Positions 1 through 64,000 of a DNA stretch of 64,000 nt are shown here, piece by piece. The notes below the pieces were generated by a model. That model had not been told where the DNA came from, did no database searches, and worked only from the letters and a program-made list of their open reading frames with translations. The DNA comes from Candidatus Poribacteria bacterium. GTDB taxonomy: Bacteria > Poribacteria > WGA-4E > WGA-3G. Position 1 is the first letter of the stretch. Each line of letters begins with the position of its first letter. A program made the position numbers and the translations under genes. The stretch covers positions 3,103,637-3,167,636 of the forward strand of contig CBDHGE010000001.1 in the NCBI GenBank assembly GCA_965262955.1, written 5' to 3'.

Positions 1-1288
1 GGGCATTACACATCCCTGCCATCTCATGTGCAGGAGGACCGAGTTCCGCACGCACACGCGTAATCGCGACCGAAATGGCAAAGAAAAAGGCAAAGAAAGG
101 GAGAATAATTGGAAGGGTCATTCCCGCCTTCAGGCAGAACCAGATGATATAGAGACCGGAGAGAGTGATCAACAAAATTGCTGTCCGGTAGCGGATGGGC
201 TCTTGTGAATCGTCAATAGCACCTGGCATGCCCAAGACTGTGCGCACGACGTTTGCAATATGTCTACGCGTTACAATCAAAGCAATGACAAAGATCGCCA
301 TCCAACCGCCAATCGACTGTTCGCTACCATACGGGAAAGGGGCTGGGATTGCGAGCGCGCTACCGGCAACTCGCTGGAGTTTCTCAAATATGTAGAAAAA
401 CCAAAGGGAGAACGAGAGATCAAGCGGTAAAAGGAACCCTAAACCAATTACAAACGGATAGAGTGGGACAGGAATGTTGCCGACGGCATTCCACGGTTTT
501 TCAGTAAAGGCGGCGCCCCAGTTCCGAGCGTTATGACGGACACTAAAATCTGGAAGTATTGGGAAGAAGTGTGCCAGACCGTGCCAGATATTCAATGCTG
601 CAGCGATGATGAATCCATACCAGAGGACACGGTTTCGGAAGAGTTGCGCGGCACCACCTCTTTCTGTGATTGCCATCGGAAGTTGGATGATCGGGTACGC
701 TAATTTCTCGTGCTCTGTCCACTGTTTCCGAATCAGCACATTTATGCAGATCATAATGGTGCCAAGGGCGAAAACGAGCGATGTCCACCACAAAGTCGGC
801 ATTATCCATGCCCCACCGATTTTGGCGTTATAAAAGGGCGTGTTGCCTTCGTAAAATCCACGAATAATCTCCTTGTCTGAAACAACGAGATGTTGTGGAA
901 TGTAGTTATGGAACATGTCCGCCCAGTCGTTTTCAATTGTTGCGAACCAGAATGCGTGCGGAAGTGCCGGAATCGTTAAAGCTAACGTATCGTGACCAGC
1001 CAAACCTGACGCGATAGAGAGCATCGCGTAGATCGTAATCATCTCGCCCTGCGTTAGTGCCGATCGTGGGGCGAATCGCTTTAAAACGAGATTTATCAAA
1101 ATTAAAAAGAATATATTGAGGACGACATTCCAAAATAGGGAGATGGTCGTTGGATGTCCTGAATGCCAAACACACTCAACTTCGATGACCCAAAAGACGT
1201 TAGGTGGGATTAAAAAGATCGCAATGAGTATAGCACGCCATGTAACACCAGACGCACGGCGTTGGTCTTGTTGGTCTAAATTTTCCAC
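1..1288 (-). CDS. Multi-pass membrane protein of unknown function, partial (N-terminus at 1288, C-terminus beyond position 1). Paralog of the partial CDS at 63658..64000.
   Basis: Own translation of the minus strand: GTG at 1288..1286 preceded by in-frame TAG, then an uninterrupted frame to position 1 (VENLDQQDQRRASGVTWRAILIAIFLIPPNVFWVIEVECVWHSGHPTTISLFWNVV...GEMITIYAMLSIASGLAGHDTLALTIP...). Absent from the ORF track because no stop lies in the window. Hydrophobic helices throughout. Clear similarity to the 63658+ ORF (GVTLKSILIAVILIPINCYWVIEMEVIRYSGHPVTISLFFNV...LSIASGITGHDMLE). Confidence 0.55.
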   Translation of the reverse strand, partial: MENLDQQDQRRASGVTWRAILIAIFLIPPNVFWVIEVECVWHSGHPTTISLFWNVVLNIFFLILINLVLKRFAPRSALTQGEMITIYAMLSIASGLAGHDTLALTIPALPHAFWFATIENDWADMFHNYIPQHLVVSDKEIIRGFYEGNTPFYNAKIGGAWIMPTLWWTSLVFALGTIMICINVLIRKQWTEHEKLAYPIIQLPMAITERGGAAQLFRNRVLWYGFIIAAALNIWHGLAHFFPILPDFSVRHNARNWGAAFTEKPWNAVGNIPVPLYPFVIGLGFLLPLDLSFSLWFFYIFEKLQRVAGSALAIPAPFPYGSEQSIGGWMAIFVIALIVTRRHIANVVRTVLGMPGAIDDSQEPIRYRTAILLITLSGLYIIWFCLKAGMTLPIILPFFAFFFAISVAITRVRAELGPPAHEMAGMCNA

Positions 1289-1437
1289 AGGCTATTTTTC
1301 GCTTTCTGCCGATTATCGTAAAATCCGAAAATGCTTTTAGCAGTCATAGGATTTATATTATGTATGATTCGTTTGTTGGTGTGTTTCTTCATAAAATGCG
1401 CAGCTAAAACATTGCTTTCAGAGTTATTGTCATGAAG

Positions 1438-2964
1438 TCAAAAGTGTGTAGGAGGTTCAAGTTCTTTCAACTCCCACAGGATGTGCCCGAATTCAAATGC
1501 ACCTGGTGCATTACCCCTAATCAATTCCGCGTCGATTCCCCAAGCGAGTTTGTAAGCCGCGAGAATTTGAGTCAACGAACTCTCCACGTTCCCGTGGCAG
1601 AGTAAAGCGACAGTGCCTCCTCCTCCGCCACCTGTGATTTTAGCACCATAGATGCCACCCTGTCTGCCAATTTTCCGAGCGATATTCACAAGTCCATCGA
1701 CTTCAGGTGAACCGAGTCCTGCCAAGTCGCGATAACTGGCATTGGATTCGTACATGAGGTCACCCGCCTCTCTGAGATAGTCTGATGTGTGATCTGGATC
1801 GTTATCGGCATTTTTTATAGCGGTTATGAATTGCTTGACGCGGGCATTTTCATAAATGGCATGTTCCACTCGATCCTTCACGACATACAACTTTTCGGGT
1901 TCTACTTGCGTGACGGTATCAACGGTTTCACCGTACCTTTCGAGAAACTCGTCGCCCCGCATCTGTTCAGGCAGTAAGGGTACGCACTGTTCATGGAATT
2001 CTTGCACAGAAAGATTGCACAAGTAGTTATCCGCTAATGCTTCCGACATTTTTCGATCGCGATCGTTCTCTCCAGAATCGGACTTATCTGTGGTATCGGT
2101 CCCTGATGCAAAAGCCGCTTTAAGGATAGTGAGTCCCATAAAGGCCCCAGTCCGCGTATCAATGTAGGCGGTGCTGGTTGTACTTCTGCGTACTTTCGTG
2201 TACATACCCACAAAACTTACATTCGACGGGCATGAAACAAATTCCAAGATTTTGTCTGGTTGACAAAGAATTGAAACAATTTTAGTCGACATGCCTGCGA
2301 CAGAAGTTACCTGATCCATAATCCCGCAAGGGGCACCAACAACCTGGTTTTCAACAGTTTGTGCAAGCCGCGCTATTTCTATCATGTCTAACTTTAAGTT
2401 GTAGAGTCGGTTGAGTGCTGTTAACGTCGCTACCTCAATGGCTGCAGAAGAGGAAATACCACCACCCATTGGGATATTACTGTTGATAACGATTGTGGCA
2501 CCGTGGGGGAACTGCTCAATTTTTCCTTCCTTAAGAAGCACATAAAATGCACCGAGTATGTAACCCGCCCACGCGGTACTTTGTTCTTTGTTAAAGAGTT
2601 CTCGAATCTGAGAATATGTTTTAAGAGTGCCATCGGTATAAAAATTATCAAGCGAAAGATGAAAATTAGGGCGCAATTCAGTTCCGGCATTCAGCGTGAC
2701 TGCACACAGGTGTCTGTCTTCTCTGGCTTGGCACGCGGCGATTGCGTTTCGGTTAAGGGGCATCTCAAAAACGTTCGATCCGCAGTAATCAGCGATGCCA
2801 CCCATAATGTCGAGCCTTGCCGGCGCACAGGTCACGATCACCTGTCCTCTTTTTTGTAAGCCAAAGGAAAAGAAAAGGTCAGGAGAGTCATCTTGTAAAA
2901 GGTATTCCAACTCAGAGACCTGAAATGGTTTCACGTTGGTGCCGTGGAGTTGTTCAACTTTCAT
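1438..2964 (-). CDS. GHMP-family sugar kinase (galactokinase-like)
   Basis: ARLDIMGGIADYCGS (GalK-like N motif), PMGGGISSSAAIEVA (GHMP ATP-binding motif), C-terminal KITGGGGGGTVALL. ATG at 2964. Confidence 0.75.
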   Translation of the reverse strand: MKVEQLHGTNVKPFQVSELEYLLQDDSPDLFFSFGLQKRGQVIVTCAPARLDIMGGIADYCGSNVFEMPLNRNAIAACQAREDRHLCAVTLNAGTELRPNFHLSLDNFYTDGTLKTYSQIRELFNKEQSTAWAGYILGAFYVLLKEGKIEQFPHGATIVINSNIPMGGGISSSAAIEVATLTALNRLYNLKLDMIEIARLAQTVENQVVGAPCGIMDQVTSVAGMSTKIVSILCQPDKILEFVSCPSNVSFVGMYTKVRRSTTSTAYIDTRTGAFMGLTILKAAFASGTDTTDKSDSGENDRDRKMSEALADNYLCNLSVQEFHEQCVPLLPEQMRGDEFLERYGETVDTVTQVEPEKLYVVKDRVEHAIYENARVKQFITAIKNADNDPDHTSDYLREAGDLMYESNASYRDLAGLGSPEVDGLVNIARKIGRQGGIYGAKITGGGGGGTVALLCHGNVESSLTQILAAYKLAWGIDAELIRGNAPGAFEFGHILWELKELEPPTHF

Positions 2965-3173
2965 TGGTCTTCCCGGTTAGGATGTCTTTGTAATAATGGT
3001 GGTCGACAACGCCTTGATGTAAGTGCAGAACGGAAAATCCAGTTGAACGAATATGATTTCAATTGCTCTAACTATCGCTTTAAACACGTTCCGAGTGCCA
3101 CTCAGAGAGTAAACATCTACTATATCATGTTATGCCAATTGCGTTAATTTATCAAGTCTATTTTATTGGATCA

Positions 3174-3219
3174 TTTAGTTTTCCAATAATTTACATCCGG
3201 ACGCCCGAACTTGTTCGGG
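3174..3219 (+). repeat. Interspersed repeat family A, partial copy (3' core tttagttttccaataatttacatccggacgCCCGAACttGTTCGGG with terminal palindrome)
   Basis: Near-identical to 30600..30644 and 40505..40559. The CCCGAAC/GTTCGGG arms are perfect inverted repeats. Confidence 0.6.
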
Positions 3220-3272
3220 GTAAGGCGCGTGAACCCTAACAAGGATGTAATTCAAAGAATGGATTTAGTCTA

Positions 3273-4880
3273 TTAAGGGTTAACAACCCTAACGTCCTCT
3301 CCCTCTTTTAAAGAGTGTTGTCCAGCAGTGACGACGGCATCCCCTTCCATGAGTCCGCTGATAACTTCAGCCTGACTGCCTCGTAAAAGTCCTATCTCCA
3401 CGACACGCCGTCTGCTCACATTATCTTCGATGACGAAGACGTTTTGTGTTTTTGTATTGACATTCTCAATGAGTGAAGCACGCGGAATCAGAAGTGCGTC
3501 TGTATGTACTTTGATAGGAACGGTAACTTTCGCAAACATTCCTGGCTTCAGAGTGCCTTCGGGATTGTCAATGCGAACCTCGACAGTTGCTATTCGCCGA
3601 GACGCTTGTAGCGTCGGGCTGATGAAAGTGATTGTGCCTGACATCGGTGTATCTATGCCATCAATTTCTATTGTTGCCTGTTGGTTGAGTGCCAATTGGC
3701 TCAACTGCGTCTCGATGACATCAACGGTAGCTATGACACTATCAATATTGACAATTTCAAAAAGTGGTGCTGCTGGAAGTGCCATTCCACCTAAATCTAA
3801 ATAGCGTTTGGAGATAACACCCGAAATCGGAGCGTAAATCGTAGCATCTTTCAGACGTTTTTGGGCGAGTTTGAGAGCAACCTGCGCTTGTGTACGTGCT
3901 GTTTTTGCCGATGTGATCTCTGCTTCCCAACTTTTCGCAGTTTCTAAGGCTTCGGCGGCAGTGAGTCCTGCACGTGCTGTTTCGACTTGCGAACGGGCAA
4001 GTTCAATATCTTTTTCCCATGTTTTTGTAGCCGCTTGTGTCTCTGCCAATCGTAGAGACGCTTCTGCTTGTTCGACCTGTGCTTCCATCGCTTGAATGTC
4101 CTCGACGCGAGCACCATTATCAATAAGTTGCAGTTGCTCTGTAGCGATCTTATGCTGCGCTATTGCGATGTCTAACTGCGTCTTCGCACTTTCAAGGGAT
4201 TGCTGGCTGATCGCACCGTTTTGGAAGAGTTCGGTCATTCGATCGTGATTGCTTTTAGCATTGGCGAGGTTCGCATCGGCTTGGTTTAGACCGGCTTCTG
4301 CTTGTCTCCGATCTTCAGCACGGGCACCACTTTTAATTTTCTGCAGATTTGCGACAAGCGATTCTAATGCTGCTTGTGCTTGTTCTATTTGCGTGACCGT
4401 TCGGATTTCAGAAAGGTCTACTACCTGTTGTAGTCCTATCTCTGCGGCGTGAAGTTGTGACTTCGCTTGCGCAATTTGTGTATGGACTCGGACTTCCGCA
4501 AGCTGCTTTGCCTGAGAATAGGCTGTTTCTGCTGATTCCAGGATGGCTTCTGATTGTTGCACTGCGAGTTGTAGTTCCTCATACTCCACAGTGGCAAGAG
4601 GGGCGTCTTTCTCAACACGGGCACCTTCATCTACATTTAAAGTGATAATACGTCCAGCGATCTTGGGGTAAACGCTAACTTGTGATTCTGCTTGAATGGT
4701 ACCCGATAGTTGATGTTCTAAACGGATCTCACCCCGTTTTGCCTTTGTGACTTCTACCGGTTTAAGCACAATAGCTTCAGCTTGTTGGGGCGCGGGGCTT
4801 TCACGTTTCATAAATCTTGGCACGGCTAAAATCACTGCGATTATTAATAATATACCGATGCCAATCAGTACTTTCTTCAA
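3273..4880 (-). CDS. Efflux membrane-fusion protein (HlyD/RND periplasmic adaptor family)
   Basis: N-terminal TM anchor, about 300 aa of coiled-coil (repeated AQ/LE heptads), C-terminal beta-barrel/lipoyl-like region (GMFAKVTVPI...ALLIPRASLI). Start is TTG at 4880 with AAGGAG 10 nt upstream. Confidence 0.8.
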   Translation of the reverse strand: MKKVLIGIGILLIIAVILAVPRFMKRESPAPQQAEAIVLKPVEVTKAKRGEIRLEHQLSGTIQAESQVSVYPKIAGRIITLNVDEGARVEKDAPLATVEYEELQLAVQQSEAILESAETAYSQAKQLAEVRVHTQIAQAKSQLHAAEIGLQQVVDLSEIRTVTQIEQAQAALESLVANLQKIKSGARAEDRRQAEAGLNQADANLANAKSNHDRMTELFQNGAISQQSLESAKTQLDIAIAQHKIATEQLQLIDNGARVEDIQAMEAQVEQAEASLRLAETQAATKTWEKDIELARSQVETARAGLTAAEALETAKSWEAEITSAKTARTQAQVALKLAQKRLKDATIYAPISGVISKRYLDLGGMALPAAPLFEIVNIDSVIATVDVIETQLSQLALNQQATIEIDGIDTPMSGTITFISPTLQASRRIATVEVRIDNPEGTLKPGMFAKVTVPIKVHTDALLIPRASLIENVNTKTQNVFVIEDNVSRRRVVEIGLLRGSQAEVISGLMEGDAVVTAGQHSLKEGEDVRVVNP

Positions 4881-4958
4881 TTTGTCTCTCTCCTTTTATC
4901 GACGTTATGCGGAAATTATATCTGTTTTGTCCGAGGCAAGATTCCTGTATTCTATTTT

Positions 4959-6362
4959 CTATTGTAGACTTTGTCCTATCGCTTTTTCCAGTCTTACCAA
5001 ACCGACGACGTAATCATGATGTGCTTGAAGGCGATTAACTTCTGCTTGTGCGAGGGCGAGTTGTGTGTCAGTCAACGCAACGGTGGTAATAATACCGTTT
5101 TGAAATTGTAGGTTAGCGATACGGACACTTTCTCGTGCTTGTGCGATAGCCTCGCGCTGAACATCGATAAGGGTTTGTGCGCCAAGAAGGTTGAGATAGG
5201 CGGAGCGGACCTCAAATTCGACACCTACTTTGACTTGGTCGCCACCTAACTGGATCTGTTTTAGAGCAGATTCGGTCTGTTGCACGGCTGCGCTCGTTGC
5301 GAATCCATCAAAAATCGGGATGTTAATTTGAAAACCGACACTCCAGATCCTGTTCATTTCCGTAAGTCGTTCATTCTGTGAAATCTGATAATTTGAGAAC
5401 AGACCGAGGTCGGGAAGCCGTCGCGTTTTAGCAATGTCAATCTGTTTGTAAGCCGCTTGTTCACTAAATTGTGTGCGGCGTACCTCTGGGCGATTTTCGA
5501 GTGCTTGTTGTATTAATTTATCAAGATTTAACGCCGGCATTTGATGATTTTCTGGTATTGCGAGTGTGCCTTTTACTGTTACATCCTGTGCGAGTGGGAC
5601 GTTAAGCACTGTTTTATAGGCGTTTTTAGCGGTACGAACGCCATTTTCGGAGCGAATTAGCGTTGATTTAGCGTTTGCGAGTTGAACCTTTGCACGAAGG
5701 ACATCAAAGTTAGTCGCTGCACCTGCTTCAAGCGATACCTCCGCAATTGCAAGTTGTTCTTCAACGAGGGAAACGCTCTGCTGCGCTACTCTAACGAACT
5801 CTTGTGCGACCAAAGCACCGTAGAAGGCTTCGGATACGTCTAAGCGGAGTTGATTATAGGCAGCATCGACATCGCGTTGTGTAGCCTGATAGTTGAGTTG
5901 TGCGGCTTGGTAGCCATAATAATAACGTCCCCAGGCAAAGATCGGCTGTGTTAAATTAACTGTGCCTTGGGCGTTGTGATGTGCACCAAATTCCAATTCA
6001 ATCAGGTCGGCTTCGTTATCCGCACTGGGCGGTTGCATCCCATTCATTGCTTCGCCCGGCATTGGAAATCCGAATCCGCCATCGGCTCGAATTACTGATT
6101 TTTGGATGTCCTTAAAATAGGTGTAATTGCCGCTTGCTGCAACCCGTGGTAAGAGTCCCCCGAGTGCTGCACGAACTTGTGCTTCGGCGGCTTTAAGGTT
6201 TTGTTCGGCGGTCTGAACGGTCAGATTGTTCTGTTTGGCAATTTCAATGCTCTCTTCTAACGTCAAAACCTTCGGTTCTTGCGCCATAGCAGAGAGGTGT
6301 ATTAGGAGTAATAATAAGGTTCCACCAACACAGATGAAGTGGCGGAACCGTAGTGGGTGCAT
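4959..6362 (-). CDS. Outer-membrane efflux protein (TolC-like OMF)
   Basis: Signal peptide then LTLEESIEIAKQNNLTVQTAEQNLKAAEAQV... Two tandem TolC repeats (QLRLDVSEAFY..., LGGDQVKVGVEFEVRSAYLNLL). Start moved to ATG at 6362 (GGAGG upstream). The ORF track's longer 6461 start lacks a signal peptide. Confidence 0.8.
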   Translation of the reverse strand: MHPLRFRHFICVGGTLLLLLIHLSAMAQEPKVLTLEESIEIAKQNNLTVQTAEQNLKAAEAQVRAALGGLLPRVAASGNYTYFKDIQKSVIRADGGFGFPMPGEAMNGMQPPSADNEADLIELEFGAHHNAQGTVNLTQPIFAWGRYYYGYQAAQLNYQATQRDVDAAYNQLRLDVSEAFYGALVAQEFVRVAQQSVSLVEEQLAIAEVSLEAGAATNFDVLRAKVQLANAKSTLIRSENGVRTAKNAYKTVLNVPLAQDVTVKGTLAIPENHQMPALNLDKLIQQALENRPEVRRTQFSEQAAYKQIDIAKTRRLPDLGLFSNYQISQNERLTEMNRIWSVGFQINIPIFDGFATSAAVQQTESALKQIQLGGDQVKVGVEFEVRSAYLNLLGAQTLIDVQREAIAQARESVRIANLQFQNGIITTVALTDTQLALAQAEVNRLQAHHDYVVGLVRLEKAIGQSLQ

Positions 6363-6480
6363 TGTCCTTGTGTCCTCCAAGGTTGGGTAAAGGCAGGTTT
6401 TTAGCAGGTTCACCTCTACAAATGAAATCGTGAAGGTAGGTGGGCAATGGGCTTTGCCCACCTAAGTTGGATAAGCAAGA

Positions 6481-8370
6481 TTAATAGCGAATGATAGTCG
6501 TCGAATCGCCGATTGCCCAAAGTGTGCCACTTGGTGTTTGGACAAGATCCCACAGATCACTTGCAGTCGGTGATTCCTGCATCAACCAAGTGACACCACC
6601 ATCGGTTGTGTGGAGGATTGTGCCATTTTCTCCAGCTGCCCAGCCTTCGTTGGCATCATGAAACAGAATAGCGTTGAGATTCGTTTGCGTTGGGACTGTC
6701 TGCTCGGTCCACTCTACACCACCATCCGTAGATTTCATAATGGTGCCTTGTTCTCCAGCAACCCAGACAGTCTGTGCGTCAAGAGCGAAAGCATCTTTTA
6801 AAGTTGCCCCTCTCTGCATAGGTGTCCAAGTCTGGCCCGCATCCATAGTCTTTGCGATAGTTCCAGCATCACCAACGACCCAACCGGTTTTGTCGTCTAT
6901 AAAGTGGACCCCGTAGAGGTTATTAAAACCTGCGCCTGTCATCATTGGGTCTATATCTTGTCCGATCCATGTTTGTCCTGCATCGGTGGTATGCATAACT
7001 CTTCCGGTTTCCCCGACAGCCCATGCGTGTGTCGCTGTTCCGAAACTCATGGCGTAGGATCCCATTGCACTACGCCAACTCATCATGCCTTCAAATATAA
7101 TGCGTTTGGCAGTACCGTGTCCTTCATCACCTGGGTCGCTAACCCCATGCCATGTTTTCCCGCCATCAAGTGTTTCTGCAAGTGCTGCATTGCTTCCAAC
7201 GATGTAACCTCTGTTAGCATCCACGAATCCGACGCCGAAAAGTTCAAAGACGTTTCCACTAAGTTGCGGTTTCCACGTTTCACCGCCATCATTGGTATGC
7301 AGAACGCTCCCTGACAAGCCGACCGCCCAGCCGAGTTTGTCGTCATGAAAATAGACACTCCGTAAATGGCTTGAACTGGAGACGATGTCCCAGGTGTCTC
7401 CACCGTCAGTTGTATGTATGATAGTTGCATCATTTCCGACCATCCATGCTTCGGTTGGACTGAGCATGTGGATACCTTGTAAACGAGACGCAACGGGGCG
7501 CGGATCAAGGGGTGCCCAACTTATGCCACCGTCTGTTGTACGGAGGATTACACCGAATTCGGCGGCGGCAATACCAACCTTTTCATCAGCAAAGTGAACA
7601 TCCCAAACAGGTTCAGGCATACCGTTAGAATTTGGGACTCTACTCTCTTGGACTTCCCAATTGGTACCATCAACTGTTGCAACAATAGCACCACCGGCAC
7701 CGACTGCCCATCCGACTTTTTCACTTAGCATAGAGATTGCATCGAGTGTATTAACTGTCGCACTGGTCTGGAATTCCCATGTCTCTCCACCATCTTTGGT
7801 ATGGAGAAGGGTGCCACCGCCGCCTGCTGCCCAACCGACCGTCGCACTCACAAAGTCGACCCCTTCAATTGTATTGTTGGTATCGATTTCCTGTTTTGCC
7901 CATGTCGTGCCACCATTTTTCGTGCTAATGATGAGACCCCCATCTCCACTCGCCCATCCGTGTTGTGCATCGGCGAAGGAAACACCTAAGAGGGCGGTGA
8001 GGGTGCCTGTGTTCTTTTTCATCCACGTCTGCCCGCCATCTGTGGTTTTCAGAACCATACCATCGTCCCCAACAACCCAACCGGTTTGCGGGTCTATAAA
8101 GCGGACTTTCTTTAGTACAAGGTCAAATGGCAGCGGTTGACTCGGCTGCCTGTTCCATGTTTTCCCACCATCTTTGGTATGTAGGATTGTTGAATTGCTA
8201 CCTACGATCCAGCCATGTTGTGCATCTACAAAAAAGACATCGGAGAAGTGCGCCTGCCACTCGGATTCACTGACTTTCATCCACGCTTTTTGGGCAAGCG
8301 CTAACTGCACAGTGCAGAGCAAGAGCAGGGCTACCAAAATAGATAATATATGTTTTCTCGGTTTCATCAA
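6481..8370 (-). CDS. Secreted BNR/Asp-box repeat protein (Ycf48-like / sialidase-fold beta-propeller)
   Basis: Signal peptide and at least 12 S/T-D-G-G-x-T-W Asp-box repeats (KDGGKTW, TDGGQTW, KNGGTTW, KDGGETW, TDGGISW, TDGGDTW, NDGGETW, LDGGKTW, TDAGQTW, MDAGQTW, TDGGVEW, TDGGVTW). Confidence 0.75.
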   Translation of the reverse strand: MMKPRKHILSILVALLLLCTVQLALAQKAWMKVSESEWQAHFSDVFFVDAQHGWIVGSNSTILHTKDGGKTWNRQPSQPLPFDLVLKKVRFIDPQTGWVVGDDGMVLKTTDGGQTWMKKNTGTLTALLGVSFADAQHGWASGDGGLIISTKNGGTTWAKQEIDTNNTIEGVDFVSATVGWAAGGGGTLLHTKDGGETWEFQTSATVNTLDAISMLSEKVGWAVGAGGAIVATVDGTNWEVQESRVPNSNGMPEPVWDVHFADEKVGIAAAEFGVILRTTDGGISWAPLDPRPVASRLQGIHMLSPTEAWMVGNDATIIHTTDGGDTWDIVSSSSHLRSVYFHDDKLGWAVGLSGSVLHTNDGGETWKPQLSGNVFELFGVGFVDANRGYIVGSNAALAETLDGGKTWHGVSDPGDEGHGTAKRIIFEGMMSWRSAMGSYAMSFGTATHAWAVGETGRVMHTTDAGQTWIGQDIDPMMTGAGFNNLYGVHFIDDKTGWVVGDAGTIAKTMDAGQTWTPMQRGATLKDAFALDAQTVWVAGEQGTIMKSTDGGVEWTEQTVPTQTNLNAILFHDANEGWAAGENGTILHTTDGGVTWLMQESPTASDLWDLVQTPSGTLWAIGDSTTIIRY

Positions 8371-8763
8371 GTTTCACAGCGTCAAAACACACGCCCATTA
8401 GGTGTGAAGTGAACGCTGACCTCCTTACTTCTTAGAATGGGCTTGCAAGCAACGCCCCTCGTTTTAGATAGTGCCTTTACTCCTCAAGGACTATGAACTG
8501 AAGTCTATATGCTTTGTTCTATTTTATATAATACTACTCTTGAAAGATTATGTCAACCGAAAAGTAAGGGCATTTAGATCGTTTAGCTTTCCTTTTTCCG
8601 CAGTAGGCGAGGTTTGTAACCTTGCCGATCTACCTTACCAATCCACTTCTTTCCTCTATCCTGCAAATCTTGGTTCAGACAACTCATAACCCACAACCTA
8701 CTACCTTCTTAACTAACCGCTGATAGCTGATAGCTGAGAACTGGACACCCTATAAAAATTGGG

Positions 8764-8799
8764 TTGACGCTTGCCTTAGTCTTGTGGCATAATCATAAT
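8764..8799 (+). promoter_or_regulatory. Putative sigma70 promoter for LamG-1 (TTGACG, 18-nt spacer, CATAAT; duplicated cataat)
   Basis: ttgacgcttgccttagtcttgtggcataatcataat, about 90 nt upstream of the 8888 start. The -10 is imperfect. Confidence 0.3.
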
Positions 8800-8887
8800 T
8801 GGATTAGGTTCAAAAAGATCTCGCTAATCTGTTAGATAAATTCGTTTTGTTGGGACAAAAATATCTCAACACATTTAGGAGGTTTTT

Positions 8888-9691
8888 ATGAAATTTATGA
8901 CCCAATTGATCTGTGTAGGATTTAGTCTCATTTTAAGCCTATGCCTATTTCTCACACCTGCCTTCGCCCAGCTTGGGATGGATACCTTAGTGGGGCTTTG
9001 GCTGTTTGATGAAGGTAGCGGCGACACCGCTATGGATTCTTCCGACAGTGGGCTTGATGCAACCTTGGTAGGGAATCCGAGCTGGGTAAGTGGCGTATTT
9101 GGTTCAGGACTGGAGCTTGACGGTTCAGGTGCCTACGTTGAGGTCCCCGCACACGTAAATCCGACTGATGCAATCACCGTCTCAATCTGGGTGAAAAGTA
9201 TGACGGATGATTGGAATCAGCACGGTTGGATGGTTGAAAAGCGGAATGCATATATTATCCATCCAAACCAAGGGACCAAAAACGTTTCCTGGCCCATCTG
9301 TAACAACGGTTGTTGGAACAAACCCGGTGGCTGGCGCGATGGCGAAGTCGGACCCGATGACATCACCGAATGGCATCTTTACACCGCTACTTTTGACAGC
9401 GCAAGCGGTGAGTGGAACATCTATATCGACGGTGTAGCAGAAAGCACAATGGAAATCAATACCGATCCAATTGATGCTGACGATGGTCCGGTTTTTATCG
9501 GTCGGGATACCTGTTGTGATGGCAGATTTGGCGATGCAGTCATCGATGAAGTCGCTATCTTCAACGTTGCCTTGACCGAAAGTGAAATCCAGATGATGAT
9601 GGATAAAGGGCTTTCAGCATTGCTCCTGACCCCTGTTGAACCCGAAGACAAGCTCTCTACGACTTGGGCAAATGTGAAACAACAGTATTAA
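8888..9691 (+). CDS. Secreted LamG-like (Laminin_G_3 / concanavalin-A-like jellyroll) protein, paralog 1
   Basis: Signal peptide, LVGLWLFDEGSGDTAMDSS...GNPSWVSGVFGSGLELDGSGAYVEVP (canonical Laminin_G_3 opening), C-terminal ...LSTTWANVKQQY. RBS AGGAGG 7 nt before the ATG. Confidence 0.7.
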   Translation: MKFMTQLICVGFSLILSLCLFLTPAFAQLGMDTLVGLWLFDEGSGDTAMDSSDSGLDATLVGNPSWVSGVFGSGLELDGSGAYVEVPAHVNPTDAITVSIWVKSMTDDWNQHGWMVEKRNAYIIHPNQGTKNVSWPICNNGCWNKPGGWRDGEVGPDDITEWHLYTATFDSASGEWNIYIDGVAESTMEINTDPIDADDGPVFIGRDTCCDGRFGDAVIDEVAIFNVALTESEIQMMMDKGLSALLLTPVEPEDKLSTTWANVKQQY

Positions 9692-9698
9692 TCGCATT

Positions 9699-9736
9699 CA
9701 GTAGGCGAGCAACGTTTCTTCCCTGCTCGCCTACTG
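9699..9736 (+). terminator. Strong hairpin downstream of LamG-1 (13-bp perfect stem CAGTAGGCGAGCA/TGCTCGCCTACTG, 12-nt loop). Likely a terminator or attenuator.
   Basis: Perfect inverted repeat read directly. No clear T-run follows. Confidence 0.4.
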
Positions 9737-9915
9737 CACTATCAACTTTCCTGCCCTATAGGAACCTCTCCACACATCCACAATTTCCTTGACATCAATT
9801 CACCCCTATGCCATACTGAACAACGAAGTTCGGGCTTGATATCCGATTGTTGATATCAAGCCGTAGCTTGCGCATACTGCTTAGATTTCGTCTTGAGAAA
9901 GGAACATTTATTATT

Positions 9916-10974
9916 ATGGAACCCGTAAAAGTGGGTGTGATTGGGTGTGGTGTCATCGGAAGCAGACATCTCAGTATTGCCTCGGATGCACCGCACATTG
10001 AGTTGGTCGCTGCGGCAGACCTGATTGAGGCGAACAGAACCACTGCTGCTGAACGCTTCAATCCACCCAAAATGTATACAAACGACATTGACCTGCTTGA
10101 TGACGATGAAGTTGAAGCAGTTGTCTTGGCATTTCCAACGCAGTACCGGACTGAGGTAGCCTTACGGGCGTTTGAGAGAGGTAAGCATGTTCTGATTGAA
10201 AAACCGATCGCCATGAACGCTGCTGAAGTTGAGAAACTCATCGCTGCGCGAGGTGATTTAGTCTCAGGATGCTGCTCATCCCGAAAGCGTTTTACACCAT
10301 CCGCGCAGCTCGCAACGCAACTGATTACCACTGGTGGTTTGGGCGAGCTGCGGACCGTCTACTGCCGCGCTATCATAGGAGCAAGGGAAAAACCGGATAC
10401 ACCGCGCCCTGCTTGGCGATTAATCAAGGCACTCAACGGAGGCGGCATCCTCGTTAACTGGGGATGTTACGATCTTGATTATCTACTCGGCATTACAGGC
10501 TGGAACCTCAAACCGCAAACTGTATTTGCCCAGACGTGGACCGTGCCTCAAGTCTTTAAATCGCACATCGCTCCCGGTTCCGATGCCGAAACGCACTACA
10601 CCGCACTCATCCGATGCGAAGGCGATATTGTTCTAAGCGTGGAACGAGGCGAGTTTATGACAATGCATTCGCATGCAGATTGGGAAATTATCGGCACTGA
10701 AGGCTCTCTTAAACTAAATATGCAGGATGGAAAACCGGACAGCGTCATCCACAATCGCACGACTACAGAAGGCGGCGTAGAGTCTACATCCCTCTCTGAC
10801 GCAGATGAAACGACTGAGGCACACCATAGCACGCCGTTGTCCGATTTCGCTGCCGCTATCCGAGAAAAACGACAACCCTCAACGAGTTTGGAAAAAGCCC
10901 TTGTTGTTCAGAAAATAACCGATGCTATTTACACTTCCGCAGAGACAGGAAAAGCTGTGGAGATAGGAGAATGA
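9916..10974 (+). CDS. Gfo/Idh/MocA-family NAD(P)-dependent oxidoreductase
   Basis: VKVGVIGCGVIGSRHL Rossmann motif, EKPIAMN, C-terminal alpha/beta domain. Start moved to ATG 9916 (AAAGGA RBS). The ORF track start 9847 adds 23 non-conserved residues. Confidence 0.85.
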   Translation: MEPVKVGVIGCGVIGSRHLSIASDAPHIELVAAADLIEANRTTAAERFNPPKMYTNDIDLLDDDEVEAVVLAFPTQYRTEVALRAFERGKHVLIEKPIAMNAAEVEKLIAARGDLVSGCCSSRKRFTPSAQLATQLITTGGLGELRTVYCRAIIGAREKPDTPRPAWRLIKALNGGGILVNWGCYDLDYLLGITGWNLKPQTVFAQTWTVPQVFKSHIAPGSDAETHYTALIRCEGDIVLSVERGEFMTMHSHADWEIIGTEGSLKLNMQDGKPDSVIHNRTTTEGGVESTSLSDADETTEAHHSTPLSDFAAAIREKRQPSTSLEKALVVQKITDAIYTSAETGKAVEIGE

Positions 10975-10976
10975 AC

Positions 10977-11735
10977 ATGAAATTCCGTATATTCGTAGGA
11001 TTGTGCACTATTTGCCTTAGTCTCATTATCGTCTCACTCGGCAATGCTGAAATTAATCTTGACGATTTTGCTGGTATATGGCTCTTTGATGAAGGTAAAG
11101 GTCAGGTTGTTAAAGATTTTACTGAGAATGGGAATGATGGTGAATTTGACGGACCCAAATGGATAGATGGGCAGTTCGGCAAGGCACTGGAATTCGATGG
11201 AAGCCCTAAGTATGTCATTATTGAACATAACGACCTTTTCAACTTCGAGGATGATGACTTTACTGTCGGATGTTGGATGAACTCGGAGAATAAAGATGCT
11301 TACGTCGTCATTAAACGGAACGGTGGTGCCGGTTTTTGGGCGATGAGTTCAAGCATTGATAGAGACACCGGCTTTTTCATCTTTGAGGGTGGTGGACAAC
11401 ACATTGACGATGGTAAAACCGATATTGTTGGAGGAGGTTGGCATCACACTGTCGCTGTTCGTAAAGACGGTGTTATTTCCCTATATGTAGATGGCGAGCT
11501 GGAAACCGAGCGAAACGTCGGCGCGAATATGGATAATCCCGCTATTCTGAAATTCGGTGGTTGGGGAAGTGAGAACCTCATCGGCGGATTGGATGAAGTA
11601 TTTATCACGAAAAAGGGCGTAGCGTTGGAAGAAGAGGATATCCAACTCCTTGCCGAGGAAGGTTGGGAAGTCGCCTTAGATGTTTCCGCAAAAGGAAAAA
11701 TGGCAACCACGTGGGCAAGGCTAAAAGCCCAATAA
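10977..11735 (+). CDS. Secreted LamG-like (Laminin_G_3) protein, paralog 2
   Basis: LDDFAGIWLFDEGKGQVVKDFTENGNDGEFDGPKWIDGQFGKALEFDGSPKYV..., C-terminal MATTWARLKAQ. The TGA of the upstream oxidoreductase (10972..10974) overlaps the first ATG (10971). The second ATG (10977) has better AGGAGA spacing. Translationally coupled to the oxidoreductase. Confidence 0.7.
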   Translation: MKFRIFVGLCTICLSLIIVSLGNAEINLDDFAGIWLFDEGKGQVVKDFTENGNDGEFDGPKWIDGQFGKALEFDGSPKYVIIEHNDLFNFEDDDFTVGCWMNSENKDAYVVIKRNGGAGFWAMSSSIDRDTGFFIFEGGGQHIDDGKTDIVGGGWHHTVAVRKDGVISLYVDGELETERNVGANMDNPAILKFGGWGSENLIGGLDEVFITKKGVALEEEDIQLLAEEGWEVALDVSAKGKMATTWARLKAQ

Positions 11736-11789
11736 ACGACATCTATACCTTAAGGCGCGCCTTACACACGCCTATAAAAATCGGCAAAT

Positions 11790-12776
11790 CTATACAAAAA
11801 ATTTCTCAGCAACTTGGGTTATAAAATTTTTGCCCATAACGCGATAGCCCTCCGCATCGGGGTGTAGGTCATCCGGGAGCAGGTGGACGTAGTCCTCCCC
11901 AAATACACTTAACCCGTCAACGTAATGGACCTGATTATCGCCGTGTCCCTGAAGGGCTTCGGCGGCGGCTTGTACCTCTTCACGCATTCCTTTCAGATGG
12001 AACCCTACGGCGTTTGCAGTCTCCTCCCGCGGTGGTGAACAAATAGGCGACATCAACACGAGTGGGATGTCTGGATGCTTCTCACGAACAATCTGAACTG
12101 CACCGATAATCGCTGGACGGAACGCTCGCGGTCCTAAACTCGACGCACCTTGGATATTAATACCGACACACATTGAGATGTAATCAGCAGATAGGTCACG
12201 AATCATCCGTGCTACCATGGCATCGAGATGACACTGCCCACCGTAACCAAGACAAGTTAAATTCAACCCACGTTCACGTGCAACAATCGCTGGCCACGTC
12301 TGCGTCGCCGATGCTGCTGTTCGGCACTGCGTGATGGAGCTGCCGTAAGTCACCCACCGTTTTCGTGGGTCTGTAACCGAGTCCAAAGTTGCCCCGTCAT
12401 CAATTTCTAAGCTGCGGAGTTGAAAACTTCCGAATTGCGGCAGCCACAACTCAATCAGTTTTTCCCCATCGGACAAATTGTCAAAAACAAAACTGTCTTT
12501 TTGAGTCAGGTCGAGCGATGCTACGACTTCACCATCACAACAAAGGTCAAGTATACCGCTTTCATTTTGTGGAACGATATTGCCTGAAACCTGTGTCGTA
12601 TTGCTCCGAAAACTAATGCGAACCCCTGCAGGCATTGCCGAGCGTTCAAGTAACGGCTCAGGGAATAGGACATGCATCGGGTGCGGTGTGCGCCACGGCA
12701 TCACCCAGTCTTCAGTTTTTTGTAAGGAGATGCTCCCCTGCCAAGTCAATTGGGGTGCATCCGGCTTCAATTGCAT
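11790..12776 (-). CDS. SGNH/GDSL-like hydrolase (putative carbohydrate esterase) with N-terminal beta-sandwich region
   Basis: WVTYGSSITQC (GDSx-type nucleophile block), ...YISMCVGINIQG..., PDDLHPDAEGY (catalytic D-x-x-H block). Confidence 0.55.
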   Translation of the reverse strand: MQLKPDAPQLTWQGSISLQKTEDWVMPWRTPHPMHVLFPEPLLERSAMPAGVRISFRSNTTQVSGNIVPQNESGILDLCCDGEVVASLDLTQKDSFVFDNLSDGEKLIELWLPQFGSFQLRSLEIDDGATLDSVTDPRKRWVTYGSSITQCRTAASATQTWPAIVARERGLNLTCLGYGGQCHLDAMVARMIRDLSADYISMCVGINIQGASSLGPRAFRPAIIGAVQIVREKHPDIPLVLMSPICSPPREETANAVGFHLKGMREEVQAAAEALQGHGDNQVHYVDGLSVFGEDYVHLLPDDLHPDAEGYRVMGKNFITQVAEKFFV

Positions 12777-12803
12777 TATATTCTCCTCTACGCATAGGGG
12801 TTG

Positions 12804-13616
12804 TTACATCGCATCGACTATAGCGCGCAGTTGCCGTACGCCTCTCAACATATCTTCTGGTTGTCCCCAGTGTTCGATACTCGCCGAACCCGTGAACCCG
12901 TCAGCAGCCAGAGTTTCCAGCAGCTCCTCATAGTGCAATCCTGTATCACCAATAGGATTCAGATTTTTCTCACTGTTTGGTTTTACATGCACATGCCGCA
13001 CCAATCCCTTAATATGTGCGTATCCTTCCGGTAATGGATTTTCTCCACAATGTAACCCGTTATTGACATCCCAACAGGAGGTAAGTGCTGGGCTATTTCC
13101 GAGCGCGTTGATGACAGCACGTGTCTCTTCACACGTTCCGGCAAGACATGCACTTTCGTTTTCAAAGCAGAGCGTAACATCCCCACTCTCTGCAACCGGG
13201 ACGACAAGTGAGAGTTTTTCCACGATACGTTCCATGTAGTCATTAATGTCTGGGCGCGGCGCGCCTTTAATACGGCGATTCGGATTCCAAAATGTAAATC
13301 CACGAATAACTTGGGTATCAAACGCTTGTGCCAGTGTCACCATCCGATCAAAGTACTTTCGGTGTTGATCATATTCTTCGGGATCGTCAATTGAGCATTT
13401 CCCAAAAGGGGACCCAACACTCGCAACCCGGACGTTGTAAGTGCTGAGCACATCCTGAACGCGTTTGACATCGTCATCGTCAATTTCGGTTACGTGTTTG
13501 CCCCAAACACCGCCGCGTATTTCAACAGTGTTGGCACCGGCTTCAACGCCGAGTTTAATGGCTTCCTCAAAATCGGTTTTAGAAACTTCGTCAGCAAAAT
13601 AGCAGACGTCAATCAT
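12804..13616 (-). CDS. Sugar phosphate isomerase/epimerase (xylose-isomerase-like TIM barrel)
   Basis: MIDVCYFADEVSKTDFEEAIKLGVEAGANTVEIRG..., family-typical metal-ligand His/Glu/Asp pattern. Confidence 0.8.
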   Translation of the reverse strand: MIDVCYFADEVSKTDFEEAIKLGVEAGANTVEIRGGVWGKHVTEIDDDDVKRVQDVLSTYNVRVASVGSPFGKCSIDDPEEYDQHRKYFDRMVTLAQAFDTQVIRGFTFWNPNRRIKGAPRPDINDYMERIVEKLSLVVPVAESGDVTLCFENESACLAGTCEETRAVINALGNSPALTSCWDVNNGLHCGENPLPEGYAHIKGLVRHVHVKPNSEKNLNPIGDTGLHYEELLETLAADGFTGSASIEHWGQPEDMLRGVRQLRAIVDAM

Positions 13617-13639
13617 ATCAAATAGACTCCTTTGGCAAT

Positions 13640-14281
13640 TTACAGTTCTTTTAGTTCTGCGAGAATATGATCAGGACCGGTGCGAGTTCCAAACGTATCC
13701 AGGAATTTTGATACGACACGCCCTTCCTGATTGATAATGTAGGTTGCTGGACGTGCTATATCCGTGTCGCTCGGGTCAACGACATTGTAGGCAGCGATTA
13801 CCACCATGTCTGTATCTACGAGTAAGGGGTACGTAAGTTCAAGCGTCTTTTGTGTTGAGTCAACAACCGTCAGAGGATCGGCACTCATGGCGATCAGTGC
13901 AGCACCTTCCGCTTGAATGTCTGCATAACCAGTTTGCAACTCACCGAGTTGCAGACGACAGTTGCCTCACGTGCCTGTACGGTAGAAGACAATGACCAGT
14001 TTTTGTCCCTTGTACTGCGAAAGATTGTGGGTATTTCCCTTGCTATCTGGTAGGGAAAAATCAGGTGCAAGTGCCCCAATATCTAATCCCTCGCCCGGAG
14101 GGAGTTGTTCAGCTGCCTCCTCTGGTAATGTTATGAGATCTGTTGTTCGTTCGGCGTTGTCGCAAGCAAGACATAAGAAAATGAGAGCACTTAATAGAAA
14201 TGAGAAGCCTATTAAATTAGCCTTGTGCGAAAACAGCGATTTCAAGTTTGCCAGGTAATCGTCCATCAGTTTGAGTTCCAT
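13640..14281 (-). CDS. Selenocysteine-containing AhpC/TSA-redoxin (peroxiredoxin/thiol-disulfide oxidoreductase-like) lipoprotein. In-frame UGA (13967..13969) read as Sec.
   Basis: ORF-track fragments 13967..14281 and 13640..13939 are in the same frame. Own translation across the TGA: ...APDFSLPDSKGNTHNLSQYKGQKLVIVFYRTGT-U-GNCRLQLGELQTGYADIQAEGAALIAMSADP..., i.e. a redoxin fold with U-x-x-C in place of CxxC. N-terminal lipobox FLCLAC. SECIS-like hairpin follows the UGA. An alternative start at M6 (14266) gives an ATGA overlap with the sulfatase stop. Confidence 0.7.
13935..13953 (-). promoter_or_regulatory. Candidate bacterial SECIS hairpin for the Sec-redoxin (UGCAACUC-GGU-GAGUUGCA: 8-bp stem, G-rich apical loop, 14 nt 3' of UGA)
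   Basis: Perfect inverted repeat tgcaactcaccgagttgca on the + strand. Position and loop composition match bacterial SECIS expectations. Confidence 0.5.
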
Positions 14282-15597
14282 GTTTCTGGTTCTCCTTTAT
14301 CATTTTGTGAGTCCATCCAGTCGCGGACATCAGCGCGCATCTTTTCAAGGATCAGATGCATATCCGTCCTAAAGGCTAAATTGTTGAACTCATACGGATC
14401 CGTCGTTAGGTCATATAGTTCTTCCACTGGATGGTGTTGTGTAAGATAAACGAGTTGCGCCGTTTGAGGATCCACTTCCGCTTTTTCCACCCAACTTTTC
14501 CATACTTCAGCGTGACTCTCTGGAATATCTTCAACTTCAGTAAAGTGGGTTGTCCAACTATTTTGAGGCATCAGATTCAAAATGTATTTGTAACGACTGT
14601 CGCGGACACAACGCTGCGGGAAAATATTCATATTTCCATCGCGGGTGTGCGTACCGTAGATTTTATCTCGGAAGGTTTCCTGCTCTCCAAGTAAGACTTT
14701 CTTAAAACTTCTGCCATCTAAACTGTCAGGCGGGTCGCCGCCTCCAATATCAATGAGTGTTGGTAAAAAGTCAACGTGTGAAATCATCGCATCAGAAACA
14801 GTAGCGGTTGGAATTTCGCCGTGCCATTTCGCAAGGAACGGCAGACGAGTGCCGGTATCATACAGCGTCCATTTACAGTGGGGCCACTCTGCACCGTGGT
14901 CGGTCGTGTAGATAAAGAGCGTATTATCAGAATATCCGTGTGTCTCCAGCATTTTATTAACTTCACCGATGCGGGTGTCCATTGTGGTAATGTCTTGATA
15001 GTAGTTAGCAAGTGCCTTACGAGCGATGGGCGTGTCAGCGATATATGGCGGTAAAGGCAGAGACTCTGGATCATAAATCTTGTTCGGTTCCCATGTAACA
15101 TGGGGGTTGCTATCGCCGAGGATAAGACAGATGGGCTGCCCCGAATTTTCTTGTCGGTGGCTTGAAAGAAAATCTTCGACAGGTGCTGTATCAAGTCCTT
15201 CCGCCCGATATTTCCGATTATTCTCGGCACGCTTTGGAAGGAATCCGCCAATGTATTCAAAGTCAAAGAGGGTTTCCGGTTTAACATGTGTTTTCCCAGC
15301 GATTGCTACGCGATAACCCAGTTCTCGGAGCAACTTAGGCAAAGCTTTGAGATGCGCGTGACACTCGGTATGATTTCCCATCGCTCCGTGCCGAGCCGGA
15401 TAGAGTCCAGTGTAGAGGGTAGAGCGGGACGGAGCACAAGTCGGTGTCGGCGTGAAAGCGTGTGTAAAACGAATCCCTTCTTCTGCAATACTATCCAAGT
15501 GTGGTGTTTGAATATGTTCATTCCCGTAACAACCGAGGTATTCCCAGCCGTGGTCATCGGATAGATAGACGATGATGTTAGGTTTCTTCAATGACAT
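14266..15597 (-). CDS. Arylsulfatase (formylglycine-dependent sulfatase family)
   Basis: PTCAPSRSTLYTGLYPARHG (C-x-P-S-R FGly motif), GKTHV, TTDHG metal-site blocks. Confidence 0.9.
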   Translation of the reverse strand: MSLKKPNIIVYLSDDHGWEYLGCYGNEHIQTPHLDSIAEEGIRFTHAFTPTPTCAPSRSTLYTGLYPARHGAMGNHTECHAHLKALPKLLRELGYRVAIAGKTHVKPETLFDFEYIGGFLPKRAENNRKYRAEGLDTAPVEDFLSSHRQENSGQPICLILGDSNPHVTWEPNKIYDPESLPLPPYIADTPIARKALANYYQDITTMDTRIGEVNKMLETHGYSDNTLFIYTTDHGAEWPHCKWTLYDTGTRLPFLAKWHGEIPTATVSDAMISHVDFLPTLIDIGGGDPPDSLDGRSFKKVLLGEQETFRDKIYGTHTRDGNMNIFPQRCVRDSRYKYILNLMPQNSWTTHFTEVEDIPESHAEVWKSWVEKAEVDPQTAQLVYLTQHHPVEELYDLTTDPYEFNNLAFRTDMHLILEKMRADVRDWMDSQNDKGEPETWNSN

Positions 15598-15600
15598 AGA

Positions 15601-16473
15601 TCAGTCCTTAGCGGGTGGAAACGGTTTCACAGGTTCATTAATTTGATTTCCTCTTGGGATAGGTTCCGGTGGAAATTGCGTGAAAATCTCACCATTCTTC
15701 ATCGCCCATCGGGCGTTGGGGAAGAAGCGTTTGTTCCTCCCAGCAATCTCTGGATTTGTCCAAACGCCAGCAACGGCAACACGACTCTGCTCACTTTTGT
15801 TTGGTGGACTGTAGTGCCACATATTACTGTGCCAAAAGACAACGTCTCCAGTCCCTAATTCAATATGGCGTACACCGTGCTTTTCGATCATCTCCTGAAC
15901 GGCTTTGCGTGGCAATTCACCGTGAATACTGTCTGGGTATAGGACGTGTTCGATAATCTCGGTTTTGTGACTGCTCGGTATAAACTGCATGCATCCGTTT
16001 TCGCGAGTTGCAGGTTCAAGTGCTACCCAGAAATTGAGAGGTTCAGTATCGCCATCTCGCCAGAGTCCGTTGTCTTGGTGCCACGGGGTTGCAGCACCTG
16101 TGCGCGCCGGTTTGAGGAAGCTACTATTGAATTTCACAATCACGTCGTCTCCCAAAAAATAGCGGGCAATGTTCAGCATGGCAGGACCGGTATGGATATT
16201 GTGCCATATCAGCGGAGATTGAACACAGAAATTAGCGAGTTTACGGTAGCGTGCGATGCGTCCTTGCGGTGAGTCCTCCATCGGGTTCATTGGATCGAAA
16301 TCGGCAAACTCGCCAGGGTTGGGCAGCATAAGCACGTTGCGAATGACGCCGCGGAGTTGTGCTGCCAAATCTTCTGAGATAACATTGCGCTCAATAAAAT
16401 AGCCTTCACTCTCATATCGCGCTTTTTGTGCAGCGGTTGGTTGCCAGTTTCGCATGAAAATGTTTCCAGTCAT
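15601..16473 (-). CDS. Phytanoyl-CoA dioxygenase (PhyH) family Fe(II)/2OG oxygenase, tandem copy A
   Basis: WHQDNGLWRDG...FWVALEPATRENGCMQFIPSSHK...VFWHSNMWHYSPPN (HxD...H facial triad). About 88% identical to 16511..17422. Likely true start is M7 (16455), by alignment with the paralog. Confidence 0.85.
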   Translation of the reverse strand: MTGNIFMRNWQPTAAQKARYESEGYFIERNVISEDLAAQLRGVIRNVLMLPNPGEFADFDPMNPMEDSPQGRIARYRKLANFCVQSPLIWHNIHTGPAMLNIARYFLGDDVIVKFNSSFLKPARTGAATPWHQDNGLWRDGDTEPLNFWVALEPATRENGCMQFIPSSHKTEIIEHVLYPDSIHGELPRKAVQEMIEKHGVRHIELGTGDVVFWHSNMWHYSPPNKSEQSRVAVAGVWTNPEIAGRNKRFFPNARWAMKNGEIFTQFPPEPIPRGNQINEPVKPFPPAKD

Positions 16474-16510
16474 TTAGACAACAACGTCTCTTTTCTTCGA
16501 TGATATAAGA

Positions 16511-17422
16511 TTAGTAGCCCTTAGCGGATGGGAACGGCTTCGGTGCTTTAGCAGTTTGATGTTCCATCTGGACAGCTTCCGGTGGAAATTGTGTGCACAC
16601 CTCACCGTTTTTCATCGCCCATCGGAAGTGTCCCCAGAAGCGTTTACTAATCTTGGTGATCTCTGGATTTGTCCAGACACCGGCAACGGCAACACGGCTC
16701 TTCTCACTCCGATTGGGTGGGCTATAATGCCACATATTACTGTGCCAAAAGACAACGTCTCCGGTACCTAACTCGATGTGATGTACACCGTGCTTTTCTA
16801 TCATCTTCCGAACCTCCTCACGCGGAAGTTCGCCGTGGATGCTATCTGGGTATAACACGTGTTCAATAATCTCAGTTTTATGGCTGCCGGGTATAAACTG
16901 CATGCATCCATTTTCTCGGGTTGCTGGCTCAAGCGGCGTCCAAAAATTGAAAGGTTCAGTTTCACCATCTCGCCAGAGTCCGTTGTCTTGATGCCACGGG
17001 GTCGCGGCACCAGTACGCGCTGGTTTAAGGAAGCAACTATTAAACTTCATGATGATATCGTCGCCAAGGAAATAACGGGCGATGTTGAGAAGGGCAGGAC
17101 CCGCAAAGGTGTTGTGCCATATCAATGGGGCTTGGACACAAAAGTTGTTAAGTTTACGGTAGCGTGCAATGCGTCCTTGTGGTGAGTCTTCCATTGGATC
17201 CATGGGATCGAAATCAACAAACTCACCCGGGTTGGGCAGCATAAGAACATTCCGAATGACACCACGGAGTTGTGCTGCCAAATCTTCTGAAATAACATTA
17301 CGAAGGATAAAATAACCTTCGTCCTCATATTGTGCTTTTTGTGCAGGCGTTGGTTCCCATCGTTCCATTGTTAATTTCCTTTGCTTCTTTGTGGGGCTGA
17401 TGCGCTTGCGATGCCTACCCAT
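16511..17422 (-). CDS. Phytanoyl-CoA dioxygenase (PhyH) family Fe(II)/2OG oxygenase, tandem copy B
   Basis: Same motifs as copy A. Probable start is MERWEPT at 17368 (AAGGA RBS). The ORF track's 17422 start adds a basic N-extension. Confidence 0.85.
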   Translation of the reverse strand: MGRHRKRISPTKKQRKLTMERWEPTPAQKAQYEDEGYFILRNVISEDLAAQLRGVIRNVLMLPNPGEFVDFDPMDPMEDSPQGRIARYRKLNNFCVQAPLIWHNTFAGPALLNIARYFLGDDIIMKFNSCFLKPARTGAATPWHQDNGLWRDGETEPFNFWTPLEPATRENGCMQFIPGSHKTEIIEHVLYPDSIHGELPREEVRKMIEKHGVHHIELGTGDVVFWHSNMWHYSPPNRSEKSRVAVAGVWTNPEITKISKRFWGHFRWAMKNGEVCTQFPPEAVQMEHQTAKAPKPFPSAKGY

Positions 17423-17544
17423 AAATTACGCAAAGATGCCTTGAACCTGACATTGGAACTCTTCAACAACATCACTATCATCAGAATGTTTAAGAAGTCA
17501 CAGTTTCTTATATGATAACACTTGAGAAGATGTGTGTCAAGCCA

Positions 17545-18288
17545 CTAACGATCCTTAAGTCGTCCCCACGTCGTCGTAAGTAAACCGTTTGGTGAAACAG
17601 GCAGAACCGCCTCTACACCTTCCATCAACGCTCCGATTTCTGCTTCTGTGATACCTCGATCAAAAAAGATAATCTCATCCAATCTACCAATGAATTTCTC
17701 ACCACCAAATGTACCAAACAGCAATTCCGCTGACTGGTCTACATCGCCGCCTTGTTTGGTCGTGGCTTCGAGCGTGCCGTCTACATAAAGTTGCATCTCA
17801 CTTCCATCGTAAAGTCCAACAATATGATACCACTTTTCGGGGTCAATGACGGTTTTTCCCCACACACCGCCGGTAAACCCACCACCCGACCAGATACCGA
17901 ACACATAACCTCCGGGTACTCGCTCAGTTTGTGATTGGACCTCCAATAAATAAGAGCCGTTCCGTCGAATGGCGGTATCGGAAATCCCTTTATTCATATA
18001 GACCCAAGTTGCGATGGTCATCTGATCCTTAAAGTTGAGGCTATCGGAGGGTTCAACCCTCACAACATGCGGTGGTTCAAATTCCAATGCCCCGCCGAAT
18101 TTGCCTTCTGCCCACTTTGCACCGGTAATCGCACCATCGTTCCCGTTGCCCGACGTATCCGCAGCAACTCCACCTTTACCTTCATCAAAAAGCCAAATAC
18201 CAACGGCATCGTCTAACAGTTCTGCAGAGAGTGGACTATTTACTATGCACACACCAATAACGATAGCAAACCAATATATCTGTTTCAT
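17545..18288 (-). CDS. Secreted LamG-like (Laminin_G_3) protein, paralog 3
   Basis: Signal peptide, LLDDAVGIWLFDEGKGGVAADTSGNGNDGAITGAKWAEGKFGGALEFEP..., C-terminal LTTTWGRLKDR. Confidence 0.7.
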   Translation of the reverse strand: MKQIYWFAIVIGVCIVNSPLSAELLDDAVGIWLFDEGKGGVAADTSGNGNDGAITGAKWAEGKFGGALEFEPPHVVRVEPSDSLNFKDQMTIATWVYMNKGISDTAIRRNGSYLLEVQSQTERVPGGYVFGIWSGGGFTGGVWGKTVIDPEKWYHIVGLYDGSEMQLYVDGTLEATTKQGGDVDQSAELLFGTFGGEKFIGRLDEIIFFDRGITEAEIGALMEGVEAVLPVSPNGLLTTTWGRLKDR

Positions 18289-18425
18289 ATCCCTTTCCTC
18301 CCTTAATAGTATATGAGTTTAGCATAAAGTAGGAAATATGTCAAGGATCGCGCCGCTACGGCTACGTCTTTTGCGTTGAATTATTTGGCGGAATGTGATA
18401 GATTAAAAAAAACATACATTATTCT

Positions 18426-19178
18426 GTGAATTGGAAAATGCTGACGCAAGAAATGGTAGCCGATGTTCCATCAGATCCAGGGGTTTACTTCTTTCGCGGA
18501 GTTACAGGGACAATCCTTTATATCGGCAAAGCGAAATGTTTGCGAAAACGGGTACGTTCCTATCTCCATAAGGTAAAAAAACGCCCAAGCAAAATCAAAC
18601 GACTTATTCGGTGGACGACAGGTGTTCGATATCAGGTGTGTCGCTCCGAACAGGAAGCACTCTTCTTAGAGTCGAGGTTAATCCAAGAACATCAGCCGAG
18701 TTATAATACGGCTATGAAGTATGGGCGGCAGTCGTGGTATATTCGGATAGATGTTGGGGACGCATTTCCCCAGCTTGAGCGTGTATCAGAGACACAACCC
18801 GATGACGCGCGGTATTTCGGTCCCCTGTCGAGTCGGCGATGGACGGATGAGGCAATTGATGTTTTACAGCGGATTTTTCCGGTACGCACATGTGAGGGCG
18901 AAATTACACCTACGCCAGGGTTTCGTGCCTGTTTTCAGTATGATTTGAAACGTTGTAATGCACCGTGCGCAGCACTGATTACAAGCAAACTCTATAAAGA
19001 AACGATAACGGATATTGTTAATCTGTTGGATGGCGAGTACGAAGAAGTACAGACGAGTCTGGTTGCAAGACGGGATAATGCGGCGGAGGCACTGCAATTT
19101 GAGCGTGCCGCTGCGTTTCACAAACAACTCCAACGGATTCAGAAAGTGTTTACTTTCCTTGATGTGCATCGGAGGTAA
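18426..19178 (+). CDS. GIY-YIG nuclease resembling the N-terminal half of UvrC (GIY-YIG, Cys-rich region and UvrB-interacting UVR domain). Lacks the C-terminal RNase-H-like/HhH half.
   Basis: PGVYFFRGVTGTILYIGKAKCLRKRVRSY (GIY-YIG), YFGPL...IFPVRTCE, CFQYDLKRCNAPC, UVR-like helix LQFERAAAFHKQLQRIQKV. 250 aa versus about 600 for full UvrC. GTG start as called. Confidence 0.7.
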   Translation: MNWKMLTQEMVADVPSDPGVYFFRGVTGTILYIGKAKCLRKRVRSYLHKVKKRPSKIKRLIRWTTGVRYQVCRSEQEALFLESRLIQEHQPSYNTAMKYGRQSWYIRIDVGDAFPQLERVSETQPDDARYFGPLSSRRWTDEAIDVLQRIFPVRTCEGEITPTPGFRACFQYDLKRCNAPCAALITSKLYKETITDIVNLLDGEYEEVQTSLVARRDNAAEALQFERAAAFHKQLQRIQKVFTFLDVHRR

Positions 19179-19182
19179 CCGA

Positions 19183-19539
19183 GTGACAACAGAGAAGACA
19201 ACAAAAGAGATTCTTGGTGGACCCAATGGAACTGCACGTTGTCGTTGTGGTCGACTCCGCTATCCGCGTTATTCCTTGTGTCCCAAATGTTATTACGAAC
19301 GATCTGAACCCTCTCCAAATCCCAAGAAATTGTCCCGTGCCGATCTCCTGAAGATGCAAGCTACAAAACCGATGCCGCTTTCTGATCGACAGGAGCGGAT
19401 CCAATTCTTGGAAAAACGATATGGGGCACAATTGCGGGGACAGGACATCCGTTTTATCAAAACCTCCGAGTCTAAAACCCCCGCATTGATTCGGGGGATA
19501 CAGACTCGCCCTTGTGAATTAGACCACAGTGTGATGTAA
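19183..19539 (+). CDS. Hypothetical small Cys-rich (zinc-ribbon-like) protein
   Basis: GTG at 19183 with GGAGG 7 nt upstream (overlapping the TAA of the upstream gene). CRCGRLRYPRYSLCPKCYYER motif. The ORF track's 19015 start overlaps the upstream gene. No recognisable family. Confidence 0.35.
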   Translation: MTTEKTTKEILGGPNGTARCRCGRLRYPRYSLCPKCYYERSEPSPNPKKLSRADLLKMQATKPMPLSDRQERIQFLEKRYGAQLRGQDIRFIKTSESKTPALIRGIQTRPCELDHSVM

Positions 19540-19560
19540 AAAAAGTTGTTGATTTTTTTT

Positions 19561-20960
19561 TGTAGGTTCTGCTATACTCTTTAGACCAGTTGGCAGACAT
19601 ATCGAGCGTTGTCGCAAGGCAACGTGTCTGCCTACCCACTCGATAGGGGTTAACGGCTGGTAACTGGTACATCTTGAGAACCTACACATACAAAGTTCAG
19701 CACCATAAACGCAACCGTCATTTGCGTTCGGATACGCGTATCATCTCGCAAGTGCATAATCACTTCATAGCGTTGACGCGTCGGCACTACCGGATTTACG
19801 GATGCTGCGCAGGCTATAAGCGTGCGACCTATAACCGATTGAGTCGGCACTTGACGAAGTTGAAGAAACTCGAAAGATATGCTCACTGGCGTATCCCATA
19901 TGCTTGGGCGTTGCAAGAGTGCTTGAAACGTATTGAGTTGGGGTATCTCAACTTCTTTGAGAAGCGTGCCAAGCGTCCGCCGAAGTTCAAGTCGTGGCGA
20001 AACTACCGCTCTATGACCTTCAACGGCAATCAGGTCAAGGTTGAAACCGTATTTGAGAAGGAACGCCACAAGAGACGTGTGCCCGTTGCGAAAATACGCC
20101 TTGCTGGACGGTGGTATCGGTTCTGGTATTCTCGTGAGATAAAAGGTAATATCAAACGTATAACCGCCAAACGTGACGCACTCGGTGATTGGTATATCAG
20201 TATCACAACAGATTATGAAGGACTTACCCCCGAACCCAAGACGGGTGATGCTGCAGGGTTCGACTATGGCAACAAGACCTTTCTGACCTGTTCGGATGGC
20301 ACGAAATACGAATCGCCTGAGTTCTATAAGCAGTCTGCCAAGAAGGTAAAACAAGCCAATCGGGAGTTGTCTCGTAAGGTTAGAGGTAGCAACAATCGCA
20401 AACGTGCGAACAAGCACTATGCCCGAACCCATCGCAAGATTCAGAGACAGCGCGAAGATCACCACTGGAAACTTGCTTTGGAACTTGTCGGCAAGTTTGA
20501 CCTCTGTTTCTTTGAGGACTTGAACCTTGACGGCATGAAACGACTTTGGGGACGCAAGGTCTCTGACCTCGCCTTTGGTGAGTTCCTTGAGAAAATCCGA
20601 TGGCAAGCGAAAAAACGGGGAAAGCGCGTTGAGACGATAGGACGTTGGGAGGCGACAACGCCAGTTTGCCACAACTGCGGGCAAAAGCACCTCTTCATAG
20701 ATTTGAGTGTTCGCGATTGGTTCTGCCATAGTTGTAAAATCCATCATGACCGCGACATAAATGCGGCGATAAATATCCTCAAGGTTGGGGCATCAACCTT
20801 TGGAGGAGAGGGTATCAGACTTGCGATCGCAAGCAACCCTTGTTGATACCAGAATCCACCCGAAACGGGGGACACTTAGAATCCCCCGAATTCATTCGGG
20901 GGAGTATGTCAAGAAGAATTCGCAGCTGTATGCCCTATCAGAGCAGGCGGGCTATCGGCG
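19561..20960 (+). mobile_element. IS200/IS605-family, TnpB-only (IS1341-like) insertion element: structured left end, tnpB, and 3' hairpin-rich right end (probable omega/reRNA scaffold)
   Basis: Nested inverted repeats at 19563..19685 (GTAGGTTCT...AGAACCTAC, GACCAGTTGG...AACTGGTAC, GGCAGACA...TGTCTGCC). tnpB at 19674..20846. Downstream hairpins cccgaaacggggg and cccccgaattcattcggggg at 20855..20915. Exact boundaries not determinable from one copy. Confidence 0.6.
19674..20846 (+). CDS. tnpB: TnpB (IS605 OrfB) RuvC-like RNA-guided nuclease
   Basis: N-terminus MRTYTYKVQHHKRNRHL (TnpB-typical), RuvC blocks, C-terminal zinc finger CHNCGQKHLFIDLSVRDWFCHSCKIHHDRDINAAINI. Confidence 0.9.
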   Translation: MRTYTYKVQHHKRNRHLRSDTRIISQVHNHFIALTRRHYRIYGCCAGYKRATYNRLSRHLTKLKKLERYAHWRIPYAWALQECLKRIELGYLNFFEKRAKRPPKFKSWRNYRSMTFNGNQVKVETVFEKERHKRRVPVAKIRLAGRWYRFWYSREIKGNIKRITAKRDALGDWYISITTDYEGLTPEPKTGDAAGFDYGNKTFLTCSDGTKYESPEFYKQSAKKVKQANRELSRKVRGSNNRKRANKHYARTHRKIQRQREDHHWKLALELVGKFDLCFFEDLNLDGMKRLWGRKVSDLAFGEFLEKIRWQAKKRGKRVETIGRWEATTPVCHNCGQKHLFIDLSVRDWFCHSCKIHHDRDINAAINILKVGASTFGGEGIRLAIASNPC

Positions 20961-21074
20961 TCGATGAATTTATATATCAGACGCGTAATTTGGCATTTGT
21001 GAAAAAAAATGTTGCGAAAAAAAAGCATATCCGTTAAAATATTATAGACAACTAATTATTCAAGGAGGTTACCC

Positions 21075-21470
21075 ATGCATATCGCGAGATTATCGCTCAT
21101 TTGCCTTGTTGCCCTTGTATTCATGGTAGGGTGTGGTATGCTCGGAGAGAAAGCAGAGATGTCCGAGACTGCAGCCACTTCTGATTCCGCGGGAAAAACC
21201 GTAATGGAATCTGAAGCCAAAGACATGGCGAAATCCATGGAAAAAGCCGCCGTTGAAGAGATTACACTGAATGTCACAGGCATGACATGAGGCGCGTGTA
21301 CCAGTAAAGTGCAGGATGCACTTAGCAAGGTCACAGGCGTTTCCGAAGTGGTGAGCGTCTCTTCAGATACCAATACGGCTGTTGTGAAGGTTGAGAAGGG
21401 TAAAGTTACCACTGATGCCCTTACCGAAGCAGTTTCAGGTGCTGGTTTTAGTGCCGAAGCCGCTCAATAA
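21075..21470 (+). CDS. Selenocysteine-containing heavy-metal-associated (HMA; CopZ/MerP-like) lipoprotein, copy 1. UGA at 21288..21290 read as Sec.
   Basis: ORF track stops at TGA after ...EEITLNVTGMT. Continuing in frame gives U-GACTSKVQDALSKVTGVSEVVSVSSDTNTAVVKVEKGKVTTDALTEAVSGAGFSAEAAQ* (TAA 21468..21470), i.e. the HMA G-M-T-C-x-x-C site with U as first ligand. Lipobox FMVGCG. AAGGAGG RBS. SECIS-like hairpin 16 nt 3' of the UGA. Confidence 0.7.
21307..21323 (+). promoter_or_regulatory. Candidate SECIS hairpin for HMA-Sec copy 1 (AAGUGCA-GGA-UGCACUU)
   Basis: 7-bp perfect stem with GGA apical loop, read directly. Confidence 0.5.
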
Positions 21471-21482
21471 GGCTTAATAGGA

Positions 21483-21509
21483 GGGTGGGTTTACCCACCC
21501 TTTCTTTCT
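21483..21509 (+). terminator. Rho-independent terminator after HMA-Sec copy 1 (GGGTGGG-tta-CCCACCC + TTTCTTTCT)
   Basis: GC-rich hairpin followed by a T-rich tract. Confidence 0.6.
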
Positions 21510-21584
21510 ATATAACAAGTTGCAAGCCCCAATATAAGAGTCCGCGATCTTCAGGTCGCTACTACAAATAAGAGGTATAAACGC

Positions 21585-21944
21585 ATGCGTCACTTAAACG
21601 TGAGGGTAGTATTTGTCTGCCTTGCGGCACTTCTACTTGTGATTGCGTGTGCAGACACGCAAAAGAAGACAACTGAAGCACCAAGCCAAACGGCAGAAAC
21701 ACCAAGTCAAACGGCAGAGGTCGCCGTTGAGGAAGTGACACTCGCCGTGACTGGCATGACATGAGGTGCGTGTACCAGCAAAGTGCAGGATGCACTCACA
21801 CAGGTTACCGGTGTCTCTGAGGTTGTCAGTGTTTCTATGGAAGAGAATAAGGCTGTCGTAAAGATTGAGAAGGGCAAGGTTGAAAAAGACGCGCTCGTGA
21901 AGGCGGTTACAGACGTCGGATTTAGCGCACAAGTTGCCAACTAA
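21585..21944 (+). CDS. Selenocysteine-containing HMA (CopZ/MerP-like) lipoprotein, copy 2. UGA at 21762..21764 read as Sec.
   Basis: ATG 21585 (AAGAGG RBS): MRHLNVRVVFVCLAALLLVIACADTQKK...EEVTLAVTGMT-U-GACTSKVQDALTQVTGVSEVVSVSMEENKAVVKIEKGKVEKDALVKAVTDVGFSAQVAN* (TAA 21942..21944). Not in the ORF track at all. Same UGA position and same downstream hairpin (AGUGCA-GGA-UGCACU, 21782..21796) as copy 1. Confidence 0.7.
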
Positions 21945-21957
21945 GCTTGAGTCCGCA

Positions 21958-21984
21958 GGGCGAGGTTGACTCGCCCTTTTTTCT
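21958..21984 (+). terminator. Rho-independent terminator after HMA-Sec copy 2 (GGGCGAG-gttga-CTCGCCC + TTTTTTCT)
   Basis: Canonical hairpin plus T-run. Confidence 0.7.
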
Positions 21985-22074
21985 ATTATACAAACGAATT
22001 CATAATGATAATGCGAGGTCCCTGCACCTCGCATTTTTATTGTCTACAAGAATTTAGAGATTGTGGTGTTCAAC

Positions 22075-22983
22075 CTACTGCTTCTTCGCGTAAAGCGGGT
22101 CGTCAAGCAGAGATTGCACTTCGTAGATTGAACCTTTTAGTTCTGCGTAAGGTTCCGGCATACGAACAGGTGCAGCGACCATACGTGGCTCATTCGTCGA
22201 TTCGCCACGGATGATGCAGTTGTTGAAAGTCTCCCAATCTGGAATGCCTTTTAGGGGCCAGGCATCTACCGCACAGTACTGGGCAAGCATTAATCGGCGC
22301 GGTTTGCTGGAGGTGTTCGGGGCAGAACCGTGCAACGCTCGGACATGATGGATCGTGATCCCACCCGCCTTCAACTCAACAGGGACAGCACCTTCTGGTG
22401 TGAAATTGGGATCTGTTACTGCACCAATAAACGCTCCGTTCTGATGGTGATCTAAAGTCGGTCCCTTGTGGGAGCCAGGAAGTATCATCAATGCACCGTT
22501 TTCCACGGTCATATCATCAATCACCACACCGACTGCGAGTAAATCGTCGTTAGTGTGCGGGTAGAATGCCCAGTCCTGATGCCATTCAACAGGACTCCCA
22601 AACTCCGGATACTTCATGTTCAATTTATGTCCATTATACCGAACCCCCGGTCCAATGAGCTGCTCCACAATGTCCAAGATTCTGGGATGTCGTAAAGCGT
22701 AATCGTAAACGACGTGGTGTAGTCCCGGATTTTTGATGCGTCGGACGCGTGGATTAGCAGGAGAATGCCCTGGCTCGAGATCAAAGATGTCAGTATGTTC
22801 CGTAACTTCTCTCGATTTTTCGACAAATTCATTGGTGACGCGTTGGAGATCCGCGACCTCTTCTGCTGTTAGGACTGCCTCAACGCCGAGATAACCGTTT
22901 TCACCATAAAAGTCAAGTTGTTCTTGCGTGAGCATTGGTTCGTCAACTCCTCTTAGCGAAATGATACTGTTATTATACGTCAA
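22075..22983 (-). CDS. PhyH-family Fe(II)/2OG dioxygenase
   Basis: WHQDWAFYPHTNDD...ALMILPGSHKGP...ITIHHVRALHGSAPN. Confidence 0.85.
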   Translation of the reverse strand: MTYNNSIISLRGVDEPMLTQEQLDFYGENGYLGVEAVLTAEEVADLQRVTNEFVEKSREVTEHTDIFDLEPGHSPANPRVRRIKNPGLHHVVYDYALRHPRILDIVEQLIGPGVRYNGHKLNMKYPEFGSPVEWHQDWAFYPHTNDDLLAVGVVIDDMTVENGALMILPGSHKGPTLDHHQNGAFIGAVTDPNFTPEGAVPVELKAGGITIHHVRALHGSAPNTSSKPRRLMLAQYCAVDAWPLKGIPDWETFNNCIIRGESTNEPRMVAAPVRMPEPYAELKGSIYEVQSLLDDPLYAKKQ

Positions 22984-22996
22984 TCCGTTAAAAATT

Positions 22997-24088
22997 TCAA
23001 CCTTTTAACAATTTCTTATAAATGTCCTCTACCTTTTGGACGTGTGTTTCAACACCGAACGCCTCTTCAGCACGTTTTCTCGCCCGTTGTCCCATGCGTC
23101 TGTTTTGTTTCGGATCCGAGGCAAGTTCCATAATCTTCTTTGCTATATCTTCCATACACTCTGACTGCATAATGTATCCCGTTACACCGTGAACAATCAT
23201 TTCAGCGGTACTACCGACTGGGGTACCAATAACGGGTTTACCAGCCGCCATCGCCTCCGCAATGACACTCCCCGCTGAAAGCGTTACAAGCAAGTCGAGT
23301 TCTTGCATTGCTTTGGGCATATCGGTACGGTGTCCTGTGAAGTGGACGACCTCTTGTAACCGATGTTTCGCTATCAACTGATGTACTTCCCGCGCATAGG
23401 CACGATGTTCTGCCGTATCGAGTACGCCACCGATGATGTGAAATTTGACCTTCTTGTTCTGTGTTGCGACCTTAGCGGCTATCTCAACAAACACTTTTTG
23501 GCGTTTGAAGGGTTCAATTCTGCCTACGATACCGACAACATATTCCTTCGAGTCCGTTGGTCCAGGAACGGGTTGAAAAGCCGATAAGTCAACACAGTTT
23601 AAGACAACATCAATCTTTTCAGCATCAATCCCTGCTTGAATCAAAGGAGTTTTACTCTGTTCCGAGATAACAATAGTCCTGTCCATCTGGTCAAACCTAT
23701 ATTTTCGCACTTGGGAGAGCGTGAGCAGCGTCCGCACGTGTGAAATGACAGGAATTTTCAGCTGCTCTCTAATATGCCGTAAGTACGGGTTAAACCAAGA
23801 ATCAGAAGTATGGATTAGCTGCGCGTTATGTGCCTTAGCGAGTGCAGTTAACTTTTTCGCAGCACTGTGCCTCGCTATCAACGATTTCACTTTTCGCCAC
23901 GGAGGAAGATTGAGTATCGCTGTGGGAATAGCAGCACACCTTAAATGCTCAGCGAAAACGCCATCATCAGGGCAAACGACAAGCGGTTGATAATGCTTTT
24001 GATTGATATTGGTAACGAGATATGCGAGTTGCTTTTCACCCCCGCCGATGCTCGAACCGCAATGGCTGAGGTAGAGTATCGGAACCAT
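22997..24088 (-). CDS. Glycosyltransferase family 4 (GT-B fold, group 1)
   Basis: VGRIEPFKRQKVFVEIAAKV..., GSVIAEAMAAGKPVIGTPVGSTAEMIVHGVTGY (EX7E-type C-terminal domain). Confidence 0.8.
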   Translation of the reverse strand: MVPILYLSHCGSSIGGGEKQLAYLVTNINQKHYQPLVVCPDDGVFAEHLRCAAIPTAILNLPPWRKVKSLIARHSAAKKLTALAKAHNAQLIHTSDSWFNPYLRHIREQLKIPVISHVRTLLTLSQVRKYRFDQMDRTIVISEQSKTPLIQAGIDAEKIDVVLNCVDLSAFQPVPGPTDSKEYVVGIVGRIEPFKRQKVFVEIAAKVATQNKKVKFHIIGGVLDTAEHRAYAREVHQLIAKHRLQEVVHFTGHRTDMPKAMQELDLLVTLSAGSVIAEAMAAGKPVIGTPVGSTAEMIVHGVTGYIMQSECMEDIAKKIMELASDPKQNRRMGQRARKRAEEAFGVETHVQKVEDIYKKLLKG

Positions 24089-24121
24089 CTATTTTTGTCA
24101 GTATGGGTGACTGTCCCGTAA

Positions 24122-25117
24122 TTATACTGGAAAATTGAGCTGCTGATCCCGGAAAACTTGGCTGACTGATCGGTGCTGGTGGACTCTCAATATGGCTTCG
24201 GAAAGAAGTGGCGCGATAGAAAGCACCTTAATTTTTCCATCTAACTGCTTTTCCGCTGGCACAGGGATTGTGTTGGTGGTGACCACCTCGCGAATTGCTG
24301 GATGACTGAGGCGTTCCAACGCCGGCCCAACTAATATGGGATGCGCGATACTCACGTAAGCAGGTTCTGCACCAGCCTCCGCCAACGCTATGGCTTGTTG
24401 ACGAATAGTGCCTCCTGTCTGTATTTCATCGTCAGTGATAATAGGGGTCTTACCCCTGACATCCCCAACAAGTTCGACGAATTTAATGCTCTGTCCATCA
24501 ACGCCTGTTCGCCGCTTGTGCATAATGGCTAACGGAAGTCCGAGAATATCAGCATATTTTTCTGCTAATTTGGCGCGGCCTGCATCAGGGGCAACGATTA
24601 CGCCATTTTCGACCTGCTTCTCGCGGAAGTAATTGGTCAAGGTCGTTAGGGCAGTCAAGTGATCCATAGGGATGTCGAAAAAGCCTTGTATCTGCGGAAC
24701 GTGTAAATCGATAGCCATGACGCGACTTGCACCAGCCGTGGTCAAGAGGTTGGCTACAAGTTTCGCGCTAATCGGTTCTCGCCCTGTCGTTTTATGATCT
24801 TGACGCGAATACCCAAAATACGGAATGATGGCAGTAATCTGACGGGCTGATGCACGTTTCATCGCGTCAATCGTGATCAGCAGTTCCATCAGGTTTTCGT
24901 TGGCAGGTTGACTTGTTGGCTGCACGACATAAATGTCCGTGCCTCGGATACTTTCCTCAATCTGAATCCGAGTTTCATCGTTAGGAAATGGACCGATCGT
25001 AATTTTACCGAGTTCAACGCCTAAAATCGCACCGATTTCTTTCGCCAACGCCGGATTCGCGCTCCCAGCGAATAGCCTGAAATCCCTACGCACTTGCTGA
25101 TCCATCGGTGTAGACAT
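24122..25117 (-). CDS. prs: Ribose-phosphate pyrophosphokinase (PRPP synthetase)
   Basis: LFAGSANPALAKEIGAILGVELGKITIGPFPNDETRIQIEESIRGTDIYVVQPTS, PRPP-binding loop VIVAPDAGRAKLA, DDEIQTGGT. Confidence 0.9.
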   Translation of the reverse strand: MSTPMDQQVRRDFRLFAGSANPALAKEIGAILGVELGKITIGPFPNDETRIQIEESIRGTDIYVVQPTSQPANENLMELLITIDAMKRASARQITAIIPYFGYSRQDHKTTGREPISAKLVANLLTTAGASRVMAIDLHVPQIQGFFDIPMDHLTALTTLTNYFREKQVENGVIVAPDAGRAKLAEKYADILGLPLAIMHKRRTGVDGQSIKFVELVGDVRGKTPIITDDEIQTGGTIRQQAIALAEAGAEPAYVSIAHPILVGPALERLSHPAIREVVTTNTIPVPAEKQLDGKIKVLSIAPLLSEAILRVHQHRSVSQVFRDQQLNFPV

Positions 25118-25217
25118 GCCAAATCCTCCTTATATGAAGTTAAATATATTTGTCACATACTACTTTACTAAAATAGGAAACTGTAAATCCTGCACCTGCT
25201 GCCGTACCTTATGTATT

Positions 25218-25529
25218 TTAAGAACTAAGAACCGTCCATAGGAAAATTAGAGCGAAAGCAAGTGCAAGGCCAATTACGGAATGACGTACCTGAACGCTTC
25301 GACTATGTGCTTTGTAATAATCTGTATAGAGGGCTGCATATTCCGGTGATTTCTCGAGTAACCGTGAAGCAGGCGGAGTCGGCTCATGGACAGAAGCGAT
25401 AAGGATTCCGAGTATATTTCCAAAAAAACCGATAAGAACCCAGCGGATCTTTCTGGCATCGGATCCCGCATCTTCTTCAGCCATCGCGTTGATTTCCGCT
25501 GTAACAGGATGCTGTTGATAGTCATTCAT
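25218..25529 (-). CDS. Hypothetical small two-TM membrane protein
   Basis: Two hydrophobic segments (WVLIGFFGNILGILIASV; VIGLALAFALIFLWTV). No family recognised. Confidence 0.3.
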   Translation of the reverse strand: MNDYQQHPVTAEINAMAEEDAGSDARKIRWVLIGFFGNILGILIASVHEPTPPASRLLEKSPEYAALYTDYYKAHSRSVQVRHSVIGLALAFALIFLWTVLSS

Positions 25530-25561
25530 TATAGAAATCTTTTTTCACACATTCTGATATT

Positions 25562-27184
25562 CTAAAAAATAAGCGATTCACCGGTTATCTCAGGCGGTTG
25601 TGCTAAACCGAGTAGGTGAAGTGCTGTCGGGGCAATATCGGCAAGTCTTCCGTCCGTACGGAGTTGTTGCCCTCTGAGTTGGTTATCGACAAGGATGAGA
25701 TCCACATCGTACGTGGTATGTGCAGTGTGAATCCCACCGGTTTCAGGATCGATCATCTGCTCACAGTTACCGTGGTCGGCAGTGACAATGAGCGCACCGT
25801 CCTTTCTAAGCACGGCATCAACGATTTTTCCTACACCGGCATCAACCGCCTCAACTGCTTTAATAGCCGCTGGAAGCGAACCTGTATGACCCACCATGTC
25901 ACCATTAGCATAATTGAGAACCATCAAGTCATATTTGTCGGAGCCGATCCGACGCAGCATCTCTGCTGTTACACCAGGTGCGGACATCTCCGGTTTCTGA
26001 TCGTAGGTAGTCACGTCACGTGGAGAGGCGATAATTTGTCGATCTTCGCCTTCATAGGGTTCATCTCGGTAGTCGTTGAAAAAAAAGGTTACGTGTGGAA
26101 ATTTTTCGGTCTCTGCACATCGGAATTGTGTTAAGCCTGACTGACTGACATAAGCACCAAGCGTGTTTTTCATTTTGGGAGGTTTTTTGACAGCCGCTTC
26201 AACGGGCATTCCTTGCTCGTACTCCGTCATTGTTACAAATTTAACGTCAAGTTTGCAATTCCGTTTAAAACCCATTTGTCGCACAACACCATCTTTTCCT
26301 TCTGCCTCAAACGGGAATTCATCCAAGCAAAAGGCTTTGGTAAGTTCACGCGGTCGGTCGCCTCGGAAATTATAGAAAACAACAGCATCTCCATCGGTAA
26401 TGCGAGGAAGTGGTTTGCCGTCACTCCCAACAACGACACTTGGGCGCACAAACTCGTCACCCTTGCGGTTATCGTCATCGGGATTGTCGTAATAGGCACG
26501 ATAGGCATCTGCAGCAGCGGAAACGTAGTTATCAACGCCTTCAGTTAAAAGGCGATATGCTACTTCAACGCGTTCCCAACGGTCGTCCCTGTCCATCGCA
26601 TAGTAGCGACCGATAACAGATGCGATCTGTCCGATGCCGATCTCTTTCAACTTCGCTTCAATTTGTTCACAGAATTGAATTCCGAGGTCGGGCTGGCAAT
26701 CACGTCCGTCGCTGAAATTGTGAATCAAAACTTGGTCAGGCTTTAGTCCATTCGCCTTGGCAAGTCTGAGGAGTCCATAGAGGTGCTCAAGTGAGCTATG
26801 AACACCAGCGTCACTTGCCAATCCCATGAGATGGAGATGTGTTCCATGCGTTTTAACGTGAGCAATCGCATTTAAAAGGACTTCGTTCTGGTCAAACTCG
26901 CCGGAGCGGATCATTGTGCTGATACGGAGGAGTTCTTGATTCACGATGCGCCCTGCACCGATGTTCTGATGACCGACTTCACTGTTGCCGATAACCCCAG
27001 CGGGTAAACCGACATCTTCGCCAGAGGTGTGGATTTGAACGTGTGGATAGTTCTGCAGAAGCCAATCATCTGCAGGAGTCTTTGCGAGATGAACGGCATT
27101 CGCATGCTGAAATTCGGGATACGGGTTATTGCCCCAGCCGTCTCGGATGATGAGAACGACGGGGCGTTTCTGTTCGGTTGTCAT
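25562..27184 (-). CDS. gpmI: 2,3-bisphosphoglycerate-independent phosphoglycerate mutase
   Basis: VVLIIRDGWGNNP, catalytic region, LIVTADHGNCEQM. Start taken at MTTEQKRP (27184) to avoid overlap with the LamG-4 stop. Confidence 0.85.
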   Translation of the reverse strand: MTTEQKRPVVLIIRDGWGNNPYPEFQHANAVHLAKTPADDWLLQNYPHVQIHTSGEDVGLPAGVIGNSEVGHQNIGAGRIVNQELLRISTMIRSGEFDQNEVLLNAIAHVKTHGTHLHLMGLASDAGVHSSLEHLYGLLRLAKANGLKPDQVLIHNFSDGRDCQPDLGIQFCEQIEAKLKEIGIGQIASVIGRYYAMDRDDRWERVEVAYRLLTEGVDNYVSAAADAYRAYYDNPDDDNRKGDEFVRPSVVVGSDGKPLPRITDGDAVVFYNFRGDRPRELTKAFCLDEFPFEAEGKDGVVRQMGFKRNCKLDVKFVTMTEYEQGMPVEAAVKKPPKMKNTLGAYVSQSGLTQFRCAETEKFPHVTFFFNDYRDEPYEGEDRQIIASPRDVTTYDQKPEMSAPGVTAEMLRRIGSDKYDLMVLNYANGDMVGHTGSLPAAIKAVEAVDAGVGKIVDAVLRKDGALIVTADHGNCEQMIDPETGGIHTAHTTYDVDLILVDNQLRGQQLRTDGRLADIAPTALHLLGLAQPPEITGESLIF

Positions 27185-27195
27185 GCAAAATCCTT

Positions 27196-27942
27196 TTAAC
27201 GGTCTTTTATTTTCCCCCACGTTGTGGTGAGTTTACCACCTGCTTCGACATCCTGTGGTGAGTCCATAACTATTTGAATATCCGCTTCGCTCAAGGTTTT
27301 TTCATAGAGGCGAACCTCATCAATTTTACCCGGGAAGTGGTCGGTGGCGTTGCCGAGATCATCGCCACCAATCCAGAGATCTAAGGGAGAGGGGGCGATC
27401 GGCACGTTGTTGGGGGCGTCGCCTTCGAGTTTACCGTTTATATAAACCTTCATGTCCTTTCCATCAAAGGTTCCTGCGAAGTGATACCATTCGCCGACTT
27501 TCCAATCGGTTGTTGTGGATTCAGCAAAGGTGTTGTTCGGTTTGACAAGAAAGTCGATACTGCTTGCGTTACCGAAATCAAAAATGACGAAGATGGAGTT
27601 ATTTTTACTCATTAAGCGGTGACCGGTGAGAACATCGTTTGGACTGAACCACATCATAAGGGTAATATTTTCCTCGATTGCGAAGGCAGGATCATCTGCG
27701 ACAATGACATGATCGTCCTCACCGTCGAATTCGAGTGCAGTGCCGTATTTTCCCTCAACCCACTCGGGATCATCGTTAAACTCTCCATCGTGTCCATTGC
27801 CTGTAACATCTATAGCTTCTTTACCCTTACCTTCGTCAAAGGGCCAATAAGCAACAAGTCCATCTTCCGCAACGTTGGCGATACTGAGGTTAGCGATAAT
27901 GAGGAGGGAGCACAGCAAAAATACAGAGATAACTTTGGACAT
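27196..27942 (-). CDS. Secreted LamG-like (Laminin_G_3) protein, paralog 4
   Basis: Signal peptide, VAEDGLVAYWPFDEGKGKEAIDVTGNGHDGEFNDDPEWVEGKYGTALEFDGEDDHV..., C-terminal LTTTWGKIKDR. Confidence 0.7.
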   Translation of the reverse strand: MSKVISVFLLCSLLIIANLSIANVAEDGLVAYWPFDEGKGKEAIDVTGNGHDGEFNDDPEWVEGKYGTALEFDGEDDHVIVADDPAFAIEENITLMMWFSPNDVLTGHRLMSKNNSIFVIFDFGNASSIDFLVKPNNTFAESTTTDWKVGEWYHFAGTFDGKDMKVYINGKLEGDAPNNVPIAPSPLDLWIGGDDLGNATDHFPGKIDEVRLYEKTLSEADIQIVMDSPQDVEAGGKLTTTWGKIKDR

Positions 27943-28374
27943 AGCAATTTCTCCTATGGAAGCGCAAAATCTTAGATTTTTACTTTAGAAGACTTGCAAC
28001 TATTATAACATATTTTTGCAAATAAAGTGTAAAAAAATTACGATTCGGTGGAAAAATTCAGTTAGTGGAAAACGTATTGATTGTCCGAATCGCGAATGAG
28101 GCAAATTGCGCGAATGACGCTATTTTAAGAGAGAACCTCTTCTTTTCTCCGCGAAATCTGTATAAATCCGTGATAATCCGCGATTCAGACAGCAATTATG
28201 AGTTACCCACCCCTAATTGTACCTAAGTTGCTACCTGAAAAAAGCGGTGTTGTTTTCTGGATGTATTTAGCCCCAGCGGGACGATATATGTATAGAAGGG
28301 CGATCAACCACCCTCTAAAACCCCAGCGGGGCGACAGGTGTATTGTTGTGTTGGGGATTCGCAGTGATGGTATA

Positions 28375-29028
28375 TTAAACAGCACGCTCAATCGACCAAT
28401 GACGGTCAGTGCTCTGGACGACCTCTGCTCCCGGCATATCCATCTGCGTCAGCATCTCATTAACTTCAGTAATGGTAAACGCCGCAAGGAAAGAATCATA
28501 ATACAACTTCTGTTGATAAGGAGTATCATCCGCAGCATACAGATCCACAAAGGCTTGGGCATCTGCTGGCGTTTCAGGACGGATAAGATCGCGGATAAGC
28601 ACAACACCTTCGGAACGAGCAACTCTGCCCATCTCTTTGAGTGCGCTCATCGCATCGTGGATATGGTGGACGATGCTATTAGAAATGAGTCCGTCGAAGG
28701 TATTGTCGGGGTAGGGTAAAGTTTTGGCATCAACGAGTTCAAGAGTGATCCGATCAGTAAGACCGGCGTCTGCGACGTGACGTTTCGCTATTTTTAGCAT
28801 TTCCTCGGACAGGTCGATGGCGGTAATGTGGATGTTCGGACAGCGTTGCGCGAGAAGAAGAGGGATTTGTGCGGGACCGGTGCCGACATCAAGAAAATGT
28901 CCAGTGTTCGCACCCAGTGCGACAACGCGATCGACAAAAGCGCGGTCAACCTCGCCATGCTCCATCGCATCGTAGGCTTCGGCGGCTTCCGCTGTATCCA
29001 TAACTTCGGGTTCTACAATTCGATTCAT
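28375..29028 (-). CDS. Class I SAM-dependent methyltransferase
   Basis: LDVGTGPAQIPLLLAQR (motif I), ...DGLISNSIVHH (motif II/III). Confidence 0.75.
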   Translation of the reverse strand: MNRIVEPEVMDTAEAAEAYDAMEHGEVDRAFVDRVVALGANTGHFLDVGTGPAQIPLLLAQRCPNIHITAIDLSEEMLKIAKRHVADAGLTDRITLELVDAKTLPYPDNTFDGLISNSIVHHIHDAMSALKEMGRVARSEGVVLIRDLIRPETPADAQAFVDLYAADDTPYQQKLYYDSFLAAFTITEVNEMLTQMDMPGAEVVQSTDRHWSIERAV

Positions 29029-29812
29029 GCTCTACTTTCCTAATAAGTTCAGAAACAGTTAGCGCGTTCTGACGGATCTGATCCGGTTGAAATCGTGTAT
29101 ACATGCCAACCGCCATAGCGTCCGTCGGTTTGATATTTTCAAGGGCGAGTTGAAAGGCTTCACGAGGCTCGTTTCTACCAGCCGCTAATACCTTTATAGC
29201 AATGATCGGCATCGGTATTGCTTGTATCGCTGCAAATGCTGCATAGCGATCGTTTGGCAGATACAACTCTCTATGTGTTGTGTGATTATACAACGCACAG
29301 ACATAAAAGTCAACATCGTATCCTTCGGAATAACAGTACTTGAGGATCTGAGGATCGTGCGTGCCGAGTCCAACCGCACAGCCGAGATCGCGGATGTATT
29401 TCAGACTTTCGCGCAATGAATCGAGGCGTCCTTCGGCATACAATTTATCGGTCGTACCACCGTGATGGTAAATAGCAATCGGTTTATAGCGCGCAATAAT
29501 CCCTAAATATTCATTGAGATCTGCGTATTCTGTATCTTTAGGGGTCTGCGCAATCCACTGAATTGTGCCGCCCGCGTTCCAGTATTCGTTGAGAGTTCGC
29601 ATAATATGTCTATCGGCGCGAGCGAGGACAGTGTTAATTCCATTCTTCTCTGCCTGACGGAGATCCATCATAATTTGGATCGTCGTATAGTAATCTTCCA
29701 TAGCTTTCGATGCTTCTGGAGAGCGATGCGAGATGCCACTATACGGATTACCGCCGATAATGAGTCGCGTGACACGATGTGATGCGATGGAAATTGTAGG
29801 TATTTTAATCAT
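28946..29812 (-). CDS. Conserved hypothetical protein, family X copy A (paralog of 56153..56989)
   Basis: Shares blocks with 56153..56989: LIIGGNPYSGISH / LVIGDNPIYGYSH, GINTV / GINGW, GGTIQW / GGTINW, GLGTHDPQIL / GLSVHDPKLL, DVDFYVCALYN / DIDYYMTGLYN, KVLAAGR. No family confidently recognised. The 3' end overlaps the methyltransferase start by about 80 nt. Confidence 0.5.
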   Translation of the reverse strand: MIKIPTISIASHRVTRLIIGGNPYSGISHRSPEASKAMEDYYTTIQIMMDLRQAEKNGINTVLARADRHIMRTLNEYWNAGGTIQWIAQTPKDTEYADLNEYLGIIARYKPIAIYHHGGTTDKLYAEGRLDSLRESLKYIRDLGCAVGLGTHDPQILKYCYSEGYDVDFYVCALYNHTTHRELYLPNDRYAAFAAIQAIPMPIIAIKVLAAGRNEPREAFQLALENIKPTDAMAVGMYTRFQPDQIRQNALTVSELIRKVEHESNCRTRSYGYSGSRRSLRCDGAWRG

Positions 29813-29851
29813 TTTATTTCGTGAAGTCCTGTCTTCTTAAGGCAACTCGCT

Positions 29852-30319
29852 CTACTTCCACTTGAATTCACTTGCCGAATCATAATTCTCTTTTATATCG
29901 GTTTTGTAAATTGTCCCGTTTGGACGCGCATAAAACGTGAGTTGGTAGGTGTAACCGGTTGATATGTATCTTCCACCTACTGCCCGCATGCCACCGGGAC
30001 GACGTCGGGGATGAATCTCGTGGTCTTGTCGAAGCTGGAACCCCCGCGCCCGGCTTTCTTGCTTGGCTATAAAACCATGTACAGGTATTTCCCAAATATA
30101 AGTGTGCCAACCTGTTCCATTATCGCTAATTTCATCCGGTGATCCCCACTTCTGAATCGCCTTTGAAATGTGCGTGTCCTTCCATACGGATATAGTTTGC
30201 TGCATTTTCTCATCTTGTGTAGGTTCGGATTTGTTCACCAAATGTGCAGGTGCCGTACACCCTACCAGTAAAATGCTTGCGATAAACACAAGAGGCAAAA
30301 GTAATAAAAATCTGTTCAT
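29852..30319 (-). CDS. Hypothetical lipoprotein
   Basis: MNRFLLLLPLVFIASILLVGC (signal peptide plus lipobox). Start moved to 30319. Confidence 0.4.
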   Translation of the reverse strand: MNRFLLLLPLVFIASILLVGCTAPAHLVNKSEPTQDEKMQQTISVWKDTHISKAIQKWGSPDEISDNGTGWHTYIWEIPVHGFIAKQESRARGFQLRQDHEIHPRRRPGGMRAVGGRYISTGYTYQLTFYARPNGTIYKTDIKENYDSASEFKWK

Positions 30320-30534
30320 TTTCAAATCCCTTCCTTCTCTCCTATTGTACGCAATCAACCAGATTCGCATTGCTTTTCTGTTACTAAATAAGCAATTTCC
30401 ATGCCAAATTTAAAATAGGGGACAGAACGGGAAATATAGTGGATTCAGTGGCGAAACGTAAGTTTCGACTGCACAAAATAGGGCAAATAAGGAGATAACT
30501 GCACGGATTTGGGCAGAGGCAGATAGGAAAAAAC

Positions 30535-30644
30535 GTGAGTTCGAGAAAGAAAACTTGTACCGTAAACTGTTAGTTTGCAATACTTCTGGGTAGGTTCATT
30601 CAGTTTTCTAATAATTTATATCTGGACGCCCGAACTTGTTCGGG
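30535..30644 (+). repeat. Interspersed repeat family A, full copy (about 110 bp ending in CCCGAACttGTTCGGG)
   Basis: gtgagttcgagaaagaaaacttgtaccgtaaactgttagtttgc...ttttctaataatttatatctggacgcccgaacttgttcggg. About 85-90% identical to 40439..40559. Confidence 0.6.
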
Positions 30645-30768
30645 ATAAATGAAAAAAGATGTCCCTGTCGCGGACGTCCAGATTTAGCCTGTGAATAGAC
30701 TGGATTTAGTCTGGGATTAGACTAAATTTTGCCCACACGCGGCACAATTTGTCTTTGCTTTACATTAA

Positions 30769-31725
30769 TTATCGAATGGCGATCGGATTGCCAGGAGAAC
30801 CCGTCGCACCCTTAAGGCGAAGCGGCGCAAAACTGAAAGCAAATTCGTAAACCTTCGCCGCCGCTAACTCCTCCGTGATAATGTTCTCAAGATTGTAGAT
30901 GCCGTGTTTGACAATAAACAATTGATGCACTGGAAACGCTAATGATTCGTCAGGGTTCGGAACGACTTCAATTCCCCAGTTATCGGAACATAACATCACA
31001 ATCTTCTGGTCAACGAGGTATTGTCCCGCCTCCATTCCGATGCCGGGTTCTGTGGCTCCATAGCGATCATTATCCGTCATCCAGAACTTACCCCAACCAG
31101 TGTGAATGATGACGACATCGCCGGGTGTAATTTGGACCCCTTGCTTTTTCAGAGCACCCTCCAGATCGGCGCGCGTGATTTCGTAACTATCGCTGAGATG
31201 CTCAACGCCTTTATAACCAGCGACATCAATGAGGACACCGCGCGTCACAATCGGTCCTACATTCTCAACACCGAGTTCCGTGAGACCTTCGGCTTTGGCA
31301 AAATCGCGCTGGTTCAACCCGTTGTAGTAGAGGTCACCGATACCGATGTGACCGAGTCCATCAAATTGCGTGCCAATTTGACCGATCTCGCCACTGAAGA
31401 TTTCTTCAAACCACGTTGTTTTATTTTCACCAAGCGGACCTGACATCGCCGGAATTCGCAAGCTATAATGCCGCGTTCCAAAGACGGGGATACCACTTTC
31501 ATAGACTCTGCCGAGTTGATAGACCTCACCGGTTTTAATCAAACTCGCCGCTTCCAATACTTTCTCAGGCGTTAGTCGGTTGACAGCACCCCGCCGATCA
31601 TCAGCACCCCATTCAGAAGGGAACCACGATTCTTGTGTGAGGGTAACAGTTGATGTGAGGGCAAGTATGCCAAAGACAAGCCCAAATAGAATAAAACGCT
31701 GGTGTTTTTTCGGTTTTTTGAACAT
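30769..31725 (-). CDS. Cyclase-family protein (kynurenine formamidase-like metal hydrolase)
   Basis: Signal peptide. GTQFDGLGHIG (HxGTHxDxPxH-type block). Confidence 0.8.
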   Translation of the reverse strand: MFKKPKKHQRFILFGLVFGILALTSTVTLTQESWFPSEWGADDRRGAVNRLTPEKVLEAASLIKTGEVYQLGRVYESGIPVFGTRHYSLRIPAMSGPLGENKTTWFEEIFSGEIGQIGTQFDGLGHIGIGDLYYNGLNQRDFAKAEGLTELGVENVGPIVTRGVLIDVAGYKGVEHLSDSYEITRADLEGALKKQGVQITPGDVVIIHTGWGKFWMTDNDRYGATEPGIGMEAGQYLVDQKIVMLCSDNWGIEVVPNPDESLAFPVHQLFIVKHGIYNLENIITEELAAAKVYEFAFSFAPLRLKGATGSPGNPIAIR

Positions 31726-31792
31726 AATTAACCTCCTGTGGGGTTAGAAAAAGAACGACACAAGATCGTTGGCTACAAATAACGAGGGGTAT

Positions 31793-32683
31793 ATGGCTCT
31801 TACTTCAATCGCTTTAGTTCTGCTGTCAGCATTTTGCCACGCCTTATGGAATTTCTACGGCAAATCCAGTAGAGATACACGAATTCTCTTTTTTTGGTGT
31901 GGATTTTACACGATAGCAATTGCCTGTGTGGCATTTAGTATCAAGGAACCGGGAATTCCAAAACCGGTATGGATCTATATTGCTGGCTCCGCCTTCATCC
32001 ATGTGTTATACAAGCTATCTTTAACGCACGCCTATACCGTTGGCGAGATTTCATTTGTTTATCCTATTACGCGCGCCGCTCCAGCTTTCCTGCCACTCTT
32101 TGCCTTTCTTTTCCTAAAGGAACGAATTTCCGCGCAAGGCTTGATAGGTATCGTATGTGTAATGGTCTCCATACTATTTTATCAACAACGCGAAGAGCGC
32201 ATCCAGTTCAAAGCGTTCTTTCGATTCCTTCGCGAACCCGATGCACTTTGGGCGTATGCCACACTGGCAAGCGTCATTGGATACTCATTGATAGACAAGC
32301 AAGGGATGTCTGAATTTCATCGCTATTCAACGGATGCACCCTTATGGCGAGCCGTGACCTACTATTTAATGGAGAACAGTATCTCGCAAGTTCTTTACGG
32401 ATTGTCCTGCCTCGCTCGGTTTCCACATCAGCGGATTGCAGAGATTGGACGAATAGAATGGAAACGGGCACTTGCTATCGTTGTACTCTCGTTGGTATCC
32501 TATTCGCTTATTCTCTACGTCTTGATGACAGAAAAGGTTAGCTATGTGACCGCCGTTCGGCAGTGTTCTGTCATTTTCGTTGTTTTGCTCGGTGGATACG
32601 CCTTGAAAGAAACTTATACAAAACGCCGATTTATCGCCGCTGTTGTGATGGTAATCGGTATCTTTTTGATTGCCAATCAGTAG
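31793..32683 (+). CDS. DMT-superfamily (EamA-like) membrane transporter
   Basis: About 10 TM helices, N-terminus LTSIALVLLSAFCHALWNFYGKSS. The ORF track start is TTG. First ATG is 31793, with GAGGGG RBS. Confidence 0.6.
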   Translation: MALTSIALVLLSAFCHALWNFYGKSSRDTRILFFWCGFYTIAIACVAFSIKEPGIPKPVWIYIAGSAFIHVLYKLSLTHAYTVGEISFVYPITRAAPAFLPLFAFLFLKERISAQGLIGIVCVMVSILFYQQREERIQFKAFFRFLREPDALWAYATLASVIGYSLIDKQGMSEFHRYSTDAPLWRAVTYYLMENSISQVLYGLSCLARFPHQRIAEIGRIEWKRALAIVVLSLVSYSLILYVLMTEKVSYVTAVRQCSVIFVVLLGGYALKETYTKRRFIAAVVMVIGIFLIANQ

Positions 32684-32726
32684 TCCACAGCAAACCGGCT
32701 GTTTCTGTATGACTGCCGTAGACTCT

Positions 32727-33701
32727 TCAACCAAAGGAAACACCCAATTTAACGCTCCGTTCAGGGTGATTGTCCATCTCTATATAGGCTTCAACTGAAT
32801 CCTCAAACGGCACAACTGGGTCAACGACCTCTTCGCAGTCAAATCGACCATCTGCAAGCCATTTCCAGCAGGTATCAACAATACGTTTGAAATTCCAACG
32901 CGGATGATCGCGGTTCGGATCGCTGTTGGCGCGTGCAAAGATTATGTTCGGAATGTTGACGTGTGCGACAGCACCAAGGTCAAGTCCACCTGTACATGCT
33001 TTCGCCCGTCCAGCATAGACGATTGTCCCTTCAAAAGTGACGCTGCGAAGCGCATCATCAAGTGCTTCGTAGATCGCACTCGTTTCTACAGCCACATCAA
33101 CGCCAAGCCCACCAGTCGCTTCTTTGAGCACTTCGCCAGTATTGCAGGCAAGTGGGTCGATGACAAGCTCCGCCCCGGTCTTTTCAGCGACTTTCCGCCG
33201 TCTTTCAAGCGGATCTACAGCTGCAACGAAGTCAGCCCCAGCGATCCGCGCCATCTGTACCGTCATCAATCCAATCGCACCAAGTCCAAACACAGCCACT
33301 CGTTCGCCAACACGTACCTTTCCATCACGAATAGCAGACATCGCGAAATGTGCTGGATCGTAACAGACCGCTTCCTTCCATGTCATCTGATCGTGCAGCT
33401 TAAGAAGTCGACTTGCATTCCACGTGTGTGTCTCTTTGAGATGCCCGTGACTCGTAACGCGTTCCCCAATCTCGAAACCTTCAACGTCGTCGCCGATTTC
33501 AATAATTTTCCCAACGCACATATTCCCAAGTCCCAGTGGAAAATTTGGGTTGTTGTATCCGTAGTACGCCGTCAGTTCCGTACCGCGTTTGGGGGCACCG
33601 AATTCGACTTGAACGCGGACACTGTCTGCTGGAACAGGTCCATCCTCGTATTCTCTCAAAACAGGTTGCCGAGGAGCAACCGCAACTAATTCTTTTGGCA
33701 T
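32727..33701 (-). CDS. Zinc-dependent alcohol/polyol dehydrogenase (MDR family)
   Basis: Catalytic Zn ligands (C..GH..E), GLGAIGLMTVQMARIAGA Rossmann motif. Confidence 0.85.
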   Translation of the reverse strand: MPKELVAVAPRQPVLREYEDGPVPADSVRVQVEFGAPKRGTELTAYYGYNNPNFPLGLGNMCVGKIIEIGDDVEGFEIGERVTSHGHLKETHTWNASRLLKLHDQMTWKEAVCYDPAHFAMSAIRDGKVRVGERVAVFGLGAIGLMTVQMARIAGADFVAAVDPLERRRKVAEKTGAELVIDPLACNTGEVLKEATGGLGVDVAVETSAIYEALDDALRSVTFEGTIVYAGRAKACTGGLDLGAVAHVNIPNIIFARANSDPNRDHPRWNFKRIVDTCWKWLADGRFDCEEVVDPVVPFEDSVEAYIEMDNHPERSVKLGVSFG

Positions 33702-33871
33702 GCTTGTCTCCTTTAGGATTTACGCATTCTTCTTAAAGTCCCCCTGATAAGGGGGATTTAGGGGGTTAAATAGAAGAAAATAAAGATTTCTCACAAAATA
33801 CGACTAATGTGCGTAAGTCCTTTTTTAAAGTAATAGGCACACGCCGTGTACCGTAAACCGAAAACAGGCTA

Positions 33872-36379
33872 TTAATGCGGAATCCCCAATTGGTGCATCC
33901 GACGGTGAATTGCTTCTCGTGCTTCTTGGAACGGACGAGAGAGGAATTCCAAGTGATCATCCTCACCGTGATGGTGCGTCACAGTCCCGTGTTCGTGGTG
34001 GCGTGCCGTTTGCTGGATATAGGACAGCCCACCCTCAATCAGAGTCAACATGTAGTTTGCCGTTTCTGGATCGAACATCCACCACTCACCGCCGACAGCA
34101 ATATAGACGGGTGAGGTGTGGGCAATAATGCCCCGTCCCCAGCCATCGTGATGTGGAATGGCTTCCGCATAGTTAGGTCCGCCACATCGCGCAGCAATCC
34201 AAGAGTGCTTATCCACCTTCAGGTTGGCTTTCAGGCGTAAATGCGATTTACCCTCTTTGTCCTCAGTGGAAGCAACCACCTGTCCTGCCTGAATAATCTG
34301 CAGCGTATGGATCGGGAAAATGGAATCCGCAGAGGCTTCCACCTCGACAGTGCCGCCATTACCGGGAAGGTTGATCGTGCTACCAATCGGTTGCCCGTCA
34401 ACGGTGAGACCGATCATGGGACCGCCACTCAGGAAAGTGTTACCAGCACTCATGTATTTACACCAGTTATCGTAATTGAATTCCTCATCATCGGGAATGT
34501 GGACGTATGTGCGATAAACGCCTACTGGTACATCACTACTCATCTTATCTGTCCCACCCACGAGAGGCAATTTATAGCCACAGTTAAGATAACGGTAATA
34601 CTCAATATGTCCATACATGGCATTGGTAAGATACTCAACGGCATCTACCCGTCCAGTGGCAATCAGTGTCGCTGGTTCGCAGTTCGGATTCGGAATATGC
34701 GGTAAGACAACAGTCCCACCTTGTGCATGACAGGCATCTGCCCAGTGGGAGAGTGTGACCTCCATATTTCCACCGAGTTCGGCTTCTCCAGGTCCATCAG
34801 AACACCACGGCGCGACCTGTTCCTTTAAACCGAGAAGTGTAAGATGACCGAGGAGATGCTGACGGTTCTCTTGGGTCGCATAGACGATGCTTCGTCCGTC
34901 GGCGGATGTCGTGGGTCTACCGATGAACTCCTCTGTATTCGTGAAGAGATGCCCCCACTGTGAAAGAAGAAGATTCACGACGCCGAGGTCTTCACCTTGT
35001 GCTTCAGTGTGTGCACCTTGTGTAGACAAGAAATGGACGTGCGTATCGCCGCTGAAATAACGTTCAGCGTTCATATCACACCACCGTTTTATCCGCAGCG
35101 TCAACTCGCGTTGCCCGGGTTTTATATTCACGGTCGTCCGTAGTGGTGTGTATTCAAAGCCGCGGGCAACATCAACAATAACATCCCCGCGAGGCAGCCA
35201 TCCTTGACACGTGCCGTCAATATAGGCATAACTAATCTGTCCGAGTCGTACATCACCACCGACATCTATGTGCCATGTGCCGTTGTTTGAGTTGACGTGA
35301 GCGTGATGTCCGTGTGGCGCGTACGGCACACCGTGCGGGGAACGGAAATGGATACGACACGGCACGGGTTTGCCTGTATCTTCATCAATCACTGTGGTAT
35401 GCACCCAGTTCCTGCCAGAGTCGATGACCTCCACCTTGACGCGTTCGTTGGGTTGAACACTTCCCTTTTCTTGGACTTCACCCCAGTTGACGCTGCCGAG
35501 GGTTTCACCGTGGTTCTTGACTTCAACAGTAGCCGATGGAGTAGCAGATACCTCAGTGTACGCAGGGCTACTCTTGTCGTTTTGGGATTCACCCCAGCCT
35601 TTGAAATCGTCGTTAATAAAGGCATCGGGAGCATTTTCCGGCAACGGATAAGGGTAGGTTGCTGAGCCACGGTCAACGTTGACTTCTATGTCAAAAGGTT
35701 TATCAGCATCATCAGATTGAGGAAGCGTGATTTTGACTTCCCGACGAGGACGACGCGGTATCGGACTTTCGTCGAGGTAACCAAGCGTGATTGCTGCAAC
35801 AATAAATCGTCGTTCCTGTGGTTGAATCTCAATTGATGCTATTTCAACGCCATCCCTCGGATTTTTCCACACCCACAAATAGTAGTCGCGCGGCGTCCCT
35901 TGGGTTGCCTCAGTTTGTCGGTTACCCGCTGAACCCCATGCCCCTTCATGCCGAGGTAATAAACCTTCTTGTCGGTCAGGTATGGCGAGGAATGTCTGTT
36001 GTCCCCATCCTTGCGGAACGCCGCCAATCTCAAAGCGTTCACGAATCGGCACACTGACCGTTTCACCGTCAGTGTAATGGAATACATAATTGGCGATTAA
36101 TCTGGCTATCGGTTCGCCTTCAGGTATGCGCGACTCAAGCAAGCGATGTACAAAGATAACTCGCTTTGGGTCTTCGTTGACAGAAACTTGGATGGAATCG
36201 CTATTAACCCCTTCGCCGAAGCCCAAAAAACAGGATGCACCTTCAGCGATTTCAAAAGGAAGCCCGTGGAACGTCTGTGACCCAACACTCGGCGTTGCGT
36301 CCGCACCGATAACTTCTGGACCGACATTACACAAACCAGAAAGTGAAATAGGTTGGTAGTCTCGCATAATAAACCTCAA
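33872..36379 (-). CDS. Large (835 aa) hypothetical protein with His-rich putative metal-dependent hydrolase region
   Basis: ERYFSGDTHVHFLSTQGAHTE (HxH), PHGVPYAPHGHHAHVN, C-terminal HHEHGTVTHHHGEDDH. Possibly PHP/CehA-McbA-like. No signal peptide. Function not established. Confidence 0.45.
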   Translation of the reverse strand: MRFIMRDYQPISLSGLCNVGPEVIGADATPSVGSQTFHGLPFEIAEGASCFLGFGEGVNSDSIQVSVNEDPKRVIFVHRLLESRIPEGEPIARLIANYVFHYTDGETVSVPIRERFEIGGVPQGWGQQTFLAIPDRQEGLLPRHEGAWGSAGNRQTEATQGTPRDYYLWVWKNPRDGVEIASIEIQPQERRFIVAAITLGYLDESPIPRRPRREVKITLPQSDDADKPFDIEVNVDRGSATYPYPLPENAPDAFINDDFKGWGESQNDKSSPAYTEVSATPSATVEVKNHGETLGSVNWGEVQEKGSVQPNERVKVEVIDSGRNWVHTTVIDEDTGKPVPCRIHFRSPHGVPYAPHGHHAHVNSNNGTWHIDVGGDVRLGQISYAYIDGTCQGWLPRGDVIVDVARGFEYTPLRTTVNIKPGQRELTLRIKRWCDMNAERYFSGDTHVHFLSTQGAHTEAQGEDLGVVNLLLSQWGHLFTNTEEFIGRPTTSADGRSIVYATQENRQHLLGHLTLLGLKEQVAPWCSDGPGEAELGGNMEVTLSHWADACHAQGGTVVLPHIPNPNCEPATLIATGRVDAVEYLTNAMYGHIEYYRYLNCGYKLPLVGGTDKMSSDVPVGVYRTYVHIPDDEEFNYDNWCKYMSAGNTFLSGGPMIGLTVDGQPIGSTINLPGNGGTVEVEASADSIFPIHTLQIIQAGQVVASTEDKEGKSHLRLKANLKVDKHSWIAARCGGPNYAEAIPHHDGWGRGIIAHTSPVYIAVGGEWWMFDPETANYMLTLIEGGLSYIQQTARHHEHGTVTHHHGEDDHLEFLSRPFQEAREAIHRRMHQLGIPH

Positions 36380-36500
36380 TTATTGGCTGTCAGCTGTCGG
36401 CTATCAGTTTTCAGATTTCGGTAGATTATTGTGCGGATGCCACCATTGTCTTCAAATACAACGATCTCTGGAAACCGACTGCTGACTGCTGACTGCTACT

Positions 36501-37508
36501 TTAAAGCGGAAAATCAATTGACTTTCCCTGTTCAGAGGACATATAGAACGCTTGCATCAACTCTGTGAGGTTGCGTCCATCTTGGATAGTAATCGTCATC
36601 GGTTCATCGCGAAGAATAGCGTTAATCCACTGTTGTATCGGTTCAGGTGGTGCTTCCGGGGCATTGGCGATATATTCTGCTTTTTCTTCATCAGAAAGTT
36701 TGCGGGTCTCAAAATGCATCTCACCGTGTCCCGCAGCGAATGAACCCTCAGTCCCGAAAATCTCAAGCATGTTCGGACCCGAACGATGTGTCCATGCAAC
36801 ATCAATCACGCCGAGTGCCTTATTTGCGAATTCAACAACTGATACGCTGTTATCATCAATCGGGAAATTACCAGTGAAATTGTTAATTTTAGCGATAGCA
36901 CTTTTAGGTTCACCCATCAACCACCGGATAACATCGACACGATGACATCCCAAGTCGAAAAGTGCACCGCCACCGGCGCGCTCAGGATCTGCGAACCATG
37001 CGCTTGTACCACTGAACCAACTGTCCAGCGCGGCAGAATGTGCAATCCGTCCCCTACCAAATGTAATGTCTCCAAGCAGTCCATCGTCAATCGCCTTTTT
37101 CGCAAATAGGATTTCGGGGTTAGCCCGCGAAGGCAGCGAAATCATGAACTTTACACCGGCTTTCTCAACGGCTTCGATGATTGGATCGCACTCCGCAACA
37201 GTAATGGCAAGGGCCTTCTCGGTAAAGATGTGTTTCCCAGCTTCAGCAGCGGCGATCATCACGCGCGGATGATCAGACGTGATCGCATCAACAGCGACTG
37301 CGTCTACGTCGTCACGACTAAGGACTTCATCCAGATCGGTATAAAATGGAACTTCATATTGTTCCGCTGCCTCTCTACCGCCCCCGCCATGGTCAAAGTC
37401 CTCTTCATCCCAGACAGCGACGAGTTCAGTTTCAGGGTTTTCGTTAATTTTTCGGGCGTAGCCACCAGCGTGGACGTGTGCCATGCTAATCTTTGCGACT
37501 CTAATCAT
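36501..37508 (-). CDS. Gfo/Idh/MocA-family oxidoreductase
   Basis: N-terminal Rossmann fold, EKALAIT, dimerisation domain. Confidence 0.85.
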   Translation of the reverse strand: MIRVAKISMAHVHAGGYARKINENPETELVAVWDEEDFDHGGGGREAAEQYEVPFYTDLDEVLSRDDVDAVAVDAITSDHPRVMIAAAEAGKHIFTEKALAITVAECDPIIEAVEKAGVKFMISLPSRANPEILFAKKAIDDGLLGDITFGRGRIAHSAALDSWFSGTSAWFADPERAGGGALFDLGCHRVDVIRWLMGEPKSAIAKINNFTGNFPIDDNSVSVVEFANKALGVIDVAWTHRSGPNMLEIFGTEGSFAAGHGEMHFETRKLSDEEKAEYIANAPEAPPEPIQQWINAILRDEPMTITIQDGRNLTELMQAFYMSSEQGKSIDFPL

Positions 37509-37543
37509 TTAATTCTCCTTTTTGAAGGGTGTGCTGTATAAAA

Positions 37544-38317
37544 TCATATAATCCTTCCCACAGAAGAGCGGGTTGCCAGATGATTCCAGCCACGAAGAAC
37601 CAGTTTGACGTTGGTATGGCGGTTTTCGGCTTCGATCTCATCATCACCAGCATGCATCTGAACCAGAACACTTTTTCGGGTTTTGTTGGAATGGTTCGGC
37701 ATCGAACCGTGTAGCGTGAAGTAGCTAAAGAAAAGGACATCTCCCGGTTCCGCTTCTAAAACGGTTGCCTTCTCAATCGGGTATCGCTCCGTAACCTCAG
37801 CGTTAGCACCACTTCCCATCATGCCGTCGGTGCGTCCCAGCTGCTTGTGAGAGCCGGGATAAACGCGAACACAACCCATCTCATCGGTAGCTTCTGAAAC
37901 GTAGATCATAGCCGCTATCATTGTGTCTTTGACAGAGGGAAAATACTGCCAATCTTGGTGCATTGGGAAAGGAGAGCCTGTCTCCGGCGGCTTACAGAAA
38001 AGTTTGGAATGGTGAAGCATTATATCTGGTCCGAGAATGGCTTCAGTGACATCAAGAAACCTTTCCTGCATGAACGCTTGCATCCAAACGCCAGAGAAAC
38101 TCTGAATATTATGGGTATGGATAATAACGGATTCACCACCATCAAGGGCATCCATCAATCTACCACCCCAACGGGCGTTCACGTTCTCGTCGCTTTTAAG
38201 AAGCTGATCCACCACGCGATCGAAGTCGTTTTCCATCGCCGTGATTTCTTCAACTGAATAGACACCCTTGGCGAAGTAATACCCGTTTTCGTGAAAAAAT
38301 TTTCCTATATCTGACAT
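37544..38317 (-). CDS. PhyH-family Fe(II)/2OG dioxygenase
   Basis: MHQDWQYFP...VRVYPGSHK...FFSYFTLHGSMPN. Confidence 0.85.
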   Translation of the reverse strand: MSDIGKFFHENGYYFAKGVYSVEEITAMENDFDRVVDQLLKSDENVNARWGGRLMDALDGGESVIIHTHNIQSFSGVWMQAFMQERFLDVTEAILGPDIMLHHSKLFCKPPETGSPFPMHQDWQYFPSVKDTMIAAMIYVSEATDEMGCVRVYPGSHKQLGRTDGMMGSGANAEVTERYPIEKATVLEAEPGDVLFFSYFTLHGSMPNHSNKTRKSVLVQMHAGDDEIEAENRHTNVKLVLRGWNHLATRSSVGRII

Positions 38318-39081
38318 TACGGTTTTGTAACCTCCAGAAAAAAATTATGGAACCAATCTAACGAGGATGTTTCTACGGTATCGACTTCGGTGATCTCCTC
38401 GCGCAGCTCACAAAACGTTTTGAACGCTGCGAACCGTCCATCACGCAGAATTCCAATGAATTTTCCATCTTGCGAATCTGTATTGCACAACCTATGGACA
38501 TCCTCAAGGCGGTTGGTAGCAAGTACAATGGTTTTTCCCATCGCTCGAAGTTCTTCAAGCAATGCTACCATCTCGATCTGCCCACCCGAATCAAGCGGCG
38601 TGAGCGGTTCATCAAGCAACCATAACTGCGGTTCGTGCAGGAAGGTTTTAGCGAACAATAGTCGCTGCCGTTCTCCTGTTGATAGGATACCGATTTTGGT
38701 GTCGCGTAGATTTTCAATATCCATTAACTCAAGCGCTGCGTTGATTGCAGCATCACGTTCGCGTTTGTCCAATTTATATGCAGCGGCGAAAAACTTGAGG
38801 TAATCGGTAACGGATAACTCAGAATACCCTTCAAAAGCAACGGGGATATATCCGATAGATGAACGCACCTGTCTCAGGTTCGCAAATGCATCGATCCCGT
38901 TGATAGAGACGCTACCCGATGTTGGTTCCGCTAACGTTGCTAAAATGTTGAGCAGGAGTGTCTTACCTGCCCCATTTCTGCCAAGTAGCACGAGACACTC
39001 CCCAGCTGCCACCTGAAACGTAAGTTCCGTGAGGAACGGTTTCTGGTCAAAGGATTTGGACAGGTTTTGAACATCAAGCAT
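38317..39081 (-). CDS. ABC transporter ATP-binding protein (no adjacent permease)
   Basis: Walker A GRNGAGKT, signature LSTGERQRL, Walker B LWLLDEP. The start of the downstream PhyH gene overlaps the stop by 1 nt. Confidence 0.85.
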   Translation of the reverse strand: MLDVQNLSKSFDQKPFLTELTFQVAAGECLVLLGRNGAGKTLLLNILATLAEPTSGSVSINGIDAFANLRQVRSSIGYIPVAFEGYSELSVTDYLKFFAAAYKLDKRERDAAINAALELMDIENLRDTKIGILSTGERQRLLFAKTFLHEPQLWLLDEPLTPLDSGGQIEMVALLEELRAMGKTIVLATNRLEDVHRLCNTDSQDGKFIGILRDGRFAAFKTFCELREEITEVDTVETSSLDWFHNFFLEVTKP

Positions 39082-39159
39082 TTTTAACAGTTCGCCATGT
39101 AAACCGTGGATTTTCTTGTAAGGCCTGCTTTTCGAGTCTGGAGAAGCTGTTGTATTAAT

Positions 39160-40206
39160 TTAACGCAAGTCCACTTTAACAGGTCTGCCGAGTTCTGCGG
39201 ACTGCCACGCAGCTTCAGTTAATTGAATAACACGTAATCCGTTCTCGACACCGATCGGATTATCTGTCCGTTCACCTCGGATAAGCTCAATAAAGGTGAC
39301 ATCCTTGTTACCTGATGCCGGCATTTCAGACGCGTCGACAAGTTCCGGATTACCTTCCCGTCCTTGGCGATAGAGTTGACCTGCGCGAAGATAAAGCGCG
39401 CCTTCCTCAAGCCAGATAGAAAAATCTTCTCGAACGCCTCCAAAAGCGTGTCCGACAATGCTAATATTACACAAGGCGCCCGTATCAAACTTGATTGACA
39501 TCGCCGTGAGAACATCTACTTCAATGTCCAAGTTGTCTATCATCGCGAAAACGGTGTCAGGACTCGCTTCCAATACCCAAAGGAGAATGTCAATCAGATG
39601 GCTCCCTGAGTCGTTCAATTGTCCACCGCCGCCAAGAAATGGATCTTGTCGCCACTTCCCCTGCTGATTTCGATACCAGTTCTGCGATTGATGCGCCGAC
39701 ACAAAGTTCACGCGACCCAATTCACCACTCTGGACTATATTGCGGCAGTATTGATAGGTCGGACTCAGATGGCGTTGGTAGCCGATCATCAGGTGCAAGC
39801 CGGTCTCTTCCACTTTTGCGATCACCTGTTTAGCGTGATCCACGGTGCAGACCATCGGTTTTTCCGTGTGCACATGGCATCCTGCATCAAGTGCGTCCAT
39901 GATGTGCTGGAAATGCAGACCGTGCGGTGAGCTAATGACAACAGCATCAGGCTTCGCAGCAGCCAGCATCTCAACGTGATCCGAATAGGTAGGCAGAGAT
40001 GCGTCTAAACCAACGTTTTCCTTGAAGGCATCGAGTGAACTTCCACTCGGATCCGCAAGGGCAACAATCTCTACATCTTCAACACTTGATACGCTCCGTC
40101 CGTGTCCACGGGCGTTACCACCACATCCGATGAAGGCAAAATTTAGTTTCTGTTTTGACAATTGTATATCGCTCCCGTACTTAAATCTTGGTGCATAACC
40201 TATCAC
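39160..40206 (-). CDS. Gfo/Idh/MocA-family oxidoreductase
   Basis: LNFAFIGCGGNARGH Rossmann motif, EKPM block. Confidence 0.85.
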   Translation of the reverse strand: MIGYAPRFKYGSDIQLSKQKLNFAFIGCGGNARGHGRSVSSVEDVEIVALADPSGSSLDAFKENVGLDASLPTYSDHVEMLAAAKPDAVVISSPHGLHFQHIMDALDAGCHVHTEKPMVCTVDHAKQVIAKVEETGLHLMIGYQRHLSPTYQYCRNIVQSGELGRVNFVSAHQSQNWYRNQQGKWRQDPFLGGGGQLNDSGSHLIDILLWVLEASPDTVFAMIDNLDIEVDVLTAMSIKFDTGALCNISIVGHAFGGVREDFSIWLEEGALYLRAGQLYRQGREGNPELVDASEMPASGNKDVTFIELIRGERTDNPIGVENGLRVIQLTEAAWQSAELGRPVKVDLR

Positions 40207-40359
40207 AACCTATAATAAAAGTGCAAGCGTTAATTTCTGATCCAAAATGCGAGATATATTGTGTAAAAATGCTTATTTAAACTTGAACTCGATAATAGAG
40301 ATGCAAATGGACATCCTAAAGTCAAACCCACATTAGATAAGTAACATTTTAAATTTAAC

Positions 40360-40388
40360 TTGACATAAGTTAATAAAAATAATATAAT
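40360..40388 (+). promoter_or_regulatory. Perfect-consensus sigma70 promoter (TTGACA, 17 nt, TATAAT) inside an AT-rich island
   Basis: ttgacataagttaataaaaataatataat read directly. Points toward repeat-A copy 3 and the TonB-dependent receptor about 1 kb downstream. Confidence 0.45.
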
Positions 40389-40438
40389 ATATCATGACTC
40401 TTTTCACATGTAGAAAATCGGCAATTTGATAAAGAAAT

Positions 40439-40559
40439 GTGAGTTCGAGAAAGAGCACTTGTACCGTAAACTTTTAGTTTGCGTGCCTCTGAGTAGAATA
40501 GTTCAGCTTTCTAATAATTTACATCCGGATGCCCGAATGGATGCCCGAACTTGTTCGGG
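40439..40559 (+). repeat. Interspersed repeat family A, full copy with internal duplication of the gcccgaa unit
   Basis: gtgagttcgagaaagagcacttgtaccgtaaacttttagtttgc...tttctaataatttacatccggatgcccgaatggatgcccgaacttgttcggg. Confidence 0.6.
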
Positions 40560-40647
40560 ATACCTTCATCAATCGACATCAGCATATAATTCTGCAAATC
40601 CTAAAAATCCTGTAAATCTTGGTTCAGACAAAATAAAAAATAAACAA

Positions 40648-40750
40648 GCGCACTTTCCAGACACTTTCACTGACACAGTGTGTCACTTTCAGTAGCACTT
40701 TGAGTGTCACTTTCAACAGCACTATGACAGTCATAGTGCTGTGCACTTTT
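40648..40750 (+). repeat. Cluster of CACTTT direct repeats plus two perfect palindromes (TGACACAgTGTGTCA at 40671..40685; AGCACTATGACaGTCATAGTGCT at 40718..40740). Candidate operator array.
   Basis: Read directly. Lies between the consensus promoter and the TonB-dependent receptor gene. Confidence 0.45.
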
Positions 40751-40989
40751 ACAATATACCCCACTTATAAGCACAAAAACCCCACAATTTGCGGCGTACT
40801 CGCTAAAATGCGACGTGCATTCAGCCCCTCCAGACCCAATCACCAACACCCATATTTTCAGAGTAACTTTCACAACAACTTTTCCCTAAAGCCAGAAAAA
40901 CCCAGTCAGTGTATGGGTTCGTAGTCTCTTTCCCAATTTATCATTTTCCGATTTTACTCTGAACACTCTGAAATTAGGATGGATCCTCA

Positions 40990-41045
40990 TGCCCAACTTC
41001 TTCCTGTAGGAGCGAGTGTTTTTGCTTGGGTATTTTCCCATGCTC
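40990..41045 (+). repeat. Interspersed repeat family B, copy 1 (about 56 bp, imperfect hairpin GGAGCGAG...CTCGCGAC)
   Basis: ttcttcctgtaggagcgagtgtttttgcttgggtattttcccatgctcgcgacttc. Near-identical to 50010..50066. Confidence 0.55.
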
Positions 41046-41353
41046 GCGACTTCTATATCCTCCAATTTTGATATAACATAGCAATGGTAACTGCCACACC
41101 TAACTGCTAATTACTAATCGCTAATCACCAATTACCAACTTCACATTATTTGAAAATACCTCAGTGAGTGAGCGGAAGTGTCCAATAAATGAACAGCACT
41201 GAACAAATTATGAAAAAGATAAATCGAAATTCACCTGTTTTAAGCCGAATTACAGTTGGCACGCAATTTGCTACGGTTATGATAAAGCAGGGATCAGATA
41301 TTGTAGGATGCCTACCAGACATCCAGAAAAGTGGATTTGAAGGAGAATGCGCA

Positions 41354-43675
41354 GTGCAAAAATTAAGTTATCTTTTTTTTCTCATAAGTTTAAGTCTATT
41401 AGTGGGTTGGGTGCCACAGATGGGCGCGGAAAGCGATAGAGAAAGTAGTGAGGAAGCTGTCACTCTTGAGGAAATAACGGTTACAGCCACACGTGCCGAG
41501 AAGGACCCTTTCAAAACGCCTAATACTATCACCGTCCTCAATTTAAAACAGTTGGAACAGACCAACGCGGACATCGCATCCAATCTACTGCGTGATGCAG
41601 TCGGCGTTGAGGCACAGCAGACGACGGTAGGGCAAGGTTCTCCATTACTCCGGGGCTTGACTGGCTACCAGACCGTAATACAAGTTGACTGGGTTCGCCT
41701 CAATAATTCAACATTTCGTTCAGGACCGAACCAATACGCCGCAACCCTGGCACCGGAAACCTTAGAGCGAGCAGAGGTGCTACTCGGCTCAAGTTCCATG
41801 CTATATGGAAGCGGCGCGATGGGTGGTGTTATCAGCATGTTTACCAAAGAGGTGCCGCTTGACCCATCACAAGAAACTTGGAATATCCATCCACGACTAC
41901 TTGCCCGCTACGCGACGGCTACTCAGGAACGGCTTGGTAGGTTAGAGATGACGGGGAACAAAGGACGTTTTGGATTCATTGCTGGCGGTGGCATGCGATC
42001 CTACGGTAATATAACCTCTGGAAGTGGATACGACCTCCACTACAAAAATCGGAAGTTTGAAATAGTAAACGAGAAACCAAGTGGCGTGGAACTCTTTGAT
42101 GAGATGCCAGCGACGCCGCCTGAGAGATGGCTCATTGACGAAGAAGGTCCGCTGGGTTGGAAAGCCTATGATGCCGACGCAAAAATTGCGTATCAGCTCA
42201 GCGATACGAGTACTGTCAACGTTGCCTACCAGATGTGGAGGCAACCGCAAACACCACGCTATGATAAAATCGCCCCACGGGAGTTTGACGAATTCTATTT
42301 TGAACCGCAAAATCGGGATCTCGTTTATGCCAATTATATAGTGAATCCAATAGCAAGTAGCATCGACACGGTACGCCTGACGGCGTCTTATCATCGCCAA
42401 AAAGAGGGACGAAACGAACTGAAGCTCAATTCAACATCTCGACGGCAGCGGTATGATACGGTTAACACCATCGGCTTGAGCGCGCAAGTAATCAGCACGA
42501 TTCTTCCTCGGCAACGCTTGGTCGGTGGTGGAGAATTCTACTTTGATATGCTGCAGAGTCGGACCATCAAAACAGATATCAAGACGCGCAAGGAAGATGT
42601 TGATGAAAATCTTGGGCGTTTCATTAACGGTTCTCAATTCTGGGATGCAAGTTTGTTCCTCCAAGATGAAATCATGATCCACGAGCGGGTAGAACTGACC
42701 ATCGGGGGTCGTGCAACCCTTTATCAAACAAATGCTGACCTCAGTTTGCGTGATCCCAGTTTCGATAAATTCAATGAATTCGATAGCAGTTTAACCGGTA
42801 GTGCTGGGATCGTTATCGGGCTTACAGATTCTCTAAACTTTGTCAGTAGTTTTGGAACCGCATTTCGCGCGCCCTCTCTAAATGATACAACCGCAGTAGA
42901 GGTTACCAATGAAGGCGTTACTGCGCCCAGTCCCGATTTGGGTCCTGAAACCTCATGGACGGTTGAGAGCGGACTCAGAGCGAGACATTCCTACTTCCGG
43001 GGTGCTCTAACGTTATTTCACAGTCGGGTCAACGGTTTAGTTGCACGCAGACCTGTCCAAGAAGCTTACACAGGTGAAACATTACCCCAACTCCATCAAG
43101 ATCTGATTACTGAATATAAGGATATTGATGTACTCGTATTTGACAACGTTGATGAAGTGCAATTTCAAGGCATTGAATTAGCAGGGCTAATCCCAATGCA
43201 TTCCGATTGGTCGGTCTATGGTAATGCAGCATTGATACGCGGGCAAGTCCTCAAGATTAACGGTGAGGCACCAGATCCTGCGAAGCCTTGGGAAGCACGT
43301 ACGCGTAGAGAACCTCCATTGAACGGAATCTTTGGAATCCAGTGGGAACCGAGGCACACGCAGTTTTGGGCGACGTTCTTTGTGAGAGGTGCAGCAGAAC
43401 AGAGGCGACTGAATCGGAGCGACATCCGCGACCCGCGGATACAGGGCTCAACGCGCGATCCGGCGGAAGTTAAATTTGACACCAATGGTGCCGCAATAGA
43501 TGCTGGGACGCCAGCATGGTGGACCCTCAACATTCGTGGCGGTGTTAAGCTCTTTGATTACACACGTTTGACCCTGTCACTTGATAATCTACTTAATCGG
43601 CGGTATCGTCAGCACGGTTCCGGTATAAATTCTCCAGGTTTCAATGTAGGTTTAACTCTGGACAATCGATTTTAG
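41354..43675 (+). CDS. TonB-dependent outer-membrane receptor
   Basis: Signal peptide, plug domain (ITVTATRAEKDPFKTPNTITVLN...), 22-strand barrel region, terminal ...GLTLDNRF (C-terminal Phe). Start moved to GTG 41354 (AAGGAG 8 nt upstream, directly before the signal peptide). The ORF track start 41189 adds a 55-aa non-secretory leader. Confidence 0.85.
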   Translation: MQKLSYLFFLISLSLLVGWVPQMGAESDRESSEEAVTLEEITVTATRAEKDPFKTPNTITVLNLKQLEQTNADIASNLLRDAVGVEAQQTTVGQGSPLLRGLTGYQTVIQVDWVRLNNSTFRSGPNQYAATLAPETLERAEVLLGSSSMLYGSGAMGGVISMFTKEVPLDPSQETWNIHPRLLARYATATQERLGRLEMTGNKGRFGFIAGGGMRSYGNITSGSGYDLHYKNRKFEIVNEKPSGVELFDEMPATPPERWLIDEEGPLGWKAYDADAKIAYQLSDTSTVNVAYQMWRQPQTPRYDKIAPREFDEFYFEPQNRDLVYANYIVNPIASSIDTVRLTASYHRQKEGRNELKLNSTSRRQRYDTVNTIGLSAQVISTILPRQRLVGGGEFYFDMLQSRTIKTDIKTRKEDVDENLGRFINGSQFWDASLFLQDEIMIHERVELTIGGRATLYQTNADLSLRDPSFDKFNEFDSSLTGSAGIVIGLTDSLNFVSSFGTAFRAPSLNDTTAVEVTNEGVTAPSPDLGPETSWTVESGLRARHSYFRGALTLFHSRVNGLVARRPVQEAYTGETLPQLHQDLITEYKDIDVLVFDNVDEVQFQGIELAGLIPMHSDWSVYGNAALIRGQVLKINGEAPDPAKPWEARTRREPPLNGIFGIQWEPRHTQFWATFFVRGAAEQRRLNRSDIRDPRIQGSTRDPAEVKFDTNGAAIDAGTPAWWTLNIRGGVKLFDYTRLTLSLDNLLNRRYRQHGSGINSPGFNVGLTLDNRF

Positions 43676-43742
43676 AGGTTACTTACCAATGGTAGGCGCG
43701 GTTTCTAACCGCTCCCGTAACTTTTCTAACTCCACCCACAAC

Positions 43743-44255
43743 TTACAGCACTTCAAATTTCTTCTTGATAAATTCGACCACGATTTCTGGCACCATCTCC
43801 TGTAACTTCTCCTCCTTTATCTTCCGCTGTGCCATCTGCACGACCTCCATCACCAGCGTTGAGCTAATATGTGCGTACTGAGTGTTAGCCATCATAAAGA
43901 GGGTATCAATATCCGGCGCAATCTGCTGGTTCATCCGTGCCATCTTGAATTCCCATTCAAAATCTGAGATTTCACGTAACCCGCGGATGATAGCGCACGC
44001 GCCGCGTCTCTGCGCGTAATGCACCGTTAATCCAGTGTATCCAGCAATGGACGCTTGCGGATACGGGCCAATGACAATTTCAAGCATCTCAGTACGTTCC
44101 TCAAGCGTGAAACGCGCCGGCTTAGCAGGGTTAACACCGATAGCCACTATGAGTTCGTCAAAAATACCGAGATTGCAAATTCGATCGATAAGATCAACAT
44201 GCCCGTTCGTGACGGGATCAAAACTGGCAGGAAAGATGGCAATTTTTTTCGGCAT
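43743..44255 (-). CDS. coaD: Phosphopantetheine adenylyltransferase
   Basis: IAIFPASFDPVTNGHVDLI (HxGH nucleotidyltransferase motif), ...ISSTLVME. Confidence 0.9.
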   Translation of the reverse strand: MPKKIAIFPASFDPVTNGHVDLIDRICNLGIFDELIVAIGVNPAKPARFTLEERTEMLEIVIGPYPQASIAGYTGLTVHYAQRRGACAIIRGLREISDFEWEFKMARMNQQIAPDIDTLFMMANTQYAHISSTLVMEVVQMAQRKIKEEKLQEMVPEIVVEFIKKKFEVL

Positions 44256-44430
44256 GTAGATTCCTTTCTGGTGAGAATTAAGGCTTTTTTCGTAGTTGTG
44301 CGAACCCCTGATCTAATTGCTATATCATTATACCACAAGACCCTGTGTCACACAAATTCATCAAAAAAAATTGCCCTATTTCTGCACGTGTGATATAATA
44401 GCGGGTATTACATAACAAGGAGGCTTACTA

Positions 44431-45063
44431 ATGGGAAAAATTAACACACTCGTTTTTGCAGGTGGCGCAATCCATGATTGGAAAGGATGTAGCGACGAAA
44501 TCGTGAAAGTGCTTTCACAGGGAGATGAATTTGAGATTACCAGAGTAGAGGAAGACTTAGATGCTCTTGTCTCACCAAATTTGGATCCCTATGATCTCGT
44601 TGTCTTCTACTATACGATAGGAGAAATTTCGGACGCGCAGAAGAACGGTCTACTCAACCATGTCGCTTCGGGGAAAGGCTACGTCGGTGTTCACTCGGCG
44701 GCGGATTCGTTCCGTGGATGTCCGGAGTATCGTTCAATGGTAGGTGGCTATTTTGTTACACATCCGCGCTACCGCGACTACCAAGTCAGCATCGTCGATA
44801 GCGAACACGCGATCACCGAAGGACTTGATGAGTTTGTCGTGACAGATGAACAATACATCCTTGACTACGATCCTCGGAATCATGTGCTTGCATCAGCGTT
44901 GTGGCAAGGTGCTGCAGCACCCGTTGCATGGACAAAGAATTGGGGTGAAGGCAAAGTTTTCTACCTCGCACTCGGTCATGATGCAGCAGCCTGTCAGCAC
45001 GAGATGTTTGGAACACTTCTGCAGCGCGGAGCACTCTGGGCAGGCAGGAGCAACGGTGAATAA
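44431..45063 (+). CDS. ThuA-like class I glutamine-amidotransferase-fold protein
   Basis: NTLVFAGGAIHDW...VFYYTIGEISDAQKNGLLNHVASGKGYVGVHSAADSF. Confidence 0.65.
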   Translation: MGKINTLVFAGGAIHDWKGCSDEIVKVLSQGDEFEITRVEEDLDALVSPNLDPYDLVVFYYTIGEISDAQKNGLLNHVASGKGYVGVHSAADSFRGCPEYRSMVGGYFVTHPRYRDYQVSIVDSEHAITEGLDEFVVTDEQYILDYDPRNHVLASALWQGAAAPVAWTKNWGEGKVFYLALGHDAAACQHEMFGTLLQRGALWAGRSNGE

Positions 45064-45214
45064 ATGCTATAACCTTTTGTTGTAGCGAATATACCCTCCC
45101 GTTGAAGCGCGAGGTCTTCATAATACAGACTTTCAAGCGATAACCTTTGAACCTCGCGCTCACTACCACTTCACATTCCTATGGACAGCGTTCTTCTTAT
45201 AACAGCAGAAAGAC

Positions 45215-45895
45215 ATGAGACAGCAAATTACGGATATTCAGGCAGTTCCTGAATTACCCTCACATTGCCAACTCTTTCTGGATGGTGAACCGTTTGTTGT
45301 AATTCATGCTATTTTAGTTGAAAATTTTGGGTTACGCATCGGTTTACAGATTGAACCCGTAGTTATCGAGAAGTTGATCGCTGCAGATGAGGTGATGCGC
45401 GCGAAAAACTACGCGCTGGGGTTATTACGTGAAGAAAAGGCTGACGATGCAGAGGATGAAGTAGAGGATTCTCATCCTACGGTAAAGTCAAAAACCTATA
45501 CCAAAAGTGGGATGGCGCAGCGGCTCGAACGAGAAGGTTTTTCGGAAGAAGCTGTTGAGACGGCTGTTGAGGAGTTGATTGATTCAGGACATATTCGGGA
45601 CCGGAAGTACGCAGAGAATTGGGTGGCTCGCAGGCAAAAATCAAATCCGCGAGGCAAGACCTTACTAAAACATGAACTTTTTGACAGAGGAGTTGATCGC
45701 GAAACAGCAGAGCAAGTTGTGGCGCAGGTAGAGACCGAAGACGAAGCTGTTCTCGCATTTCAGATCGCACTGAAACGAATGAAGCAGTATCGACAGTTAC
45801 CAACGCATGTCGCTAAACGTCGATTACACGGATTTCTGGCGCGGCGTGGATTTGAAGCGGAAGTTGTACGACAGGTACTTGAACAGATTTTTTAG
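45215..45895 (+). CDS. recX: RecX-family regulatory protein (divergent N-terminal region)
   Basis: Three-helix repeats: IDSGHIRDRKYAENWVARRQKSNPRGKTLLKHELFDRGVDRETAEQVV...RRLHGFLARRGFEAEVVRQVL. Confidence 0.6.
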   Translation: MRQQITDIQAVPELPSHCQLFLDGEPFVVIHAILVENFGLRIGLQIEPVVIEKLIAADEVMRAKNYALGLLREEKADDAEDEVEDSHPTVKSKTYTKSGMAQRLEREGFSEEAVETAVEELIDSGHIRDRKYAENWVARRQKSNPRGKTLLKHELFDRGVDRETAEQVVAQVETEDEAVLAFQIALKRMKQYRQLPTHVAKRRLHGFLARRGFEAEVVRQVLEQIF

Positions 45896-46001
45896 TGCAT
45901 CAGAGAAATTTAATGAAAATTGTCCAACCAGATTTTTGCCTTGACTTCTCTATTCAAGATAGACTATAATAAGGACAGAAAAAACAGGAGAAAGTCTAAA
46001 C

Positions 46002-48659
46002 ATGACATCAGATGAAATCAGAGCCAGTTTTCTTGAATACTTCCGTAAACACGGACACACAATTGTCCCGAGTGCGTCTTTGATACCCGCCGATGATCCG
46101 ACGTTATTGTTTACCAATGCCGGTATGAACCAATTCAAAGATGTGTTTCTCGGTATCGGACAACGTGAGTATACGCGCGCCGTTGATACGCAAAAATGTC
46201 TGCGTGTTAGCGGCAAACACAATGACCTTGAAGAAGTCGGTTACTCACCAAGCCATCATACCTTCTTTGAGATGCTCGGAAACTGGTCGTTCGGCGATTA
46301 TTACAAGCAGGAAGCTATCGCTTTTGCTTGGGAATTGGTGACCGAACTTTGGCAAATTCCCAAGGAACGCCTCTGGGCAACGGTATACCTTGAAGATGAC
46401 GAAGCGGAAAAATTCTGGTTGCAAGAAACCGATCTGCCACTCTCACGTATCCGTCGCTGTGATAAGGATAACTTTTGGGAAATGGGAGAGACGGGTCCCT
46501 GTGGTCCCTGTAGCGAACTCTTCGTTGACATGGGTGTGGAAGCCTTCCCCGAAACCGCAAATGACCCCGATGCTGGTCCTAACACCAGTGATCGGTTCCT
46601 AGAATTCTGGAATCTTGTATTCATTCAGTACAATCGGAACGAAAGCGGCACGCTTGAACCCCTTCCTGCAACGCATGTGGATACAGGCATGGGCTTCGAG
46701 CGGATTACCTCCATATTGCAAGGTGTCGACTCAAACTACAAGACGGATCTGTTCACGCCACTCTTAGCAACAATTGCCGATATGACAGACACCGCTTATT
46801 TTGATGATGACCGTGGATTACCGCATCGGGTTATTGCTGACCATATTAGATGTTTGACCTTCGCAATCGGGGATGGTGTAATGCCATCTAACGAGGGACG
46901 CGGCTATGTCATCCGTCGAATTTTACGACGTGCTGTGCTTTACGGCAAGAAATTGAATATGAACGAAGCCTTCATTTATCGGCTCGTTGATAATGTCGTC
47001 GAATTGCTCGGTGATGTTTTCCCTGATGTTTTGCCGCGCCATGAATTTATTACCCGAACGATTCAAGGTGAGGAGCATCGCTTCCATCAAACGATTGAAC
47101 GCGGTTTAGAACTCCTTGATTATTCATTTGATACCCTCACAGAGAAAAACGATACCCAACTCGATGGAAAGCGCGCCTTTGAGTTGTATGATACGTTCGG
47201 TTTCCCCCTTGATTTGACCCAGATGCTCGCACGTGAACGTGGATTTACTGTTGATGGTGCTGGCTTTGAGCACAGTATGGAAGAGCAACGGGCGCGTGGA
47301 CGGGCCGCGTGGGAGGCAAAAGGCGGCGCAAAAGATGAAGAAATCGCTGTTTACGCCGAAATCCTTAAAGAACATGGAGAAACTGAATTTGTCGGTTACG
47401 CACAAGACAATGTTGAGTCTGAAATTGTCGCTTTAATTGCCGATTCTGAGTCAGTAGCCAGCGCGCAAGAGGGGGACGAGGTATTTGTCCTTCTAAATCG
47501 TACACCCTTTTATGGTGAGTCTGGTGGGCAGGTCGGCGATGTCGGCACAATTGAAAACCAAAGCGCAAAGTTAAGAGTACAAGACACGCTTAAACCTTCC
47601 GCCGATTTGGTTGTCCATAGGTGTAAAGTGCTTGAAGGTGAAATTACACCATACACCGCTGTGCATGCACAGATTGATACCGGGCACCGAAGTGCTGTTG
47701 CTGTCAGCCACACCGCGACGCATATCCTGCACAGTGGACTGCGACGTGTGCTCGGAACACATGTCGGTCAAGCCGGATCCCTTGTTGAAGCCGGTAGACT
47801 CAGATTTGACTTTTCACACTACGAATCTGTTTCGTCGGAACAACTGCGCGACATTGAGGGATTTATCAACGAGAAAATTCGTGGAAATGATTCTCTCGCT
47901 ATAAGTGAAATGCCTTTAGATGAGGCAAAAGCGAAAGGGGCTTTAGCCTTCTTTGGCGACAAATACGGTGATATCGTGCGTGTTGTACAAACCGGAGAGT
48001 ATAGTGTTGAATTGTGCGGTGGCACGCATGTTGATGCAACTGGTGAACTCGGTTTCGTGAAACTGATGGGTGAGAGCAGCATTGCTGCTGGGGTCAGACG
48101 TGTTGAAGCATTGACAGGTATAGCAGCAGTAGCAGATGTCCAAGGTGATACTGCTCTGCTTGCCGATGTAGCGAATTTGCTGAAGACGCCCAAGACCGAT
48201 GTCTCTGAACGGATTCGACGGTTGTTACAAGAGCAACGGGAATTGGAACAGCAACTCCAACAACTGAAAGGACAGCAGGCACTTGCTAATGTCAGTACGT
48301 TAGTCGAAGGCGCAACGGTAATAGAAGATGTGCGGGTTGTCGCTTCTGTCGTGCCGGACACAGATAGAAATGGATTGCGGAAGCTCGTTGACGAACTCAA
48401 AAACCGCTTAGAGTCTGGCGTTGTCGCACTCGCCTCTGTTACAGGGGACGGGATAGCATTTGTAGTCGGCGTAACCTCCGACTTAGTGAAGAATCGCGGT
48501 TTGCACGCAGGTAAAATCATCTCTGAATTGACCCAATTGGCGGATGGTCGCGGTGGCGGGCGCCCTGAACTTGCACAAGGGGGCGGTAAGAATCCAAGCA
48601 AAGTGAATGCTGCGATTGACGCAGCGACTGAAATCGTCAAAAAACAAATTGAAGTTTGA
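46002..48659 (+). CDS. alaS: Alanine--tRNA ligase
   Basis: MTSDEIRASFLEYFRKHGHTIVPSASLIP...FTNAGMNQFK (class II motifs), editing-domain HxxxH/CxxxH, C-terminal DHHA1 region. 885 aa. Confidence 0.95.
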   Translation: MTSDEIRASFLEYFRKHGHTIVPSASLIPADDPTLLFTNAGMNQFKDVFLGIGQREYTRAVDTQKCLRVSGKHNDLEEVGYSPSHHTFFEMLGNWSFGDYYKQEAIAFAWELVTELWQIPKERLWATVYLEDDEAEKFWLQETDLPLSRIRRCDKDNFWEMGETGPCGPCSELFVDMGVEAFPETANDPDAGPNTSDRFLEFWNLVFIQYNRNESGTLEPLPATHVDTGMGFERITSILQGVDSNYKTDLFTPLLATIADMTDTAYFDDDRGLPHRVIADHIRCLTFAIGDGVMPSNEGRGYVIRRILRRAVLYGKKLNMNEAFIYRLVDNVVELLGDVFPDVLPRHEFITRTIQGEEHRFHQTIERGLELLDYSFDTLTEKNDTQLDGKRAFELYDTFGFPLDLTQMLARERGFTVDGAGFEHSMEEQRARGRAAWEAKGGAKDEEIAVYAEILKEHGETEFVGYAQDNVESEIVALIADSESVASAQEGDEVFVLLNRTPFYGESGGQVGDVGTIENQSAKLRVQDTLKPSADLVVHRCKVLEGEITPYTAVHAQIDTGHRSAVAVSHTATHILHSGLRRVLGTHVGQAGSLVEAGRLRFDFSHYESVSSEQLRDIEGFINEKIRGNDSLAISEMPLDEAKAKGALAFFGDKYGDIVRVVQTGEYSVELCGGTHVDATGELGFVKLMGESSIAAGVRRVEALTGIAAVADVQGDTALLADVANLLKTPKTDVSERIRRLLQEQRELEQQLQQLKGQQALANVSTLVEGATVIEDVRVVASVVPDTDRNGLRKLVDELKNRLESGVVALASVTGDGIAFVVGVTSDLVKNRGLHAGKIISELTQLADGRGGGRPELAQGGGKNPSKVNAAIDAATEIVKKQIEV

Positions 48660-48729
48660 GCTTGTAGGCACCACACCTCTTTAGCAGATATGAGAGGAAA
48701 ATGTGGTCAATATACACGAAGGAGAAATT

Positions 48730-49299
48730 ATGGATTGGAGTTTTATTGCTTCAATTTTCTGGAAATTTAGTCTTGGTATTTTGCTACTCGCACTTACGGC
48801 ACTCGCTGGTTATTTATGTGCGGCAGTTGGAAGTCTTCGCAATTCGTTGAATAGCATCCGAAACACGTTAAATTCTACCGAAAGTATCGTCAATCAGGAA
48901 CTTGGTGACTTGATAGGTGATGTGGATAAGACTGTGAAAGAGGTAAACAAAGAATTACCCGAATTGCTACAGAACCTAAACGGTTTGACGGCTTCCTTGC
49001 AGGGGATTAGCGAGGCTGAAATTCAACCCACTGTGCATAATATTCAAGAAATGAGCGGTGCCTTGAATCAAAGTATTCAAGAACTTGAGGGACTGGTTCA
49101 AAAGGTAACGAGTTTTTCTGGGCAGACGATTGAACAAGCAGCTTTTTTCCGTAATCAGTTGGCTGTTTCATTGGCGGATATTGTAAGCGTGTGGCAAGGT
49201 GTTAAGGCGGGATGGGACAGTTTTACTGCTACTCGATCGCCTGAACCAGAGGAACCGAAAGAAGAAACAGGGGCGTCTGAAGGATCAAGTGATGACTAA
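48730..49299 (+). CDS. DUF948-like membrane-anchored coiled-coil protein
   Basis: N-terminal TM (FSLGILLLALTALAGYLCAAV), then coiled-coil. AAGGAG RBS 7 nt before ATG 48730. Confidence 0.5.
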   Translation: MDWSFIASIFWKFSLGILLLALTALAGYLCAAVGSLRNSLNSIRNTLNSTESIVNQELGDLIGDVDKTVKEVNKELPELLQNLNGLTASLQGISEAEIQPTVHNIQEMSGALNQSIQELEGLVQKVTSFSGQTIEQAAFFRNQLAVSLADIVSVWQGVKAGWDSFTATRSPEPEEPKEETGASEGSSDD

Positions 49300-49504
49300 T
49301 AGAATGAAGTTCGAGGGTCGCCATATTAAATCCACATGGTGTTTGCATTGTAATAGAAGTGTTATGAGAAAATAATTGCACTGAGAGAAGAAGAAATATC
49401 AAAATTGAAACCTTTTCTGTTGATTCTCGTAAACTTTAACGCCATGTTTTAGGTTATATATGGCACCAGAACAGAATTAATTATTTAATAGAAAGGATAG
49501 AAAA

Positions 49505-49915
49505 ATGAGCAACGATGGACAGAACAACGGATTGGGAATGATTTTCGCCTTTTTCACGGGTTTTATGGCAGGCGCAGTTATCAGTCTGCTCTACGCACCG
49601 AGTTCCGGTAAGGAAACCCGACAGAAAATTCGCGATAAATCCATTGAGGCAAAAGACCGGACGGTTGAATTCGCACATCAGACCTCTGATAGCGCGCGGC
49701 GCAGTGCTCAACACCTTATGGAACAAGGTAGAGAGAGCGTCCAAGGCATCGTAGATAGTGGTAAAGGACATCTCCAAGAAGCAGGTGAACAGGTGAAGGG
49801 TGCTGTGGAAGCCGGACGTAAAGTTTCCGCAGATGTTCGCGCTAAGATCACTGGTTCCATTCCGGGTGTCGGCGACCCAGAGAGTGCCGATAATGAGGCT
49901 GCCGAAGAAGCCTAA
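49505..49915 (+). CDS. YtxH-like small membrane-anchored protein
   Basis: GMIFAFFTGFMAGAVISLLYAPSSGKETRQKIRDK (YtxH signature region). Confidence 0.5.
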   Translation: MSNDGQNNGLGMIFAFFTGFMAGAVISLLYAPSSGKETRQKIRDKSIEAKDRTVEFAHQTSDSARRSAQHLMEQGRESVQGIVDSGKGHLQEAGEQVKGAVEAGRKVSADVRAKITGSIPGVGDPESADNEAAEEA

Positions 49916-50009
49916 GCGTTTTTTACACTATAGAGTGAGCGGGCGTCAAGCCCGCTCCTCTGGTTACAGGGGCACTTAGTTTTCCAGTAGGACGATCTCT
50001 GAATCCTGA

Positions 50010-50066
50010 CTTCTTTCTGTAGGAGCGAGTGTTTTTGCTTGGGTGTTTCCCCATGCTCGCGACTTT
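50010..50066 (+). repeat. Interspersed repeat family B, copy 2
   Basis: ttctttctgtaggagcgagtgtttttgcttgggtgtttccccatgctcgcgactttt. Confidence 0.55.
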
Positions 50067-50169
50067 TGGACCAGAATAGCGAAAAAAAACGAAAACTGAA
50101 TAGCCCTACTCTGCTTACAGGCGCAGCGGATTTTGGATAGATTATAGGGAAACTTCTATTGTTAAATAA

Positions 50170-50919
50170 ATGGAAATCGAAAAATTAAAAGTCCTACTTG
50201 AACAGGTTAAAAATGGGCAGGTTGATGTAGAAGACGCCCTACAGTCTCTCCGTACGCTTCCGTTTGAAGATTTAGGGTTTTCAAAAATTGATCACCATCG
50301 TCAACTTCGCACGGGATTTCCTGAAGTCATTTTCTGTGAAGGAAAGACGGTGGCACATATGAAGCAGATTAGCGAGCGTATCCTCGCGGCAGGACATCCA
50401 CTTCTTGCAACTCGTGCTACCCCAGACATGTATGAAGCCGTAAAGGAAATTGAGCCTACTGCGCGCTATAACGCCCTTGGACGAACTATAACCGTCGCAC
50501 AGTCTGAAGATGCAGGTGTTTCAGGGATCCTCGTTGTTTCTGCAGGGACATCCGACTTGCCCGTAGCAGAGGAAGCTGCTGAAACCGCGCAGATAATGGG
50601 AAACCAACCAGAACGCCTTTATGATGTCGGCGTTGCAGGGTTACATCGCTTAATAGGCAATCATGAAAAACTTCTGACTGCCCGCGTTATTATCGTCGTT
50701 GCGGGTATGGAGGGAGCACTGCCAAGCGTAGTCGGTGGATTGGTTAATTGCCCCGTCATTGCAGTGCCAACGAGCATTGGTTATGGCGCAAGTTTTGGTG
50801 GTCTTGCTGCACTATTAGGCATGCTAAATAGTTGTGCATCTGGCGTCACTGTTGTGAACATTGACAACGGTTTCGGTGCCGGTTATAGCGCGTCGCTCAT
50901 CAATCAACTCACAACGTAA
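50170..50919 (+). CDS. larB: LarB (PurE-like pyridinium-3,5-biscarboxylic acid mononucleotide synthase, nickel-pincer cofactor pathway)
   Basis: N-terminal helical domain ([18 protein letters not shown]), PurE-like fold ([17 protein letters not shown]...[18 protein letters not shown]). Confidence 0.75.
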
Positions 50920-50941
50920 CTTGAAGTTTCCGTATCAAATC

Positions 50942-51550
50942 CTATCCCGTTTCCTCACCTCTAATTTTCAGTACAGCAGTTGCACTTGCCCCTTTTGATC
51001 CACCCTGTGAACCGAAACCTGCTTTAGAGAAATAGTGATCAGCCTTTACTTGGACGGCACTGGCGTTGATACTGAGAGTGACAACATCGTTTCCAATTTT
51101 GCATCGGATTTGGTATGGGATTGATTTAGTTTTGATTTCTCCATAGGAACGCTGTCGCCATACTACACCGGAAATTTCGGCGTAAGTTGTGAGCGCGGTT
51201 ACCACCGCTTCTTCGACATTGTTGCTGGTGTTGAGAACATGTTGAGCGGCTTGTGCAGCATTATTTGCAGCATGCTCCAAACGTTCCTGCACAGTTTTTG
51301 CTTCCATCTGTTCTGTTTTATCGTCGGTACTACTTTTTCGCAACGCAACATAGATTATTGCACCCACAACACCAACAAAAGCGATAGTGCTGAGGATAAC
51401 GGTCCGTCTGAGTTCACGCCGACGCGTCATGTTTTCAAAGTCTTCACGATGGTGTGGATAAAAAGCGTCGTGTGCGGAGATCGGTGTGCTCCAATATAGT
51501 ATACCAGTAAGTAACAGTAGTGCTGCAAAAAGGAGAAGGAATCGAAACAT
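50942..51550 (-). CDS. Hypothetical membrane-anchored protein
   Basis: MFRFLLLFAALLLLTGILYW N-terminal TM, second TM, then soluble domain. Start moved to 51550. No family recognised. Confidence 0.4.
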   Translation of the reverse strand: MFRFLLLFAALLLLTGILYWSTPISAHDAFYPHHREDFENMTRRRELRRTVILSTIAFVGVVGAIIYVALRKSSTDDKTEQMEAKTVQERLEHAANNAAQAAQHVLNTSNNVEEAVVTALTTYAEISGVVWRQRSYGEIKTKSIPYQIRCKIGNDVVTLSINASAVQVKADHYFSKAGFGSQGGSKGASATAVLKIRGEETG

Positions 51551-51779
51551 CGGTTTGTGCCTACCTTTCCAGCTATTGTAGCAGCAAGACCCTGAAGCGT
51601 CAATCCTATATAATCTGGATACAGTTCTGTGTCTAATTGAAAGATTTACGGTTGGAGTCTTCATCTCGAAAGAGGAACCTGGAAATGAGACACCTATGAG
51701 TTGCATGAATGAAAAATTTGACTTTAAATTGTAAATTTGGTACAATAGACAAGTAGATACAAATTAAGGAGGCAGAGAG

Positions 51780-52457
51780 TTGCAGCAGAGAACACCAATT
51801 GAAGAACAGATTGATCTCCCTTTTCTCGAATCGCTACGGATTAGTTTTCAAAGTTTGAAAATCCGTTTTGGACGTTCGATTATCACGACCGCTGGCATTA
51901 CACTGGGCATTGCATTTTTAGTTTCAGTATGGACGAATAACGAAATCGGGCTTGCCTTACAGGAGAGTGGACGGCAATCGACAATTAACACTTTTGAAGA
52001 GACAACAGAAAAAGGCATTTCCACGAAAGATATTTGGCTGATTGTTATGTCCTTGATTGTCTGTGTGGTAGGAATTGCAAATTCGATGTTAATGGCGGTC
52101 ACGGAACGCTTTCGCGAAATCGGTACAATGAAATGTCTCGGCGCGTTAGATGGATTCGTTGTTCGACTATTTCTCCTTGAATCTGGGTTCCAAGGGTTTT
52201 CCGGTGCCCTTATCGGCGCACTTATTGGAACATTGGGAGCAGTTCTCTTGGGGCTTAAGGACTATGGATTAGATCTGTTTTTCTATTTCCCTTTGCTACC
52301 AGCACAGCCTGAGGACGGACCTATGCAACTTGGTGTAATAGTTGTTATCTTGTTAGGATGTTTTCTCGGTATGGTTTTGGCTGTGATTGGCTCCTCGTTC
52401 CCGGCATGGCGCGCAGCAAAACTTCCACCTGCTGAGGCAATGCGGACAGAGGTATAG
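51780..52457 (+). CDS. FtsX-like ABC transporter permease (4-TM, MacB/LolC-type C-terminal domain only)
   Basis: TM1 then FtsX block MLMAVTERFREIGTMKCLGA, 3 further TMs, C-terminal WRAAKLPPAEAMR. Confidence 0.7.
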   Translation: MQQRTPIEEQIDLPFLESLRISFQSLKIRFGRSIITTAGITLGIAFLVSVWTNNEIGLALQESGRQSTINTFEETTEKGISTKDIWLIVMSLIVCVVGIANSMLMAVTERFREIGTMKCLGALDGFVVRLFLLESGFQGFSGALIGALIGTLGAVLLGLKDYGLDLFFYFPLLPAQPEDGPMQLGVIVVILLGCFLGMVLAVIGSSFPAWRAAKLPPAEAMRTEV

Positions 52458-52552
52458 GTCAATTACTCGCTTCTTGTAAGCTGCATAAAGAAGACCGGGT
52501 CTCGAATCTACAATCCCACTGGAGAAGAAAAATTGGGAAAAAGGAATAGGTT

Positions 52553-53281
52553 ATGGCTGATATCGTTGTGAAAACTGAGGATGTCGTGAAAGAATATCGG
52601 ATGGGTTCAAACGTCCTCCGTGCCTTGGATGGCATCAATATTGAGATTGAACGCGGGGAGTACATCTCGTTGATGGGACCATCCGGTTCTGGCAAATCTA
52701 CGCTCTTTAATATGATTGGCGCGCTCGATACCCCTACGGAAGGACAAGTTTATATTGACGGACAGAATATGTCTCAACTTTCCCAGAGACAGATTGCAGC
52801 GTTCCGGTGCCACCGGGTGGGTTATATTTTTCAGAGTTACAACCTATTACCTGTCCGAAGCGCACATGGAAATGTAACCCTACCGATGATTTTTGCCGGT
52901 CTCCCTGAAAAAGCACGCAATGAGAAAGCGGAACAGCTGCTGGATATGGTAGGCTTGGGGGATCGGATGTATCACCTTCCTGATGAACTGTCGGGTGGTC
53001 AACGACAACGCGTCGCTATCGCCAGAGCTCTCGCCAATGACCCAAGTATTGTCCTCGCCGATGAACCGACGGCGAATCTTGATACCGTTATAGGGCGTGA
53101 AATTATTGACTTGATTAAACAGTTAAATGAGGATCAGGGCGTTACTGTAATTTCTGCCACACACGACCTGAAGATGCTTGACGTCTCTGACAGGATTGTA
53201 GACATCCGAGATGGACTCGTTGAACGTATTAGAAGCCGAGACGAGATTGAAATCGAAGTCGGCGAAGTTGGTGGTCATTGA
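52553..53281 (+). CDS. ABC transporter ATP-binding protein (MacB/LolD-type)
   Basis: GPSGSGKST, LSGGQRQRVAIARAL, VLADEPTANLD. Confidence 0.9.
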   Translation: MADIVVKTEDVVKEYRMGSNVLRALDGINIEIERGEYISLMGPSGSGKSTLFNMIGALDTPTEGQVYIDGQNMSQLSQRQIAAFRCHRVGYIFQSYNLLPVRSAHGNVTLPMIFAGLPEKARNEKAEQLLDMVGLGDRMYHLPDELSGGQRQRVAIARALANDPSIVLADEPTANLDTVIGREIIDLIKQLNEDQGVTVISATHDLKMLDVSDRIVDIRDGLVERIRSRDEIEIEVGEVGGH

Positions 53282-53296
53282 TCGGCTCCACGATTC

Positions 53297-54322
53297 CTAA
53301 GACGAGATCTCAGATAGGCGGACTGGGCGGTTTTCACGAAGCGACTTTAGCGCAGCCAATCCCATCACAACAGGCACGCGTCCGTCCTCACCCGTAACTG
53401 ACGGTGGTGTATCCTCTTGAATGCACGCAAAAAACGCTTGTAATTCCGAAAGATATGCTGGCTTATAGCGTTCCACAAAAAAGTACGGCGGTAATCCAGC
53501 GCGAGTCTCCTTACTACCGCTGAAGGTCACAGTATCCATCAATGGATTTGCTACCGTAACCATTCCCTTTGAGCCAAATACCTCAACACGCTGATCGTAA
53601 CCGTAAATAGCCTCTCTACTGTTATCAATGGTTGCGATAACTCCATTTTTGAATCGTAAGGTGATAACGGCGGTATCAATGTCTCCTGCCTCGCCGATTT
53701 CTGGTTCTATCCGCACATCCCCGGTTGCATAAATCTCCACAACTTCATCCCCGATAAGATAGCGTGCCATATCAAAATCGTGAATAGTCATGTCAAGAAA
53801 AATGCCACCGGAGACCTTGATATATTCAATCGATGGTGGTGCTGGATCACGACTCGTAATTCGCAGGATGTGCGGTACACCAATCTCTCCAGAGGCAACT
53901 GCTTCGCGGACATGCATGAAACTGACATCAAACCTACGCTGAAAGCCTACCTGGAACTTAACCCCTGCCTTCTCCACAATAGCCAAAGTTTCATCAATCT
54001 GTTTCAAGTCTAACGCAATCGGTTTCTCACAAAAGATATGTTTACTGGCTTTCGCGGCCTCCTGGCTGATTTCCACATGCGTATCAGTAGCGGATGTAAT
54101 TAGTACGGCGTCAATTTGCGGATCGGCTAGTAGTTCAGTATAATCATCAGTGGTCTGTGGGACATTAAACTGTTTCGCGAGGCTATCCATACTTGGACGG
54201 TCCAGACTACAAAGTGCCACGAGATCGGCTGCCGGTGTCCCCTGAGCGAGATGTTCAATGTGCATTCTGCCGATACGTCCAGTTCCAATGACGCCTACCC
54301 GAATTTTAGGGGTTTTGTTCAT
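53297..54322 (-). CDS. Gfo/Idh/MocA-family oxidoreductase (inositol 2-dehydrogenase-like)
   Basis: IRVGVIGTGRIGRMH, EKPIAL. Confidence 0.85.
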   Translation of the reverse strand: MNKTPKIRVGVIGTGRIGRMHIEHLAQGTPAADLVALCSLDRPSMDSLAKQFNVPQTTDDYTELLADPQIDAVLITSATDTHVEISQEAAKASKHIFCEKPIALDLKQIDETLAIVEKAGVKFQVGFQRRFDVSFMHVREAVASGEIGVPHILRITSRDPAPPSIEYIKVSGGIFLDMTIHDFDMARYLIGDEVVEIYATGDVRIEPEIGEAGDIDTAVITLRFKNGVIATIDNSREAIYGYDQRVEVFGSKGMVTVANPLMDTVTFSGSKETRAGLPPYFFVERYKPAYLSELQAFFACIQEDTPPSVTGEDGRVPVVMGLAALKSLRENRPVRLSEISS

Positions 54323-54383
54323 TTAGGAGCTACTCCTCAGTCGCGTGTATGGTGTTGATTTCGATTTATTTCTTTTGGGAGTT

Positions 54384-54749
54384 CTATGTAGGTAGGTGTT
54401 TTTCTTTTAAGCTGAATTCAGCAGTAATCTTGCCTAAAGTGTTTCCTCTGCTCTGAGCCAGAGCCATGAGTGCTTCAATACGCTTCAGATTCCGTGCTTC
54501 CAGTTGACTCAATAATGTCTGATACTCTATCAGTTCATCTTCGCTTAAGATTTGATCTTCACACTTGCGCCACAGCTGCTGGTATCGCTGCTGTTCTTTT
54601 TTTGGCAATTGCGAATCTTCTTGGATAATCGCCAGCAGAGAGATTTCCTTATCCGTGCTGTGTTTTTGCATCCCTGCATGGTTAGGATCTTGTGAGTTAG
54701 TTTGTGCCATGAATTTTCCCCTTGAGTATACCAAGCAGATGTGAGACAA
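54384..54749 (-). CDS. Hypothetical protein
   Basis: ORF only. No family recognised. Confidence 0.3.
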   Translation of the reverse strand: MSHICLVYSRGKFMAQTNSQDPNHAGMQKHSTDKEISLLAIIQEDSQLPKKEQQRYQQLWRKCEDQILSEDELIEYQTLLSQLEARNLKRIEALMALAQSRGNTLGKITAEFSLKEKHLPT

Positions 54750-54944
54750 GAATGTTTGTTAAATACCTAATATGTGTCTGAGTGACGGATTGTGTGCTTT
54801 GGTGTCTGCAATCATTAAATTCAGTATAGCGTAGCAAGCAGCCTGATGTCAAATTAAAAAGAAACCATATTGTTAATGTTTATGCCTATTGACCCAAATA
54901 AAGAATAGGATAAATTCTATTGTCTATGACCTATAACTTAAAAT

Positions 54945-54973
54945 TTGGCACAAAACATCAACTGTGCTATGAT
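54945..54973 (+). promoter_or_regulatory. Putative sigma70 promoter for the M42 peptidase (TTGGCA, 17 nt, extended -10 TGcTATGAT)
   Basis: ttggcacaaaacatcaactgtgctatgat read directly, 40 nt upstream of ATG 55013. Confidence 0.4.
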
Positions 54974-55012
54974 GTCTCTAAATTATAGCACAATTGCCGA
55001 AGGAACGCAATA

Positions 55013-56086
55013 ATGGATGAAACATCAATTGAACTACTTGAATCACTGACACAGGCAGATGGAATCCCGGGACATGAAGCTGAGGTGCGGGAGATCTTTC
55101 GTGATAGACTCTCAGGTGTTGGTACAATAGGAACCGACAGACTCGGTAGTATTTTCTGTACGCGTACTGGCAGTGCGGAACATCCGCGGATCTTACTCGA
55201 TTCACATCTGGACGAAGTCGGTTTTATCGTGCAAAATGTGACCGATGATGGCTATGTCAAATTCCTACCTGTGGGTGGCTGGTGGGCACATACGCTGTTA
55301 GCACAACGTGTTACGATCACAACAAAGTTGGGAAAAGTTCCCGGAGTCATTGGCTCTACCCCACCGCATCTGCTTAGTGCTGGTGCCCGCGATAAAGTTG
55401 TGGACATGAAAGATCTCTTTATTGATGTAGGTGCGGAGAGTCAGGAACAAGCGATGGAAGAATTTGGTGTGCTCCCGGGGTGTCCAATCGCGCCGTATGG
55501 TCCGTTTCTGTCGTTGAAAAATAGTAAATTGTTTTCCGCGAAAGCGTTTGATAACCGTGTCGGTGTTGCGATTGTAATTGAGACACTCCTGGAGCTTAAA
55601 GAGCATCCGAATACCGTTATCAGTGCGGGCAGTGTTCAGGAAGAGGTCGGTTTGAGGGGTGCGAGAACAGTCGCAGCAAGCGTCCAACCCGACATCGCAA
55701 TTGTGCTCGAAGGACCGCCTGCAGATGATACACCCGGATTAGGCGGCGGTGCGTCCCAAGGTAAACTCGGCGGTGGCGTACAGATTCGGTTATATGATCC
55801 CTCCATGATTGTCAATCCAAAATTAGGAGAATTTGTAATTGAAACCGCGAAGCGGCATCAGGTCCCATATCAAATTGCTGTTCGTCAGTCTGGCGGGACC
55901 GATGGTGGTTCGATTCATCAAGTTAACACCGGTGTGCCCTCAATCGTGCTCGGCGTGCCAGCGCGTTATGTTCATAGCCACGTTTCGATTATCAACACTG
56001 AGGACTACACGGCAACGTTGGAATTGGTTAAGCATCTCGTACTTGAGATTGACGCGTCTGTTTTGGAAGGATTTTTGTTCGGTTAG
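55013..56086 (+). CDS. M42-family metallo-aminopeptidase (FrvX/CelM-like)
   Basis: IPGHEAEVREIF, DSHLDEVG, FDNRVGVA, EEVGLRGA metal-site blocks. Confidence 0.8.
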   Translation: MDETSIELLESLTQADGIPGHEAEVREIFRDRLSGVGTIGTDRLGSIFCTRTGSAEHPRILLDSHLDEVGFIVQNVTDDGYVKFLPVGGWWAHTLLAQRVTITTKLGKVPGVIGSTPPHLLSAGARDKVVDMKDLFIDVGAESQEQAMEEFGVLPGCPIAPYGPFLSLKNSKLFSAKAFDNRVGVAIVIETLLELKEHPNTVISAGSVQEEVGLRGARTVAASVQPDIAIVLEGPPADDTPGLGGGASQGKLGGGVQIRLYDPSMIVNPKLGEFVIETAKRHQVPYQIAVRQSGGTDGGSIHQVNTGVPSIVLGVPARYVHSHVSIINTEDYTATLELVKHLVLEIDASVLEGFLFG

Positions 56087-56152
56087 ACACACAGTTCGTT
56101 TTGCTGTAGAACGCTTTGGAGTCATGTGTTTCACTTCATTGGAGGATAGGCA

Positions 56153-56989
56153 ATGGCAACCTTATCGAAAATCTCGTTTTGTAATCATCAAATCAGTAAA
56201 TTAGTAATTGGGGATAACCCGATTTACGGCTATTCTCACTTTAATCAGCTCCTTTCCCAACATCAGAAGGCGTATCACACGCCGGAACGGGTCGTGGCAA
56301 CGCTCAAACGGGCAGAGGAGGCAGGGATTAACGGTTGGCAAAACAGTCTAACGGAGCGTTCTCTCTCTGACCTACAGCGTTACCGGAATGAGGGTGGCAC
56401 GATAAACTGGTTCTGCCTCAGTCCAGGTGGACTTTGGTATGATGAGCCGGACGCTGTCTTTGAAGCAGCGAAGCACGATCCGTTCGGCATGGCACCACAT
56501 GGTGGTGGAGTCGGACACAGGTGTTTGCGCGAAAATAGGCTCGATCACTTGCAAGACATCCTCAAACGGATTCGCGATACCGGAGTGTTGGTGGGTTTGT
56601 CTGTACATGATCCAAAGCTCCTACATATTGCTGAAGACGAGGCGTGGGATATAGATTACTACATGACTGGACTCTATAATCTCCACGGTGGTGCTGAGAA
56701 ATTCAGGGAGAAGTTCGGCTATGCAGCCTTGGGTGAGATTTACGCGCGGGAAGACCGCGATGAAATGTGCAAGGCAATACAACGCACAGATAAGCCGTGC
56801 CTCATCTTCAAAGTGCTCGCGGCAGGCAGGACAATCGGGAGTCCACAGCAAATTCGGGAAGAAATCAAATTCGCATTAGAACACGCTAAACCGATTGATC
56901 CGTTATTATTGGGCATGTATCAGCAGTTCGGTGATCAGATTGGTGAAAATGCCCAATTGATTGGGGAACTCTGCGAGGAATTGGGGTAG
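56153..56989 (+). CDS. Conserved hypothetical protein, family X copy B (paralog of 28946..29812)
   Basis: See 28946..29812 for the shared blocks. Confidence 0.5.
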   Translation: MATLSKISFCNHQISKLVIGDNPIYGYSHFNQLLSQHQKAYHTPERVVATLKRAEEAGINGWQNSLTERSLSDLQRYRNEGGTINWFCLSPGGLWYDEPDAVFEAAKHDPFGMAPHGGGVGHRCLRENRLDHLQDILKRIRDTGVLVGLSVHDPKLLHIAEDEAWDIDYYMTGLYNLHGGAEKFREKFGYAALGEIYAREDRDEMCKAIQRTDKPCLIFKVLAAGRTIGSPQQIREEIKFALEHAKPIDPLLLGMYQQFGDQIGENAQLIGELCEELG

Positions 56990-57089
56990 TTTAACAGCAA
57001 GTCTTGGCTTGCAAACTGCACCGTAATTGTATCTAACGTCCTATCGTGCGAGGTATATTGCCTCGGTTAAACATCATGGAGGCTGAAAA

Positions 57090-58073
57090 ATGGAAAGGCG
57101 TACATGTGGAAAATCTGGAATTGAGATTTCATCGATGGGAATAGGTTGCTGGTCGTACGGTGGTGGTGATTATTGGGGACCACAGGCGCAATCAGATGTC
57201 ACCGATGTTGTGAATGCCGCATTGGATGCTGGCATCAATTTCTTCGATACGGCAGAAGGATACAACTCTGGACGGAGCGAAGAAGCGCTCGCTGTCGCAC
57301 TGGAGGGCAGACGACACGAGGCAATCATCGGCACGAAGGTAAGCAGACCAGATCCTGCTACGATGCGGGAGCATTGCGAGGCAAGTCTCCAGCGATTACA
57401 GACGGATTATGTTGACATCTACATGATTCACTGGCCCCATGACGAGTTTGCTATCGAAGAGAGTATGGCTGAATTGATGCGTTTGCAGGAGGATGGACTC
57501 ATCCGCGCCATCGGTGTGAGTAACTTTGGGGTAGATCAACTCACAGCCGCTCTTAATACAGGCGCAACTATTGCTGTAAATCAGGTCTGCTATAACCTCT
57601 TGTCGCGTGCAATAGAACCCAAGGTACTGCCGCTATGTAAAGAGCAAAATGTGGGCATTTTGGGATATATGCCACTGCTACAAGGAATTTTGACTGGACA
57701 GTATAAAAGCGCAGATGAGATACCTCCGGTACATGCTCGGTTTCGCCATTTTCGGGATGAGCGGCCCGAGGCTTCGCATGGTGAAGAAGGTGCTGAGGAA
57801 GAAATGTTTGAGACACTGGAGAGTATCCGGGAAATCGCAGACGCTGAGGGAATTCCGATGAGTCGGCTTGCTATTGCATGGGCAATGGCGAGACCCGGTA
57901 TTACCTGTATGCTCGTTGGTACCCGGAATGTAGATGAATTGAAAATGAATCTGCAAGTTGTTGACTATTCTCCGTCTGCCGATGTGATTGAAAATCTCGA
58001 TAATATAACCGCACCGCTGCTGGAGGCACTCGGAGAGGATCCAGACTATTTTGCAGGTGGACGTATCCGTTAG
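57090..58073 (+). CDS. Aldo/keto reductase
   Basis: GIGCWSYGG, FFDTAEGY, IGVSNF, catalytic D/Y/K/H pattern. Confidence 0.85.
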   Translation: MERRTCGKSGIEISSMGIGCWSYGGGDYWGPQAQSDVTDVVNAALDAGINFFDTAEGYNSGRSEEALAVALEGRRHEAIIGTKVSRPDPATMREHCEASLQRLQTDYVDIYMIHWPHDEFAIEESMAELMRLQEDGLIRAIGVSNFGVDQLTAALNTGATIAVNQVCYNLLSRAIEPKVLPLCKEQNVGILGYMPLLQGILTGQYKSADEIPPVHARFRHFRDERPEASHGEEGAEEEMFETLESIREIADAEGIPMSRLAIAWAMARPGITCMLVGTRNVDELKMNLQVVDYSPSADVIENLDNITAPLLEALGEDPDYFAGGRIR

Positions 58074-58128
58074 TTCCGCGTTAGGGCGGATCCCTTTTGC
58101 CCTACGTGAACTAAAAAGGAGTGGATTC

Positions 58129-59001
58129 ATGAAATTCAACAAGGACTTAGGGCGTCCGTTGGCAACAACATCTGTTGATATTACACAGACAAACGCCGAT
58201 GGGAAACCTGTTGTCCCGCTGACGCAGGAGCAGAAATACCTCTTCGACAAAAACGGTTGGCTCTTGGTTCCCGGTGTCCTTACGGAATCGGAAATTGAGG
58301 AGATGCGCGATTTCTGCCACCGCTTAAAGCACTCGCCTGAAACAATTCCACAACATCACCGCTCCACTTACGGCGGTCCTTTAGAGCAACTAACAGATCA
58401 TCCGGTTGTGGTAGCATTTGGAAACGAATTTCTCGCATCAGCCTACCTTGCTTCGGATGTATGTTACGGCTTCCGTATGGAGATGAGTTTTTTGGCGTTG
58501 CGTTCTACCAAGGACGAGGTTCCTTTCTCGTTCCATGCACACAACGGCAACGGTATGCTGCGCATGCCCGGCGACTGCCATCAGTACTCATGTCTTCCCG
58601 GACAGGCGTATAGCGGCTTGACGCGCGTCGTTTGGGAACTTAACCCTGTGGAAAAAGGCGACGGTGGTACGATGTTCATTACAGGCAGCCACAAAGCCGC
58701 ATATACTGCACCAGAGGGTGCTCACACACAAGGATGGGAGTTCTGGGATACCTATTCTTGCCCTGCTGGATCGGTTATTATTTTTACGGAGGCGATTACA
58801 CATAGCGGACAACCGTGGCAAAATCCCGATACCGACCGCGTCGCGGTTTTCAATGCCTACAATTCTGTAGATAAACGGTGGAGTTTGTCGAAACCACCAC
58901 AGGCGTTACTTGAAACAATGCCACCCAAGCGCCAGACGCTCTTCCGCGATGCTTATGTGAAAGGCAACGTAACCGGCACAGACTTTGACATGGCAATGTA
59001 A
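58129..59001 (+). CDS. PhyH-family Fe(II)/2OG dioxygenase
   Basis: FHAHNGNG...MFITGSHKAAY...IIFTEAITHSG. Start moved to ATG 58129 (AAAGGAG RBS). Confidence 0.8.
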   Translation: MKFNKDLGRPLATTSVDITQTNADGKPVVPLTQEQKYLFDKNGWLLVPGVLTESEIEEMRDFCHRLKHSPETIPQHHRSTYGGPLEQLTDHPVVVAFGNEFLASAYLASDVCYGFRMEMSFLALRSTKDEVPFSFHAHNGNGMLRMPGDCHQYSCLPGQAYSGLTRVVWELNPVEKGDGGTMFITGSHKAAYTAPEGAHTQGWEFWDTYSCPAGSVIIFTEAITHSGQPWQNPDTDRVAVFNAYNSVDKRWSLSKPPQALLETMPPKRQTLFRDAYVKGNVTGTDFDMAM

Positions 59002-59060
59002 TGTACTGATTCGCTTGTTGTAAGAACGATCTCCAATTGTAACGAGGAAAGACCGTAAAT

Positions 59061-59885
59061 ATGACACCAAAACAACGCTATCTGTTTGATGTAACCGGAT
59101 ATCTGCACTTGGAAAACGTCATCACCGATGATGCGTTAGCGAAGGCTTCTGAGGCGGTTGATAGGTATCTCACGTGTCCGCCTGATGAATTACCACCCGG
59201 TTTTGAAATCCAGGGGCTTCATCAGCATGGATTTGCTTTTGATAAATCCCTTGAATGCTTAACATCGCACGCTGCACTATGGCCCATGATCAAGGAGTTG
59301 ACAGACGATCAACCGCGGTTTGGTAGAGGTTCACTGAAGCATGATAAACACGATTTGTGGGAAGCTGGCGAACGGGCAAAAGTGAACCCCGGGGGTCTCC
59401 ACTGCGCACGTGATGACTACGGGTGGTATAGTACCCGTTATGAGGTTGACAACGGGCGTATTTACTGCGACAATTTTGTCTGTTTTCCCTATTTTACGGA
59501 TGTCTATCCGGGTGATGGTGGACTCATCGTGATTCCGGGTTCGCATAAAAGCGAGTTTAATCGTCCGCAGGAACTGTTGACACTTGACGAAGCAGATGGC
59601 ATTGATCCTCTTGAAGATCCGATTTTTGTCAATATTACCCCAAAAGCAGGTGATGTTGTTATTATCTCGGAATTACTAACGCACGGTGTACTGCGTTGGA
59701 AACCGAAGGATCGGGATCGACGGTTCCTTGTTTTGCGATATTTCCCACAATTCTCAGGGACACACAATTTTCCACAACCTATTCTGGATCGATTGTCGCC
59801 GGAGACGTTAGAATTGGTGGCATCTGCACCGTATGGACATATCAAGGAAATTGTGAAACAAGATGAGGTTACGTTGACAGTGTAG
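59061..59885 (+). CDS. PhyH-family Fe(II)/2OG dioxygenase
   Basis: LIVIPGSHKSEF...VVIISELLTHG. Confidence 0.8.
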   Translation: MTPKQRYLFDVTGYLHLENVITDDALAKASEAVDRYLTCPPDELPPGFEIQGLHQHGFAFDKSLECLTSHAALWPMIKELTDDQPRFGRGSLKHDKHDLWEAGERAKVNPGGLHCARDDYGWYSTRYEVDNGRIYCDNFVCFPYFTDVYPGDGGLIVIPGSHKSEFNRPQELLTLDEADGIDPLEDPIFVNITPKAGDVVIISELLTHGVLRWKPKDRDRRFLVLRYFPQFSGTHNFPQPILDRLSPETLELVASAPYGHIKEIVKQDEVTLTV

Positions 59886-59954
59886 TTCCCCTCTCTTCTG
59901 ATTTATGCAGTGTCTGTGTTCATAGATGTGTTCTCTAATTGAGGAAATATAAGA

Positions 59955-60650
59955 GTGCAAGCCATCATTCTATGCGGTGGTCTCGCGACGCGGCTCGGTG
60001 AGACAGCGAAAACGCTTCCAAAAATCTTGTTAGAAATCGGTGGGAAAACCGTCTTGGAGTGGCAAATCCACTTGTTGACAGATGTGGGGGTTACAGAGGT
60101 TGTCCTCGCGTCGGGACACCTACACGATGTGCTTTATGAACGTGTTGGTGAGGTATATGATGGAATGTATATCCGCTATGCAAAAGAGGAGAAGAGACTT
60201 GGGACTGGTGGTGCAATTCAGAACGCAATGAAGCAGATTGATACGTCTCCTTTTTTTGTCCTCAATGGAGATATCCTGCTTGCAAATTTTTCACTCCGAG
60301 AGATGTTGGTTCAATTTCATGAGGGGATGGCAGGTGTGCTTCTGAGTGTACATGTCCCCGATATCCGTCCTTACGGCGAAATTGTGTCCGACAACGATGG
60401 CAAAATTCAGGCATTTCGTGAAAAACAACCTACCTGTCGCGCCGGATATGTCAACGGTGCCATATATCTTTTCGATCAGAGTATTGCTAACGCTTTTCCG
60501 AAGGGGCAAGAGGTTTTTTCTCTGGAACGAGAGGTTTTTCCGTCCGTTTCTAATCTATATGCGTTACAAACGGATGCAGATTGGATTGATATCGGTGTGC
60601 CAGAGCGGTTAGTATACGCCCGTGAACATTTCTCATTACTTGAAAATTAA
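59955..60650 (+). CDS. Sugar-1-phosphate nucleotidyltransferase (NTP_transferase family)
   Basis: AIILCGGLATRLGETAKTLPKILLEIGGKTVLEW (G-x-G-T-R-L signature). GTG start. Confidence 0.75.
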   Translation: MQAIILCGGLATRLGETAKTLPKILLEIGGKTVLEWQIHLLTDVGVTEVVLASGHLHDVLYERVGEVYDGMYIRYAKEEKRLGTGGAIQNAMKQIDTSPFFVLNGDILLANFSLREMLVQFHEGMAGVLLSVHVPDIRPYGEIVSDNDGKIQAFREKQPTCRAGYVNGAIYLFDQSIANAFPKGQEVFSLEREVFPSVSNLYALQTDADWIDIGVPERLVYAREHFSLLEN

Positions 60651-60652
60651 GA

Positions 60653-61609
60653 TCAGATTTCTGCCGTATCTTCCGTGCGCAGCACAACGTAGCTTCGATA
60701 GCGTTCAGTGTGTATCTCGCCAGATTCAACCGCATCTTGGATCGCACAATCGGGTTCAGCGATGTGGGCACAATCGTTGTATTTGCAGTTACCAAGATGA
60801 GGTTCCATCTCTGGGAAGTAGTATTCTAAATTTTCAGTGTCAACACCCCACAATCCAACCTCTCGGATACCCGGAGTATCAGCAACTTCACCGCCAAATT
60901 CTAAGGTAAAGAGTTCCACAAGCGTAGTCGTATGCCGTCCCTTTTGAGTTTTGATACCAACTTCACCTATGCGTAACCCTAAGTTCGGTTGGATCGCGTT
61001 CAGCAGGCTGGACTTTCCGACACCAGACGCCCCTATGATAACACTGAATTTATCCTGTAGTGCGTGCCGAAATGCTTCAAGGCTCTCAGGAGCGTTAATG
61101 CTGGTATAGAGGACACTGTATCCCAGTTTCTCATAATTGGCAAAAGCAGCGAAAAGTCCTTCCTGCTGTGTTGTATCTACCAAATCCATCTTATTCAGAC
61201 AGATCACAGCCTCCATATCACCTGCCTCAGCTAAAATTAGAAATCTGTCCAGCGTCCTGAAGTTGAGCGGTGGCATTAGTGTTGATGCGACGGCTACAAT
61301 TTGATGGGCATTGGCAGCAATGACTTGTTCGATATCACCGTGCTTTCCAGCGTATTGCCGCGAGAACTTCGTCTCGCGAGGCAAAATATCTTCCACTACA
61401 CCTTCCTCTTCATCGAGTTGCGTGAAGATAACCCAGTCCCCGACAGCAACCGGATCCGCGTATAATCTACGTCCAGTCTCAGAGCGGTGTTTCCGTTTGA
61501 GGGTGCCACGGAGTGTGCATCGCAGGGTTAGATCTCCATGCTGAACGTCATAAAATCCTGTTCGTGCACGGACGACTCTGCCTTGTTCGCGGGTCAAGAT
61601 GGGGTCCAC
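60653..61609 (-). CDS. rsgA: Ribosome small-subunit-dependent GTPase A
   Basis: OB-fold N-terminus, circularly permuted GTPase (VIIGASGVGKSSLLNAI; DTPGIRE), C-terminal zinc knuckle CKYNDCAHIAEPDCAI. Confidence 0.9.
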   Translation of the reverse strand: MDPILTREQGRVVRARTGFYDVQHGDLTLRCTLRGTLKRKHRSETGRRLYADPVAVGDWVIFTQLDEEEGVVEDILPRETKFSRQYAGKHGDIEQVIAANAHQIVAVASTLMPPLNFRTLDRFLILAEAGDMEAVICLNKMDLVDTTQQEGLFAAFANYEKLGYSVLYTSINAPESLEAFRHALQDKFSVIIGASGVGKSSLLNAIQPNLGLRIGEVGIKTQKGRHTTTLVELFTLEFGGEVADTPGIREVGLWGVDTENLEYYFPEMEPHLGNCKYNDCAHIAEPDCAIQDAVESGEIHTERYRSYVVLRTEDTAEI

Positions 61610-61667
61610 CTCCTAAAAGCGTCAAAATCTTCCTACTGGAAGGGGCTGATGCTATATTGAGAATCTC

Positions 61668-62435
61668 TTAGACGTAAGCCTTCATAGTTTTCAGAGCCGT
61701 TTCGACATCAGCATCAAAGTCGTCAAACTTGCACTCACACGAGACGCGACCGTCGTATCCGGCTTTTTGAAGCGCACTAAAAAAATCGGTAAAGTCGAAA
61801 TCGTCATTTCCGGGATATGAGCGTTTGACAGGTTCTGCGATATGGACGTGTGTGAGCCACTCAGCGGCATCAATGGTATTTTGCATCGGTTCTTCTTCCT
61901 GCCAAATGTGATAGAGATCCGCCAATGCTTTTATACCTTTGCGATTCACCCGTTTCGCCATAGCGACGCCATCTGCAACCGTTTGAAGGATATTCCCTTC
62001 TCGCCAGCAAATGGGTTCGATGACGATAGTCATATCATGCGCTTCGGCGTGATCTGCCGCCATATCGAGAAATTCGGCGATTTGTGATAGTGCCCGTTCG
62101 CGTGAATAGCCTTCTTCTATGCTCCGTGAACCGCTGCTTCCATAGACGATAATCTCGCCGCCAATTTCATTAGCCCTGCGACAGGCTGTTTCTACATAGT
62201 GAGATAAACGTGGGAAGTCCACGGCATCACCTACCACGCGCAGATCCCTTGGGATAAACCCAGAGTACGATTCTGGCTTTAAAGGTGCTTTCGCCACCTG
62301 CTCGCGGATTTTCTGAAATTCGGTTTCGTCCGCTTCGGGCATTAACGCCGGTTGGACACCTAATTCGATATAGTCATATCCAACTTCTGCGAGCCGATTG
62401 ACATTTTCTAAACTGGTGCAAATTCCAAATCGCAT
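61668..62435 (-). CDS. Sugar phosphate isomerase/epimerase (xylose-isomerase-like TIM barrel)
   Basis: MRFGICTSLENVNRLAEVGYDYIELGV..., family metal-ligand pattern. Confidence 0.8.
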   Translation of the reverse strand: MRFGICTSLENVNRLAEVGYDYIELGVQPALMPEADETEFQKIREQVAKAPLKPESYSGFIPRDLRVVGDAVDFPRLSHYVETACRRANEIGGEIIVYGSSGSRSIEEGYSRERALSQIAEFLDMAADHAEAHDMTIVIEPICWREGNILQTVADGVAMAKRVNRKGIKALADLYHIWQEEEPMQNTIDAAEWLTHVHIAEPVKRSYPGNDDFDFTDFFSALQKAGYDGRVSCECKFDDFDADVETALKTMKAYV

Positions 62436-62524
62436 GCATTCATTCCTTTTTATTTGTATATAGGGATGGAAATATAGAATGTAACAACTTGTGCAATTCT
62501 GGGCAGAGAAACCATAATTGCATT

Positions 62525-63328
62525 TTATTTTCCAAATCGCCGCTTACGTTGGCTATAGGCACGCAAGGCACGGAGGAAGTCGATTTTTCGAAACGACGGC
62601 CAATACGTATCGCAGAAATAGAATTCTGAGTAAACGCTCTGCCACAGTAAAAATCCTGATAACCGGACCTCTCCACTGGTGCGGATGATGAGTTCGGGGT
62701 CTGGGAGATTTGAGGTATATAAGTAAGGTGCTATCTGGTCTACAGTGAGTTCGTCGGCAATTTGGCGGATCGTTTTACCGCTTTCGCTTTCGGCTTTTAG
62801 GTGTCCTCGAAAAGCTTCTATGATTTCCTCTCTCCCTCCGTAAGCGACAGCCACATTCAAGATGAATTTATCATAGTGCTGCGTCGCTTCCTCTGCTTGA
62901 CGAATTGCCTCTTGAAGGCTGGGTGGTAGCAATTCTATTTGACCCATTGCGCGCACTTTAATCTGATTCGCATGAAGGCCCTCAATTGTAACGAGTTCGC
63001 GCATTTTTCCTTCGATAAGTCCGAGAATACCTTCTACTTCATCCGCTGCACGTTTAAAGTTATCGAGTGAAAAAATCCAGATCGAAAAAATCTCAACCCC
63101 CAGTTCGTCACACCAGTGGAGGACCTCTTCTAATTTGTTAGCACCTTCGTGATGTCCTTTGATAACATTATCAAGTCCGCTTGCTTTAGCGTAACGGCGG
63201 TTTCCATCAAGAATTACACCGATATGGCGTGGAATGTTCCACTCGCTCGCCGCAGATTCCAAACGCTTCTGATAAGCATTGTAAAAAAATCTCTCAATTC
63301 GATTTTTAATATAGCTGAATGGCTTCAT
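62525..63328 (-). CDS. uppS: Undecaprenyl-diphosphate synthase (cis-isoprenyl transferase)
   Basis: PRHIGVILDGNRRYAKASGL, ...RTSGEVRLSGFLLWQSVYSEFYF. Confidence 0.9.
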   Translation of the reverse strand: MKPFSYIKNRIERFFYNAYQKRLESAASEWNIPRHIGVILDGNRRYAKASGLDNVIKGHHEGANKLEEVLHWCDELGVEIFSIWIFSLDNFKRAADEVEGILGLIEGKMRELVTIEGLHANQIKVRAMGQIELLPPSLQEAIRQAEEATQHYDKFILNVAVAYGGREEIIEAFRGHLKAESESGKTIRQIADELTVDQIAPYLYTSNLPDPELIIRTSGEVRLSGFLLWQSVYSEFYFCDTYWPSFRKIDFLRALRAYSQRKRRFGK

Positions 63329-63657
63329 GTTCGGGTCCTGATATGTTGTGGCAAGCTGCGAATTGGGGTGTCCCTTGCCAGCTTATGTTACACATTCTAT
63401 TATAACATGGAGGCGTTATAAAAAAAAGCCTATTTTGCTGATTCGGCCTCTCCTCCAGATTGCTATTTCTTGGTGACTTCGCAGTTCGGTCTTAGCTAAT
63501 GATTTTAAAATGTTGACATGTTGTGAGGCGTATGATAAATTTATTTAAAAATGCACGGCAGTGTGCCATAAAAAGTAATTATAAACCAAGCACGCCTACC
63601 GATTCCACCCATTGAATACGTCAAAATTACCTTGTTTTTGTTGGAGCCATATTTTAT

Positions 63658-64000
63658 ATGGAAGTTGAAACTTCCCCTTCGTTAGTAGCATCTAAAGTTC
63701 CTGCCCACGGTGTCACACTCAAATCTATACTTATCGCTGTTATCCTAATACCGATTAACTGCTATTGGGTTATTGAGATGGAGGTTATCCGGTATTCGGG
63801 TCATCCTGTGACAATTTCCCTGTTTTTCAATGTGATTTTTAGTCTGTTTGTCGTGATTGGTGTGAACCAACTGTTTCGACGTTTCCTACCGATCCTGACG
63901 TTGGCGCAGAGCGAATTGGTCGTTGTTTATCTGATGCTTTCCATCGCTTCGGGTATCACTGGGCACGATATGCTTGAGATATTGGTACCAATGCTTGGGC
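63658..64000 (+). CDS. Multi-pass membrane protein of unknown function, partial (3' end beyond the window). Paralog of 1..1288(-).
   Basis: MEVETSPSLVASKVPAHGVTLKSILIAVILIPINCYWVIEMEVIRYSGHPVTISLFFNV... aligns with the N-terminus of the edge gene at 1288. Confidence 0.5.
   Translation, partial: MEVETSPSLVASKVPAHGVTLKSILIAVILIPINCYWVIEMEVIRYSGHPVTISLFFNVIFSLFVVIGVNQLFRRFLPILTLAQSELVVVYLMLSIASGITGHDMLEILVPMLG

Follow-up and report, generated by a model that had tools for sequence, protein, structure and literature searches.

Two adjacent minus-strand open reading frames (ORFs) in a stretch of Candidatus Poribacteria DNA (64 kb; the whole stretch is referred to as the window) raise the question of whether they are separate genes, the remains of a broken gene, or the two halves of one gene in which an internal TGA codon is translated. 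An earlier note on this DNA had favored the last possibility and proposed a selenocysteine (Sec)-containing redoxin. The geometry that it described was reproduced exactly: the ORFs at 13967..14281 and 13640..13939 share one reading frame, and their sole interruption is the TGA at 13969..13967. Readthrough of this codon gives a protein of 213 residues, in which VIVFYRTGT directly precedes the TGA (...QKLVIVFYRTGT-[TGA]-GNCRLQLGELQ...). When the residue at the TGA is set to cysteine (Cys), the fused protein has a single Pfam match, namely AhpC-TSA (pfam00578; 102.6 bits versus a gathering cut-off of 26; E = 1.9e-29). The match spans residues 68–190 and profile positions 1–122 of 124, and it crosses the TGA, as expected from the earlier proposal of one AhpC/TSA fold; neither ORF fragment alone makes up the full domain. 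The orthologs are collinear with the fused protein across its full length. The start at Met1 (14281) is supported by a Shine-Dalgarno sequence and by an M-x-x-K-L start that is conserved in the orthologs, and the apparent Met of the second fragment had rightly been called false, the TTG in question being an internal Leu codon. The region is thus predicted, with high confidence, to be a single gene for an exported, membrane-tethered redoxin with a thioredoxin fold and the active site Sec105-Gly-Asn-Cys108. The features of the locus are listed in Table 1.

Table 1. Positions of the redoxin gene and its features, numbered along the window.
Feature	Position	Strand	Remarks
Predicted complete selenoprotein coding sequence	13640..14281	-	213 aa plus stop TAA (13642..13640); N-terminal signal/anchor, then AhpC/TSA (thioredoxin-fold) domain
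Shine-Dalgarno sequence AAGGAG	14292..14297	-	10 nt upstream of ATG 14281; within the 3' end of the sulfatase gene; read directly
Probable export/anchor segment	14162..14281	-	Charged n-region, about 16 hydrophobic residues, invariant Ala39-Cys40 (Cys codon 14164..14162); architecture present in 13/13 orthologs
In-frame UGA, predicted to be read as Sec105	13967..13969	-	First residue of UxxC (U105-G-N-C108); TGA position conserved; aligned with the first Cys of CxxC homologs
Cys108 (TGT), putative resolving Cys of UxxC	13958..13960	-	Column invariant; aligned with the 2ywn peroxidatic Cys and the second CxxC Cys of ResA
Putative bacterial SECIS hairpin	13935..13953	-	Stem UGCAACUC/GAGUUGCA, apical loop GGU (13943..13945); 13 nt after the UGA; codons +5 to +11 (L-Q-L-G-E-L-Q)
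TTG (Leu115), mechanical ORF-call start of fragment 2	13937..13939	-	False start; internal Leu+10 of QLGELQ
Pro178 in conserved ARPATYII	13748..13750	-	Aligned with the ResA-type cis-Pro loop (LPTTFLI); replaces the peroxiredoxin catalytic Arg; nearly invariant

Conservation of the TGA provides the main line of evidence. A scan of species-representative genomes added eight further orthologs, all from Candidatus Poribacteria metagenome-assembled genomes, five of which are complete chromosomes; the gene is present, for instance, on the complete Poribacteria chromosomes OZ246958.1, OY282374.1, OX638316.1, OZ220722.1, and OZ242029.1. Among 13 distinct Candidatus Poribacteria orthologs (54–82% amino acid identity), all have TGA at the same codon and none has TAA or TAG, and the C108 column is invariant. 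Two more divergent relatives, L031 (FFATWS-U-PHC) and L032 (FYRGGW-U-PFC), also have TGA at this position, and the former sits in the same sulfatase/PhyH context. In the ortholog alignment, synonymous divergence is near saturation, with a mean pS of 0.64 before the TGA and 0.54 after it, and the corresponding pN values are 0.18 and 0.19 (pN/pS of about 0.28 versus about 0.36). Because pN is low despite heavily diverged synonymous sites, the frame after the TGA is translated and under purifying selection. Elsewhere in the window, 12 other long ORFs, among them both upstream neighbors (PhyH and sulfatase), end at TGA as an ordinary stop. A survey of TGA-split ORF pairs in the rest of the window provided no second selenoprotein candidate; a same-frame PhyH/sulfatase pair was considered as a split selenoprotein and rejected, as these are simply two adjacent genes.

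The relatives that contain Cys identify the residue at the TGA more closely. The earlier note had named, as a check set beforehand, the alignment of Cys orthologs to the putative Sec, and Cys is indeed found opposite the TGA from 45% identity down to the distant [FW]YRGxWCPxC family. Such homologs include P0022, P0025, P0014, P0017, and 11 genomic sequences with the [FW]YRGxWCPxC motif. P0022, which was found by an exhaustive representative search, has 45% identity, the motif FFHDLTCYWC, and the same lipoprotein-like architecture, and the motif of P0025 is FYRATTCGSC. For the distant genomic homologs (Bacteroidota, Proteobacteria, and others; 28–36% identity), it is the first Cys of [FW]YRGxWCPxC that faces the TGA. 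In the isolate Alkalihalobacillus sp. BA299 (L027), moreover, TGA occurs independently at this site (FYRGSW-U-PYC), together with a 7-bp hairpin of its own. Since the Cys-containing relatives place Cys opposite the TGA, the motif is best described as UxxC. The position of Sec in place of the first Cys was therefore correctly assigned in the earlier description of a WCxxC-type motif, but the Trp was not; the orthologs lack it and only more distant relatives have it.

The mRNA downstream of the UGA contains a potential hairpin, UGCAACUC-GGU-GAGUUGCA (13953..13935), with 7–8 bp and a conserved core of 7 bp at 13936..13952. A perfect 8-bp hairpin exactly 14 nt downstream had been proposed; the hairpin itself was found, but the spacer is 13 nt and the stem starts at the 14th nucleotide. 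In the alignment of 13 sequences, 98.9% of the cells in the core (GCAACUC/GAGUUGC) are paired, and sliding the partner by 1–3 columns leaves only 14–56% of the stem cells paired. The stem codons Leu+7 (CTC), Glu+9 (GAG), and Leu+10 (TTG) are identical in 13/13 orthologs, and the other eight invariant-Leu columns have codon entropies of 0.8–2.2 bits. Among invariant residues, zero-entropy codons account for 4/7 in the segment +3..+11 versus 4/54 elsewhere (Fisher p = 0.004). The sole change in the stem, CAA to CAG, converts an A-U pair to G.U and retains pairing. The Gly codon of the loop varies freely between GGT and GGC, and both loop G's are invariant (loop GGY), such that synonymous variation is suppressed in the stem and not in the loop. 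A G at loop position 1 or 2 is reported to be universal in bacterial SECIS elements (PMC13582414), and the invariant apical GG agrees with this pattern. The divergent Sec forms L031 and L032 share the same hairpin. The SECIS-like geometry and G-rich loop described earlier are thus conserved among the orthologs, along with suppressed synonymous change, although this conservation is partly forced by the conserved peptide QLGELQ.

Considered as a single sequence, the hairpin is unremarkable. For 26 nt, the z-score is -2.4 and 4/200 shuffles fold as well; for 45–76 nt, z is about -1.3. When 55–76 nt of the window sequence are folded, the minimum-energy structure differs from the hairpin, and a window-specific pairing of 13950..13956 with 13919..13925 competes with it. 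Because these single-sequence statistics are weak, the significance of the hairpin derives solely from the ortholog comparison. Compensatory two-sided covariation was absent from the stem among the 13 orthologs; as the stem is nearly invariant, there is no covariation to detect and the shuffle control is uninformative, and the suppression of synonymous change was used in place of a covariation test. Rfam searches gave noise only, both with gathering thresholds for the whole window and with permissive E-values for 13880..14000. Among relatives without Sec, 11 Cys homologs have a median of about -2 kcal/mol at the hairpin position versus -9.2 kcal/mol for the Sec forms, a difference confounded by the AT-richer genomes of the former. 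The closest Cys form (L029) has a 9-bp hairpin at the same place with a loop (CUA) that contains no G, and the hairpin is lost in an SxxS variant (L030). Together, the Sec forms, the Cys form at 45% identity with its retained hairpin and G-less loop, and the SxxS variant make up a small natural series for the study of Sec/Cys exchange and SECIS decay.

Genes for Sec insertion are expected elsewhere in the genome if the prediction is correct. ARAGORN found no tRNA gene, and hence no selC, either in the window (64 kb) or in 10 orthologous loci of 15–20 kb, and Pfam searches of the same 10 loci and of 50 of the window's 57 long ORFs found no SelA, SelB, or SelD. At the level of the phylum, three Poribacteria genomes (bin44, bin70, and WGA-3G) are listed with SelA, SelB, and SelD COGs (Slaby et al., 2017; PMC5649159 Table S4), and Sec-type Group 4 hydrogenases in Poribacteria have been reported by a 2026 survey (PMC13582414). 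According to the proposed mechanism, the UGA at 13969..13967 would be read as Sec during translation, and the mRNA hairpin GCAACUC-GGY-GAGUUGC, located 13 nt downstream, would act as the SECIS and recruit SelB carrying Sec-tRNA(Sec). With the TGA and its downstream frame kept under purifying selection in 13 orthologs, with Cys homologs, and with a conserved hairpin, the claim that this UGA encodes Sec in the redoxin gene has held up and is, as a prediction, very probably correct.

The explanations that dispense with recoding have some support in public databases. A word-indexed protein search returned nine near-full-length homologs (P0001–P0009; 54–58% identity) that have Trp at the TGA site, which is what would be seen if UGA were read as Trp or Gly under a non-standard code (table 4 or 25). 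However, the DNA encoding these Trp proteins itself has TGA: at L001 and L002–L005, the site is an in-frame stop TGA, and translation with table 11 does not give the database protein. Every Trp-bearing protein is from a contig below 2.5 kb in length; on contigs of 4.6 Mb and 5.2 Mb, by contrast, the gene is called as two fragments, and readthrough on these long contigs restores a complete redoxin. This pattern of Trp on short contigs and a split on long ones is consistent with a gene caller that switches codes, and the full-length Trp homologs, which were considered as counter-evidence to Sec, were rejected as artifacts of gene calling with genetic code 4. Moreover, the homologs have the catalytic Cys at this site rather than Trp or Gly, and codes 4 and 25 are excluded because TGA ends 12 other well-supported genes in the window; the probability of an alternative code is accordingly negligible. 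The same database search also returned four N-terminal fragments ending in ...FYRTGT, and automatic annotations of long contigs call two fragments. Both would follow if the UGA were a real stop, with the locus being either a pseudogene or two small genes (one for a lipoprotein fragment of 104 aa, the other for a fragment of 99 aa that starts from the TTG). Against this, one Pfam domain spans the stop and neither half is a complete fold; across at least 15 lineages the codon is TGA in every case, with TAA and TAG absent, and the frame that follows is open and under purifying selection; and a second gene would have no conserved start or ribosome-binding site, its TTG being a codon of the hairpin stem. 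Homologs that end in ...FYRTGT as separate genes had been named by the earlier note as evidence against Sec, but those found are truncations at the same TGA, with the C-terminal half following in frame. A real stop is therefore considered extremely unlikely. With the Sec reading, a systematic misannotation would be corrected, as every public Poribacteria genome examined has this gene either split or translated with Trp under code 4.

Two other explanations accept a translated UGA and concern the residue or the activity. The UGA may be recoded via the hairpin and SelB with Cys inserted by a tRNA(ReC)-type tRNA-Cys, in which case the product would be an ordinary CxxC redoxin. Such a system, which relies on SECIS elements, has been found in some bacteria (Vargas-Rodriguez, 2018, as cited in PMC13582414), and the window has nothing that separates Sec from Cys insertion. 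However, in that study tRNA(ReC) was rare in genomes with single-Sec motifs (about 2.3% of Sec-type genomes without the UXXU motif) and was found alongside canonical tRNA-Sec. Poribacteria genomes also have the SelA and SelD COGs, which are needed solely for making Sec, and Cys insertion is thus very unlikely. Alternatively, the protein may act as a peroxidase (a Sec-dependent peroxiredoxin) and not as a thiol-disulfide oxidoreductase. AhpC/TSA is its best Pfam family, and sequence matches in the PDB include Prx-like and BCP proteins (E about 1e-11). When aligned to the Prx-like protein 2ywn, C108 falls on the peroxidatic Cys; the redoxin, however, has Arg, Sec, and Pro where peroxiredoxins have Pro, Thr, and Arg, respectively, with Pro178 at the Arg position. 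The canonical peroxiredoxin pattern of PxxxTxxC plus Arg is consequently absent, with FYR-TG-T-U-GN-C having Arg for Pro and Sec for Thr. The CxxC-type spacing and the cis-Pro-like RPATY fit ResA/TlpA-type proteins equally well; in the ResA alignment (E about 2e-11), U105 and C108 lie on the CxxC and RPATY lies on the LPTTF cis-Pro loop. Scores for the NCBIfam models of BCP, PrxQ, AhpC, and PrxU are 25–50 bits, far below their cut-offs of 140–272, and the ResA model scores 61 bits versus a cut-off of 170; all matches to NCBIfam models, including the curated selenoprotein redoxin families (among them the SelL-related, WAxxUGC, and PrxU models), are below the cut-offs. Judged by these residues, the redoxin is not a canonical peroxiredoxin, and the reading as a peroxidase is unlikely. 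As a Sec-dependent oxidoreductase, the predicted protein would attack its target with the Sec105 selenolate, which by alignment with ResA/TlpA takes the place of the attacking N-terminal Cys of CxxC. The target would be a substrate disulfide, sulfenate, or peroxide, and the resulting intermediate would be resolved by Cys108 into an intramolecular selenenylsulfide, which a membrane reductant system would reduce again.

The N-terminal segment is probably either a signal anchor or the signal peptide of a lipoprotein. The lipobox reported previously (FLCLAC) was confirmed in part: the hydrophobic segment and the Ala-Cys are present, the latter in 13/13 orthologs, but the box is non-canonical, with Cys-Leu at positions -3/-2 in most orthologs and a strict PROSITE-style lipobox ([LVI][ASTVI][GAS]-C) in 2/13. 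With these positions usually Cys-Leu, lipoprotein status is plausible, and the sequence is suggestive of it.

The redoxin gene belongs to a tightly spaced minus-strand run of genes for PhyH, PhyH, sulfatase, redoxin, an AP_endonuc_2 TIM barrel, and an SsfX3_N/GDSL esterase. The order of redoxin, TIM barrel, and GDSL esterase is kept in 10/10 Poribacteria loci, and a sulfatase is the upstream neighbor in 7/10 Poribacteria genomes. The redoxin and the sulfatase genes overlap by 16 nt, from the ATG at 14281 to the sulfatase stop TGA at 14268..14266. The ATGA coupling to the arylsulfatase that had been proposed was not found, as a TGATG junction is present only at Met6. A strong promoter-like site is located at 17540..17512; within the run, terminator-like matches on the same strand are limited to a single weak one. 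Across the Poribacteria loci, the redoxin is 61–78% identical, indicating that it evolves faster than the neighboring genes, whose identity to those of the window (83–95%) also marks the window as Poribacteria DNA. No obvious signal peptide is seen in the sulfatase or in the TIM-barrel protein, and a shared function is thus not yet implied by co-location. One may speculate that the Poribacteria clade (FYRTGT-U-G/A-x-C) is a distinct, obligately Sec-dependent, lipid-anchored periplasmic redoxin that is functionally tied to the conserved cluster in which it lies, with the PhyH dioxygenases, the sulfatase, a TIM-barrel isomerase/epimerase, and the GDSL esterase serving to degrade carbohydrates and sulfated glycans. 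A possible role in the sponge mesohyl would be to protect or mature exported enzymes in the face of oxidants from the host. This scenario is doubtful at present; if true, the supply of selenium would gate a symbiosis-relevant pathway, and the faster evolution of the redoxin would reflect adaptation at the host interface.

Among known systems, the closest description is that of the Prx-like thiol:disulfide oxidoreductases ("Prx-like 1"; pfam00578, UxxC/UxxU), which were predicted by Kryukov and Gladyshev and are abundant in the Sargasso Sea and GOS marine metagenomes (PMC2398784, PMC9312934). In GOS, this family is among the most abundant, with 225 Sec sequences and 2,740 Cys homologs (PMC2398784 Table 2; PMC9312934 Table 1). 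Compared by description, the Poribacteria redoxin has both of the stated descriptors of the family (reference sequence WP_010940744.1), pfam00578 and UxxC. It also resembles this family in having Sec first in the UxxC of an AhpC-TSA domain, Cys homologs with CxxC, a marine bacterial origin, and a function known by prediction. Unlike that family, the Poribacteria clade has FYRTGT-U-G/A-x-C without Trp, a lipoprotein-like anchor, and fixed TIM-barrel and GDSL genes downstream.

Likeness to other thioredoxin-fold groups is more partial. The PRX_like2-type CxxC redoxins of Bacteroidota, Proteobacteria, and Bacillota (L016–L028) have 28–36% domain identity, the same FYR...CxxC spacing, and a conserved PATYIINQEG segment, and their second Cys likewise falls on the peroxidatic Cys of peroxiredoxins. 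However, they have Cys instead of Sec (except for Alkalihalobacillus L027), most are without the downstream hairpin, and many are cytoplasmic and start with a helical extension in place of a signal peptide. Proteins of the ResA/TlpA/DsbE type (B. subtilis ResA, PDB 1st9 and 2h1b) have a membrane-tethered thioredoxin fold like that predicted here, with aligned CxxC and cis-Pro loop, but the Poribacteria protein has Sec for the attacking Cys and no cytochrome c maturation genes nearby. The NCBIfam family NF053656 ("TUGYCR motif thioredoxin fold (seleno)protein") has a similar UxxC thioredoxin-fold motif, with T-U-G-Y-C-R versus T-U-G-N-C-R; the score is 19 bits versus a cut-off of 100 and covers profile positions 2–62 of 146, and the redoxin is not a member of this family. 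The prediction would add a conserved and concrete selenoprotein for Candidatus Poribacteria, an uncultivated phylum that is dominant among sponge symbionts, in agreement with the SelA and SelB enrichment reported for such symbionts. Compared with these systems, the redoxin involves no new mechanism or protein class and is a Poribacteria-specific sub-clade of a known selenoprotein kind.

Within Poribacteria, the redoxin gene (window 13640..14281, minus strand) shares only 61–78% identity between genomes, compared with 83–95% for the genes that flank it (window 11790..13616 and 14266..17422). Judged from these identities, the redoxin evolves noticeably faster than its neighbors. The first PhyH gene is preceded by a sigma-70-like promoter match that is close to the consensus; from this position, the two PhyH genes and those for the sulfatase, the redoxin, the TIM barrel protein, and the GDSL esterase would form a single predicted transcription unit.

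Features annotated in the window in addition to the redoxin gene
Feature	Position	Strand	Details
Sigma-70-like promoter match	17512..17540	-	TTGACA-17-TATCAT with TG extension; 11/12 positions
IS605 OrfB/TnpB-like gene	19674..20846	+	OrfB_IS605 plus Cas12f1-like TNB domains
ORF overlapping the TnpB-like gene	19650..20747	- (opposite)	365 aa; zero Pfam matches
PhyH dioxygenase genes (at least 6)	starts 15601, 16511, 22075, 37544, 58051, 59061
Laminin_G_3 genes (5)	starts 8888, 10971, 17545, 27196, among others

The window as a whole is heavy in paralogs, which is typical of Poribacteria, and also contains five GFO/IDH/MocA oxidoreductase genes. Several sizeable ORFs have no Pfam match, such as 33872..36379 (835 aa), 28946..29812, and 50942..51745. 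A TnpB gene comparable to that in the window is found close to the redoxin locus in the orthologous locus L006.

In minimum-energy folds of 55–76 nt, a 7-bp pairing between window 13919..13925 and 13950..13956 on the minus strand (GUCUGCA/UGCAGAC) rivals the conserved hairpin that follows the UGA. This pairing is specific to the window and is absent from the orthologs. For the orthologous loci L001–L005, which are on contigs of <2.5 kb, the public protein records (P0001–P0009) give Trp as the residue of the Sec codon. At this codon, the loci themselves have TGA in their DNA, and translation with table 11 does not reproduce the records; apparently, the gene caller adopted genetic code 4. Such Trp-bearing records could mislead Sec/Cys homology tests.

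The closest Cys-containing relative, P0022 (L029:948-1628; motif FFHDLTCYWC), has 45% identity to the redoxin. At the position of the SECIS, its locus retains a 9-bp hairpin with a G-less apical loop (CUA), which could be either a SECIS remnant or a precursor. The protein P0018 (L030:3107-3778) has 58% identity and Ser at both redox residues (FDHSGESPFSQ), and the hairpin is lost. Its gene adjoins weak FGE-sulfatase fragments on a contig with a coverage of just 2x, and P0018 may be a redox-dead paralog or a sequencing artifact.

More divergent Sec forms are found at L031:3001-3621 (FFATWS-U-PHC) and L032:753-1511 (FYRGGW-U-PFC), both of which have the same hairpin (CAACUC-GGY-GAGUUG) as the redoxin gene; the L031 gene, too, is placed behind a PhyH-sulfatase pair. 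Finally, a cultured Bacillota isolate, Alkalihalobacillus sp. BA299 (L027:~10127; NZ_JAFLJM010000001.1), carries a Sec form from the superfamily to which the redoxin belongs. Here, an independent TGA occupies, in frame, the place of the first Cys in the PRX_like2 motif (FYRGSW-U-PYC), and a hairpin of 7 bp (CUUCGUG-AGUUG-CACGAAG) comes after it.

Follow-up and report, generated by a model that had tools for sequence, protein, structure and literature searches.

A TnpB-only IS1341-type transposon of Poribacteria with a conserved pseudoknotted leader RNA upstream of tnpB

Element boundaries and insertion site

The window, i.e., the whole 64,000-nucleotide stretch of Poribacteria DNA analysed here, carries an IS1341-type element of 1455 bp at positions 19458 to 20912 of the forward (+) strand, on which all features described below lie unless stated otherwise. 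Its boundaries were mapped from about 70 copies in Poribacteria genomes, as the limits of inter-copy similarity, together with the uninterrupted site in one relative (L081). In the copy alignment, all copies diverge from one another to the left of TTAT-C (19454-19458) and again to the right of a conserved end, GAGTATGTCAA, at 20912; TTAT followed by C was present at the left flank of 25 of the 27 aligned copies. The empty site reads TTTAT immediately followed by GAAGAATTC, giving TTTAT-GAAG at the junction and thereby identifying C19458 as the first base of the element. Its alignment contains 0 ambiguous bases at both junctions, and the comparison revealed no target duplication at the insertion 3' of TTAT. 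The target site and presumed TAM, TTTAT (19453-19457, core TTAT at 19454-19457), lies directly 5' of the element. The initial annotation had looked to a comparison of copies to define the ends and had anticipated a TTAC-like target; both ends could indeed be located in this way (19458 and 20912), but the target proved to be TTAT. Insertion 3' of a short T-rich motif without duplication is as in the IS1341 group, whereas the motif itself differs from those of ISDra2 (TTGAT) and IS608 (TTAC).

Both ends carry subterminal palindromes and lack terminal inverted repeats, as is characteristic of the IS200/IS605 family and its IS1341 group. At the left end, an inverted repeat forms an imperfect palindrome (19467-19508) with an outer stem CGAGTCT/AGACTCG and an inner stem CCCCCG/CGGGGG, the position and architecture of which are kept in every clade, down to TnpB relatives with 52% identity; this stretch had previously been assigned to the neighbouring ORF. 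At the right end, the hairpin TCCCCCGAAT/ATTCGGGGGA (20882-20903), a perfect 10-bp palindrome sharing the CCCC...GGGG design of its left-end counterpart, is found in all copies and is followed by the conserved end. Of the two strong 3' hairpins originally described, this one is therefore universal, while the other, cccgaaacggggg (20859-20871), is optional: roughly half of the aligned copies have it, with various sequences, and the rest lack it. It resembles a degenerate second copy of the module formed by AGAATC and the right-end hairpin. A possible solo left end at 10782 on the minus strand was dropped, as no hairpin is present there.

The insertion interrupts the gene for a conserved 109-codon zinc-ribbon protein, the 5' part of which occupies 19183 to 19457 while its last 17 codons now lie at 20913-20967. 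Most of its 75 homologues are 109 aa long, and the six whose sequence was read all end in ...RFMKNSQLYALSEQAGYRRR; the window copy, in contrast, runs into the element and stops at 19539. Together with the empty site in L081, the 109-aa homologues place the element within this gene and not, as first described, after a small zinc-ribbon ORF. Outside the element, at 18426-19178, lies a gene for a stand-alone homologue of the N-terminal half of UvrC (Pfam GIY-YIG and UVR domains), which in profile searches matched the uvrC model over residues 3-230 (1.5e-59) and Cho more weakly (1.7e-19). In L081, the homologue next to the empty site has the same domains and a length of 246 aa, indicating that the protein is of natural length and had been mistaken for a truncated one.

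TnpB, the putative omegaRNA and mobility

The tnpB gene (19674-20846, TTG start) encodes a 390-aa protein identified by Pfam (OrfB_IS605, 1.9e-21; Cas12f1-like_TNB, 2.7e-18), by the NCBIfam guided_TnpB model (219.9 bits, cut-off 100), and by alignment with solved structures. Residues 26-371 align with the solved ISDra2 TnpB (8bf8/8exa, E 1.8e-40), and in the top structure match, 9yyg, the motifs FDYG, FEDLN, and HDRDINAAINI are aligned with VDLG, VEDLN, and HDRDENAALNI. The three RuvC motifs are thus retained along with the CHNC...CHSC finger, in agreement with the initial description of an intact tnpB with RuvC blocks and a zinc finger, and the RuvC D-E-D site plus zinc ribbon are shared with ISDra2 and the IS1341 group over the same homologous residues. 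An exact-protein look-up of the window TnpB matched no record.

The 3' end of tnpB overlaps with a structured RNA that extends to the right end, as in ISDra2 and the IS1341 group, supporting the assignment of this RNA as a putative omegaRNA scaffold (20782-20912), which would end with the right-end hairpin; coordinate 20782 is the start of the first stem and not a mapped 5' end. The RNAalifold consensus comprises stems 20782-88/20793-99, 20801-03/20849-51, 20808-13/20836-41, and 20820-24/20829-33, most of the structure lying inside the tnpB coding sequence. In the alignment, 98% of these positions are paired, compared to 36 to 56% in slid controls, with 10 pairs showing compensatory change; one G-U pair is invariant and another is found in 19 of 21 sequences. 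The covariation thus backs the reRNA/omegaRNA-like 3' structure first proposed from the hairpins, with its right end at 20912. The guide had been expected within 20920-20960. As the first base past the conserved right end is 20913, the presumed guide would instead start there and correspond to the host DNA GAAGAATTCGCAGCTGTATG (20913-20932), a role taken from published TnpB work with an assumed length of 16 to 20 nt. Within the omegaRNA of the window copy, GGTATCA could pair with TGATACC to form a pseudoknot, but this was rejected since other copies do not preserve the pairing.

A search for relatives yielded 226, from which the 80 best loci were retained. All but one of these (79 of 80) are titled Poribacteria, the other being an unclassified "uncultured bacterium" MAG, and among them at least 12 copies occur in one genome. 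Neither the element nor the 64-kb window contains a tnpA gene, as had been noted, and the window holds only this one copy. These two observations are what would favor TnpB being a domesticated host gene, i.e., an RNA-guided regulator or nuclease that is no longer mobile. However, both ends are intact with their hairpins, the insertion is polymorphic with respect to the relative's genome and breaks a conserved gene, the TnpB catalytic residues are retained, and sister copies are numerous, with multiple copies per genome in unrelated flanks. Moreover, sister elements in other Poribacteria genomes (L028, L031, L033-L037, L040, and L049) have the same kind of ends and encode a 138-aa Y1 transposase of the IS200/IS605 type (127.9 bits, cut-off 55) directly upstream of and overlapping tnpB; in genome OZ240244.1, the tnpA-bearing elements and the TnpB-only copies have nearly identical left ends. 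Since these same-phylum sisters carry tnpA in the slot that the window element devotes to a promoter and leader, the window copy is an IS1341-type element of the non-autonomous kind. The initial annotation had considered either a domesticated nuclease or a non-autonomous IS; the latter therefore stands and we regard the former as highly unlikely. As such, the element is an ordinary small TnpB-only transposon of the IS1341 type within the IS200/IS605 family.

By analogy with published work on the family, the matching hairpins at 19467-19508 and 20882-20903 would serve as recognition sites for the Y1 TnpA of the autonomous sisters, and this enzyme would move the element as single-stranded DNA. 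TnpB, for its part, would load the omegaRNA with host DNA from 20913 on as the guide and cut TTAT-flanked empty sites, leading to retention of the element.

Promoter and leader RNA ahead of tnpB

The stretch between the left-end hairpin and tnpB is strongly structured. The region 19555-19700 folds at -49.4 kcal/mol (z = -3.98), none of 200 shuffles being as good, and the nested stems quoted for it in the initial annotation all exist, both in the fold and as inverted repeats. A consensus scan identified a predicted internal sigma70-like promoter at 19549-19578, consisting of TTGATT, an 18-nt spacer, and a TG-extended TATACT; a TTGACA-like/TATAAT-like pair is found at the same position in nearly all copies. 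In all types, the transcription start predicted from this promoter coincides with the first base of the helix P1 of the leader described below.

Covariation in two alignments defines a pseudoknotted 5' leader RNA of about 85 nt with four helices (19585-19669). P1 pairs 19585-19591 with 19655-19661, P2 pairs 19592-19599 with 19625-19632, P3 pairs 19607-19613 with 19618-19624 and is capped by a GCAA loop, and P4 pairs 19635-19637 with 19646-19648. A loop-to-internal-loop pseudoknot joins 19600-19606 to 19639-19645. A second copy of the P1 3' strand follows at 19664-19669 (ACTGGT from 19663 for the alternative helix). In the alignment of leaders of the window type, 92% of the cells are paired, compared to 29 to 42% in slid controls, and 19 pairs have changed on both sides, including all seven (7/7) of the pseudoknot. 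A second leader sequence type gave 95% paired cells and 14 pairs changed on both sides. G-U pairs clearly outnumber A-C mismatches in the window type (18 versus 2) but not in the second type (19 versus 18, i.e., no excess), and because of this parity the transcribed strand is assigned mainly from the position and from a single conserved U-G pair. The junctions are short, differ between the two sequence types, and have few conserved unpaired nucleotides.

A covariance model of the leader gave one match per locus, always just upstream of tnpB (860 kb searched), and pattern matches of the leader in metagenomes again fell in tnpB contexts. With default filters, a model built from the second leader type missed the window copy; with the filters off, it scored the copy at only 10.7 bits, albeit in the correct place. 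Given this poor transfer, the window type was analysed on its own alignment. A mixed MAFFT alignment of both types was out of register and was not used for pair counts. The leader is missing from one TnpB-only clade (L053 and L074), indicating that it is dispensable.

An outer stem encloses the leader, its 5' arm GTAGGTTCT (19562-19570) lying in the promoter spacer and its 3' arm AGAACCTAC (19677-19685) covering tnpB codons 2-4, as determined from inverted repeats and folding. Cognate arms bind better than non-cognate ones (-11.8 versus -10.3 kcal/mol, permutation p = 6e-4), a difference confounded by the relatedness of the copies, and the stem is missing in four clades. Being partly in the promoter spacer, this stem can exist only in transcripts reading in from outside.

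The initial annotation had interpreted the nested stems of 19563-19685 as an IS200/IS605 left end of the element; in such a reading, they would be a DNA structure recognised by TnpA. The stems do exist, their folding outperforms that of shuffled sequences, and structured ends are typical of the family. However, the boundary lies at 19458, placing this stretch 105 to 230 nt inside the element, and the separate hairpin at 19467-19508 is the one that matches the right-end hairpin. Besides, a conserved predicted promoter precedes the structure, which includes a pseudoknot as well as a conserved U-G pair and sits in the slot filled by tnpA in autonomous sisters. We thus give the DNA-end interpretation almost no credence. 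Judged from its sequence, 19563-19685 is a predicted internal promoter plus a conserved pseudoknotted leader RNA and not the left end. In place of the leader, tnpA-bearing sisters have a simple hairpin sequestering the ribosome-binding site or start codon; a promoter and pseudoknotted leader where its sisters have tnpA set the window element apart from ISDra2 and the IS1341 group.

Scanning of the whole window and 13 related loci against Rfam 15 at gathering score matched neither the leader nor the omegaRNA, and the leader region had no match even at E values up to 10. The only gathering-score matches in those loci were a tRNA and a TPP riboswitch, both elsewhere. No description of such a leader was found in a literature search of incomplete coverage, which is weak evidence of novelty. 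In layout, the leader resembles the omegaRNA core, each combining a stem with an asymmetric internal loop and a hairpin capped by a tetraloop. Mimicry of the core by the leader is nevertheless left as speculation, as no shared sequence or conserved complementarity was found.

Candidate functions of the leader

In almost every leader-bearing clade, an exact repeat of the P1 3' strand covers the start codon or ribosome-binding site of tnpB. The second copy overlies the start codon in most clades and lies at -10 to -5 in the window element. About 11 different repeat words were found, each matching its own P1 5' strand and hence covarying with it; in L050, the start codon has changed to CTG along with both partner segments. 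In an energy model that ignores the pseudoknot, the two alternative folds of the window leader have -35.2 and -34.6 kcal/mol, and across copies they differ by about 1 to 5 kcal/mol, with the lower one varying by copy. The duplicated P1 strand and the roughly isoenergetic pairings suggest a translational switch. Pairing of the P1 5' strand with the adjacent 3' strand would leave the initiation region free, while its pairing with the second copy would block initiation. The outer stem between promoter spacer and codons 2-4 would, separately, silence transcripts reading in from the host operon. The leader thus probably gates TnpB translation. The full reading, i.e., a non-autonomous IS1341-type element with its leader acting as a bistable translational gate for TnpB, is the one we favor, with moderate confidence.

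Sequences at the 5' end that are complementary to the initiation region have precedents among insertion sequences. The stem-loop in the 5'-UTR of IS200 tnpA hides the Shine-Dalgarno sequence, and IS10 and IS50 are subject to "fold-back inhibition" of read-through transcripts. The simple hairpin in tnpA-bearing sisters is of the former sort, and the outer stem has the geometry of the latter. Unlike in these systems, the anti-start strand of the window element can also pair with a decoy close by, which a pseudoknotted core of four helices holds in place, and the gene controlled would be tnpB and not the transposase. The proposed gate also has parallels in bistable translational operators and ON-type translational riboswitches such as the rpsO/S15 pseudoknot operator and the add adenine riboswitch, with which the leader shares a P1-closed structured core, an alternative pairing in which one P1 strand occludes the initiation region, and two states near-equal in energy. 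It differs from them in having no Rfam sequence or model match, in having an exact copy of the start region as the competitor, and in its few conserved unpaired nucleotides and the lack of a known effector.

Whatever sets such a gate could in principle be a small molecule. In a riboswitch of this kind, ligand binding would make the pseudoknotted core and P1 more stable, so that the start codon becomes free and TnpB is turned on. The compact aptamer-like fold with its pseudoknot and the P1/anti-start expression platform would fit, and the leader does combine a covarying aptamer with mutually exclusive pairing, as in the generic riboswitch definition. Against this, there are few unpaired nucleotides in the junctions and these are poorly conserved from one sequence type to the other, the leader occurs only in a single transposon lineage of a single phylum, and no Rfam riboswitch matched at E values up to 10; a small-molecule riboswitch is therefore unlikely. 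The paucity of conserved unpaired nucleotides at the junctions also means that the leader may be a passive tuner or 5'-end stabiliser and not a regulated switch. Taken to its limit, i.e., as a module without switching that protects the mRNA 5' end from decay or insulates TnpB expression from the insertion context, this would be in keeping with P1 starting at the predicted first transcribed base in all types and with the existence of one clade without a leader. It fails, however, to explain why the non-coding bases right before the start codon track the 5' and proximal 3' strands through about 11 variants, or why the pseudoknot is so elaborate and covarying, and we consider it improbable, if somewhat less so than a small-molecule riboswitch. 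HDV-like ribozymes occupy the 5' transcript edge in retrotransposons, and the leader, compactly folded with a pseudoknot and likewise situated at the 5' edge of the transcript of a mobile element, might be a self-cleaving ribozyme trimming read-through transcripts. Yet no ribozyme family matched, there is no block of invariant core nucleotides, and the element's own predicted promoter lies directly ahead of the leader, making this very improbable. More broadly, the translational gate might be a new effector-responsive RNA switch that binds TnpB, a host protein, or a metabolite and times nuclease production, a possibility we advance only tentatively.

The transposon itself is routine; the leader is the part without a match in the RNA families and literature searched. 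Although TnpB, from which Cas12 descends, now serves as a compact genome editor, we found nothing published on the control of TnpB dosage by transposons. The insertion and its empty site offer a clean natural case that defines the TTAT target (presumed TAM) and a presumed guide for a TnpB of sponge symbionts that is as yet uncharacterised. The leader is a natural, compact (about 85 nt), and phylogenetically well-supported RNA element exactly at the TnpB translation start, built as a start-region decoy held by a pseudoknot. If it is indeed an effector-responsive switch, it would represent a dedicated layer of control over TnpB that evolved in the slot vacated by tnpA.

Boundaries, insertion site and host gene of the element

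Relatives were sought in one genome per species; 226 were found and the best 80 loci kept, 79 of them titled Candidatus or uncultured Poribacteria and the remaining one an unclassified MAG. Many genomes carry several copies, with at least 12 in OZ244616.1 among the best 80 of the 226 relatives. When the flanks were compared by blastn and MAFFT, the resemblance between copies ended to the left of TTAT-C (positions 19454-19458) and to the right of ...GGGGGAGTATGTCAA, whose last base is 20912. The small upstream ORF has 75 homologues, mostly of 109 aa, and six intact ones that were inspected all end ...RFMKNSQLYALSEQAGYRRR; the window copy reads on into the element. On a relative's contig the gene is uninterrupted, its junction reading TTTAT directly followed by GAAGAATTC, and this delimits the element as 19458..20912 on the forward strand (1455 bp). 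It is inserted 3′ of TTAT with no target duplication and separates the last 17 codons from the rest of the conserved gene, whose orientation it shares. Positions 19459-19560 are conserved even where the TnpB of a locus is only 52% identical and include a long imperfect palindrome (19467-19508) of the same build as the right-end hairpin. The latter, the second 3′ hairpin quoted in the initial annotation, is indeed present as a perfect 10-bp palindrome (20882-20903). At the related locus L070, the right end of a sister element is followed, some 200 nt on, by a TPP riboswitch (positions 6370-6470; 72.4 bits), so that this copy inserted just upstream of a riboswitch-controlled gene.

The upstream GIY-YIG protein had been regarded as truncated, which its homologue beside the empty site (246 aa, same domains) contradicts; its match to UvrC models is limited to the first 230 residues. 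It belongs to a conserved two-gene module of Poribacteria (18426-19178, and 19183-19457 joined with 20913-20967), also present at the related locus L081, which encodes a free-standing protein of about 250 aa homologous to the N-terminal half of UvrC (GIY-YIG plus UVR) and a 109-aa zinc-ribbon protein without family assignment. Downstream, two tandem paralogous ORFs on the forward strand (21075-21470 and 21585-21944) contain a heavy-metal-associated GMTCxxC-type motif, spotted by eye, with an in-frame TGA exactly at its first Cys (GMT-TGA-GAC) and an identical hairpin, GUGCAGGAUGCAC, 17 nt downstream. Their products are candidate selenocysteine proteins; in a relative, the gene calls for these ORFs break off at the TGA, and the annotated proteins are 70 and 59 aa long. 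On the reverse strand, 15601-17422 holds a tandem pair of PhyH-family paralogues (phytanoyl-CoA dioxygenase-like) that are 77% identical over 300 nt, with a third at 22075-22983. A 56-nt repeat holding a CCCGAAC..GTTCGGG hairpin occurs at 3168-3223, 30593-30648 and 40496-40551, and another repeat, of 51 nt, stands ahead of two of these copies (30528-30578 and 40432-40482). It could be either a miniature mobile element or a small repeat of intergenic DNA.

TnpB, its 3′ RNA and the question of autonomy

The tnpB ORF at 19674..20846 is present as annotated, and its product is a TnpB, with Pfam OrfB_IS605 and Cas12f1-like TNB domains, a score of 219.9 bits against NCBIfam guided_TnpB (cut-off 100) and homology over residues 26-371 to the solved ISDra2 TnpB. 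The reported intactness of its motifs was borne out: the printed alignment retains the three RuvC motifs, and the protein has both CxxC pairs.

The RNAalifold consensus of 21 diverse copies comprises four helices between 20782 and 20851, mostly inside coding sequence. In this alignment 98% of cells pair (36-56% in slid controls) and 10 pairs show compensatory change; on four of five measures the observed values were unmatched by any shuffle. Two positions carry G-U pairs, one without exception and the other in 19 of the 21 sequences, which points to an RNA of the tnpB strand. The structure fits an omegaRNA scaffold ending with the right-end hairpin, and the predicted guide would therefore start at 20913, the first base past the right end, rather than at 20920. 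Of the two 3′ hairpins earlier assigned to the scaffold, the right-end hairpin thus holds, whereas that at 20859-20871 is an optional insert, absent from about half of the aligned copies, and resembles a decayed second copy of AGAATC together with the right-end hairpin. By every criterion testable on sequence, the transposon is an IS1341-group element and a TnpB-omegaRNA locus.

As the initial annotation noted, the 64-kb window contains no tnpA. However, tnpA is carried by relatives L028, L031, L033-L037, L040 and L049, where an IS200/IS605 transposase of 137 or 138 aa (127.9 bits in L028, cut-off 55) is encoded immediately before tnpB, the two genes overlapping in L028. These elements share the TTAT-C junction and the kind of left-end hairpin with TnpB-only copies, and in OZ240244.1 the left ends of tnpA-bearing and TnpB-only elements are nearly identical. 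Of the two options earlier proposed, a domesticated nuclease gene is very unlikely given the empty site and the tnpA-bearing sisters sharing the left end; together these argue that the window copy is a non-autonomous, recently mobile element.

A pseudoknotted leader upstream of tnpB

The nested stems noted at 19563..19685 exist in the sequence, and this 5′ stretch folds at -49.4 kcal/mol (z = -3.98), but they do not form the left end as proposed, being internal to an element that starts at 19458. A sigma70-like promoter is predicted at 19549-19578 (TTGATT, 18-nt spacer, TG-extended TATACT), where almost every copy has a TTGACA-like/TATAAT-like pair, and the inferred transcription start is the first base of helix P1. 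The leader (19585..19669, about 85 nt) has four helices and occurs as two sequence types with a common architecture: P1 encloses P2 and P3, stacked through an asymmetric internal loop, plus a small hairpin, P4, whose loop pairs with that internal loop in a pseudoknot.

In alignments of 16 window-type and 23 second-type sequences, 92% and 95% of leader cells, respectively, were paired (slid controls, 29-42% and 30-48%), with 19 and 14 pairs altered on both sides and covariation in seven of seven and five of six pseudoknot pairs; none of 500 shuffles for either type reached the observed pairing or covariation. One P3 pair is U-G in 11 of the 16 window-type sequences, and G-U pairs versus A-C mismatches number 18 versus 2 in the window type and 19 versus 18 in the second. 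In 860 kb of Poribacteria DNA, each locus gave a single match to the second-type covariance model, invariably a short way ahead of tnpB, and a pattern scan of metagenomes matched in tnpB contexts only. L053 and L074, from one TnpB-only clade, wholly lack the leader. Leader type does not track TnpB relatedness, L058 (57% TnpB identity) having a window-type leader and L004 (81%) another subtype, so that elements seem to have swapped 5′ modules and tnpB genes with one another.

Alternative pairings of P1 and the outermost stem

In nearly every clade the P1 3′ strand (19655-19661 in the window) is repeated downstream as an exact copy of 6-12 nt (19664-19669 in the window), lying over the start codon, from -4, in most clades and at -14..-5 in three, that of the window among them. 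There are about 11 different repeat words, including CACCATGT, CACGATGT, CATGATGT, TGTAATGC, AACAATGC, AACTATGC and AATCATGC, and in each case the P1 5′ strand (19585-19591 in the window) is complementary. At L050, with TGTCCTGC at both places and GCAGGACA as the 5′ strand, the start codon itself is altered together with both its partners. Forcing the alternative pairings gave energies differing by about 1-5 kcal/mol (-35.2 and -34.6 kcal/mol in the window), the lower state varying by copy. The equivalent place in tnpA-bearing sisters holds a plain hairpin hiding the tnpA RBS or start codon. In a degenerate copy (L085:1690-2220, metagenome contig LXNJ01010419.1), the stretch between both P1 3′-strand copies is lost and P1 continues without a gap into the start codon; tnpB has an internal deletion as well, the match covering residues 266-388 only.

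The simplest reading is that the P1 5′ strand would act as an anti-start sequence beside which the structured core places a decoy partner, the RNA switching between a form open to translation and a blocked one. That the leader forms a metabolite pocket is argued against by its junction nucleotides, which are few and poorly conserved between the two types; the options left for the leader are control by a protein effector, kinetic control and plain tuning.

The outermost stem described earlier, GTAGGTTCT (19562-19570) with AGAACCTAC (19677-19685), is a real pairing. Other clades have different complementary arms at the same places (TGTGGT/ACCACA, GTATTTGTAG/CTACAAATAC), with cognate arms at -11.8 versus -10.3 kcal/mol for non-cognate ones (permutation p = 6e-4, a statistic that ignores relatedness); four clades lack the stem. 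Since its 5′ arm sits between the -35 and -10 boxes, it could form only in transcripts entering from upstream, which are likely because the element is sense-oriented inside a host operon. That it silences such read-through transcripts, on the model of IS10/IS50 fold-back inhibition, is suggestive only.

The leader resembles the translational occlusion of IS200 and IS10 as well as bistable operators and ON-type riboswitches, to which it would add a decoy of the start region that a pseudoknot keeps in position. No matching family was found in Rfam 15, nor any published description of such a leader in the searchable literature. Judged from these comparisons, the transposon itself is of a known kind, and the unusual part of the locus is its leader, which appears to match no described family.

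Follow-up and report, generated by a model that had tools for sequence, protein, structure and literature searches.

Two tandem genes of Candidatus Poribacteria, situated in a 64,000-nucleotide stretch of DNA that was analysed as a whole (the window), are probably paralogous, separately transcribed lipoprotein genes whose products carry one heavy-metal-associated (HMA) domain each, with an in-frame UGA recoded as selenocysteine (Sec) in a predicted soft-metal site. A first-pass annotation of this DNA had described a UGA at the identical position of both HMA domains, and the two TGAs were found in the sequence at 21288 and 21762. Gene 1 occupies 21075..21470 (all coordinates of the pair refer to the forward strand) and encodes 131 residues including U72; its ATG at 21075 and its TAA stop at 21468-21470, which is included in the range, were read from the sequence, as was the ribosome binding site AGGAGG at 21063..21068, 6 nt upstream of the ATG. 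A sigma-70-like promoter candidate, TTGCGA-17-TAAAAT, is located upstream at 21012..21040 and matches 9 of the 12 consensus positions, a score that does not exceed shuffle expectation. The predicted lipoprotein signal peptide (21075..21134) reads MHIARLSLICLVALVFMVG followed by the lipobox Cys20 and is succeeded by a linker rich in Met and Glu by composition (21135..21257), with 5 Met in 41 residues here and 4-12 Met in most orthologs. The HMA domain, defined by its Pfam match, comprises residues 64-125 (21264..21449). The TGA at 21288..21290, directly downstream of ...LNVTGMT, would encode Sec72, where GMT-C-xx-C has its first Cys, after which the open frame reads GACTSKVQDA... up to the TAA; the codon of the partner Cys75 is at 21297-21299.

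Gene 2 has the same architecture. It had been reported as missing from the list of open reading frames and is indeed present: the ORF formed by its 5' part has 59 aa, slightly below the default listing limit of 60 aa. The gene spans 21585..21944 and encodes 119 residues including U60, with the ATG at 21585, the TAA stop (included) at 21942-21944 and the ribosome binding site AAGAGG at 21570..21575, 9 nt upstream of the ATG, all read from the sequence. Its predicted signal peptide (21585..21650) consists of MRHLNVRVVFVCLAALLLVIA followed by the lipobox Cys22, and its linker (21651..21731), rich in Thr, Gln, Ala, Glu and Pro by composition and of low pLDDT in an ortholog model, has zero Met in every ortholog. 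The HMA domain, residues 52-113 (21738..21923), is supported by the Pfam match and by a structure model; the TGA at 21762..21764 (predicted Sec60) follows ...LAVTGMT, and the codon of the partner Cys63 is at 21771-21773. Each gene had also been credited with its own rho-independent terminator, and terminator-like hairpins are located at 21480..21503 (10-bp stem, then a T-rich tail) and 21957..21977 (8-bp stem, then TTTTTT). Since they lie downstream of the TAA stops and not of the TGAs, the extent of the transcripts fits read-through.

The tandem pair was also found in 23 other Poribacteria species-representative genomes with identical synteny, in the order LamG, GIY-YIG, HMA1, HMA2, PhyH, glycosyltransferase and PRPP synthetase. 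In the window the neighbors are GIY-YIG, TnpB, PhyH, glycosyltransferase and PRPP synthetase, all of which except TnpB are common to the 23 other genomes. TGA is kept at the site in all 46 genes of these genomes, and hence in 48 of 48 genes including the present pair, never replaced by TAA or TAG; the 24 genomes are rather closely related (neighboring proteins are 85-95% identical), so these are not 48 independent events. The same TGA occurs in independent assemblies from several sources, both complete long-read chromosomes and short-read contigs, and complete Poribacteria chromosomes carrying the pair include OY282374.1, OX638316.1 and OZ246958.1. Downstream of the TGA, dN/dS is 0.16 for gene 1 and 0.07 for gene 2, with pS of about 0.38 and pN of 0.04-0.08, indicating that this segment is translated and under purifying selection. 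The downstream frame of the orthologs contains no frameshift and no further stops, and homologs that genuinely terminate after GMT were not found, as all 46 orthologs in the 23 genomes keep the downstream frame. Elsewhere in the window TGA is a normal stop codon, ending 8 of the 28 Pfam-supported ORFs. The earlier preference for Sec over termination is thus supported by the invariant TGA, the low dN/dS and the frozen hairpin codons described below.

A search for Cys-aligned homologs, suggested at first pass, returned GMTCGACTS in Actinomycetota ATPases and in one Bdellovibrionales protein, the GMVCDAC domain of the poly-HMA relatives discussed below, and MerP and ATP7B in the PDB. Seemingly full-length database matches in close relatives were rejected as Cys orthologs, as all of them read GMTWGAC, the TGA having been turned into Trp by gene callers. 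The public entries examined cut the genes off at GMT, split them, render the TGA wrongly as Trp (code 4), or label them "hypothetical" or "cation transporter".

Both UGAs had been noted to be followed shortly by the same hairpin. The 15 nt in question, AGTGCAGGATGCACT, are identical in the two genes and begin 17 nt after each TGA, forming a predicted SECIS apical hairpin A-GUGCA-GGA-UGCAC-U at 21308..21322 in gene 1, where it is supported by folding and invariant sites, and at 21782..21796 in gene 2. The stem has 6-7 bp and the GGA loop starts 23 nt after the UGA in both genes. Across the orthologs the hairpin is conserved as a 13-nt GUGCA-GG[A/C]-UGCAC. Among the 48 genes, codons +7 to +10 (GTG CAG GAT GCA) and +3/+4 show zero synonymous variation, indicative of a constraint at the RNA level, while the other Val, Thr and Gly codons of these genes show 0.9-1.9 bits; invariant codons make up 6 of 11 near the UGA and 1 of 24 elsewhere (Fisher p = 0.0017). 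The hairpin never varies, therefore no covariation is available.

The bSECIS model specifies a loop of 3-9 nt, a stem of 4-16 bp, G in loop position 1 or 2, a UGA-to-loop distance of 16-37 nt and an MFE of at most -7.5 kcal/mol (PMC13188914). When the proposed check against this model was made, the geometry agreed in both genes and the energy in gene 1 (-10.2 kcal/mol), but the gene 2 hairpin alone, at -5.5 to -6.7 kcal/mol, falls short of -7.5 unless a poorly conserved lower stem is included. The shared hairpin alone is weak (-5.5 kcal/mol), and the extended structure, which in gene 1 spans about 21289-21344, is significantly stable in gene 1 only (z = -4.3; gene 2, z = +0.18), the long lower stem of gene 1 being absent from gene 2 and from KLTGVTE-type orthologs. 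Of random TGAs in the window, about 1% are accompanied by a similar GGN-triloop hairpin, and the loose bSECIS model accepts about 9%. Because of this weak energy and the chance frequency of similar hairpins, the hairpin is convincing solely through its conservation across genomes. Rfam yielded no SECIS or other credible family, either in the window at gathering thresholds or in 21000-22050 at a permissive E-value; Rfam covers bacterial SECIS elements poorly, therefore this result was not counted against the Sec reading. A competing hairpin, UGUACC-AGYAA-GGUGCA, shares bases with the candidate SECIS and is the MFE structure in several orthologs. Its loop begins 12 nt after the UGA, closer than the minimum of 16 nt, and its stem begins 6 nt after the UGA, in a region that the ribosome would cover. 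For these reasons it was rejected as a SECIS; it may account for the frozen TGT ACC.

The candidate element resembles the proven E. coli fdhF SECIS (GGTTGCA-GGTC-TGCACC, checked in E. coli genomes), which likewise lies downstream of the UGA within coding sequence and shares the UGCA/UGCA apical stem and the GG-first loop, so that the four closing pairs and the loop GG are alike. In contrast to fdhF, the loop here is the 3-nt GGA or GGC instead of GGUC, it starts 23 nt rather than 18 nt after the UGA, the bulged U is missing, and the lower stem is not conserved. Further evidence came from poly-HMA relatives in Poribacteria, in which every Sec-type domain retains the hairpin. The sole Cys-type domain of these relatives (GMVCDAC, with a TGT codon) encodes the same VQ[D/E]AL peptide but with GTA, plus GAG in the locus L039, which abolishes the fold (0.0 versus -3.9 kcal/mol). 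The hairpin is thus lost by synonymous change only in the domain that has Cys, which argues that it is functional. Conversely, TGT or TGC stands at the site in none of the 59 Sec-type domains. A secreted poly-HMA protein of a sister lineage may contain three, possibly four, predicted selenocysteines plus one Cys domain; if true, its Sec count equals or exceeds the prokaryotic maximum of 2-3 Sec per protein in the 2026 catalogue.

The recommended HMM check showed that the read-through translations contain full-length HMA domains: the products of genes 1 and 2 score 44.3 and 37.8 bits with Pfam HMA (PF00403), whose cutoff is 24.8, and 35.9 bits remain when the UGA position is set to X. The aligned region extends over profile positions 1-61 of 62 and spans the TGA. 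The metal site motif in both genes is G-M-T-[UGA]-G-A-C, in which the second Cys is intact and the UGA aligns with a Cys of PDB HMA domains. An AlphaFold model of a gene-2-type ortholog (P0002) displayed a beta-alpha-beta-beta-alpha-beta ferredoxin-like fold (E47-55, H63-71, E76-83, E88-94, H100-109, E113-116; pLDDT 85-91), in which the UGA residue sits in the beta1-alpha1 loop; the N-terminal region had a low pLDDT. In Foldseek searches the best matches of this model were MerP, ATP7B and CopZ (TM 0.85-0.90), with MerP 1osd the best PDB match, and every one of the nearest matches, by sequence or by structure, is a metal-binding domain (MerP, ATP7B, CopA, CopZ, NmerA). A lipobox, searched as the pattern [LVIFM][AVIGSTF][GAS]C at the end of the signal peptide, is present in 48 of 48 genes, as FMVG-C in gene 1 and VIA-C in gene 2, and neither protein has a transmembrane domain other than the signal peptide. 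These sequence features suggest that both products are membrane-anchored lipoproteins outside the cytoplasmic membrane, where they are likely to bind soft metals (Cu+/Hg2+). Met-rich linkers, conserved here in gene 1 only, typify periplasmic Cu(I)/Ag(I) proteins and thereby hint at Cu(I).

The first-pass label of CopZ/MerP-like holds as a resemblance but not as family membership, since the scores stay below curated cutoffs and the mer or cop context is lacking. MerP (TIGR02052; PDB 1osd, 1afi) is likewise exported, has a single HMA domain with a GMTCxxC-type site, and ranks first among the structural matches (TM 0.90, 37-40% identity), with significant sequence matches as well. The TIGR02052 scores of 49.3 and 47.7 bits are, however, far below the cutoff of 92.55, and MerP has a cleaved soluble signal and a Cys as first ligand, whereas the present proteins have a lipoprotein signal, a long linker and a predicted Sec; merT, merA and merR were not found near the pair in the 24 genomes. 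CopZ/Atx1-type chaperones (NF047957, NF033795, NF033794) share the HMA fold and motif, and CopZ-type families gave the highest-scoring NCBIfam matches (56.8 and 62.5 bits), but the scores of 46-62 bits do not reach the cutoffs of 85-95. CopZ proteins are cytosolic, of about 70 residues and without a signal peptide, in contrast to the signal peptide, lipobox and linker of about 25-40 residues found here; their first ligand is Cys instead of a predicted Sec, and neither copA nor copY is adjacent to the pair.

Selenoproteins with an HMA domain are better documented than the first-pass annotation had assumed in calling them only sporadically noted, being represented by NF041115, NF045683 and a Cu-ATPase UxxC family in reviews. 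NF041115 (UxxU_metal_bind) is a small HMA-type protein with Sec for Cys in the metal site, mostly from marine metagenomes, and is the selenoprotein labeled "putative mercuric reductase / MerP" in the GOS study (PMC2398784; PMC13188914). It differs from the present pair in having two Sec (UxxU as opposed to UxxC) and in its 74-residue model without signal peptide or linker, to which the two proteins score 48.4 and 58.3 bits against a cutoff of 95. NF045683, a MerT/CopZ fusion-like selenoprotein, has a CopZ-like part that matches the HMA domains here, at about 43 bits over profile positions of about 147-230 only, with a cutoff of 375. Catalogues also list a UxxC, as found here, for a cation-transporting P-type ATPase selenoprotein (ABB15669.1). 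We assume that this UxxC is within the N-terminal HMA domain of the ATPase, in which case it would represent the same chemical solution. Both the ATPase and the NF045683 families join the HMA domain to a membrane transporter, whereas here it is part of a stand-alone lipoprotein. Sec-containing HMA proteins are therefore already catalogued, and what is newly recognized here is the lipoprotein-anchored UxxC form, which scores below their cutoffs. Literature searches on Sec-containing HMA/CopZ-type lipoproteins and on Poribacteria selenoproteins returned only general catalogues and one hydrogenase paper.

Pfam scans of 30 large ORFs of the 64-kb window and ARAGORN did not detect selA, selB, selC or selD, and ARAGORN found neither a tRNA nor a tRNA-Sec in it. 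SelA, SelB and SelD COGs are listed for each of the three Poribacteria genomes of one study, bin44, bin70 and WGA-3G (Slaby et al. 2017, Table S4; PMC5649159), and Sec-type hydrogenases have been reported in Poribacteria (PMC13582414). A second selenoprotein candidate in the window, an AhpC/TSA protein with UxxC, is encoded on the reverse strand at 14281..13640, 7 kb from the pair; it has a GGU-triloop hairpin 21 nt after the UGA and is conserved in the locus L040. The same Pfam scans revealed no P-type ATPase and no mer or cop genes in the window; the only efflux genes there, for a HlyD/CusB-like protein and an OEP, are unlinked and lie at a distance of about 15 kb. In all 24 genomes the pair lacks a linked gene for a metal transporter, a reductase or a regulator.

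Taken together, we infer that Sec is inserted at the UGA of both genes. Each protein would be built from a lipoprotein signal peptide, a flexible linker (Met-rich in gene 1, Met-free in gene 2) and one HMA domain, and the UGA at the first Cys of G-M-T-C-x-x-C would be decoded as selenocysteine by SelB and tRNA-Sec, recruited by the (A/G)GUGCA-GGN-UGCAC hairpin with its GG-initiated triloop 23 nt downstream. The mature proteins, anchored outside the cytoplasmic membrane, would use a selenolate/thiolate pair to bind Cu+, Hg2+, Ag+ or Cd2+ and may serve as periplasmic metal scavengers or chaperones, with the Met-rich tail of protein 1 possibly acting as an additional Cu(I)/Ag(I)-capturing arm.

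Several other explanations of the in-frame TGA were weighed. Decay of former Cys-HMA lipoprotein genes into pseudogenes, or a sequencing or assembly error, would account for an in-frame stop codon and nothing more, and is effectively refuted by the recurrence of the same TGA in independent assemblies, the intact frame and the strong purifying selection. A true stop is hardly credible either. It would yield lipopeptides of 71 and 59 aa, leaving the downstream part as a remnant or as a 53-aa ORF starting at GTG 21309 or 21783, which is what standard gene callers report, and such GTG-initiated ORFs do exist downstream of the TGA. Neither fragment is a foldable HMA domain, however, since the Pfam match spans the TGA; GACTSK between the TGA and the GTG is conserved in frame, the internal GTG has no ribosome binding site, the low dN/dS extends across the whole downstream part, TGA is invariant, and terminators follow only the TAA stops.

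If the UGA is read through, sequence cannot tell which amino acid is inserted. Insertion of Cys by a SelB-dependent tRNA(ReC)-type species, or of Trp, Cys or Arg through hairpin-stimulated near-cognate suppression, is consistent with the failure to see Sec machinery in the window and with the tRNA(ReC) variants discussed for bacteria with SECIS-bearing genes (PMC13582414). We consider it improbable, because the site is the first metal-ligand Cys, where exchange of Cys and Sec is known in HMA proteins, and because SelA, SelB and SelD have been reported in Poribacteria. With Trp or Arg the metal site would be lost; for Cys, TGT or TGC would be simpler but is absent from all Sec-type domains, and the hairpin has decayed in the single TGT domain. 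Unlikely, although less so, is that the two proteins are genuine selenoproteins whose U-x-x-C serves in redox chemistry, as a selenol/thiol oxidoreductase or a periplasmic scavenger of peroxide or other oxidants, or in selenium handling, and not in metal binding. UxxC is the commonest motif of redox selenoproteins in catalogue tables, the linked metal-related genes are missing in all 24 genomes, and the nearby second candidate belongs to a family of redox enzymes. On the other hand, the HMA domain is canonical with a complete G-M-T-x-x-x-C loop, its nearest matches all bind metals, the linker of gene 1 resembles those of periplasmic Cu(I)/Ag(I) proteins, and every known Sec-HMA family carries an annotation of metal binding or metal transport. 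Sec-containing HMA lipoproteins with a metal site thus remain the preferred reading.

A broader and more tentative proposal is that Poribacteria possess a lineage-wide extracytoplasmic, selenium-based soft-metal module, consisting of the two Sec-HMA lipoproteins and the sister-lineage poly-HMA protein, which annotation has missed. In such a module, Sec might have been selected to give a selenolate/thiolate site that stays metal-competent in an oxidizing periplasm or in the sponge mesohyl, and that would bind Cu(I)/Hg(II) more tightly and exchange it faster than a dithiolate. Recognition of these genes corrects a systematic annotation error across a candidate phylum and adds a lipoprotein-anchored UxxC subfamily to the few selenoproteins that use Sec to bind metal and not for redox catalysis. 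With its domain of about 70 residues, natural Sec/Cys pair and fdhF-like SECIS, the system is a convenient model for asking how a selenolate ligand changes the affinity of an HMA site for Cu(I)/Hg(II), its exchange kinetics and its resistance to oxidation. The finding also suggests that abundant sponge symbionts handle metals in a selenium-dependent way.

Two genes on the same strand lie within 21075..21944, each with an in-frame TGA. The first (ATG 21075, +) is preceded by the ribosome-binding site AGGAGG at 21063-68; its TGA (21288-90) comes directly after ...LNVTGMT, and the frame then reads GACTSKVQDALSKVTGV...GFSAEAAQ up to a TAA at 21468-70. The second (ribosome-binding site AAGAGG at 21570-75, ATG 21585, +) reads ...LAVTGMT up to the TGA at 21762-64 and stays open to a TAA at 21942-44. 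Terminator-like hairpins (21480-21503 for gene 1 and 21957-21977 for gene 2, both +) are placed after the TAA stops, not after the TGAs, and an identical 15-mer, AGTGCAGGATGCACT, lies 17 nt 3' of each TGA (21308-22 and 21782-96, +). The first-pass annotation had described the TGA after GMT, the second gene, a shared hairpin and a terminator for each gene, and reading of the sequence showed this description to be exact in every detail. A third strong terminator-like hairpin at 22010..22035, with a 10-bp stem (AATGCGAGG...CCTCGCATT) and then T-rich sequence, sits between gene 2 and a convergent PhyH gene (end at 22075) and probably serves PhyH as a (bidirectional) terminator.

The read-through translations, which had been proposed to encode heavy-metal-associated (HMA) domains, were searched with the Pfam profile PF00403 (cutoff 24.8 bits) after Cys or X was put at the TGA. 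The proposal held, as the products of both genes matched end to end and above the cutoff, at 44.3, 37.8 and 35.9 bits. The HMA domains of ATP7B, CopA, MerP, NmerA and CopZ in the PDB were also matched, and the UGA aligns to their first metal-ligand Cys. In the predicted structure of a close ortholog, a disordered N-terminal region is followed by a confident beta-alpha-beta-beta-alpha-beta domain with the UGA residue in the beta1-alpha1 loop, and the top structural match of this model is MerP (1osd, TM 0.90, 37% identity). At the N terminus of both proteins, a positively charged n-region and a hydrophobic core lead up to a lipobox (FMVG-C in gene 1, VIA-C in gene 2). The gene-1 linker is Met-rich, with 4-12 Met per ~40 residues in all orthologs but one and M-x-x-M and M-M patterns; the gene-2 linker contains no Met in any ortholog.

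When one genome per species was scanned, full-length relatives turned up in Candidatus Poribacteria alone, in 23 genomes that include several complete chromosomes, and both genes occur in tandem in 23/23. The gene order is constant: LamG-like, GIY-YIG, HMA1 and HMA2 (the pair), then convergent PhyH, glycosyltransferase and PRPP synthetase. The sole peculiarity of the window locus is a TnpB/IS605 OrfB-type gene (19674..20846, +), with OrfB_IS605 and Cas12f1-like TNB domains, inserted between GIY-YIG and HMA1. TnpB is found at this position in none of the 23 other genomes, and a distant relative occurs in only one of them (L003), elsewhere in the locus. The gene content of the window (GC 47%) is typical of Poribacteria, with many paralogs of PhyH dioxygenases, LamG/concanavalin-like proteins and GFO/IDH/MocA oxidoreductases, and a sulfatase. 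Two long ORFs, 33872..36379 (-, 835 aa) and 28946..29812 (-, 288 aa), gave no Pfam match at E <= 1e-5.

Across the 24 genomes, which are moderately close relatives, the metal-site codon is TGA in 48/48 genes and TAA, TAG or a Cys codon in 0/48. The frame 3' of the TGA is intact and substitutions there are overwhelmingly synonymous (pS ~0.38; dN/dS 0.16 in gene 1 and 0.07 in gene 2), therefore the part beyond the "stop" is translated. Public protein entries of the pair, which NCBI names "hypothetical protein" or "cation transporter", are only fragments ending in GMT or "full-length" proteins with GMTWGAC. Public protein databases hold no selenoprotein annotation on these entries and no close ortholog with Cys at the UGA site. 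The GMTWGAC proteins were rejected as true Trp forms, the W being a TGA rendered by gene callers that applied code 4 to short contigs. The metal site is aberrant in two orthologs from the databases: P0012 (NCBI J4G07_20195) lacks exactly the ten residues TGMT-U-GACTS and reads ...EEVTLAV-KVQDAL..., and P0019 has NRNDVKHDC where others have NVTGMT-U-xxC. Such differences may be deletions or frameshifts, or may come from annotation that worked around the stop codon.

The codons GTG CAG GAT GCA (+7 to +10) and TGT ACC (+3, +4) showed zero synonymous variation in the 48 genes; codon entropy at Val, Thr and Gly codons elsewhere in these genes was 0.9-1.9 bits. Degenerate codons were invariant at 6/11 positions near the UGA versus 1/24 elsewhere (Fisher p = 0.0017), and between the two genes of the window synonymous codons differed at 4/14 positions around the UGA versus 22/31 further on (p = 0.0096). 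Replacements of Asp by Ala or Gly keep the third base U, and thereby the A-U pair of the hairpin. The frozen bases make (A/G)GUGCA-GGN-UGCAC(U), whose 3-nt loop begins 23 nt after the UGA and opens with GG. In the published model of bacterial SECIS elements (PMC13188914), the loop has 3-9 nt, carries a G in its first two positions and lies 16-37 nt from the UGA, and the stem has at least 4 bp. In the SECIS check suggested with the original description, loop size, GG start and spacing all fit this model. The E. coli fdhF SECIS, whose sequence was confirmed against 5,419 E. coli genomes, has the same GG and the same four pairs closing the loop. The hairpin had no Rfam match, and covariation is absent because the hairpin never varies in the 48 genes. 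The apical hairpin alone is weak (-5.5 to -6.7 kcal/mol); an extended stem is stable in gene 1 (z = -4.3), and gene 2 is without one (z = +0.18). A similar GGN-triloop hairpin occurs at ~1% of random TGAs, and ~9% pass a loose SECIS model. A competing hairpin, UGUACC-AG(U/C)AA-(A/G)GUGCA (21297..21313 and 21771..21787), draws on the same GUGCA bases, and many orthologs have it as their MFE fold. It was rejected as the SECIS, as its loop is only 12 nt from the UGA, which breaks the spacing rule, and a decoding ribosome would cover it. The freezing of the TGT ACC codons may be due to this hairpin, which could work as a switch or just mirror the lower portion of the element.

A natural Sec/Cys control is found in a sister Poribacteria lineage (L036-L040), where the interval between the pair and GIY-YIG contains a gene, in divergent orientation, that encodes a secreted poly-HMA protein (L036 5389..6390; L037 1773..2774; L038 1773..2993; L039 ~4830..5396; L040 4401..5390). 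Domains with an in-frame TGA (Sec-type) number one in L039, three each in L036, L037 and L040, and four in L038, and every gene ends with one C-terminal Cys-type domain (GMVCDAC). The peptide VQ[D/E]AL is common to all domains. Every Sec-type domain keeps GTGCAGGATGCAC and has the same hairpin 3' of its UGA; the Cys-type domain reads GTA CAG GAT (GAG in L039), with the hairpin broken and folding lost. Gene callers split the gene into ORFs of 47-54, 66, 66, (66) and 129-131 aa. A 2026 catalogue puts the prokaryotic maximum at 2-3 Sec per protein; judged from sequence, the three-Sec form would equal this maximum and the four-Sec form would exceed it if it is no assembly artefact. The L038 version holds two identical repeat units and might be such an artefact. 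In L036, the pair is followed by a third lipoprotein gene (~3779..4273, -) with an HMA-like region and a degenerate motif (GMPRFTSTF, no Cys/Sec), possibly a non-metal-binding paralog.

TGA has not been reassigned in this genome: it serves as an ordinary stop at the end of 8/28 Pfam-supported ORFs in the window. At a distance of 7 kb from the pair is a second selenoprotein candidate, an AhpC/TSA gene (14281..13640, -; TGA 13969-13967), split or absent in the ORF track, for a lipoprotein-like peroxiredoxin/thiol-disulfide oxidoreductase. Its PF00578 match (1.9e-29) spans the UGA in the motif FYRTGT-U-GNC (T-U-G-N-C). An 8-bp hairpin, UGCAACUC-GGU-GAGUUGCA, has its loop starting 21 nt after the UGA, and both UGA and hairpin are conserved in L040. 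A GGN-triloop hairpin 21-23 nt from the UGA in two unrelated genes is what one SelB would require. Neither sel genes nor tRNA-Sec were found within the 64-kb window; SelA, SelB and SelD COGs are listed for all three Poribacteria genomes analysed by Slaby et al. 2017 (PMC5649159, Table S4), and a 2026 study describes Sec-type hydrogenases from Poribacteria (PMC13582414). The invariant TGA, the dN/dS after it, the frozen hairpin codons and the Cys-type control support selenocysteine rather than termination at the UGA, and the pair proteins very probably contain Sec.

Sec-containing HMA proteins are already catalogued as a kind. A cation-transporting ATPase with UxxC appears in the GOS study (PMC2398784) beside a "MerP" selenoprotein, and again in reviews of 2022 and 2026, there together with a UxxU "metal-binding protein"; NCBIfam has the models NF041115 (UxxU_metal_bind) and NF045683 (MerT/CopZ fusion selenoprotein). 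The pair matches both models, and those of MerP and CopZ, always far below the curated cutoffs. NF041115 has UxxU whereas the pair has UxxC, NF045683 is a transporter fusion whereas the pair consists of lipoprotein and linker without fusion, and unlike MerP and CopZ the pair has no mer or cop genes in its context. By these comparisons the pair is assigned to the HMA superfamily and to none of the named equivalog families, and we rate it as a new subfamily within the known Sec-HMA proteins.

After maturation, both proteins are predicted to sit outside the cytoplasmic membrane on a lipid anchor, each with one HMA domain on a flexible tether; the metal site of this domain would be Sec-x-x-Cys, with Sec in place of the loop Cys. 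In HMA chaperones this Cys is the exposed ligand at which the capture and transfer of metal begin. At neutral pH a selenolate is deprotonated, and it is a softer ligand and less prone to irreversible over-oxidation, properties that would help in an oxidising periplasm. Met-rich stretches typify periplasmic Cu(I)/Ag(I) proteins, and the Met-rich gene-1 linker favours copper, with Hg(II), Ag(I) and Cd(II) also possible. A redox role for the UxxC pair is a minority alternative; no linked transporter, reductase or regulator lies beside the pair in any of the 24 genomes. Metal binding is the probable role, and the pair is predicted to work as a Sec counterpart of MerP or CopZ. The result will be no surprise to selenoprotein specialists; the pair is a clean, phylum-wide and unannotated case that brings its own Sec/Cys control and is easy to take to experiment.
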